From an uncultured archaeon (lineage in GTDB: Archaea > Asgardarchaeota > Heimdallarchaeia > Heimdallarchaeales > Heimdallarchaeaceae): a stretch of DNA of 31,058 nt. Position numbers and translations under genes: made by a program. The first letter of the stretch is position 1. The number at the start of each line of letters is the position of its first letter. Shown in pieces: positions 1 through 31,058 of the stretch. Location: NCBI GenBank assembly GCA_964549075.1, contig CAZJUB010000009.1:1-31058 (forward strand), given 5' to 3'. The notes below the pieces were generated by a model. It was not told where the DNA came from, ran no database searches, and saw only the letters and a list, made by a program, of their open reading frames with translations.

Positions 1-484
1 ATTGAAATTTAATTGTGAATAGTAGAAGTGTTGTTTTAGCTTCTTCTCTAACTGCTTCAGAGTTGTCCTTTAAAGATTCGAAAAGTGGCTCAATCATAGT
101 AATGTCATCAAAGTTCTTTAGATCTCTTGCAGCTGCATATCGTACTTGTGGGTGTTCATCCTTTAATCCAAAAATTAGAAAGTGGACAGTTTCAGGATTG
201 GCGTGCTTTCCAAATGAAGAAATCGCTGAAGCTCTTACCTGCCAACTACTGTCTTCTAAGGCTTGCGATAACGCAACTGATGCTTTGCTAAATTCGATTT
301 TTCCAAGTATTTCTGCTGCATAACTTCTTACATCATCATCTTTATCCTTTAGTGATTGAATTATTGTTTCTATTGCTTTATCATCATTGATGTATGGAAC
401 CAATTGCTCCAGAGCTAATTGTCTCAAAGCAGGATTATCATTAGCAAGTAATTGAATACTCTTTTGAATTTGTTCTTCTGACAT
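1..484 (-). CDS. HEAT/PBS-lyase repeat protein, 3' part runs off the window
   Basis: Hand translation from ATG 484: MSEEQIQKSIQLLANDNPALRQLALEQL...LKDKDDDVRSYAAEILGKI...LEDSSWQVRASAISSFG...LKDEHPQVRYAAARDL...LKDNSEAVREEAK. The repeating LxDxxxxVRxxAA motif is typical of HEAT repeats. GAGGT RBS upstream. Not in the ORF track. Confidence 0.9.
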   Translation of the reverse strand, partial: MSEEQIQKSIQLLANDNPALRQLALEQLVPYINDDKAIETIIQSLKDKDDDVRSYAAEILGKIEFSKASVALSQALEDSSWQVRASAISSFGKHANPETVHFLIFGLKDEHPQVRYAAARDLKNFDDITMIEPLFESLKDNSEAVREEAKTTLLLFTIKFQ

Positions 485-648
485 TTTGTAACCTCAGGAT
501 AATTAAGAATCTCAAGTTACTATATCTTTTGTAAAATTTAAGATTAGTGAAAGCAGTAATATTAGAAAAATTTTCATTACAAAGTTTTAAATAAAATTGG
601 TTACATTCATCATATCATCCTCTTAAAGTTAAGTGAAAGGTTATTACC

Positions 649-2013
649 ATGCTAACCAATAAACAAAAGTTCTATTATGCAATTTGTAGATTTGGTTCAA
701 CTATTTTACTAAATATTGTTTTTGTAGCAACTTTTTGGATGTACACTAATCAAGTAGAACTTGATCCTATCTTAAATGGAGTAGGCAACGCTGTAGGAAA
801 ATTGGTGATTGGTGTTTCTTCACTGGTCTTTGGTTATCTCTCAGATTCTTTATCATCATCTAAAGCTAAACTAGGGAGACGAAAGCTTTTCATTTGGACT
901 GGTGCTCCAGCTCTCGCTTTTTCATTTGTTATGCTCTTTACTCCTCAATTCTTTATCCCCTCTAGTAGTCAAACTATGAAATTTGTCTGGTTACTTGTTT
1001 GGAATGCAATGTTCCATCTGTTCTATGGTTACTTACTTATTCCTTTCCAAAGCTGGATGCCAGAAATTACTAATGAAAATGAAAGAGTTCAAGTATCAGC
1101 TCTTCAGAATGCAGTTAATTTAATAGGAAGTGCTGTAGGTTCAGGATTTGTTCTCATCATGTCTGGTTTTATCTCTGAGGATCCAGCAGGAATTTATGGT
1201 AAACCTGGAACTTATTTGTTGATTTTTGCATTAATTTTTGCTTTTATAGAGATGATAGTCTTCTTACCTGCTCTTTTGAAAATCAAAGAGAAAAGAATAG
1301 TTCATGAAAGAAGAAAGATTCTTGATGAGCTTAAAGTAGCACTAAAGAACCGTAACTATATGCTTTGGGTGGGGAGTTTTACAATTTTAAATGTAGGAGT
1401 GACAATTTTAACCGCTCTCTTACTTGATTTTCTTGAAACAGTTTTAGGGATTGAAAATACAGTTCAAAAGACTCTTTTTGGGGGAGTAATGTTTATTATA
1501 ATTATTATTAGTTTCTTCTTCTGGTCTAGGTTCTCGAAGAGATTTGGAAAGAAATGGTCGTTGATATTGTCTTTTTCGTTCCTAGTGATTTGGATGCCGT
1601 TAACACCTCTTGTTGGAAGGATACCTGCTATCCCAGCCATTATTCAAGGTTATGTGTTTGGAGCAGTAGCTCTGTTTGTAATGTCTTCAGCTTATCTCTT
1701 TCCTTATGCAATATTGGCGGATTTTGCAGATGATGATGAGAGGTCTACATCAGAAAATCGTTCTGGGATGTATACTGGATTTAAGAGTTTGCCATTTAAT
1801 ATAGCTCAAGCAACAGGTTTTATCCTCGCAGGTGTAATACGAAAATGGCCTGAAGGGCTTCAATGGTTGGGACCTATTGTTACCATCTTCCTAGTACTTG
1901 CTATTCCTATAATATGGCAAGGCGATTTTGATCCCTTTCTAAAAGATGAAACAGTTAAGAAAACTTCAATATTTAAACAAATTTTCAATAAAAATATTAA
2001 TAAAAAAGATTAG
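649..2013 (+). CDS. MFS transporter, GPH/MelB-like family
   Basis: About 12 hydrophobic segments; motifs FGYLSD...GRRK, PFQSWMPEITNENER, KRFGKK, ILADFADDDE...RSGMYTG. Confidence 0.88.
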   Translation: MLTNKQKFYYAICRFGSTILLNIVFVATFWMYTNQVELDPILNGVGNAVGKLVIGVSSLVFGYLSDSLSSSKAKLGRRKLFIWTGAPALAFSFVMLFTPQFFIPSSSQTMKFVWLLVWNAMFHLFYGYLLIPFQSWMPEITNENERVQVSALQNAVNLIGSAVGSGFVLIMSGFISEDPAGIYGKPGTYLLIFALIFAFIEMIVFLPALLKIKEKRIVHERRKILDELKVALKNRNYMLWVGSFTILNVGVTILTALLLDFLETVLGIENTVQKTLFGGVMFIIIIISFFFWSRFSKRFGKKWSLILSFSFLVIWMPLTPLVGRIPAIPAIIQGYVFGAVALFVMSSAYLFPYAILADFADDDERSTSENRSGMYTGFKSLPFNIAQATGFILAGVIRKWPEGLQWLGPIVTIFLVLAIPIIWQGDFDPFLKDETVKKTSIFKQIFNKNINKKD

Positions 2014-2132
2014 TAGTTGAATACTCCATTTCTTGCAGCTAGGGTTAGCTGTCGAATGTATGAGTACTCACTTGCTAAACTCTTTCTTTGTTCTGCGATT
2101 TTTTGTTTTTCAGTTTTGACTTTCATTGCCAT
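2010..2132 (-). CDS. Putative 40-aa basic small protein
   Basis: MAMKVKTEKQKIAEQRKSLASEYSYIRQLTLAARNGVFNY*. AGGTG RBS 8 nt upstream of the ATG, TTTAATAA TATA-like box about 35 nt upstream, and a stop codon overlapping the MFS stop (TTAG). Confidence 0.55.
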   Translation of the reverse strand: MAMKVKTEKQKIAEQRKSLASEYSYIRQLTLAARNGVFNY

Positions 2133-2357
2133 TTTTTTTGCACCTATAATAACATAAACATCTCTTTATTAAAGGATTTTTTTAATTAATTCGAATAATG
2201 GTTAAACTAAGGAGTCAGATGACATAACTGGTTTTAACAACCTTTAAGTGATAATATTAAGTTAATAAGGTCTAAAGTGCATATGTTAAACCTAAAGGTT
2301 AAAGCAAGGAATTTTGACCTCTCGTAAAGTTTAAGATAGAAGTTTCCAAGTCAACTT

Positions 2358-3167
2358 ATGAAAGAATGGACCTTGATTTCTTGGAATGTTAATGGAATCC
2401 GAGCTGTTTCAAAGAAAGAAGTATATGAAAATCTTAAATTTAATGAGTGGTTATACAAAACTTCTCCTGATGTTTTATGTATTCAAGAAACCAAAGCTCA
2501 ACCTGATCAATTAACTGCAAAACTACTTAATCCTCAAGGTTATCAAAGTCATTGGTCATCTGCTGAACGTAAAGGATATAGTGGAGTTGTTACATACTCA
2601 AAAATTAAACCTACAAAGATTAACACTAACCTTCCATCTGATAAATATAACAATGAAGGAAGGTTGATGGAAACAGAATTTTCTGATTTTGTTTTATTAA
2701 ATGTCTATTTTCCTAATGGGAAATTAAGTGCTCAAAGATTGAAATACAAAATGGGCTATTATGATTCATTCTTAGAGCATGTAATTAATCTGAGAAATGA
2801 AGGCAAATCAGTTATTATTTGTGGAGATGTCAATACTGCTCATACTGAGATTGATTTAACACATCCTAAAGGCAATGAAAATGTTTCTGGTTTTCTTCCA
2901 GAAGAACGTGAGTGGATTGATAAATTGACTTCGATAGGATTTATAGATACATTTCGATATTTCAATAAAAATCCAGAACAATATACTTGGTGGTCTACAA
3001 GGAACGTTTACAATGGCGTTACTGCTAGAGAAAGAAATGTAGGTTGGAGAATAGATTATTTCTTTATTTCTGAGAACCTGTTAGATAATTTAGTTGAATC
3101 AACAATAATGAATGATGTAATGGGTTCAGATCACTGTCCTATTAGAATTAAGTTGAAATTTAACTAA
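2358..3167 (+). CDS. xth: Exodeoxyribonuclease III / AP endonuclease
   Basis: Motifs SWNVNGIRA, CIQETK, GYSGV, VYFPNG, GDVNTAH, YTWW, GWRIDY, GSDHCP. Confidence 0.96.
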   Translation: MKEWTLISWNVNGIRAVSKKEVYENLKFNEWLYKTSPDVLCIQETKAQPDQLTAKLLNPQGYQSHWSSAERKGYSGVVTYSKIKPTKINTNLPSDKYNNEGRLMETEFSDFVLLNVYFPNGKLSAQRLKYKMGYYDSFLEHVINLRNEGKSVIICGDVNTAHTEIDLTHPKGNENVSGFLPEEREWIDKLTSIGFIDTFRYFNKNPEQYTWWSTRNVYNGVTARERNVGWRIDYFFISENLLDNLVESTIMNDVMGSDHCPIRIKLKFN

Positions 3168-3213
3168 TGTATAGTGGATATCTATATTAATATGTTCAAA
3201 TATCCCCTATTTT

Positions 3214-3999
3214 ATGCTTGAAATTGTGAAGTTAGATGATATTGATATTCAGAAATTCTGGGTTTATGTTATGAAAGATATACCTAGGTATTTCTTCTTT
3301 ATACTCGATAAAAAACAATATCCTGAGAATAGCAAATTCTTAATTGCTTTAGAAGATCAAAAGATAGTAGGAATATGTCTTATCTGGAAAAATAGTGTTG
3401 TGCATGTTCGTGGTCAGAATAGAGAAATTGTGAAAGCTCTAGTTACTGCTATACCCAAAGACCTTCCAGTTAACCAGATTAGTTTTCCATCTCAATATAA
3501 AAAACTATTACATGATTTGTATCCTAATTCAAAATACAAAATCTCTTTGCATAGGATGTTATTAAAGAAAGAAAATATGATGCCAAGATATCAATTAGGT
3601 AAACCTTTTACTCAGAAATCCTTAACCGAAGAAGATGCACCAGATATTGCCAAATTATGTGCAGAAGCTGACCCAGTTTATTGGGGAAATGCAAAGGCTG
3701 AAAATTACGTTTTCGATGAAAATCAGATTTATACTGGTTTATTTGATGGAGAGAGATTGATTTCTTTTATGTATGCCTGGGTTGATGAAGTTGCAGCAAT
3801 TATAGCAAATGTTGCCACACATCCTGACTATCAAAATCAAGGACTAGCAACATATATGGTTAATGAAGGAATTCATATAATGATGGAACATACAGAAATC
3901 GCCATTATTCATGTACTTACTGATAATGCACCTGCAATTAAAGTATATTCCAAAGTAGGGTATGAAGTATATGCAACTTATGAAATGGTAGGAATATAG
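3214..3999 (+). CDS. GNAT family N-acetyltransferase
   Basis: C-terminal NVATHPDYQNQGLAT (motif A) and NAPAIKVYSKVGY (motif B). Confidence 0.88.
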   Translation: MLEIVKLDDIDIQKFWVYVMKDIPRYFFFILDKKQYPENSKFLIALEDQKIVGICLIWKNSVVHVRGQNREIVKALVTAIPKDLPVNQISFPSQYKKLLHDLYPNSKYKISLHRMLLKKENMMPRYQLGKPFTQKSLTEEDAPDIAKLCAEADPVYWGNAKAENYVFDENQIYTGLFDGERLISFMYAWVDEVAAIIANVATHPDYQNQGLATYMVNEGIHIMMEHTEIAIIHVLTDNAPAIKVYSKVGYEVYATYEMVGI

Positions 4000-4012
4000 G
4001 ATAGTTGAAAGA

Positions 4013-5278
4013 CTATTTTTTTGATTTCTTCTTTGTTTTCATCATAAGAAAATCTGGAAGAGTATCATTGTCCATGTAAGCTTGTCTTGGATATTTCTTT
4101 ACAATTTCCTCTGATGCCATTGGTTCACTCATCTCAATAATCTCTAAATTGTTTTTTACTAACTCATTAACATATTTGCTAATTGGTCTTGGAAATGCTA
4201 GTGATGACGTTTCCCATCCAACTGGTAGAAGTGCAGGTCTCTCATCGAAGTAATTCAAAGCGATCTTTCTCTTATCTTCGTTTCTTTGACTATCTGGAGG
4301 AACACGCATAGATGTTGTTACGGGCCAAGCAAATGCTGGGTGAGTTATACTAAAAACAAAAACTCCTCCATCTTTCAATACTTCAGAGATGTTCTTTAAT
4401 GTGACTTCATAGTCAGCAATATCCATCAGAGCCATATTACAAATGATTTTATCAAAGGTGTTCTCTCCGAATTCATCTCCTAATTGTTCAGCTGCCATCT
4501 TTAGATAATGAATACCTAACTTCTCTTGTTCTTCTCTCTCTTTTGCTCGATCAATCATTTTTGAAATATCAATTCCTGTTACTTTGACTCCAAGTTTCGT
4601 TAAATACCTTGCAACAGTCCCTTCACCACAAGCAACATCTAGTATCTCTTCGTCTTTATGTGCATCAAGTAATCGATAGACTTCAGGCAAAATAAGATTA
4701 GTATGATGATACTCATCTTCTGCTTCTGGAGAGATCCAATATTTAGCTATTTTGTCCCAAGTTGATTTAGGTGTATATTCATCGAGAGAATTAAGTCTAG
4801 TAAATCTAGGTGCATCTCCAATATCAAGCATTCTTTCTGACCCCCAGGCTTTATTAGGAAATTCTTGTTGCTTTTTCTCTTTATAGATTGGCATCCAAAT
4901 TACAATTTCTTCTTCTGGTGTGAGATCTCCGATTTGGAAAGGGTGTCTTCCTTCATACTCAGCGAAATCTAATGCAGGATTAGGAGAACCACACTTATGA
5001 CATGGAATATTATAATAATAATCATAGAAAAAGAATTCTTCTCTAATCATCTCTTCTTTAGCACATCTTAAGCAAGTAAAAACTCTGCATTCAGGGCACC
5101 AAGAAATTCCATTAAAGTGAGTGGATTTACCACATTTATCACATTTGTATTGATAATGAAGATGACAACGAGGAGTGAAAGAATCAATATTTTTAGAAGC
5201 AAAATTCTGAGGATAATCTTTAGCAATTTTCGCATATTCAGAACAATAGAAACACAACTTATACTCTGAAGATACCAT
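4013..5278 (-). CDS. Class I SAM-dependent methyltransferase with N-terminal Cys-rich (Zn-binding) domain
   Basis: C-terminal ILDVACGEG, VTGIDIS, FDKIICNMALMD, VLKDGGVFVFSITHP. N-terminal CFYC, CHLH, CDKC, CPEC, CLRC, CHKC. Confidence 0.87.
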   Translation of the reverse strand: MVSSEYKLCFYCSEYAKIAKDYPQNFASKNIDSFTPRCHLHYQYKCDKCGKSTHFNGISWCPECRVFTCLRCAKEEMIREEFFFYDYYYNIPCHKCGSPNPALDFAEYEGRHPFQIGDLTPEEEIVIWMPIYKEKKQQEFPNKAWGSERMLDIGDAPRFTRLNSLDEYTPKSTWDKIAKYWISPEAEDEYHHTNLILPEVYRLLDAHKDEEILDVACGEGTVARYLTKLGVKVTGIDISKMIDRAKEREEQEKLGIHYLKMAAEQLGDEFGENTFDKIICNMALMDIADYEVTLKNISEVLKDGGVFVFSITHPAFAWPVTTSMRVPPDSQRNEDKRKIALNYFDERPALLPVGWETSSLAFPRPISKYVNELVKNNLEIIEMSEPMASEEIVKKYPRQAYMDNDTLPDFLMMKTKKKSKK

Positions 5279-5322
5279 GAAGAAAGAAAAGGAGAGAAGT
5301 ATAAAAGAATAATCTATTGCTT

Positions 5323-5928
5323 TTACTTCTTAGCTCTGATAAAGAACCAGTATTTGCTAGTTGATATTTCTTCAATACTAAAACCTGCTCTCTCAAGATA
5401 GAGTGTATACATTTCTTCATCTTGATTTTGGATACTTGTTCCATACCCAGTTCCAAATTTCTCTTTATCAGGTAATGATATTTGAAGTGTAATGATGAAA
5501 CTTTCTTTGTTAGTATCTATTTTTGAATCCCAAATCCAGAATTCTCCCCCTGTTGAAAGGACACGATAAATCTCTTTGATTGCTTTTTCCTTATCTTTAT
5601 GACTCATATACATTCCACTGAAGAATGAAGTGGCATTATCAAATTCTTCATCTTCAAATGGTAGGTCTAAAGCATCAGCAACCATCCATTTAGCATCAGA
5701 AGTTTTGTCAAAAGCTTCGTCGATTTCATCTTGACGTTTATCAATTGCTGTAACTCGTTTTCCACCAACTTGTGCAATAACACCTTCTCCACCTGCACCA
5801 ATGTCAATAATAGAACCATCAGGGATTTTTTCTATCACTATTTGTTGAAACGGAGTAACTTGTGTTTTTTCAGGATTAACACCTGGTATTTCAGGAATCT
5901 CCTCATTGGTTGTATTTTTTTTGTTCAT
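5323..5928 (-). CDS. Class I SAM-dependent methyltransferase
   Basis: IIDIGAGGEG, ADALDLPFEDEEFD, EIYRVLSTGG. ATG 5928 follows a GGTGG RBS (track start is GTG 5937). Confidence 0.88.
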   Translation of the reverse strand: MNKKNTTNEEIPEIPGVNPEKTQVTPFQQIVIEKIPDGSIIDIGAGGEGVIAQVGGKRVTAIDKRQDEIDEAFDKTSDAKWMVADALDLPFEDEEFDNATSFFSGMYMSHKDKEKAIKEIYRVLSTGGEFWIWDSKIDTNKESFIITLQISLPDKEKFGTGYGTSIQNQDEEMYTLYLERAGFSIEEISTSKYWFFIRAKK

Positions 5929-5960
5929 ATATTCCACCGAAGTGTTCTGAATATTCTCGA

Positions 5961-6031
5961 TTGGTCACGTGTTTTTAAGATTGTGGCCACTTTGTGTTCA
6001 CTTTTGTAGGATAAACTTGGTCACAAGTCAC
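5961..6031. promoter_or_regulatory. Array of TTGGTCAC-like boxes around a TATA-like element of the methyltransferase pair
   Basis: TTGGTCAC at 5961-5968 and 6017-6024, TTGTGGCCAC at 5981-5990, TTGTGTTCAC at 5992-6001, AGTCAC at 6026-6031; CTTAAAAA on the minus strand at about 5972-5979. Confidence 0.45.
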
Positions 6032-6157
6032 TGAGACTAAACCTGTTTTTCATTATTTTGCAAAGAGAGGGACCTTTCTAAATGGGACACTATACAAGAA
6101 CATTCCACCTTATCGGCAGTGGAAAACACCTTTATTTCCTGTGGAAACAAAATCCTC

Positions 6158-7660
6158 TCATTTGTTGAAAATCCACAATTGTGGATAATTGTTGTTAGGT
6201 CCCATAAGTATTGCTCCGTTAGGATATCGAGCGCTGATAGTACAGGTATTCCCATTATTGCTTATTTCCACTAATATATAATGTAATGCTTGCTCCCCAT
6301 AAGAGTAACCGTATATCTCATTGTCATCTGAATATGATTCTAAATCGGGTGCATGGTAATACAAATGGTGATTCTCATCTTCTGCATAGATTTCATTTTG
6401 TGGATTATCAACAAATCTACTTGCGTTCCAATGTCTTCTTTCAATTGTTATATCTTGATACTCACTTGCTGAAATATTGTAAAACTGTCTTATGTCAATA
6501 AATGGTTGGTGATCCAGCACTCCATAATCAACTTCTAAATGTGCCCCACCTCCGCCTGAGCACCAATAATGTGTTTCATTGCCTGATGGTAAGTCTGTTT
6601 CATTATATAATAATCCGCTGTTACCATAAATGTAGCTCCAATGCTCATAATGATGATCATGTCCGAAAAACACACCATCCACATCATATCTATCCGCAAT
6701 TGGAATCAACCATTTCTGTAACTCCCAATTCTGACTTGAAGTACCAGTTGTCAAAATAGTATGGTGAAAACATATGAAAATCCATTTTTGCCCAATTGAT
6801 TTTGCGTTAGTAATGTCTTGAACAACCCATTGTTTTTGGATTTGTGTCATACTATGTCCCTCCGCATCAAAATTATCTATCATAGTGAAATGTACATTCC
6901 CATAATTAAATGAGTAATAATTTGCGTTTGATGTTTCATAATTATACTTGAACAGATTATGATAATTCTCTGCACTTTCACCTTCATAATCGTGATTACC
7001 AACAACAGATTGAAACACGCTTTCTGATGCGAAGAGTGGAATATTCTGGAGTACGTTATGCCACAAAGTTCCAGATCCTCCTGATGAACAGATATCTCCA
7101 AGCTGTAAAATGAAATTAGGTGATTCATTTGCGATCCCAAGCGCAACAATTCTTCCCGCCTCTTGAGTTCGACTATCAGTTGGTTGCATATCTCCAACAA
7201 TGCAGAATTTAAAATCCACACTGAGATAAGCTGGAGCAGTCACAAAGCTAAAAACATGTGATTCTTCATAATTGTGGAATTCTTGCTCAATTTTATAATA
7301 ATATCTAGTATTAGGTTCTAAATTATTTAATTTTATGTGGTGCAAATGGGATTCAAAATTTTCTTTTTCAACGTATATTTGATTATTAAAATTTGAGTCC
7401 ATACTGTAAGTAATCTTTCCCTTAATTTTATCTTCTGACAACCAATTAACGACGACTGAAGATTTCGGATTAGCATCCCAAGTTAACCAAGGACCATCAT
7501 TCCAGGAATAATTCTGCTCGAGTGAGACAGAGATACCAAATTGAGTAAATAAAGTAATACCTATTGAACATGCAACGATAGTAAAAAGAAAAATTGATGA
7601 AATAACTATTTTCCTTTTTTTACTCAAATTAGTAGTCCAATAAATCTTCTTTAGCTTCAT
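6158..7660 (-). CDS. Membrane-anchored purple acid phosphatase-like metallophosphoesterase with FN3-like domain
   Basis: N-terminal TM helix; HHIKLNNLEPNTRYYY (PAP N-domain); VGDMQ, LGD, GNHD, FHH, GHDHHYE. Confidence 0.9.
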   Translation of the reverse strand: MKLKKIYWTTNLSKKRKIVISSIFLFTIVACSIGITLFTQFGISVSLEQNYSWNDGPWLTWDANPKSSVVVNWLSEDKIKGKITYSMDSNFNNQIYVEKENFESHLHHIKLNNLEPNTRYYYKIEQEFHNYEESHVFSFVTAPAYLSVDFKFCIVGDMQPTDSRTQEAGRIVALGIANESPNFILQLGDICSSGGSGTLWHNVLQNIPLFASESVFQSVVGNHDYEGESAENYHNLFKYNYETSNANYYSFNYGNVHFTMIDNFDAEGHSMTQIQKQWVVQDITNAKSIGQKWIFICFHHTILTTGTSSQNWELQKWLIPIADRYDVDGVFFGHDHHYEHWSYIYGNSGLLYNETDLPSGNETHYWCSGGGGAHLEVDYGVLDHQPFIDIRQFYNISASEYQDITIERRHWNASRFVDNPQNEIYAEDENHHLYYHAPDLESYSDDNEIYGYSYGEQALHYILVEISNNGNTCTISARYPNGAILMGPNNNYPQLWIFNK

Positions 7661-7754
7661 TTAAGTAGACCATCAAATAGTAGGTTGATTTTAACTTTTT
7701 TAACTATATAAAAATATATAGAAGAGATTTTCTCATCTAAAACATCTAAGTTAT

Positions 7755-8423
7755 TTATCGGTCTACTATGCCTACTCCTCTAATTCCCCTATTTGCTATC
7801 CAATTTATTATTATATCTCTAAGCTCTTTGATGCCTTCTAGATTAGCACATGAGGTGTTAATCGTTTTAATGTGGTTTATGTCAATTGGTAATGCGTGGT
7901 CATGTACATATTCTAAAATTGTTGAACTTACATTAGCTATGTTCTTCTCATCTGGTTTATCAAGATCTGTCTTATTGGATACAAGAATGATTAAGGTATC
8001 TTCGTAAATCCATTCTTTTGCAATAGCAAATCTTAACCAAATCTCTAAAGATTCGAGTGTATTAAATCTTGTAACATCGTAGATTAGCAATAGAACTGAG
8101 ATTCTTAATAAAGCTGGAAAACAATCGAAAACAGATAATATTTCATCAAAAGTTGTACTCTTTTCAGATACTTTTTGTCTTTGTCCTGGAAATACATAAA
8201 ATTGTAAAGTAGTAGTTACAGGTATATTATCAACAATAACTTTTTCACTACTAAATTCTATTTCAATATTGTAGGATTTCTTCGTCTTGAGCAAAAGCTG
8301 TTTAAGATCTTCTTCAGAAATATCTGGTTTTATAATTAATCTTGATAGTACAGATTTTCCTGTAAATCCATCCCCTAATGGGATAACTGCACCTGTAGCA
8401 TAGTGTTTTAGTTCATCTGTCAT
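7755..8423 (-). CDS. Ras/Rab-like small GTPase with divergent G3
   Basis: P-loop GDGFTGKS, LQFYVFPGQ at the G3 position, LLIYDVT...LEIWL, NKTD (G4), TSC (G5). Confidence 0.82.
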   Translation of the reverse strand: MTDELKHYATGAVIPLGDGFTGKSVLSRLIIKPDISEEDLKQLLLKTKKSYNIEIEFSSEKVIVDNIPVTTTLQFYVFPGQRQKVSEKSTTFDEILSVFDCFPALLRISVLLLIYDVTRFNTLESLEIWLRFAIAKEWIYEDTLIILVSNKTDLDKPDEKNIANVSSTILEYVHDHALPIDINHIKTINTSCANLEGIKELRDIIINWIANRGIRGVGIVDR

Positions 8424-8574
8424 AGTATCTAACCAATGGAATTTCTATAATTGTGCTACTCAAAGAAATATTCCTTATCTTAGAATAAAATACTTTGCAA
8501 AGTAACAAACCAAATCCTTGGAGAGAAAATTAACTGAAAAGGATTTGTATCTAAATTAAATCTTACAAAATCCT

Positions 8575-8820
8575 TCATAGTAATTTCTTAATTTTTTCAC
8601 TGCTCATAACTCTTCCTTCGCTTACAACTTTGCCATCAATGCGAACTGCGGGAGTCATAAAGACATCTAAATCTGCAAATTTAGAAATATCAGTAAAATA
8701 CTCGATACTATATTCTTCTGTTTTACCTGCTTCTTTAACTGCTTGTTTAGCAATCTCGTATTGTTTTTCACATTTACTACAACCTTTTCCGACTACTTGT
8801 ATCAATTTTTTATCTGTCAT
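8575..8820 (-). CDS. Small thioredoxin-like redox protein (MTH895-like, ars-associated)
   Basis: GKGCSKC and VFMTPAVRIDGKVVSEG; AGGTGA RBS; directly downstream of arsP. Confidence 0.9.
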   Translation of the reverse strand: MTDKKLIQVVGKGCSKCEKQYEIAKQAVKEAGKTEEYSIEYFTDISKFADLDVFMTPAVRIDGKVVSEGRVMSSEKIKKLL

Positions 8821-8834
8821 ATTTTCACCTACTT

Positions 8835-10217
8835 TTAACTAAATGAAATTGGTTCATTTGAGAATATTAATCCGAAGAGTAATCCAGCTAATACTGTAAA
8901 TACTACAACTAATAAAACATAAACCAGATTCTTTTTGTCTCCTATAAATTTGCGAGTTACTAAAATACTTTGGATTGATAATTCTGGATCAGCTAATAGA
9001 TATGCGAGCAATACACCTCTAGACATGCCTAAATCTAGGAATAATTTTGCAATAGGAACTTCCATCAATGTTGGAAAATAAGCTACTACTCCAAATGTGA
9101 CACCAGTAAGGTTAGCAACCACTGTATTACTACCAGCTACACTCTCGATAAATTCTGGAGGAATTAGTTGTCTTAACATACCAGCTATAAAAACTCCTAT
9201 AATAAGATATGGAAAAATCTTTTTGACAAAGATCCATGTTTCAGACATCCATTCTTTACTATCTTCTTTATCAAATTTTATTATTGTATAAACAAGTATC
9301 ACTACTCCAACTATGCTTGAGAGAACTGCTTTCATCCCCATATTTGCCAAATTTACTTTAAAAGCTTCAGATGAAAAATATTCCAAAGTTCCTACTAATT
9401 CAGCTCCTCCTCCTCCATTTGTTGAGAAATAACTTATTTGAGATGTGCCTGTAAAGAGAAGATATATTAAACCAAGAAAGATGTTTATCTTTGCATTTTT
9501 GAGAATTAAACAACAAACAACTAATAATACTACTCCTGTTCCCCATATGATTGTTTGAATTAAAGCTGGATTGTTTACGCCAATAATTTGCAAGTTGCTC
9601 TTATTAAGAAATGCAATAAACACTCCGATAACAACAATCAAGCTAACAATCAATCCTTTTACGATATTAACTGCCTTTAACTCCCTTCTTTCTTTAATTT
9701 CAGGTTGTCGATTTTTTTCCTCTAATTCTTCTTTTTCTTCCGATTTTTTTAGTTTATTTTTCCTATCACGGAAAATTAAATCCATAATTAAACCAATCAA
9801 GATTGAAAATACAAAAGCAAGTATAGCTCTTGCTATTGCTATGTCTGGACCTATTAAAGTACCTGTATAAGTTAGTGCTAAGATATTTACAGCAGGCGCA
9901 GAAAACAAAAATGTCATTGCTGGTCCAAGTCCAGCACCTTTTTTCTTAATTCCTGCGAATAAAGGAAGAACTGTGCATGAACAAACTGCTAGTAAGAAAC
10001 CTGAAATCGCTGCTACTGGATAAGCTATTATTTTTCTTGCATCTTTTCCCATATATTTTATTATCATATCTTTTGGAACAAAAACTATCATTGCTCCTGC
10101 TATAAAAAATGCTGGGATTAAGCAAAGTAATACGTGTAATGACAAATAGTCAGCGAGAGCTAGGACTCCTCCTAAAAGTACTTCTCCTAACTTCGCAATC
10201 CAAATTAAGCTCACCAT
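8835..10217 (-). CDS. arsP: ArsP/DUF318 family permease
   Basis: CLIPAFFIAGA, LLAVCSCTVLPLF, GPAMTFLFSAPAVN, YFPTLMEVPI; ars gene context. Confidence 0.85.
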   Translation of the reverse strand: MVSLIWIAKLGEVLLGGVLALADYLSLHVLLCLIPAFFIAGAMIVFVPKDMIIKYMGKDARKIIAYPVAAISGFLLAVCSCTVLPLFAGIKKKGAGLGPAMTFLFSAPAVNILALTYTGTLIGPDIAIARAILAFVFSILIGLIMDLIFRDRKNKLKKSEEKEELEEKNRQPEIKERRELKAVNIVKGLIVSLIVVIGVFIAFLNKSNLQIIGVNNPALIQTIIWGTGVVLLVVCCLILKNAKINIFLGLIYLLFTGTSQISYFSTNGGGGAELVGTLEYFSSEAFKVNLANMGMKAVLSSIVGVVILVYTIIKFDKEDSKEWMSETWIFVKKIFPYLIIGVFIAGMLRQLIPPEFIESVAGSNTVVANLTGVTFGVVAYFPTLMEVPIAKLFLDLGMSRGVLLAYLLADPELSIQSILVTRKFIGDKKNLVYVLLVVVFTVLAGLLFGLIFSNEPISFS

Positions 10218-10232
10218 TTATATCAGTTGTTC

Positions 10233-10252
10233 ATATCGAAATTATTCGATAT
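10233..10252. promoter_or_regulatory. Putative ArsR operator upstream of arsP
   Basis: Perfect inverted repeat ATATCGAA-atta-TTCGATAT between a minus-strand TTTATAT box and the arsP start. Confidence 0.75.
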
Positions 10253-10343
10253 ATAAATTTGGTGGTTGAGCTCAGTGAGATGAGTATAAAAATGGGTTTT
10301 GATAGAAAGTTTTATCTCATTATATATAAATTGTGAACTGAAA

Positions 10344-10763
10344 ATGACTAACAAGCATGAACAAACAAAAAATGAACTTGAGCAAAAATTGTCTCAATTA
10401 TATGAGCAAGGAATTGTAACTGAATTAGCTAAAGAAAGGATTTCTGATTTAGAAGAAATAGAAAAACTCATACCTGGTATGAAGAAGGATGAACAGATAA
10501 ACAAGTTGCTAAAATTGTTCAAAGCTTTAGCAAATAAGAATCGTCTTTTAATTCTCTGGCTATTAATGAATGGTGTTAGATGTGCTTGTGAAATAGAACA
10601 TTTACTCAACTTATCTCAATCAACAGTGTCGCATCATATTAACTCTTTAGTCGAAGTTGGTGCTATTGATGCAGTGAAATCAGGTAAATGGAATCTAGTG
10701 GAGTTAGAAGAAAAAGCCTTTACCAAAGAATTCTTTCTCTCTTTACTGAGTTCGATCATTTAG
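10344..10763 (+). CDS. arsR: ArsR/SmtB family transcriptional repressor
   Basis: FKALANKNRLLIL, RCACEIEHLL (alpha3 Cys motif), LSQSTVSHHINSL. ATG 10344 preferred over TTG 10299. Confidence 0.9.
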   Translation: MTNKHEQTKNELEQKLSQLYEQGIVTELAKERISDLEEIEKLIPGMKKDEQINKLLKLFKALANKNRLLILWLLMNGVRCACEIEHLLNLSQSTVSHHINSLVEVGAIDAVKSGKWNLVELEEKAFTKEFFLSLLSSII

Positions 10764-10793
10764 ATCACTTTTTTCCAATGCATAGATTTTTAA

Positions 10794-10809
10794 ATCGATT
10801 TTTTTCGAT
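10794..10809. promoter_or_regulatory. Putative ArsR operator upstream of acr3
   Basis: ATCGA-tttttt-TCGAT, the same 5-6-5 core as 10235-10250, just after a TTTTAAA box. Confidence 0.7.
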
Positions 10810-10825
10810 ATGTGTGTGAGGACTT

Positions 10826-11857
10826 ATGAGTGACAATGCAAAACTTTCAGTTCTAAACAAATTTCTCTACATATGGATAGGTTTAGCAATGGTTCTTGGT
10901 GTTTTACTAGGAAAATTTATTCCTGGTATTACTGAATGGTTTGACAAATTCCGTTTTGATACTGTCTCAATACCAATAGCTATAGGTTTACTCTGGATGA
11001 TGTATCCTGTGTTAGCAAAGGTGAAATATGAAAAGTTAAGAGAAGTTACAAAAGATTGGAAGGTCTTTTCATATTCCATGTTTCTTAATTGGGCTATTGG
11101 ACCATTTGTGATGTTTGGCTTAGCAAAATTATTTTTATCAAATTATCCAGAATATCAAATTGGTTTGATTCTTGTTGGAATTGCTCGTTGTATTGCAATG
11201 GTTCTTATCTGGAATCTACTCGCAGGAGGAGATAATGAAAAAGCTGCAATTTTAGTTGCTGTAAATTCAATATTACAAATATTCCTTTATTCAGTTTATG
11301 CTTATTTTTTGATAGGTACATCATTAGATATTTCGATGTGGGATGTAGCTAAGAACGTTCTTATTTATCTTGGAATACCTCTTGTAGCTGGTTTTCTAAC
11401 AAGATTCTCATTAATAAAAATCAAAGGAAAGGATTGGTATGAAGAAAAACTTATGCCTAAATTAAGTCCAACAGCAATGATCGGTCTATTATTTACTATT
11501 ATAGTTATGTTTGCTATGCAAGGAGAAACGATTATTCAAAATCCTGTTGATATCCTTAGAATATCTGTCCCACTATTGTTCTATTTTATTTTGATGTTTG
11601 GTTTCAGTTTCATATCTTCTTGGTTACTAAAATTCAAGTATGCAGATACCGTTACTATTTCATTTACAGCTGCAAGTAATAATTTTGAATTAGCAATTGC
11701 TGTAGCTGTTGGGATATTTGGTATTGCTTCCAAACAAGCCCTTGCGACAACAGTAGGACCTCTGATTGAAGTTCCAGTTCTCTTAGCATTAGTCTATGTA
11801 GCAAGATGGGCTAGAAAAAAAATGTTTAAACTTGAAACAGTGGCTTCTAGTGAATGA
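10826..11857 (+). CDS. acr3: ACR3 family arsenite efflux transporter
   Basis: MMYPVLAKV, NWAIGP, GIARCIAMVLIWN, ASNNFELAIAVA, VGPLIEVPVL. Confidence 0.96.
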   Translation: MSDNAKLSVLNKFLYIWIGLAMVLGVLLGKFIPGITEWFDKFRFDTVSIPIAIGLLWMMYPVLAKVKYEKLREVTKDWKVFSYSMFLNWAIGPFVMFGLAKLFLSNYPEYQIGLILVGIARCIAMVLIWNLLAGGDNEKAAILVAVNSILQIFLYSVYAYFLIGTSLDISMWDVAKNVLIYLGIPLVAGFLTRFSLIKIKGKDWYEEKLMPKLSPTAMIGLLFTIIVMFAMQGETIIQNPVDILRISVPLLFYFILMFGFSFISSWLLKFKYADTVTISFTAASNNFELAIAVAVGIFGIASKQALATTVGPLIEVPVLLALVYVARWARKKMFKLETVASSE

Positions 11858-12005
11858 ATATACTAAATTTTAATTAGAAGTTGTTTCAGCTTTTTAGTCT
11901 CGAATATTTTTGTCGATTTTATTATTTTTTTTAATCATAGTGATGGAGAAATCTTTAAAGTGAATAGTGTAAAAGAACCTTAACAACATCTGGGTGTATA
12001 GAATT

Positions 12006-13250
12006 ATGTATGATCAATTTAGTGAAATTGGACCACACTTTGAATTAAGTGAAACTCATAAAATGGTCCGTCAAAGTGTAAGGGAATTTGCAGAAGCTGA
12101 GATTGCTCCTTATGTAAAAGAGTGGGATCAAGCTCATACCTTTCATCGACCCATCTTAAAAAAGATGGCTGAACAAGGTATTTTAGGTTTAAGTATTCCT
12201 GTGAAATATGGTGGTGGAGGTTTAGATTACATCTCCCTAGCAGTTGCTTGTGAAGAGTTGGAACGTATTGACACATCTTTTAGAGTTATCCTCTCTGTTC
12301 ATAATGGTTTAGTTAGCTCAACCATTTGGCAATGGGGGAATATGGAACAGAAAAAACAATATCTCCCTATACTTACTGCTGGGGAAAAGATGAGTACTTT
12401 TGGTTTAACAGAACCTGCTGCTGGAAGTGATCCTGCTGGATTGAAAGCTAGGTGTCGTCTTGAAGGAGACGAATGGATTATTAATGGAGAAAAAATGTGG
12501 ATAAGTTATACTGAATCTTCAGATATATTCTTAGTTTTTGCATATGAGGAGAATGTTAGACATAAAGGAATGAGAGCGTTTATAGTTGAACGTGATTTTG
12601 GAGGTATAACTACTGGTAACATAGAACATAAAATGGGAGTGAAAGCAGGAGAAACTGGCTGGATGCATCTTGATAATACTCCTGTTCCAAAAGAGAATTT
12701 ACTTGGTTTACCTGACGAAGGTTTTAAAGTTGCTATGGCTGGACTTGATTGGGGTCGTTATACAGTTGCAGGTGGAGCTGTGGGAGGAGCAAAAGCTTCC
12801 TTAGAAGCTGCTGTCAAATATGCAAATGAAAGAGAAACTTTTGGAAAGAAAATTGGAGAGCACCAATTTGTACAAGGTATGATTGCAGATAGTGTTGCTG
12901 ATATCGAAGCCGCTGAGCTTTTAGTCTGGAAAGCAGGGTGGACAAAGAATCGTGGAAGAATAAACACTCGTGAAACTTCAATGGCTAAATGGTATGCAAC
13001 TAATGCAGCTGTTAGATGTGCAGATAGAGCAATACAGATTCATGGAGCATATGGTTTTTGTGATGATTATCCAGTAGCAAGATATTATAGAAATGTTCGT
13101 GGAGCTACAATCTACGAAGGAAGTAACGAAATACAGAAAATAATCCAAGCAAGATATGCACTTGGGTACTATGAGGATAAACCTCTAAGATGTATGCCAC
13201 CCGTATATGACCCAGATGAGTGGGCAAAAGAGGATACAGATAAATTCTGA
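12006..13250 (+). CDS. Acyl-CoA dehydrogenase
   Basis: FGLTEPAAGSD, INGEKMWIS, RETFGKKI, QIHGAYG, IYEGSNEIQ. ATG 12006 (track start is GTG 11994). Confidence 0.94.
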   Translation: MYDQFSEIGPHFELSETHKMVRQSVREFAEAEIAPYVKEWDQAHTFHRPILKKMAEQGILGLSIPVKYGGGGLDYISLAVACEELERIDTSFRVILSVHNGLVSSTIWQWGNMEQKKQYLPILTAGEKMSTFGLTEPAAGSDPAGLKARCRLEGDEWIINGEKMWISYTESSDIFLVFAYEENVRHKGMRAFIVERDFGGITTGNIEHKMGVKAGETGWMHLDNTPVPKENLLGLPDEGFKVAMAGLDWGRYTVAGGAVGGAKASLEAAVKYANERETFGKKIGEHQFVQGMIADSVADIEAAELLVWKAGWTKNRGRINTRETSMAKWYATNAAVRCADRAIQIHGAYGFCDDYPVARYYRNVRGATIYEGSNEIQKIIQARYALGYYEDKPLRCMPPVYDPDEWAKEDTDKF

Positions 13251-13271
13251 TCTTCACTTCTCTTCTTTTTT
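13251..13271 (+). terminator. Pyrimidine/T-rich archaeal-type terminator
   Basis: TCTTCACTTCTCTTCTTTTTT immediately after the stop codon, in a convergent gap. Confidence 0.45.
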
Positions 13272-13432
13272 GAACTTAGCAAGAAATGAGTAAACTCTTT
13301 TGCAAATAAATGAATTTGAAAACTACTAATAGATTTTAACATCATATAACTAAGCTTAATATGGGTTGGTCAATTCACCATCTTGAAAAGAGTAAAAATC
13401 TGCAAAACCAAAAATTTTGCAGAAATAATTAT

Positions 13433-14899
13433 CTATGTTTTCTTAGCTTTCTCCTTTTTTTTCTTCATTTTTTCAGCGGTTTTATGAATACTCTCAAAGA
13501 ATGGGTCAAAATTACCCAAATAAATTGTCGGTAGAGAAAGTAAGAAGAATAAAGCTACTATAGGACCTAACCATTTTAATCCAATACCTGATCTGAATGT
13601 CAGGTGAACTGGAAACTTTTCTAAACTTAATATTAAAGATGTAACAATTCCTGTACTATGGGGGGTATAAAGAATAGGAACTAAAAGATAAGCAGTTGCT
13701 TGAAAGATGTTAAGAGGAATCGAGTTGAATCCTGTATACATGCCTGCTCTAGATTCGTTAGTTTTCCTTTCATCTTCATCTGCTAAATCTCCAATTATAG
13801 CATTTGGGAAGAGATATGTTGTTGATAATCCAAAACCAAGAAGAAGACCAAAGATCCAAGTTTGGATATTGTTGGGAATAAAAGGTATCTTACCTAATAC
13901 TAATGTTAATGGTAAGATTACTATTAAACAACCATAACTTATGAACAGTCCCTTACGCTTTCCTATCCTTTTGGACATCTTTTCCCAAAAGATGAAACTT
14001 ACCATTGTTGTACCAAACATTGCTATTGCAAAAACAGCAAAATCCAGCATCCCCGTCAGTCCTAAAAAACTAATCAAATTGAAGGTTAAAGCTGTTAAAA
14101 TTGTTAATCCCATAGAGTAAATGCCTTGAGTGATGAACCAAAGAACGTAATTTCTATTAGACAAAACTATTTTGAACTCTCTAAGAACATTTCTTTCTTT
14201 TCTTGTAACAGGTTCTTCTTTGACTTTAAGAAGAACGGGTAAGAATGCAGCAACCTCAATTAAAGCAAATATAACAACTACAATTAAAAGAATGAGTCCC
14301 AATCTACCCTTAAGAGCGTTTATCGCTCCAACTTTCTTAATTTGATCATCAAGCATCCCTGAGAAAATAAATGCAAATGCTAAGCCTCCTACAGTAGCAA
14401 CAAGATTAGCTGTGTTTTGCAATCCTGACATGGCAACTCTATCATCTTCCGTTGTAACTTCAGGCATCCAAGCTTGATATGGTGTTGTTAAATAACCATA
14501 GAAGAGGTTGAACAAGGAATTCCAAATCAGCAACCAAGCAAAAATTAAGGCGTCATCTCCAATTGGTATAAAGTAATGAGGAATAAATATCATGACGAAG
14601 GATAATGCTAAAATTGGTGCTCCCGTCCACACAAAGAATTTTCTTCTTCCCCATCTAGGATTCTTCAGGATGTCCGAAATATAGCCGAATATAAAACCTG
14701 AAAATGCAATTATAATCTTCCCTACTGCATTTCCTACTGCATTCAATGTTTGATCTAACTCAAATGCTGTGCTATATATGTAAACAATTGCGATTGTAAC
14801 AATTTGCATGAAAATTGCAGTGCCAAATTTAGCAAAACCAAATGCTACTCTCTGCCCTCTAGTCAGCTTATGACTTACAGTACCTTCTACTACAGCCAT
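13433..14899 (-). CDS. MFS transporter, GPH/MelB-like family (paralogue of 649..2013)
   Basis: GNAVGK, FGYISD...GRRK, PYQAWMPEV, GDLADEDE...RAGMYTGF. Start uncertain (14899, 14905 or 14920). Confidence 0.87.
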   Translation of the reverse strand: MAVVEGTVSHKLTRGQRVAFGFAKFGTAIFMQIVTIAIVYIYSTAFELDQTLNAVGNAVGKIIIAFSGFIFGYISDILKNPRWGRRKFFVWTGAPILALSFVMIFIPHYFIPIGDDALIFAWLLIWNSLFNLFYGYLTTPYQAWMPEVTTEDDRVAMSGLQNTANLVATVGGLAFAFIFSGMLDDQIKKVGAINALKGRLGLILLIVVVIFALIEVAAFLPVLLKVKEEPVTRKERNVLREFKIVLSNRNYVLWFITQGIYSMGLTILTALTFNLISFLGLTGMLDFAVFAIAMFGTTMVSFIFWEKMSKRIGKRKGLFISYGCLIVILPLTLVLGKIPFIPNNIQTWIFGLLLGFGLSTTYLFPNAIIGDLADEDERKTNESRAGMYTGFNSIPLNIFQATAYLLVPILYTPHSTGIVTSLILSLEKFPVHLTFRSGIGLKWLGPIVALFFLLSLPTIYLGNFDPFFESIHKTAEKMKKKKEKAKKT

Positions 14900-14952
14900 A
14901 AACATCTGTTGAGATTGCAATTATAAAAAAATTGTGTGAAAAAGATGAGTTT

Positions 14953-15954
14953 TTATCTCATTTTTTCTTGATAATAATAATTTGGTTTGTAAGTTAATGG
15001 CCACTCAGGTTCATTATCTAGAATCTCGTGTATTTGTTCTAGTATATCTTTTGATAAAACTATATCTGATGCTTTAACATTTTCAATAACATGTTCTGGC
15101 TTAGTAGCACCTGTGATAGCTGCTGATATTTCAGGTCTCCTTAAAATCCAAGCTAGAGCTAATTGACTTGTACTTATATCTAATGATTGAGCAATTTCTC
15201 CAAGTTTTTTTACTTTGTTTATATTTTCTTCAGTTAAGTTTTTCTTCAAAAATTCAGATCTTTCAGCTCGGCTTCCTTCTGGTATCCCTTCATTGTATTT
15301 TCCAGTTAACATTCCTTGTGCAAGGGGAGACCAAACTGTGAATCCCATACCATGAGTTTTAGCAACTGGCATAATCTCCATTTCGATATAACGGGTAAAC
15401 ATGTTATAAAGAGGTTGTTCTACAATGGGTCGGTGTGCCCTTATGTCCTTTGCAATAGCATTTGCTCGTTCAAGTTGTGCAGCTGTCCAAACTGAAGTAC
15501 CCCAGTACCTGACTTTACCATCATGAATTAAATCATCAAGAACCTCCACAGTTTCGTGTAATGGTGTCATATAATCATATCTGTGCATATAATAAATGTC
15601 AATATAATCCATATTTAGTCGTTCCAGAGTTCCTTCAATAGATTCCATGATGTTTCTACGACTTAATCCCCATCGATTTATGTCATGATCATTCATTGGC
15701 CAGAAGACTTTACTTGAAATAACAAGATCTTTTCTATCATAAGTTTCATCTGCAAGAAATTCAGCAATTACCTTTTCTGCTCCTCCACGGGCGTAAATTT
15801 CCGCTGAATCAATGAAATTAATACCATTTTCTATTGCTGTTGCCATACACTTTTTGGCAATCTCATCTTCAACAGAACCTCCATAAGTTAGCCAAGAACC
15901 TAAAGAAATTTCACTAATTTTAAGACCCGATTTACCTACTTTTCTATATTTCAT
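14953..15954 (-). CDS. Aldo/keto reductase (Kv-beta/YghZ-like)
   Basis: SGLKISEISLGSWLT, FIDSAEIY, SSKVFW, DIYYMHRYD, WSPLAQGMLTGKY. Confidence 0.93.
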   Translation of the reverse strand: MKYRKVGKSGLKISEISLGSWLTYGGSVEDEIAKKCMATAIENGINFIDSAEIYARGGAEKVIAEFLADETYDRKDLVISSKVFWPMNDHDINRWGLSRRNIMESIEGTLERLNMDYIDIYYMHRYDYMTPLHETVEVLDDLIHDGKVRYWGTSVWTAAQLERANAIAKDIRAHRPIVEQPLYNMFTRYIEMEIMPVAKTHGMGFTVWSPLAQGMLTGKYNEGIPEGSRAERSEFLKKNLTEENINKVKKLGEIAQSLDISTSQLALAWILRRPEISAAITGATKPEHVIENVKASDIVLSKDILEQIHEILDNEPEWPLTYKPNYYYQEKMR

Positions 15955-16128
15955 AATATCACGTGTTATTAGACTTTAGATAACAGATAAAAGAATATAA
16001 TAAAAAGAATGTGGATTTTCAATTTTTTTCGCCTACAAGGTTTTTTCTCAACTAAATATTCTATAATTTTAAAGTCATAAGCAAAAATTCTTAATGTAAG
16101 ATTACAAGTTTTGACTTGGTGTTAATGC

Positions 16129-17301
16129 ATGGTTTCAAATAGTGAAGTCATATCATACTTTGAAACTCCCAAAGCCCCCCTTCCTCTGAATTTTATCGCT
16201 AAAGGAGTATTGGGAGTAAAGACTATAATTGCTGCAATTAATCCTAGATCAACAGAAGAAGTAATAAGAGGAATTTTACGCGCAGCAAAGAAAAATCAGT
16301 CTGTAGTTATTTTCGAACTTGCTTTAAGTGAGATGTCTCTTAGTGGTGGATATACTGGGTATACTCCACAAAAATTTGCTGACAGATGTAAAAGCGCAGC
16401 ATCAAAAGAGGGATGGTTCGCATATGCTCTACATGCAGATCATCTTACTGTAAAGAAAGGTACGGAAGAAGAAATTTCTAATGTGAAGAGGGAGATTGAA
16501 GCAAGAGTAAAGAGTGGTTTTACTGGATTTGCTATAGATACTTCTTTCCTGTTTAATACTGAAGCTAAAGAGGTCGTTGGTCATTTGCAGAATATTATCT
16601 CTAAGGGTATCATCCTTTTCAATTTCCTGAAAGAACAAATGGGGCAAAAAGAGTATGGTCTTGAAGGAGAGGTAGGAGAGATTGGAATTGCAGAATTCAC
16701 ATCTGTTGAAGAAGCTTTACATTATGTAAAGAGCTTAGCAGAGAATGATATATATATCGATTTTCTAGCTATAGCAAATGGTTCTACACATGGTATTAGT
16801 GTCAATGCAAAGGGAGAGGTCGTACCTCAACTTGGAATAAATATTCAGAGAACAGTTGAAATTGCTGATGAACTAAAACATCAAGGTTTCTCTACCCGAA
16901 TAGCTCAACATGGTACTACTGGAACTCCAATTGACATAATCGCTTCAACATTTCCACATGGTAGTATCACTAAAGGTAATGTTGGTACTTATTGGCAGTT
17001 GTTAGTCTACGATATTCTAAAAGAATATGAACCCAAACTCTATGTAAAAATGAGAAAATGGGTTTTGGAAACCTATGGTAAACCTGATGTTGAAGAAGAA
17101 ACAACTTTTTCAAAAAGCTCTAAATATGCTTGGAAAGAGTTTTTCGATGATGTTGAGAATGTAAGTGTTCAAACAAAAAACGCAATTATTGATAAAGCAG
17201 AGAACGATATGCATGAATTTATCAAAGCCTTTAAAATGGAAAATACTGCTGTAAATTGCTTTACATATATGTTTAATAACAATTTATTTGACAAATATTA
17301 G
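16129..17301 (+). CDS. fba: Class II (metal-dependent) fructose-bisphosphate aldolase family
   Basis: LHADH, AIDTS, EGEVG, AIANGSTHG, AQHGTTG, KGNVGT. Confidence 0.9.
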   Translation: MVSNSEVISYFETPKAPLPLNFIAKGVLGVKTIIAAINPRSTEEVIRGILRAAKKNQSVVIFELALSEMSLSGGYTGYTPQKFADRCKSAASKEGWFAYALHADHLTVKKGTEEEISNVKREIEARVKSGFTGFAIDTSFLFNTEAKEVVGHLQNIISKGIILFNFLKEQMGQKEYGLEGEVGEIGIAEFTSVEEALHYVKSLAENDIYIDFLAIANGSTHGISVNAKGEVVPQLGINIQRTVEIADELKHQGFSTRIAQHGTTGTPIDIIASTFPHGSITKGNVGTYWQLLVYDILKEYEPKLYVKMRKWVLETYGKPDVEEETTFSKSSKYAWKEFFDDVENVSVQTKNAIIDKAENDMHEFIKAFKMENTAVNCFTYMFNNNLFDKY

Positions 17302-17306
17302 GATTG

Positions 17307-18230
17307 ATGAAAATGGATATTGAAAAATATCATACAATTGATTCTTACCTTGACGAAATACAACCTGATGATTTACGTGAAATTCTTCGATCGCTTATTG
17401 AGATAAGTCTTGACGTGCCTAAACAGATTTTAACTTTTCTACTTGGCGAAAATGATTATTCTGGAACGTTAAATCTTTCTGGTGATAAACAACTCAGTCT
17501 TGATATTGCTACACAGGAATTGTTCTTACAACGGATGCCTAATAATCTGTATAGTTTACTTCTTGGCGAAGAAACAGATGAAGATAACATTATGACCGGA
17601 ACTGGAGAGTTTATTATTCTCGGTGATTTTATAGATGGTTCTTCAATTATAAGAACTAGAAGCCCTGGAGCTATCGTGAATGTAATTGATAAAACCGGAC
17701 ATACCGTAGCAGCACTAACTGTTAGTTATACTTTATACCTCCGATTTGATTTAGCAACAGAATTGGGTTTTATACAATTTGTCCATGATCGTCAGGAATT
17801 TCGAGTGATCAGAGATAACTTGAATATAAGTCCAAGTAAGAATCCTGTTTTTGGCTTAGGGGGCAAATACAATGATCACTCTGCAAAAGAGAAACTTTTC
17901 GTTGATGCTTTAGATATAAAAGGAAAAACTAGATACGGAGGTTGTATGGTTCAAGACATGAACAATGTTTTTGAAAAAACTGGAGTCTTTGGTTATTTCT
18001 CACCGAAATTACGTTTCTGTTATGAAATAATCCCCTATTTATATATACTTTCAAAGGTGAATGGTGCGGGATTTTACATTACCGCAGATGGTCATGAAAT
18101 CAAATATGAAGAAATAAAACCTCTCGATGTTCATAAGTTGACCTCCTTGCATTACTTACATCAAAGAGCTGGATTCGTTGGTGGTTCTAAGGATTTAATA
18201 GATCTCTGGTTTAAGATAGATGCCTTATAA
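17307..18230 (+). CDS. Class I FBPase/SBPase-family sugar bisphosphatase, divergent
   Basis: GDKQLSLD, LGEE, DFIDGSS, RYGGCMVQD, KLRFCYE, HQR. Confidence 0.8.
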   Translation: MKMDIEKYHTIDSYLDEIQPDDLREILRSLIEISLDVPKQILTFLLGENDYSGTLNLSGDKQLSLDIATQELFLQRMPNNLYSLLLGEETDEDNIMTGTGEFIILGDFIDGSSIIRTRSPGAIVNVIDKTGHTVAALTVSYTLYLRFDLATELGFIQFVHDRQEFRVIRDNLNISPSKNPVFGLGGKYNDHSAKEKLFVDALDIKGKTRYGGCMVQDMNNVFEKTGVFGYFSPKLRFCYEIIPYLYILSKVNGAGFYITADGHEIKYEEIKPLDVHKLTSLHYLHQRAGFVGGSKDLIDLWFKIDAL

Positions 18231-18244
18231 TTCTCTTTTTTTTT
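18231..18244 (+). terminator. Poly-T archaeal-type terminator
   Basis: TTCTCTTTTTTTTT directly after the stop, followed by a TATA-like CTTAAATT and a GGTGA RBS for the next gene. Confidence 0.5.
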
Positions 18245-18332
18245 ACTTTACAAATCTTTAGGCAAAAACTTAAATTAAGTGTTCATAATATGTATCAACT
18301 ACCCGTATTATTTAATTAGGTGAACTTAACTA

Positions 18333-19427
18333 ATGAAAACTACTGTTAGCTTGATAAAAGCAGATATTGGATCGAGCCCTGGTCATGTTAGAGTATATGA
18401 ACCTTTAATGGAAAAGGCTGAGGAACTCTTAGACAAGGCCAAGGATGAAAACGTAATAATTGATTTTGTTGTGTTCAATGCTGGAGATGATACAGAACTC
18501 CTCATGACACATGAAAAAGGGACCAACAGTGAAGAAATACATAAACTTTCTTGGGATACATTTATGGAACTTGCTCAAGAAGCGAAAAAAATAGGTCTAT
18601 ATGGTGCAGGACAAGATTTACTAAAAGATGTATTTACTGGTAATATCAAGGGAATGGGACCAGGTATAGCAGAACTGGAGTTTGAAGAAAGACCAGCTGA
18701 ACCAATTGTTGTTTTTGCTATGGATAAAACAGAACCTGGCGCGTTTAATTACCCCATTTTCCAAATGTTTGCTAATCCATTTAATACAGCTGGTTTAGTA
18801 ATTGATCCAAAGCTTCATCCAGGATTTGAATTTTCTGTAATGGATATTTATAAAGCCAAATTTTTAGAACTATCTTGTCCGGAAGACATGTATGATTTAT
18901 TAGCACTTATTGGTGCTCCTGGTCAATACGTTGTTAAATATATTAATAGTAAAAATTCTCAACTTGGAAAAGCAGCAGCAATTTCCACAGATAAATTAGC
19001 TCTAGTTGCAGGAAAATATGTCGGAAAAGATGATCCAGTTGCTGTGATAAGAGGCCAGAGCGGTTTTCCAGCCATTGGAGAGATTGTAGAAGCTTTCACT
19101 CTTGGTCACATGGTCTCAGGCTGGATGAGGGGTTCACATAGAGGTCCTATTATGCCTGTATCCTTAGAATATAGCCAATGTGTGCGATTTGATGGCCCTC
19201 CAAGAGTTGTAGGCCTAGGTTTTCAATTGAAAAATGGTGAGCTTAAAGGTGGGGTGGATCTTTTTGATGATCCTTCATTTGACCGAACACGCGAGAGAGT
19301 AAATGAGATAGCTGATTATATTCGTAGTCACGGACCTTTTGAACCAAGTAGACTTCCTTTAAGTGAAATGGAATATACTACCCTCCCAGACGTACTTAAA
19401 AAATTTGAGGATCAGTTCCACGATTAA
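18333..19427 (+). CDS. fbp: Bifunctional FBP aldolase/phosphatase (FBPase class V)
   Basis: SLIKADIGS..GH, GDD, LYGAGQDLL, DKTEPGAFN, GKYVGKDDP, GWMRGSH, EYTTLP. Confidence 0.96.
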   Translation: MKTTVSLIKADIGSSPGHVRVYEPLMEKAEELLDKAKDENVIIDFVVFNAGDDTELLMTHEKGTNSEEIHKLSWDTFMELAQEAKKIGLYGAGQDLLKDVFTGNIKGMGPGIAELEFEERPAEPIVVFAMDKTEPGAFNYPIFQMFANPFNTAGLVIDPKLHPGFEFSVMDIYKAKFLELSCPEDMYDLLALIGAPGQYVVKYINSKNSQLGKAAAISTDKLALVAGKYVGKDDPVAVIRGQSGFPAIGEIVEAFTLGHMVSGWMRGSHRGPIMPVSLEYSQCVRFDGPPRVVGLGFQLKNGELKGGVDLFDDPSFDRTRERVNEIADYIRSHGPFEPSRLPLSEMEYTTLPDVLKKFEDQFHD

Positions 19428-19428
19428 A

Positions 19429-19875
19429 TTAAGAAATTCGATTAACTCTTTTTTTCTCCTCTTCTTCTGTTTTTCTTTGTCTTATCTCTTTTTCACTCAA
19501 AAGCATGTAGATGAAGTATCTAATAGGTTCATAAAGCGGTTGATATATGCTAGAATCAAAATCATTTGCATGCACACAAAGATCATCAATTACAAATTCA
19601 TCAGTTTCCAAATCATAGATTAGAGGATAGTATTTACATCCTTCAGGTCTATCTTCATAAATTGAGCACCGTTCATCCTTAAGGAAAAAACATTTGTTCT
19701 CAATATTTCTAAGTATCATAAAGCCATCTTTTTCTTCTAAGAATTCCTCTATCTTGAAACCTAAGTTTGAAATCCTAGTTATATCTTTTTCTGATAAAGG
19801 CATTTCTGTGTCTAAACAGCACTCATAACAATTATCAGAATATGGACAATAAAATTCTGATCCGTGAGGTGTCAT
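19429..19875 (-). CDS. YkgJ/UPF0153 family cysteine-cluster protein
   Basis: C-x4-C-x2-CC, CFFL, CSIYEDRPEGCKYYP. Confidence 0.9.
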   Translation of the reverse strand: MTPHGSEFYCPYSDNCYECCLDTEMPLSEKDITRISNLGFKIEEFLEEKDGFMILRNIENKCFFLKDERCSIYEDRPEGCKYYPLIYDLETDEFVIDDLCVHANDFDSSIYQPLYEPIRYFIYMLLSEKEIRQRKTEEEEKKRVNRIS

Positions 19876-19883
19876 TTCTATAC

Positions 19884-21263
19884 CTATTTATTGGTTTTAT
19901 AAATTTCTTCCTCAATTTTTTTTCTAAATTCAAGATCTAATTGTTCAATAATTTCGTCACTATTTGCTTCAATTGTCATTCTAATGATAGGGGAAGTATT
20001 TGAGGCTCTTATCAGTATCCATCCATGTTCTAAGTTGATTCTTACTCCATCTAATGTATTTAGGTTATTGTACTGATTATAGAGATTCTTTTTGAGGTTC
20101 TCAACAACTGTAAATTTGATATTGTCATCACATTTTATTTCTATCTTTTTGATAGGATATACTGGTATTTTGTTTACTAAAGTTGACAATTTTTGTTTTT
20201 CTTTACAAAGTATTTCTGCGATTTTTAGAGGTGTAACCATAGCATCGTCAAATAGAAAGAATTCTGGTATAATTATGTGACCACTTGATTCTACACCCAA
20301 AGGTGACTTTTCTTCTTTAGCTTCAATAGTTAAAAATGTGTGGCCAACTGGAATTTGTTTAATTTTAAATCCTAAAGGTTCTAATTGTTCTGCAACAGCT
20401 TTAGAACATTCTACATTAACAATTATTGTTCCTTTATTCTTTGATATTCCAAACTTTCCTATAATAATACCAGTTTGATCAGCTGAGAGGATTCTTCCAG
20501 TATCATCTGCTATTATTGCTCTATCTCCATCACCATCAAATGCAACTCCAAAATCACAACTTTTCTCTTGAACTATATCTACAAGTTTTCCTAGATTTTT
20601 AGGTTTTGGATCTGAAGGTCTACCAGAAAATGATGGGTCCGTTTCACAGTAAATGGGAACAACATCTATTCCTAATGAACTAAATACCTCGGGTGCTGAT
20701 AATGTTGTACTTCCACCGCCACAATCCAGGGCTACTTTCAGTTTTTCTGTTAAATTAATTTTTTCTTTAAAGAAATTAATGTAGTCAGCAGCTATATCTA
20801 AATGATTAATGCTTCCTAACTCGTTCCAATCAACTAAGTGATAATCTTCCTCTATAGCTATATCTCGAATATTTAGAATCTCTTCTTCAGAAAAACCAAC
20901 ACCATCTGAATGATAAAATTTTATTCCATTCCATTCTGGAGGTAGATGGCTAGCAGTAATAAATGCAGTAGCATCATTATCTATCTTCCAACCAGCATAC
21001 AATGTCTGACCAAATGCTGTGGTACCAACATATGTAACGTTGACTCCTGTTGATAATACACCCGATATGAATGCATAAGATAAAGGGTAACTTGAGTTTC
21101 TAATATCATTTCCAACAGTAATATCTTTTCCTTTTAATTCCTTCAAAACGTAGGATCCAAAAGCCAAACCTATCTGATACATGATACTTGATGTTATGTC
21201 TTTATTGTAAAGACCTCGTATATCGTAAGCTCGGAATATGTAAGGTGGAATTTCTTTGCTCAT
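19884..21263 (-). CDS. Phosphomannomutase/phosphoglucomutase
   Basis: IFRAYDIRG, ITASHLP, FDGDGDR, GVESSGH, RASNTSP. Confidence 0.94.
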   Translation of the reverse strand: MSKEIPPYIFRAYDIRGLYNKDITSSIMYQIGLAFGSYVLKELKGKDITVGNDIRNSSYPLSYAFISGVLSTGVNVTYVGTTAFGQTLYAGWKIDNDATAFITASHLPPEWNGIKFYHSDGVGFSEEEILNIRDIAIEEDYHLVDWNELGSINHLDIAADYINFFKEKINLTEKLKVALDCGGGSTTLSAPEVFSSLGIDVVPIYCETDPSFSGRPSDPKPKNLGKLVDIVQEKSCDFGVAFDGDGDRAIIADDTGRILSADQTGIIIGKFGISKNKGTIIVNVECSKAVAEQLEPLGFKIKQIPVGHTFLTIEAKEEKSPLGVESSGHIIIPEFFLFDDAMVTPLKIAEILCKEKQKLSTLVNKIPVYPIKKIEIKCDDNIKFTVVENLKKNLYNQYNNLNTLDGVRINLEHGWILIRASNTSPIIRMTIEANSDEIIEQLDLEFRKKIEEEIYKTNK

Positions 21264-21357
21264 TGATTTAGGTGAGAGTTCTTTGTATAAAAATCTAATT
21301 ACTTTTGAAATTTCTTCAGAAAAATCTTTTATTTAGGTTCAAAGTATCTCTCATTAT

Positions 21358-22101
21358 ATGCATCTAGCAGTTGTTTATTTCATTATATTTCTGAGTTCTT
21401 ATTTAGTGGGCTCAATACCTTTTAGCTGGATTGTTACTAAAGTGAAAACAAATCAAGACCTTAGAGAAGTAGGATCAGGCAATGTAGGTGGAAGAAATGT
21501 TTATCGAGCAACAAAGTCCAAGAAATGGGCATTATTCGCTGGCTTTTTAGATGTATCTCGATCAGCAACTGCTGTAGCACTTCCTTATTTTATTTCAAAA
21601 ATTTTGTATTTCGATCCCGTATATGGAGATACTCTGGAACCTTTGACATCCTTTTTTCCAGATACAATACTAAGTTTTAGTTTAGCAGTAGCTGGAGTAG
21701 GTGCAATACTTGGTCATAATTGGCCTCTTTATCTTTTTTCAAGTGGAGGAAGAGGTATAACTGTTGTTTTAGCTTCTATGTTAGTTGCTAATCCCATAAT
21801 TATAGCTTTTTGGATAATACTCTGGCCAATTGTTATTGCAATAGTTGGCTATTCTTCTATTAGTTATATCGTTGTTACTGCTTTATGTGGTATCATAGCT
21901 TTGTTTCTACCGACTATCTTATTAATGCCTTGGGCTCAATGTAATCTCTCAATTGCTGTAATTTTATTTGCAATTGCTCTTATAATGTTAAGTAGGCAGA
22001 AGGATAACTTCCGAAAAATACGCACAGGTGAAGCTAAAAAGATGAAAATTTGGAAAGCTTTGGGGGGAAAGAAAAAGATGTCTGAAGAGATTTTAAAATA
22101 G
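21358..22101 (+). CDS. plsY: Glycerol-3-phosphate acyltransferase PlsY family membrane protein
   Basis: SYLVGSIPF, DLREVGSGNVGGRNVYR, GHNWPLY...GGRG, RQKDNFRKIRTGE. Confidence 0.85.
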   Translation: MHLAVVYFIIFLSSYLVGSIPFSWIVTKVKTNQDLREVGSGNVGGRNVYRATKSKKWALFAGFLDVSRSATAVALPYFISKILYFDPVYGDTLEPLTSFFPDTILSFSLAVAGVGAILGHNWPLYLFSSGGRGITVVLASMLVANPIIIAFWIILWPIVIAIVGYSSISYIVVTALCGIIALFLPTILLMPWAQCNLSIAVILFAIALIMLSRQKDNFRKIRTGEAKKMKIWKALGGKKKMSEEILK

Positions 22102-22114
22102 CGGACGTGAATTA

Positions 22115-22963
22115 TTACTGCTTTAGTGCAGTCACAGTAATACTTTTGACAGTATTAGCTAACATCAAAATATCTTCTCTATCTTCTTTCAAATCGTCAA
22201 TATCAACTTCTGTACCATCAAGAACTATTTTGAGATCTGTTTTAGTACCTTCTGTTTTTTCAGTTCTAATTTCCTGTGAAATTTTCTGTTTTTCAGTTAC
22301 TTTGATATCTCTGAAACCAGCTTTTTCAATCATGCTGATATAGTTGTCTTTTAATTCTGCTCCTGCGACACATGCAGCTAAAAGTTTTTTATTATTACGA
22401 ATTGATTCAGGAAGCGGTTTTAGAAGAACAATATCTGATATGGACAAACGTCCTCCAGTTTTAAGAACTCTATAAGCTTCATTGAAAACTCTTTGTTTTT
22501 CTGGTGAGAGATTAATTACGCAATTTGAAATAATAACATCTGCTGTATTGTCTGCAATGGGTAAGTTCTCTATTTCTCCTAATCTGAATTCAACATTTGT
22601 AATATTATTCTTTTCAGCATTGTTTCTAGCTAAGTCAACCATTGATGGTGTCATATCTACACCTATAGCTCTACCTGTTTTTCCTATTTTATTAGCGGCC
22701 AAGAATACATCTAATCCCCCACCAGCTCCTAAGTCAACAACAGTTTCACCTTCTTTAAGGGAAGCAATAGCTGTAGGATTCCCACACCCGAGTCCCATGA
22801 CCGAATCAGCAGGAATACTATTGAGTTCTTCTTTAGTATATCCAATAGCTTGACTGATGCTTTTTGCATCTGATTTACTGTCTCCGCAACATGCTTTACT
22901 ATTCTTTTTAGCAATTTTACTATATTCTCTTCTAACAGTTTTTCTTACTTCATTTTTTTCCAT
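22115..22963 (-). CDS. arsM: Arsenite S-adenosylmethyltransferase
   Basis: N-terminal CC, MGLGCGNP, DLGAGGGLD, IISNCVINLSP, ACVAGA. Confidence 0.93.
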   Translation of the reverse strand: MEKNEVRKTVRREYSKIAKKNSKACCGDSKSDAKSISQAIGYTKEELNSIPADSVMGLGCGNPTAIASLKEGETVVDLGAGGGLDVFLAANKIGKTGRAIGVDMTPSMVDLARNNAEKNNITNVEFRLGEIENLPIADNTADVIISNCVINLSPEKQRVFNEAYRVLKTGGRLSISDIVLLKPLPESIRNNKKLLAACVAGAELKDNYISMIEKAGFRDIKVTEKQKISQEIRTEKTEGTKTDLKIVLDGTEVDIDDLKEDREDILMLANTVKSITVTALKQ

Positions 22964-22981
22964 ATTAATCTGCCTTCATTT

Positions 22982-23260
22982 TCATTTTATTATTTCTTCC
23001 ATTGTCGGTTTTAGAACTATCTTTACCATATTATCAACTGCATCTGCTTTCATAAGGGAGATACTTTTTATCACTCCTTTATCTTTCATAGCTATAACAA
23101 CAAGTCTGTTTCCTTGTTCAATTCCCATTTTATCACGTAAGCTTTTAGGAAGTACAATCTGTCCTCGACTATCTACGGTTACAATTCCTTCAACATGGCA
23201 ACAAGCTAAACCTTCTTTTTCTGAATTACAACAGGGTTCTACTTTTTTCTCTTGGTTCAT
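22982..23260 (-). CDS. AbrB/MazE-fold regulator with Cys-Cys motifs (HgcAB-associated-protein-like)
   Basis: PCC...ACCHVEGIVTVDSRGQIVLPKSLRDKMGI; GAGG RBS before ATG 23260. Confidence 0.85.
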   Translation of the reverse strand: MNQEKKVEPCCNSEKEGLACCHVEGIVTVDSRGQIVLPKSLRDKMGIEQGNRLVVIAMKDKGVIKSISLMKADAVDNMVKIVLKPTMEEIIK

Positions 23261-23294
23261 AAGCCTCAATCTATAATAATCTAAGACATTTATA

Positions 23295-23330
23295 AATTTT
23301 CCGAATTTTCCGAAATTTCAGAAATATCAG
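23295..23330. repeat. Four tandem 9-bp repeats, putative AbrB-type operator
   Basis: AATTTTCCG, AATTTTCCG, AAATTTCAG, AAATATCAG, abutting TTTATAAA at 23289-23296. Confidence 0.75.
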
Positions 23331-23384
23331 ACTTGTTATCTGTCTTGTCTAAATGCTTTTATTTCTGAATAATTGTTTGATTTT

Positions 23385-23882
23385 ATGGGTAAAGCTATTA
23401 TAGTTACAGGAACTCCAGGAACGGGGAAAACAACACTTACAAAACTCTTAATGGAAAAAGGATATTATATAATTGATGTTGGTTCCAAAGTAAAAGAAGA
23501 AAAGCTTTACGACTTCTTTGATAAAAAAATGCAAAGTTTTGTTATTGACGACGAAAAACTAAACAATTATCTGATAGATTTAATTGAAAACACCATAGAT
23601 TCTGAAAAATTAATCATAGAGGGTCATGTAATGCGTCTCCCTCCCCAATTTGTATCACACTGCATAGTTCTCAGATGTTCGATTCGAAATTTACGACAGA
23701 GACTGGTGGAACGAAATTATTCTGAATCGAAGATTGATGAGAATGTTGAAGCAGAGATCATGGAGGTTGTTTTATCTGATATGTTATATTTGTATGGTGA
23801 AAATAATGTTTCTGTGATTTCAACTGATGGAACCGTCGAAGAGTCTTTGAACCGTCTTTTAAATCTCCTGAAAGAACTTTAA
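23385..23882 (+). CDS. Adenylate kinase 6 / Fap7 (hCINAP) family
   Basis: VTGTPGTGKTT, IIEGH, VLRC, RNYSESKIDENVEAEI. ATG 23385. Confidence 0.9.
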   Translation: MGKAIIVTGTPGTGKTTLTKLLMEKGYYIIDVGSKVKEEKLYDFFDKKMQSFVIDDEKLNNYLIDLIENTIDSEKLIIEGHVMRLPPQFVSHCIVLRCSIRNLRQRLVERNYSESKIDENVEAEIMEVVLSDMLYLYGENNVSVISTDGTVEESLNRLLNLLKEL

Positions 23883-23890
23883 AAGGGGAG

Positions 23891-24250
23891 TTATCCTGCT
23901 ATCCTTATTGATAATATCCCTCTTTTATCTTTAATGACAGAAACTGCTTCATTTGGAGCTACTATGGTAAATCCTTTAGTTTTGTTGTTTTTACTAAATA
24001 ATCTAGACCATTTAAAATCGTCTCCACCTTCAATGGAGAACAATTTTATTCCAACGAATTTGTCAAAGTCTATTTTTGACATAGTTTTTTCTATCAAATT
24101 CATCTCCTCAGTATGCGATAAACCGTCCTCAAGTACAAGTATTGTGTTCCTTACTACTTTTGATAGTATATAACTTACTTTTTCTTCAGAAGAGAGATCT
24201 ATTGTTTCTGAAAATGGTATAAAATCTACTCTATATCTCATCTTAATCAC
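23891..24250 (-). CDS. oapB: DUF2073 / OapB family protein
   Basis: SSEEKV..IL, ILVLEDGLSHTEEMNLIEKTMSKIDFDKFVGI, FTIVAP; start overlaps the oapA stop. Confidence 0.82.
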   Translation of the reverse strand: MIKMRYRVDFIPFSETIDLSSEEKVSYILSKVVRNTILVLEDGLSHTEEMNLIEKTMSKIDFDKFVGIKLFSIEGGDDFKWSRLFSKNNKTKGFTIVAPNEAVSVIKDKRGILSIRIAG

Positions 24251-24861
24251 CTGACCTTCTTCGCCATGTTGGCTATTGTATCATATAGTGTTTCTATACC
24301 ATCACCTTGTATAGCTGATACAGGTATAACTGTATACTCTTGAAATGCATCCTTTACTACTCTTATATCTGCATCTGGTAGATCTATTTTATTAGGTACA
24401 AGTATAAATGGTTTCTTCTGATGTTCTAAATTACCAATAATGGTAAAATTGACTTGATCAAAAGGAGTTCTAGTCGCGTCAATCACCACTAAAGCTACAT
24501 CGACATTTTCTAAAAATTTAATTGCTTCCACTATTCCTCTTGTAGCTTCTTTTGCTCTTTGCATTGCTTCTCCAGCAGATAATCCGTGTTTCATAAATTC
24601 TTTTGGATTAACAGAGGAAGCAATTCCTGGCATATCAATTAGTGTAAGATCAAGTTTAGTACCATTGGAAGAAAAGTTCACTTTTTCTAGTTTCTGAATC
24701 GTTCTTGTTTCATGAGGGATTTCGCTTACAACACCTACTTCTTGGTCTGCCCAATCTTTCCCAATTTTATTAGCTAGAGTTGTCTTTCCAGCGTTAACTT
24801 CACCATAAAATCCTAAATTTATTGATTTTGGCTTCGATTTTAGCCATAATCTCCATGACAC
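24247..24861 (-). CDS. oapA: Era-like GTP-binding protein OapA
   Basis: GFYGEVNAGKTTLAN, SEIPHETR, DMPG, RAKEATRGI, NKID, VSA; GGTGA RBS before the GTG start. Confidence 0.88.
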   Translation of the reverse strand: MSWRLWLKSKPKSINLGFYGEVNAGKTTLANKIGKDWADQEVGVVSEIPHETRTIQKLEKVNFSSNGTKLDLTLIDMPGIASSVNPKEFMKHGLSAGEAMQRAKEATRGIVEAIKFLENVDVALVVIDATRTPFDQVNFTIIGNLEHQKKPFILVPNKIDLPDADIRVVKDAFQEYTVIPVSAIQGDGIETLYDTIANMAKKVR

Positions 24862-25036
24862 TTATTTCACCTTGAAAAGCATTCTCTGCAGTTAACATAA
24901 AACGAAATATTATTGACATCACACGCTGGTATTACGATTAAGTTCAATCTAAATTTGGTGCCCCAATTTTTCTAAGTTGGTTAAGTTAAAAATTTATTAA
25001 AGACATGTTTTTTTAATTTTAAATAACTCCGAAGGA

Positions 25037-26140
25037 ATGGTTCTTAATATGTTTATCATGGGGACAAATTTGATACTTTGGTTGAAACTTCTTATGAAAA
25101 ATAAATTCAATATAAGTGTACGATATATCCCTAGAGTGTTTCTTATTTCTTTGATTGTAACTCTTTTTACACCTCTCATTTTTTACGAGCACTTTAAGTA
25201 TAAAAATAAGATAAAAACTACAAAAATAAAGCAAGATCCAGTTTTTATAATTGGTCACTGGCGCTCAGGCACAACCTATCTCCAAAATTTGCTTTTAAAT
25301 GATAATCAATATGGATATCTTAATCTAGTAGAAGCTACTTTCCCGTATCTATTATTAGAAAATTACAAGCTAAGTCGTTCTCTTATGAAACCTCTTATTC
25401 CAAAAACTAGACCTATGGATTCTATGAAAATGAATGTTGATACTCCTCAAGAGCATGAATTTGCTCTAACAAACCTTTGTTTACTCTCTCCTTTAACTTC
25501 ACTCTTTTTCTTCAATAAAGAAAATGAATATCTAAAATATGCATCTTTTGCTGATGCAACTCAAGATGAGTTCATAAAATGGAAAGAATCTTTTACATAT
25601 TTATTACAAAAATTGACTTTCAAGAATAATGGAAAACAACTTTTACTGAAAAATCCTCTAGATTCCTTCAGAATAAAACATCTACTTGAGATGTTCCCTA
25701 ATTCAAAATTCATTCACATATATCGAAATCCATATGAAGTATTTTTCTCGATGATTAAGCTTTATGAGAAAAATACTCACTTATTTTGGTTACACAAACC
25801 CGATTTCAATTTGGAGAGTTTCATCTTCAAAATTTATTTAAGATTGTATCAAAAGTTGTATGAGGATAGTTTGAATCTTAGGTCAGACCAATTTATCGAA
25901 GTTAGATACGAAGATCTAGTAAAAAATCCATTGTATGAGTTAAGAAGAATCTATGAAAAGCTCTCATTAGGTGACTTTAATCTGGTAGAAGAACGAATAA
26001 AGCAATATATTGCAGCATTACTTGAATATAAAGTTGACATCTATGATTTAACTAGTGATACTAAAAATTTAATTCAATCTAACTGGTCTAAATATATTAA
26101 AAGATGGAAATATGATTTATATAACTTAATAAACGATTAG
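25037..26140 (+). CDS. PAPS-dependent sulfotransferase (Sulfotransfer_3, Stf3-like)
   Basis: PVFIIGHWRSGTT (5'-PSB loop), TRPMD, PQEHE, LLKNP, IHIYRNP, RYEDL. Confidence 0.9.
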   Translation: MVLNMFIMGTNLILWLKLLMKNKFNISVRYIPRVFLISLIVTLFTPLIFYEHFKYKNKIKTTKIKQDPVFIIGHWRSGTTYLQNLLLNDNQYGYLNLVEATFPYLLLENYKLSRSLMKPLIPKTRPMDSMKMNVDTPQEHEFALTNLCLLSPLTSLFFFNKENEYLKYASFADATQDEFIKWKESFTYLLQKLTFKNNGKQLLLKNPLDSFRIKHLLEMFPNSKFIHIYRNPYEVFFSMIKLYEKNTHLFWLHKPDFNLESFIFKIYLRLYQKLYEDSLNLRSDQFIEVRYEDLVKNPLYELRRIYEKLSLGDFNLVEERIKQYIAALLEYKVDIYDLTSDTKNLIQSNWSKYIKRWKYDLYNLIND

Positions 26141-26187
26141 AAAAAACATTAGTAAGCATTAAAAGTAAAAACACACTATTATAACAA

Positions 26188-26733
26188 GTGAAAAGAAAAA
26201 CAGTTTTACTTCGAACACTTTTCGATTTGGGAGGCTCATTGGTAGGAGCCGTTTTAGCTTATTTTGCTTTTTTAGTTGTTCTAAGGATTAGTTCTATCTC
26301 ACAATGGCAACAAATAGTTAGTTTTATTGTACTACTAATATCTAGTGGTTTTGTTGTGGGATTCTTTGCTTTCAAGAAAGACGGTATATTTCTTTCTGGA
26401 ATTATAGGTGTTGTTTTTCTTGTTATCCTTACTATCTATGGGATTACAGGAATAGGATTATATGAAATTCTAGGTAGATATGCTCTAACTCTTATAATTA
26501 ATATAGTAGAAGGAATTATTTTTTTCTGTATCCCAGTTTTATTTGCATTTTTAGGTGGTTTAATGACACCATCTTTGTGGCAATTTTCTAAAAGAGAAAT
26601 AAATGGACTTAAAAATGCTTCAATTGGGAAACAAGAAGAAAAGGAAATTAAAGAGAAAATTTATTGTTCTGCCTGCGGTTCTGAAGTACCAAGAAATTCA
26701 ACAATCTGTATTATCTGTGGAAAAAAAATATGA
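26188..26733 (+). CDS. Four-TM membrane protein with C-terminal zinc ribbon
   Basis: Four hydrophobic segments followed by YCSACG-x8-CIICG. Confidence 0.8.
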   Translation: MKRKTVLLRTLFDLGGSLVGAVLAYFAFLVVLRISSISQWQQIVSFIVLLISSGFVVGFFAFKKDGIFLSGIIGVVFLVILTIYGITGIGLYEILGRYALTLIINIVEGIIFFCIPVLFAFLGGLMTPSLWQFSKREINGLKNASIGKQEEKEIKEKIYCSACGSEVPRNSTICIICGKKI

Positions 26734-26749
26734 ATTGATATCTAAACAT

Positions 26750-27895
26750 TTACAGATATTTCATTTCTTTTGGTGTATTGGATAACCGAATACTTCCCTC
26801 TTTTGTAACTACACAGTCATCTTCAAGACGAACACCAAATTCATTTTCGAAATATAAACCTGGTTCTACAGTAATTACGGAATTCTCTAGTAGCGTTTTA
26901 TTTGGTGATTCTGGTGTTCCTTTGCGAATACCTATTCCAATATCATGAGTTTCTATTCCTAAAGGATGTCCTGTTGAATGAATATAATATTTTTCTGGAT
27001 CATATCCATATTCGACGAACTTATCTCTCACAGCCTGTTCAACATCGTCACTAATTGCTCCAGCTCTTATCAGTGAATATGCAGCTTCTTTTGCTTCATG
27101 AACTGCTTCATAAACGTGCAATACTTTTTCTGGAGGATTTCTTCCAATCCAATATGTGTGAGTTATATCTGAATTTGAGCCTTCGTAAGCTACACCATAG
27201 TCTATCAGTAAAACATTTTCCAATTCAATTTTTTTCTCTCCAGATTTATGGTGCGGTATAGCTGCATTAGAACCTGAAGCAACAATTGCTTCAAAAGCAA
27301 TCCCTCCACGTTTATTAGCTTCATATTCTACTAAAGCAGCTATTTCTTTTTCTGGAATTCCTGATTTGATTTTAGGTTCTACTACCTCTTCCATTAATTC
27401 TTCTGCTAAACGAGCTGCAATTTTGTGGTTCTCGATTTCTTTTTTTGTTTTAATAGCTCGGATTTCAAAAATTAAATCCTTTGCAGATACATAATTTATT
27501 TTTGGATTTATTTTTGTTAAAGCTCTAAATGCTCCACTTGTCAGTATATCGAGGTTTAAGTTTGAAAAAACTTCTTCTTCTTCCACAAAATTTAATGCCA
27601 TCTTTGATTCTGGAGTAAAACTATTTAGAAGATTTTTGATAAAATCCTGCAATTCTGATCCTTTTGAATATTGAATTACTTCATAAATTTCTTCATTTAC
27701 ATTCATTGCTTCCATTCGTGAAGTAATGATTTTTGGTTTTCCTGTTTGAGGAATAAAAGTCAGAGTTGGTGATGAAAACCACTTCTCTAACAAATATCTT
27801 TGATTAACATCATAGGAGTGATGACAGAAAACTATCCATCCATCGATAGCTTGATTTTTCAGAACTCCTTGAATTCTTTTAATTTTCTCATTCAA
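26750..27895 (-). CDS. pepQ: Xaa-Pro peptidase (M24B, prolidase-like)
   Basis: IPHH, LIDYG, SDITHT, HSTGHPLG..THD, TVEPGLY, GVRLEDD. Confidence 0.9.
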   Translation of the reverse strand: MNEKIKRIQGVLKNQAIDGWIVFCHHSYDVNQRYLLEKWFSSPTLTFIPQTGKPKIITSRMEAMNVNEEIYEVIQYSKGSELQDFIKNLLNSFTPESKMALNFVEEEEVFSNLNLDILTSGAFRALTKINPKINYVSAKDLIFEIRAIKTKKEIENHKIAARLAEELMEEVVEPKIKSGIPEKEIAALVEYEANKRGGIAFEAIVASGSNAAIPHHKSGEKKIELENVLLIDYGVAYEGSNSDITHTYWIGRNPPEKVLHVYEAVHEAKEAAYSLIRAGAISDDVEQAVRDKFVEYGYDPEKYYIHSTGHPLGIETHDIGIGIRKGTPESPNKTLLENSVITVEPGLYFENEFGVRLEDDCVVTKEGSIRLSNTPKEMKYL

Positions 27896-28511
27896 ATTCT
27901 ACACATTCCTTAAATATTGATTGAAGTTTTGGTGGTAATAAATTAGTTTCTATTATTTTTATTAAATCTTTAAATGTGTCTATGTCTCTGTAAGTTTCAT
28001 TATATAATTTTAAGTAAAAGCCTATTTTGTTATTCTCAAAAAAATCCTGAAATCTAATAGAAGAGTTTTTGCCAAATACTCCTGGGAATTTAATGGTTTT
28101 ATTAAAACAGATAATACTGGTACCCTTATCTTCAGTTGGAGCTAATACTACCTTATTCATTTTAATATGATCTTCAAAAATCTCTTCTATTTCTGTAGAT
28201 GATAATAAAGGTAAATCGGCCATTACTATAGCAATAATATTTTCTGGTACATCATCAAGTGCTTTGAGAATAGAATTATTTAGGTCATCTGCTTTATCTT
28301 TCAAAACGTAATAATTCCCTTGAAAATCTAAATCAGGTTTATGGGTTAGAATATACACTTTACTAATGTCTTTTACTTGTAATGTTTTATTGATTACATT
28401 TTGAGTAACACTTTTGAGAAGTTTTTCCAAAAGTTCCTCATTCAGGTTAGATCTAAGTCTACTCTTATCTGAAATGGTTCCTCTATATGGAATTAATATC
28501 GCTTTTTTCAT
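27888..28511 (-). CDS. cofC: CofC guanylyltransferase (F420 biosynthesis)
   Basis: ILIPY, KSRL, DLN, VMADLPLL, LAPTEDKGTS, FGKNS, DIDTFKDL; in an operon with cofD. Confidence 0.85.
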   Translation of the reverse strand: MKKAILIPYRGTISDKSRLRSNLNEELLEKLLKSVTQNVINKTLQVKDISKVYILTHKPDLDFQGNYYVLKDKADDLNNSILKALDDVPENIIAIVMADLPLLSSTEIEEIFEDHIKMNKVVLAPTEDKGTSIICFNKTIKFPGVFGKNSSIRFQDFFENNKIGFYLKLYNETYRDIDTFKDLIKIIETNLLPPKLQSIFKECVEFE

Positions 28512-29299
28512 CTATTCACCTTCATATATTCAGCCACTAAATCTTCCATAAATGCAGGATTATCAATAAGTGGTCTAGCAATCGATATAGCTTTAGCACC
28601 TACAGATAGCATCTGATGTATATCTGAAATGTTTCTTACAAGATTATTCCCTATAATAGGAATGTTGGTTTTATTAGAGAATTTTTTTATCAGCCCTAAG
28701 TCAGCTTGTTTTTTACCTGGTATCATCGCATCTATGTGAATATAGTCGCAGTCGTTTCTCTCTAAAATCTCGATAAGATTGAAAACATTATTAACCACAT
28801 TTCCTCTAATCTTTATTCCAATTTTTGCGTTTTTATTTAGTAAACGAATTTTTTCCAGAAGTTCTTCTAGATATGGAGTATTTGTTAACAAAGCTTGACC
28901 TCCGCCAATTTCAGTTATTTCTTTTTGTCTACAATGAGCGTTAATTTCAAAATAATCTACAAAATTACTGAGTGAATTTAACCAAGATTTACTCATTAAA
29001 TCTATCTCAACAATTCTTAAATTAATAGCAATTTTTTGACTTTTCTTGCTTTTTCTCAGATGAAGGTTTTCTTCACACCATCTTTTTATGTCTGAAGTAT
29101 CTTCAGGAAGTAAAAATTCTTTTCTTCCCCTTGTAATAATGTTTTTTGTTGCTTTGATATTTTTTTCATCTATTGAAAATCCACCTAATGTAACCATACC
29201 TACTCCAGAATTCAACATTGTTTGGCAGAATTCAGCATTAGCTATCCCCGCAATTGCAGATTGGATTATAGGAGGAAGGCAAAAATAATCAATTTTCAT
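28508..29299 (-). CDS. Dihydrouridine-synthase-like FMN TIM-barrel protein (MJ0144-like)
   Basis: SAIAG, LGGFSID, RGRKEF, EINAHCRQ, GGGQALL, KIRGN, HIDAM, IIGNN, GAKAISIAR. Confidence 0.85.
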   Translation of the reverse strand: MKIDYFCLPPIIQSAIAGIANAEFCQTMLNSGVGMVTLGGFSIDEKNIKATKNIITRGRKEFLLPEDTSDIKRWCEENLHLRKSKKSQKIAINLRIVEIDLMSKSWLNSLSNFVDYFEINAHCRQKEITEIGGGQALLTNTPYLEELLEKIRLLNKNAKIGIKIRGNVVNNVFNLIEILERNDCDYIHIDAMIPGKKQADLGLIKKFSNKTNIPIIGNNLVRNISDIHQMLSVGAKAISIARPLIDNPAFMEDLVAEYMKVNR

Positions 29300-30230
29300 C
29301 AGATGTCACTTGATTTAATATCATGGTAGCTAGATTTTTAGCTTTTGTTATATCTTTGAATAAGATATCCGCTAATTGTACTTTCATACTAGTTTCACTT
29401 TCTATAATATCTACAAATTCATAATCAGTTTTATCAATGAAGATGGTACTGCATAAATCTTGATACATCTTAGCAATTTCAAGAGGTGTTACTTCAAGAT
29501 TTTTCGCTTTCATTAGTAGAGCTGTTGGTCCACTGATCGGTGCTTGACCTATAATTGGACTAATTGCAATCACTCGATCTCTATTTTTTAACAACTTTCT
29601 TTTTATCTGATTCAGATTAATAATTGGTCCAATGCTAGTTACGGGATTACTTGGACCTATTATTATAATTTCACTTTTATCAATGTTGTATAATGCTTTT
29701 TTGGGAGTTTTAGCATTTTGGATATTTTTAATATAAATATCCTTTATCTCAACTTCTCCTTTTTCCTTTACCCAAAATTCTTGAAAATGAATGTCTCTAC
29801 CATCTCTTGTTATAATTCTGGTTTCTATGTGTGTATTTGAGCTTGGATACACTTGTGTTTTTATTCCCAAGTTTTGTGAAATTTGCTTTGTAATTTCAGA
29901 TAAATTCTTACCCATTTTGAATTGTTCAGTTCTAAAAATATGTGTGGAAAAATCTTTATCTCCTATTTGAAACCAGGTTTCATACCCTAATCTGCTCAAG
30001 GAGTTTAATGTGTAAAAAGTATCCCCTTTGATTCCCCAATACTTTTCTGTATCTAGTAATTTACTTAGTAAATAGATAATAGTGTCTATATCAGGAGAAA
30101 CATATAATCCATATATCTCTATATCATCTGCTGAATTAGCTATGATACAAATTTGATTATCTTGTATAATCTCTCTAAAACCTTGAATTAATTTAGGAGT
30201 TCCTGTTCCTCCTGAAAGAAAAGTAATCAT
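29289..30230 (-). CDS. cofD: 2-phospho-L-lactate transferase CofD
   Basis: LSGGTGTPKL, YVSPDIDT, WFQIGDKD, HFQEFWV, IGPSNPVTSIGP, SPIIG..PISGP. Confidence 0.95.
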   Translation of the reverse strand: MITFLSGGTGTPKLIQGFREIIQDNQICIIANSADDIEIYGLYVSPDIDTIIYLLSKLLDTEKYWGIKGDTFYTLNSLSRLGYETWFQIGDKDFSTHIFRTEQFKMGKNLSEITKQISQNLGIKTQVYPSSNTHIETRIITRDGRDIHFQEFWVKEKGEVEIKDIYIKNIQNAKTPKKALYNIDKSEIIIIGPSNPVTSIGPIINLNQIKRKLLKNRDRVIAISPIIGQAPISGPTALLMKAKNLEVTPLEIAKMYQDLCSTIFIDKTDYEFVDIIESETSMKVQLADILFKDITKAKNLATMILNQVTSDEN

Positions 30231-30242
30231 GATGAGTTGTTG

Positions 30243-30706
30243 TCATGCTGGCATATAAGCTTTGCATCGTTGAACATGTTTCGTAGTTGTTGTGCATGTC
30301 ATTCTTGGTGGGTCTACACACACTCTACGGAGGTACATCACGTACCCTCCTACCCCGTTCACACTTCTGAAAGGAAGTGCTTGCGGATCGCTTTTGATCA
30401 GTATATTGTAAGCAGCATTCACATCAACATTCAGCTTGTATCCCCGTGCTGAAGTGAAGATACCTCGTGTAGTCAGTCTTCCAGCATACTTGGTTCGTTT
30501 CTGTGGGAACTCGTTATCTAAGATACTACTCTTAGAAGTAAAGTGTTTAGCTCGTAATAATTGAGAAATTTTCGTTGTTGATTAAGTACAGATTTAACCT
30601 GAAAATTTGCTCGATTGTAGAGTTTCTTGACTCGATGATAAAAGATGCTTAGAACTGGAGTAAAAGGTAGTTCGATGGTTTCTATCCTCAGTACTTTTGT
30701 CATCAA
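30243..30706 (-). pseudogene. tnpB: Internally deleted, frameshifted tnpB (IS200/IS605 or IS607 RNA-guided nuclease)
   Basis: N-terminal fragment MTKVLRIETI...HRVKKLYNRANFQVK...FLNYYELNTLL is joined out of frame at about 30540 to a C-terminal fragment TSKSSILDNE...YAGRLTTRGIFTSARGYKLNVDVNAAYNILIK...GVGG (RuvC-III NADxNAAxNI motif). Confidence 0.85.
30250..30455 (-). ncRNA. Putative TnpB omegaRNA/reRNA scaffold plus guide
   Basis: Hairpins at 30430-30453, 30362-30379 and 30329-30350 overlap the tnpB 3' end, the established position of omegaRNAs. Extent is inferred. Confidence 0.45.
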
Positions 30707-30780
30707 TTTCTTCTGTAGCCTTTCCTATAAAAGCTCAAGTGATATTTTACTTTTAGTCTACTACTCAAACTGATTCTATG
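30270..30780 (-). mobile_element. Non-autonomous tnpB-derived IS remnant, boundaries approximate
   Basis: tnpB fragments, locally higher GC, several 3' hairpins and a candidate right-end TTCAA at 30274-30270 (minus strand). No tnpA seen; left end not resolved. Confidence 0.6.
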
Positions 30781-30859
30781 TAAACTTAATACGACTACAT
30801 GATAAAACTTTTTCCTAATAAAACCTTATTGAATGTTTGGTAAGTTTCAGCAAGAAGAA

Positions 30860-31058
30860 TTAAGATTTTGCCTTTTTACTTGAAGATGTCTTTTTAGTTG
30901 ATGTTGACTTCTTAGTTGCAGGTGTTTTCTTCGCTGGAGCTTTCTTCACTGGAACTTCCTTTGCTGGAGCTTTCTTCACTGGAACTTCCTTTGCTGGAGC
31001 TTTCTTCGCTGGAACTTCCTTTACTGGAGCTTTCTTCGCTGGAACTTCCTTTACTGGA
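30860..31058 (-). CDS. C-terminal Lys/Pro/Ala-rich (histone H1-like) tail of a gene entering from the right edge
   Basis: ...PVKEVPAKKAPVKEVPAKKAPAKEVPVKKAPAKEVPVKKAPAKKTPATKKSTSTKKTSSSKKAKS*, stop TAA at 30862-30860. Confidence 0.8.
   Translation of the reverse strand, partial: PVKEVPAKKAPVKEVPAKKAPAKEVPVKKAPAKEVPVKKAPAKKTPATKKSTSTKKTSSSKKAKS
30931..31058. repeat. 30-bp coding tandem repeat (at least 4.3 copies, 15-bp sub-period)
   Basis: Unit TTGCTGGAGCTTTCTTCACTGGAACTTCCT, with only a few substitutions, at 30931, 30961, 30991, 31021 and 31051 (partial). Confidence 0.95.

Follow-up and report, generated by a model that had tools for sequence, protein, structure and literature searches.

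A dihydrouridine synthase-like flavoprotein encoded between cofD and cofC is a candidate enoyl reductase of F420 biosynthesis in archaea

[quoted passage not shown] The source of the F420 lactyl linker in archaea has been a question for about two decades, and the lactate kinase that was proposed to supply it has never been found. The Outlook of a 2021 review places the origin of 2-phospholactate in methanogens among the long-standing questions of the field (PMC8498797). A revision of the pathway in 2019 predicted an archaeal dehydro-F420-0 reductase, named 'CofX', without identifying it (PMC6450877). CofC and CofD of M. jannaschii yielded only dehydro-F420-0 in yeast, and the same report describes the reductase of organisms that carry only CofE as 'a stand-alone nitroreductase or a yet-unknown enzyme' (PMC10949242).

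The 31,058-nucleotide stretch of archaeal DNA that we analyzed (the window) carries a gene of the MJ0144 family between cofD and cofC. Based on sequence comparisons, we consider its 263-aa product a candidate for the enoyl reductase that makes the F420 lactyl linker, with a probability of roughly 0.7. The literature that we searched yielded no paper proposing a role as F420 reductase for this family.

The gene cluster and its middle protein

The genes of the cluster are as follows.

29289..30230, minus strand: cofD (2-phospho-L-lactate / enolpyruvyl transferase), 313 aa, the first gene of the overlapping set
28508..29299, minus strand: gene for the putative F420 enoyl reductase, a 263-aa TIM-barrel protein of the FMN type from the MJ0144 family ('archaeal Dus')
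27888..28511, minus strand: cofC (guanylyltransferase activating 2-phospholactate or PEP), 207 aa
26750..27895, minus strand: PepQ-like M24 metallopeptidase, with a TTG start

In profile searches, CofD exceeds the cut-off of TIGR01819 (316.3 bits versus 257.45) and also matches PF01933 (161.9 bits). CofC exceeds the cut-off of Pfam PF01983 (67.1 bits versus 22) and scores below that of the NCBIfam equivalog TIGR03552 (94.8 bits versus 105). The ORF coordinates confirm the overlaps reported in the preliminary description, which are 11 nt between cofD and the middle gene (29289-29299) and 4 nt between the middle gene and cofC (28508-28511, sequence ATGA), all on the same strand. The M24 peptidase ORF (PF00557, 171.9 bits; PF01321, 33.3 bits) overlaps cofC by 8 nt, provided that its TTG start is real. 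It is likely a member of the operon.

Against TIGR00736 ('MJ0144 family RNA dihydrouridine synthase-like protein'), the 263-aa protein scores 195.4 bits (E 1e-57), and the alignment spans profile positions 1-226 of 231; the next-best family, DusB, reaches only 32 bits. The TIGR00736 cut-off is higher, at 218.7, and most relatives in the window's phylum also fall short of it, with higher scores in only 5 of the 201 genomes surveyed. The length of the protein is typical of the family, whose members have about 240-290 aa as single-domain proteins; fusion to a methanogenesis marker 9 domain raises this to about 350-390 aa. TIGR00736 is also the 'archaeal Dus' group of Kasprzak et al. 2012. The protein has no match to the nitroreductase family PF00881. 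It does exceed the cut-off of Pfam Dus PF01207 (37.1 bits versus 20.4), over profile positions 80-225 of 311 only.

Three motifs stand out in the translation: EINAHCRQ (N120, H122, C123 and R124), KIR (K163-I-R165) and IHID (H188-I-D190). The numbered residues are invariant in an alignment of 20 sequences. Together they make up the signature described for the MJ0144 family, in which NxHC[K/R] takes the place of NxGCP and HxD that of HxR (PMC3674756), with KxR kept. The canonical motifs NxGCP and HxR are absent, and NAHCR and HID stand where they would be; the Cys and the KxR Lys are retained. When profiles are aligned, EINAHCRQ falls onto DINMGCPAKK of E. coli DusB with its Cys on the NxGCP Cys, as expected from the earlier suggestion that it resembles the Dus catalytic-Cys motif. 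Four basic residues that are invariant in the family (R57, R59, R95 and R124) are absent from Dus.

The AlphaFold2 model (pLDDT 95.3) has one alpha/beta barrel and a terminal helix (residues 249-262), with neither a second domain nor a C-terminal helical tRNA-binding domain. The PDB folds closest to this model are those of Dus2, 1vhn, DHOD B, DusB and DusC (TMq 0.65-0.70), and the best PDB sequence match of the protein is DusB 6ei9 (E 1e-17). The preliminary description had used the bare TIM barrel as a sign that tRNA is not the substrate. The model agrees with the architecture, but the architecture is not diagnostic. A Dus with canonical motifs from the same genome (NLGCPS, G000:C29:732-1478) has only 248 aa, and thus shortness alone is no argument against an RNA substrate.

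The Pfam match and the solved sequence relatives, which are DusB and other Dus enzymes, would suit an archaeal RNA (tRNA) dihydrouridine synthase whose adjacency to cofD reflects inherited gene order rather than shared function. Indeed, the family has been listed as the eighth Dus subfamily, 'archaeal Dus', with Q57608 of M. jannaschii as its representative (PMC3674756, PMC9775027). We judge this assignment very unlikely to be correct. The window's genome has a separate Dus with the canonical NxGCP motif, and the substitutions in NxHC[KR] and HxD set the family apart from all proven Dus enzymes (PMC3674756). The Dus papers that we consulted classify the MJ0144 family, and we found no experiment in them supporting Dus activity. 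A literature search on the name 'MJ0144' returned no papers. The distribution of the family, described below, also bears on this assignment.

Distribution of the family relative to cofD

We surveyed 201 genomes of the window's phylum, calling the MJ0144 family at 117 bits or more. The family is present in 41 of the 133 genomes that carry cofD and in none of the 68 that lack it. In 40 of these 41 genomes, the gene immediately follows cofD in the same orientation, and the remaining case (G080) is split by contig ends. Both the phylogenetic profile and the neighborhood therefore tie the family to cof genes, as the preliminary description had anticipated.

Many family-negative genomes carry a different gene beside cofD. 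Six of eight scanned ORFs of ~190-225 aa that flank cofD in such genomes match PF00881 (E 1e-26 to 1e-41), and a profile of the cofD-flanking nitroreductases finds the C-terminal domain of M. tuberculosis FbiB as its best PDB sequence match (4xom, E 4e-39). Scores for FbiB-C/FbiE-type nitroreductases are bimodal over the 201 genomes, and a match was considered strong at 163 bits or more. Strong matches occur in 70 genomes (72 rows), and 67 of the 72 are located less than 2 kb from cofD or are cofE fusions (ORFs of 451-492 aa). Not one of the 201 genomes has both an MJ0144-family gene and a strong nitroreductase match. In the window's genome, the top match to TIGR03553 is located away from the cluster and reaches 41.9 bits, compared with a cut-off of 249.55.

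An RNA-modifying enzyme would have no reason to track cofD or to exclude an F420-specific nitroreductase. For canonical Dus genes, the distribution is independent of cofD: one family (f26) has Dus in 3/3 genomes and cofD in 0/3, and 18 of the 41 genomes with an MJ0144-family gene also have a canonical Dus. However, no canonical Dus was detected at E 1e-25 in the other 23 of the 41, and thus the MJ0144-family protein is the sole Dus-like protein there, as would be expected if it modified RNA.

Some observations weigh against a function in F420 biosynthesis. Neither the MJ0144 family nor a cofD-linked nitroreductase is found in 25 of the 133 cofD-positive genomes. In five members of the window's genus and family (G097, G115, G193, G148 and G157), cofD is followed directly by cofC, and one of these (G115) retains a 35-residue remnant of the family gene (tblastn E 4.6e-6). 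In a CofD tree, these five genomes fall at three separate points, which we read as at least three losses, and such repeated loss means that the enzyme is dispensable in this genus and family. Moreover, the genome counts overstate the number of independent cases, since gene order is common to kin.

The linkage recurs in other archaea. Among the best 80 family loci in species genomes, cofD is directly upstream in 21, and another 30 are Methanobacteriaceae loci with the order cofE-cofD-arfA-[family gene], where cofD is one gene apart. The remaining loci include 9 with flanks too short to judge and 20 without cofD in the flank. The phylum of the Methanobacterium locus has one family copy in all 131 of the 131 genomes sampled. 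In a second phylum, that of the Methanoperedens locus, cofD is directly upstream in 35 of 100 family-positive genomes. These 35 form two groups: one with 70% GC, probably haloarchaeal, and one in which the protein is fused to a marker-9 domain. Both groups, like Methanobacteriaceae, keep cofD adjacent, and no cofC was found in their flanks.

In the second phylum, 48 of the 148 genomes with cofD gave no family match at E 1e-12, which again counts against the F420 function. No strong nitroreductase match was found in any of these 48. Five of them, rechecked with the A1 profile, gave matches of only ~20 bits, and two of the five carry mcrA; the family is missing from some Mcr-bearing archaea. Thus, the earlier designation of the protein as the missing F420 reductase is favored by linkage and exclusion, but it does not extend to all organisms with cofD.

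Gene context in methanogens hints at another function. The longer gene order in Methanobacteriaceae is cofE-cofD-arfA-[family gene]-atwA-mmp9-sirC-like-hemA. Fusions to the cysteine-rich marker-9 domain occur in loci with Methanoperedens or Methanocellales in their titles, as well as in a third group (L130, L131), and in 18 fused loci the available flank contains no cof gene. The fusion or adjacency to marker 9 in many methanogens, and the position beside the MCR component A2 gene in Methanobacteriaceae, may indicate a different process that is specific to methanogens. The family might therefore be a flavin reductase for a different cofactor step that is merely co-regulated with F420 genes. 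This step could be tied in methanogens to marker 9, MCR component A2 or tetrapyrrole genes, or its substrate could be a precursor of a flavin or deazaflavin. We regard this as unlikely. The examined loci of Asgard archaea and of 70% GC genomes have no marker-9 match, yet the gene is tightly linked to cofD there, and an unrelated step leaves the exclusion of the F420-specific nitroreductase unexplained. Furthermore, the marker-9 domain could simply bring electrons to the proposed F420 reductase reaction.

Proposed reaction and substrate

The proposal that the protein reduces an enolpyruvyl group for F420 is supported by co-occurrence with cofD, by exclusion of the nitroreductase, and by recurrence of the linkage in Methanobacteriaceae and in the second phylum. 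The predicted fold and the Cys, Lys and His motifs are those of flavin-dependent C=C reductases, which we also count in its favor. We therefore envision an enzyme of the Dus/dihydroorotate dehydrogenase type that reduces a C=C bond with FMN. It would serve F420 biosynthesis rather than RNA modification, as a non-orthologous replacement of the nitroreductase-fold enzymes of mycobacteria, Thermomicrobia and many Asgard archaea. CofC would activate phosphoenolpyruvate using GTP, and CofD would move the enolpyruvyl-phosphate onto Fo to give dehydro-F420-0. The MJ0144-family enzyme would then reduce the enolpyruvyl group: the methylene carbon would accept hydride from the reduced FMN, and C123, the conserved Cys of EINAHCRQ, would protonate the alpha carbon. 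The outcome would be the L-lactyl group of F420-0.

Both the substrate and the electron donor in this scheme are inferred. Reduction of dehydro-F420-0 is suggested by the cofD linkage together with the mutual exclusion between the family and the cofD-linked nitroreductase, and this compound is our tentative first choice. A possible but rather unlikely variant, which is nested within the enoyl reductase proposal and not additive to it, is that the enzyme reduces free PEP to 2-phospho-L-lactate, or EPPG to LPPG. Acting upstream of or at CofC/CofD, such an enzyme would be the sought source of 2-phospholactate, in place of the lactate kinase 'CofB'. We know of no PEP reductase and of no precedent for the reduction of PEP to 2-phospho-L-lactate.

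In favor of this variant, archaeal CofC/CofD pairs assayed in vitro are described as preferring 2-phospholactate or as accepting it with high specificity (PMC8764529), which fits a PEP-reducing enzyme better than a dehydro-F420-0 reductase. The presence of the family in every sampled genome of the Methanobacterium locus's phylum and the overlap of the window gene with cofC as well as cofD are also consistent with this variant. The four invariant arginines would be in keeping with a substrate that is small and highly charged, and a supply of 2-phospholactate would equally lead one to expect exclusion of a dehydro-F420-0 reductase. However, the neighbor retained from lineage to lineage is cofD rather than cofC, and a swap of isofunctional reductases accounts more simply for displacement of the nitroreductase. 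Free 2-phospholactate is also reported to inhibit central enzymes (PMC6450877).

Only slightly less likely is the general form of this idea, in which the entire 'archaeal Dus' subfamily makes 2-phospho-L-lactate from PEP and does not modify RNA. Its members would then provide the missing first step of the classical archaeal F420 pathway (the 'CofB' function), and in methanogens the marker-9 domain would feed electrons to it.

Members of the MJ0144 family can be cloned and examined in assays that are already in use, which makes the family a concrete candidate. If it proves to be the enoyl reductase, the F420 pathway would be completed for methanogens, the 70% GC group and many Asgard archaea, and a second, unrelated reductase would be available for heterologous F420 production in synthetic biology. 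[quoted passage not shown]

Comparison with known flavoenzymes

The MJ0144-family protein would share with FbiB-C/FbiE the proposed reaction, and it occupies the same slot beside cofD. The nitroreductases form dimers of an unrelated fold and family, whereas the protein described here is predicted to be a TIM barrel of the Dus/DHOD type with a conserved catalytic-type Cys. Their fusion partners also differ: CofE for the nitroreductase, and in some methanogens the marker-9 domain for the MJ0144 family.

Dus enzymes (DusA/B/C and Dus1-4; PF01207, COG0042) have in common with the family the FMN-type TIM barrel, a Cys at the catalytic position, KxR and the His of HxR. They differ in carrying NxGCP and HxR instead of NxHC[KR]Q and HxD (PMC3674756). 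In addition, the MJ0144 family has an invariant R-x-R-x-E-F loop and R95, appears from the model to lack the C-terminal helical domain, and follows cofD in its distribution, which canonical Dus does not.

The same barrel is seen in class 1 DHOD and in the FMN domain of dihydropyrimidine dehydrogenase (1ep2, 5ue9; TMq 0.66-0.68), although identity is only 12-17%, substrate-binding residues are not in common, and there is no linkage to pyrimidine genes. These enzymes act on alpha,beta-unsaturated carboxyl or carbonyl systems, with hydride transfer from FMN N5 and a Cys serving as acid/base, and the family would share this chemistry. DHOD B and dihydropyrimidine dehydrogenase receive electrons from Fe-S partners, and by analogy the fused marker-9 domain might be an electron supplier.

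MurB (UDP-N-acetylenolpyruvylglucosamine reductase) did not appear among the matches in any of our searches, and it has an FAD-binding PCMH-type fold with no sequence relation to the MJ0144-family protein. Nevertheless, it provides a precedent for the proposed chemistry: with the help of a flavin, it reduces the enolpyruvyl moiety of a nucleotide-linked substrate to a lactyl moiety.

A Dus-like gene between cofD and cofC

The right end of the window carries four ORFs in one orientation according to the ORF listing, and these include the gene for a dihydrouridine synthase (Dus)-like protein of the MJ0144 family.

The four genes, with profile scores.
29289-30230, minus strand: CofD, 313 aa; TIGR01819 at 316 bits against a cut-off of 257
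28508-29299, minus strand: MJ0144-family protein, 263 aa; TIGR00736 at 195 bits (E 1e-57), below the curated 218.7
27888-28511, minus strand: CofC, 207 aa; PF01983 at 67 bits against 22, and NCBIfam at 94.8, below the cut-off of 105
26750-27895, minus strand: PepQ-like M24 peptidase, 381 aa, by profile search

The ORF coordinates reproduce the overlaps of 11 and 4 nt that the preliminary description gave for cofD, the Dus-like gene and cofC. The M24 peptidase ORF overlaps cofC by 8 nt, provided that its TTG start is real. Scans of the window for tRNA genes and Rfam families gave no matches.

Genes for M24-family peptidases adjoin cofC or cofD both in the window and in a genome of family f8 (L102:4123-5283, minus strand), and those of two genomes from another phylum overlap cofD by 4 nt (L114:5969-6826 and L119:5959-6816, both minus strand). 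This adjacency may be due to chance because the proteins differ in size (381-386 aa for the PepQ-like proteins versus 285 aa). Just upstream of cofD in the window lies a 112-codon open frame (30243-30581, minus strand) that ends ...YKLNVDVNAAYNILIK... and is located in a stretch of 43-51% GC, with the neighbouring genes at ~30%. Its end resembles the C-terminal RuvC motif of TnpB / IS605 OrfB proteins, and the frame could be what is left of a transposon-associated nuclease. Tandem repeats occupy the window edge (30860-31058), where the minus-strand product is rich in Lys, Ala, Pro and Val (PAKEVPVKKA...) and the frame continues beyond the window.

The title of TIGR00736 is "MJ0144 family RNA dihydrouridine synthase-like protein", and the window protein matches the Pfam Dus model more weakly (37 bits, mid-profile only). 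An alignment of 20 diverse homologues includes invariant residues E118, A121-H122-C123-R124-Q125, K163, R165, H188, D190, N218-N219, S239, R242 and R95, and R57, R59 and E61 of the loop R-x-R-x-E-F are nearly or fully invariant. The best PDB sequence match of the family profile is E. coli DusB (E 1e-17). The profile alignment places EINAHCRQ on DINMGCPAKK of DusB, in agreement with the earlier proposal of a motif like that of the Dus catalytic cysteine, and also pairs KIR with KIR, IHVD with IHGRT, and IGNNS with IANGD. Similarly, the suggestion that the protein is only a TIM barrel is supported by an AlphaFold2 model (pLDDT 95.3) consisting of a single barrel and one terminal helix. Foldseek matches in the PDB (TMq 0.65-0.70, 11-17% identity) are the human Dus2 catalytic domain, 1vhn, Lactococcus dihydroorotate dehydrogenase B, DusB and DusC. 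Thus, the aligned motifs and the fold matches of the model predict that the protein belongs to the Dus/DHOD class of flavin C=C reductases; it keeps the acid/base cysteine and carries its own residues around it.

We take M. jannaschii Q57608 to be MJ0144. Kasprzak et al. describe an eighth Dus subfamily, "archaeal Dus", with exactly this signature, wherein NxGCP has H for G and K or R for P, and HxR has D for R (PMC3674756). A 2022 paper uses Q57608 as the representative of the subfamily (PMC9775027). No experiment on any member of the MJ0144 family was found in the accessible portions of the Dus literature, which only classify it. A search of a 5.8-billion-protein set found no fusions of the MJ0144-family domain to CofC, CofD or CofE, which is weak evidence, and the best 150 of 4605 representatives are only stand-alone ~240-290 aa or ~350-390 aa forms.

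Linkage to cofD and displacement by a nitroreductase

Five profiles were searched against 201 genomes drawn evenly from the window's phylum. Matches to cofD (E 1e-20 or better) were present in 133 genomes and matches to TIGR00736 (E 1e-10 or better) in 42, of which 41 reach at least 117 bits. The remaining match, in genome G104 (43 bits, 339-aa frame), is a canonical Dus that was also recovered by the canonical Dus search, and so it was not counted. All 41 family members are found among the 133 cofD-positive genomes and none among the 68 cofD-negative genomes. In 40 of them the gene immediately follows cofD in the same orientation (coordinates compared by hand); for the 41st (G080), contig ends truncate both genes. 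The expected association with cofD is therefore evident in both phylogenetic profile and gene neighbourhood, and it spans eight coded families (f1, f3, f5, f11, f12, f14, f19 and f22).

The cofE search revealed frames of 451-492 aa adjoining cofD in family f13, which lacks the MJ0144 family, and cofE of ~250 aa in genomes that carry it. When the cofD regions of 20 MJ0144-family-negative genomes were fetched and eight flanking ORFs of ~190-225 aa were scanned, six proved to code for nitroreductase-family proteins (PF00881, E 1e-26 to 1e-41), the other two being a divergent CofC and an Rpb5/Mrr-like protein. The best PDB sequence match for a profile of the six is the C-terminal domain of M. tuberculosis FbiB (4xom/4xoo/4xoq; E 4e-39). 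This domain is a proven dehydro-F420-0 reductase (PMC6450877), and its stand-alone form has been named FbiE (PMC8498797).

The distribution of nitroreductase matches in the 201 genomes is bimodal, with 70 genomes at 163 bits or more and 18 with only matches of 130 bits or less, all of which are on contigs other than that of cofD. Among the 72 strong matches, 65 are directly beside cofD, either as a stand-alone gene upstream or as the C-terminal half of a fused cofE frame, two are at a distance of 1.4 kb, and five cannot be judged because of contig ends. A strong nitroreductase match and the MJ0144 family were found together in none of the 201 genomes. Of the 133 cofD-positive genomes, 41 carry the MJ0144 family, 67 the nitroreductase and 25 neither. 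This pattern is one of non-orthologous gene displacement, and it is our strongest argument that the MJ0144-family protein is probably the reductase that makes the lactyl link of F420.

A third replacement candidate, a conserved ~305-311-aa ORF with no Pfam or NCBIfam match, is located directly upstream of cofD in family f2 of the same order as the window (L096:6949-7866, minus strand; L097:5025-5945, plus strand; L098:6363-7298, minus strand). It was rejected as a substitute because homologues (20-28% identity), including G000:C12:44697-45599 in the window's own genome, are present in MJ0144-family-positive and -negative relatives alike, and because it has no profile similarity to the family.

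A scan for the motif E[IL][ND]AHCRQ[PKE] in one genome per species identified at least 598 stretches, of which 581 were confirmed. The best 80 were kept, and phmmer searches with the Cof proteins of the window served to classify their loci. Among these best 80, cofD is directly upstream in 21, with titles naming Heimdall-, Borr-, Frey-, Jord-, Hod-, Sif- and Promethearchaeota, and within 2 kb in 30 from Methanobacteriaceae, while nine have too little upstream sequence to judge. The other 20, whose titles include Methanoperedens and Methanocellales, have no cofD in the flank, and in 18 of these the MJ0144-family gene is fused to a methanogenesis-marker-9 domain.

Gene order in Methanobacterium ferruginis is purO, cofE, cofD, GTP cyclohydrolase IIa, MJ0144-family gene, MCR component A2, marker 9, siroheme-synthase-N-like and hemA, of which the genes other than purO make up a cofactor supercluster (L027:5026-12896). 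In other methanogens the MJ0144-family domain is joined to marker 9, a cysteine-rich protein that might serve for electron input. One family copy is present in each of the 131 genomes sampled from the phylum of M. ferruginis. A second phylum, that of a Methanoperedens locus, has cofD in 148 of 151 genomes and the MJ0144 family in 100, and in 35 of these 100 the gene is directly downstream of cofD (coordinates compared by hand). Fetched examples from this phylum have two arrangements, one in 70% GC genomes, which are probably haloarchaea, and the other in 44-52% GC genomes with a marker-9 domain on the gene. Long open frames of the 70% GC genomes were considered as cofD fusions and rejected, since hand comparison of coordinates shows that they and cofD are not in the same reading frame. 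H. volcanii, used as a control, likewise matches the MJ0144-family profile. On the basis of these loci and counts, linkage to cofD occurs in at least four separated groups. We did not find cofC beside the gene in the non-Asgard loci examined.

Canonical Dus enzymes and losses of the gene

Canonical Dus proteins (PF01207, E 1e-25 or better) were detected in 64 of the 201 genomes, and their distribution does not depend on cofD. They are found in 35 of 40 genomes of f13, the nitroreductase type, in all three genomes of f26, which lack cofD, and in 18 of the 41 MJ0144-family-positive genomes, including the window's own. The latter protein (G000:C29:732-1478, locus L002) has 248 aa and the motifs NLGCPS, KLR, VHAR and ANGDI. 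Four genomes that lost the MJ0144-type gene (G097, G115, G193 and G157) also carry a canonical Dus. Given this distribution across cofD-positive, cofD-less and gene-loss genomes, the MJ0144 family and canonical Dus behave as unrelated traits. The presence of canonical Dus in 64 of 201 genomes contradicts the literature statement that archaea have no Dus other than "archaeal Dus".

It is highly improbable that the MJ0144-family protein is a true RNA Dus, as it occurs strictly with cofD whereas canonical Dus does not depend on it. A second, RNA-directed activity is conceivable, since this is the only Dus-like protein found in 23 of the 41 family-positive genomes. Some other cofactor-related reduction is an unlikely role, if slightly less so than dihydrouridine synthesis.

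The MJ0144-family enzyme is not universal among F420 producers. The second phylum includes 48 cofD-positive genomes without the family, and no strong nitroreductase match was detected in that phylum (best, 135 bits). Five of the 48, two of which carry mcrA, were rechecked with the MJ0144-family profile and gave only ~20-bit matches. Among ten ORFs scanned next to cofD in 15 family-negative genomes of this phylum there was no obvious reductase; the ten are a mixture of M24 peptidase, CitG-like, Fic, signal-peptide peptidase, DUF763, radical SAM and methyltransferase proteins. The CitG-like gene (PF01874) directly follows cofE-cofD in two mcrA-bearing genomes without the MJ0144 family (L120:5934-6782 and L124:5964-6827, both plus strand).

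Within the genus and family to which the window belongs, five genomes (G097, G115, G193, G148 and G157) have cofC immediately after cofD. In G115, the 184-nt gap between them (L092:6947-7129) still encodes MJ0144-family residues 3-37 (48.6% identity, E 4.6e-6). Because the spacer retains this remnant of the first ~35 codons, G115, which is closely related to the window's organism, represents a recent deletion. On a CofD tree (86 rows, quick IQ-TREE), the gene-less genomes occupy three positions among family-positive kin, which amounts to at least three losses of the gene. G157 and a family-positive MAG have nearly the same CofD. Relatives might cope with the loss if dehydro-F420 can still serve as a cofactor or if there is an alternative route.

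The substrate and the F420 precursor

The literature is split on the precursor of F420. Bashiri et al. report that CofC uses PEP, give an [M-H]- of 512.07 for dehydro-F420-0, and predict that archaea encode a yet unknown reductase ("CofX") away from cofE (PMC6450877), and Lee et al. obtained only dehydro-F420-0 with MjCofC/CofD in yeast (PMC10949242). Hasan et al. found archaeal CofC/CofD pairs, among them that of "Ca. H. archaeon", to be highly specific for 2-phospholactate, which restored this compound as the likely archaeal precursor (PMC8764529).

We favor dehydro-F420-0 as the substrate of the MJ0144-family reductase, with a probability of roughly 0.4, because cofD is the conserved partner, the slot is the same as that of FbiE, and an isofunctional exchange is the simpler event. 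A less likely substrate is PEP or EPPG, which would fit the in vitro preference for 2-phospholactate (PMC8764529) and the four extra invariant arginines of the family. The nitroreductase-linked CofDs form one clade on the CofD tree (SH-aLRT 99), but this clade also follows taxonomy, and therefore the tree does not discriminate between the substrates.

A literature search, which excluded most subscription journals and all supplements such that absence is not proof, found no proposal of the MJ0144 family for F420 synthesis. The candidate makes a long-standing question directly testable. If the MJ0144-family protein does make the lactyl link of F420, a known type of reaction would have a new enzyme family.
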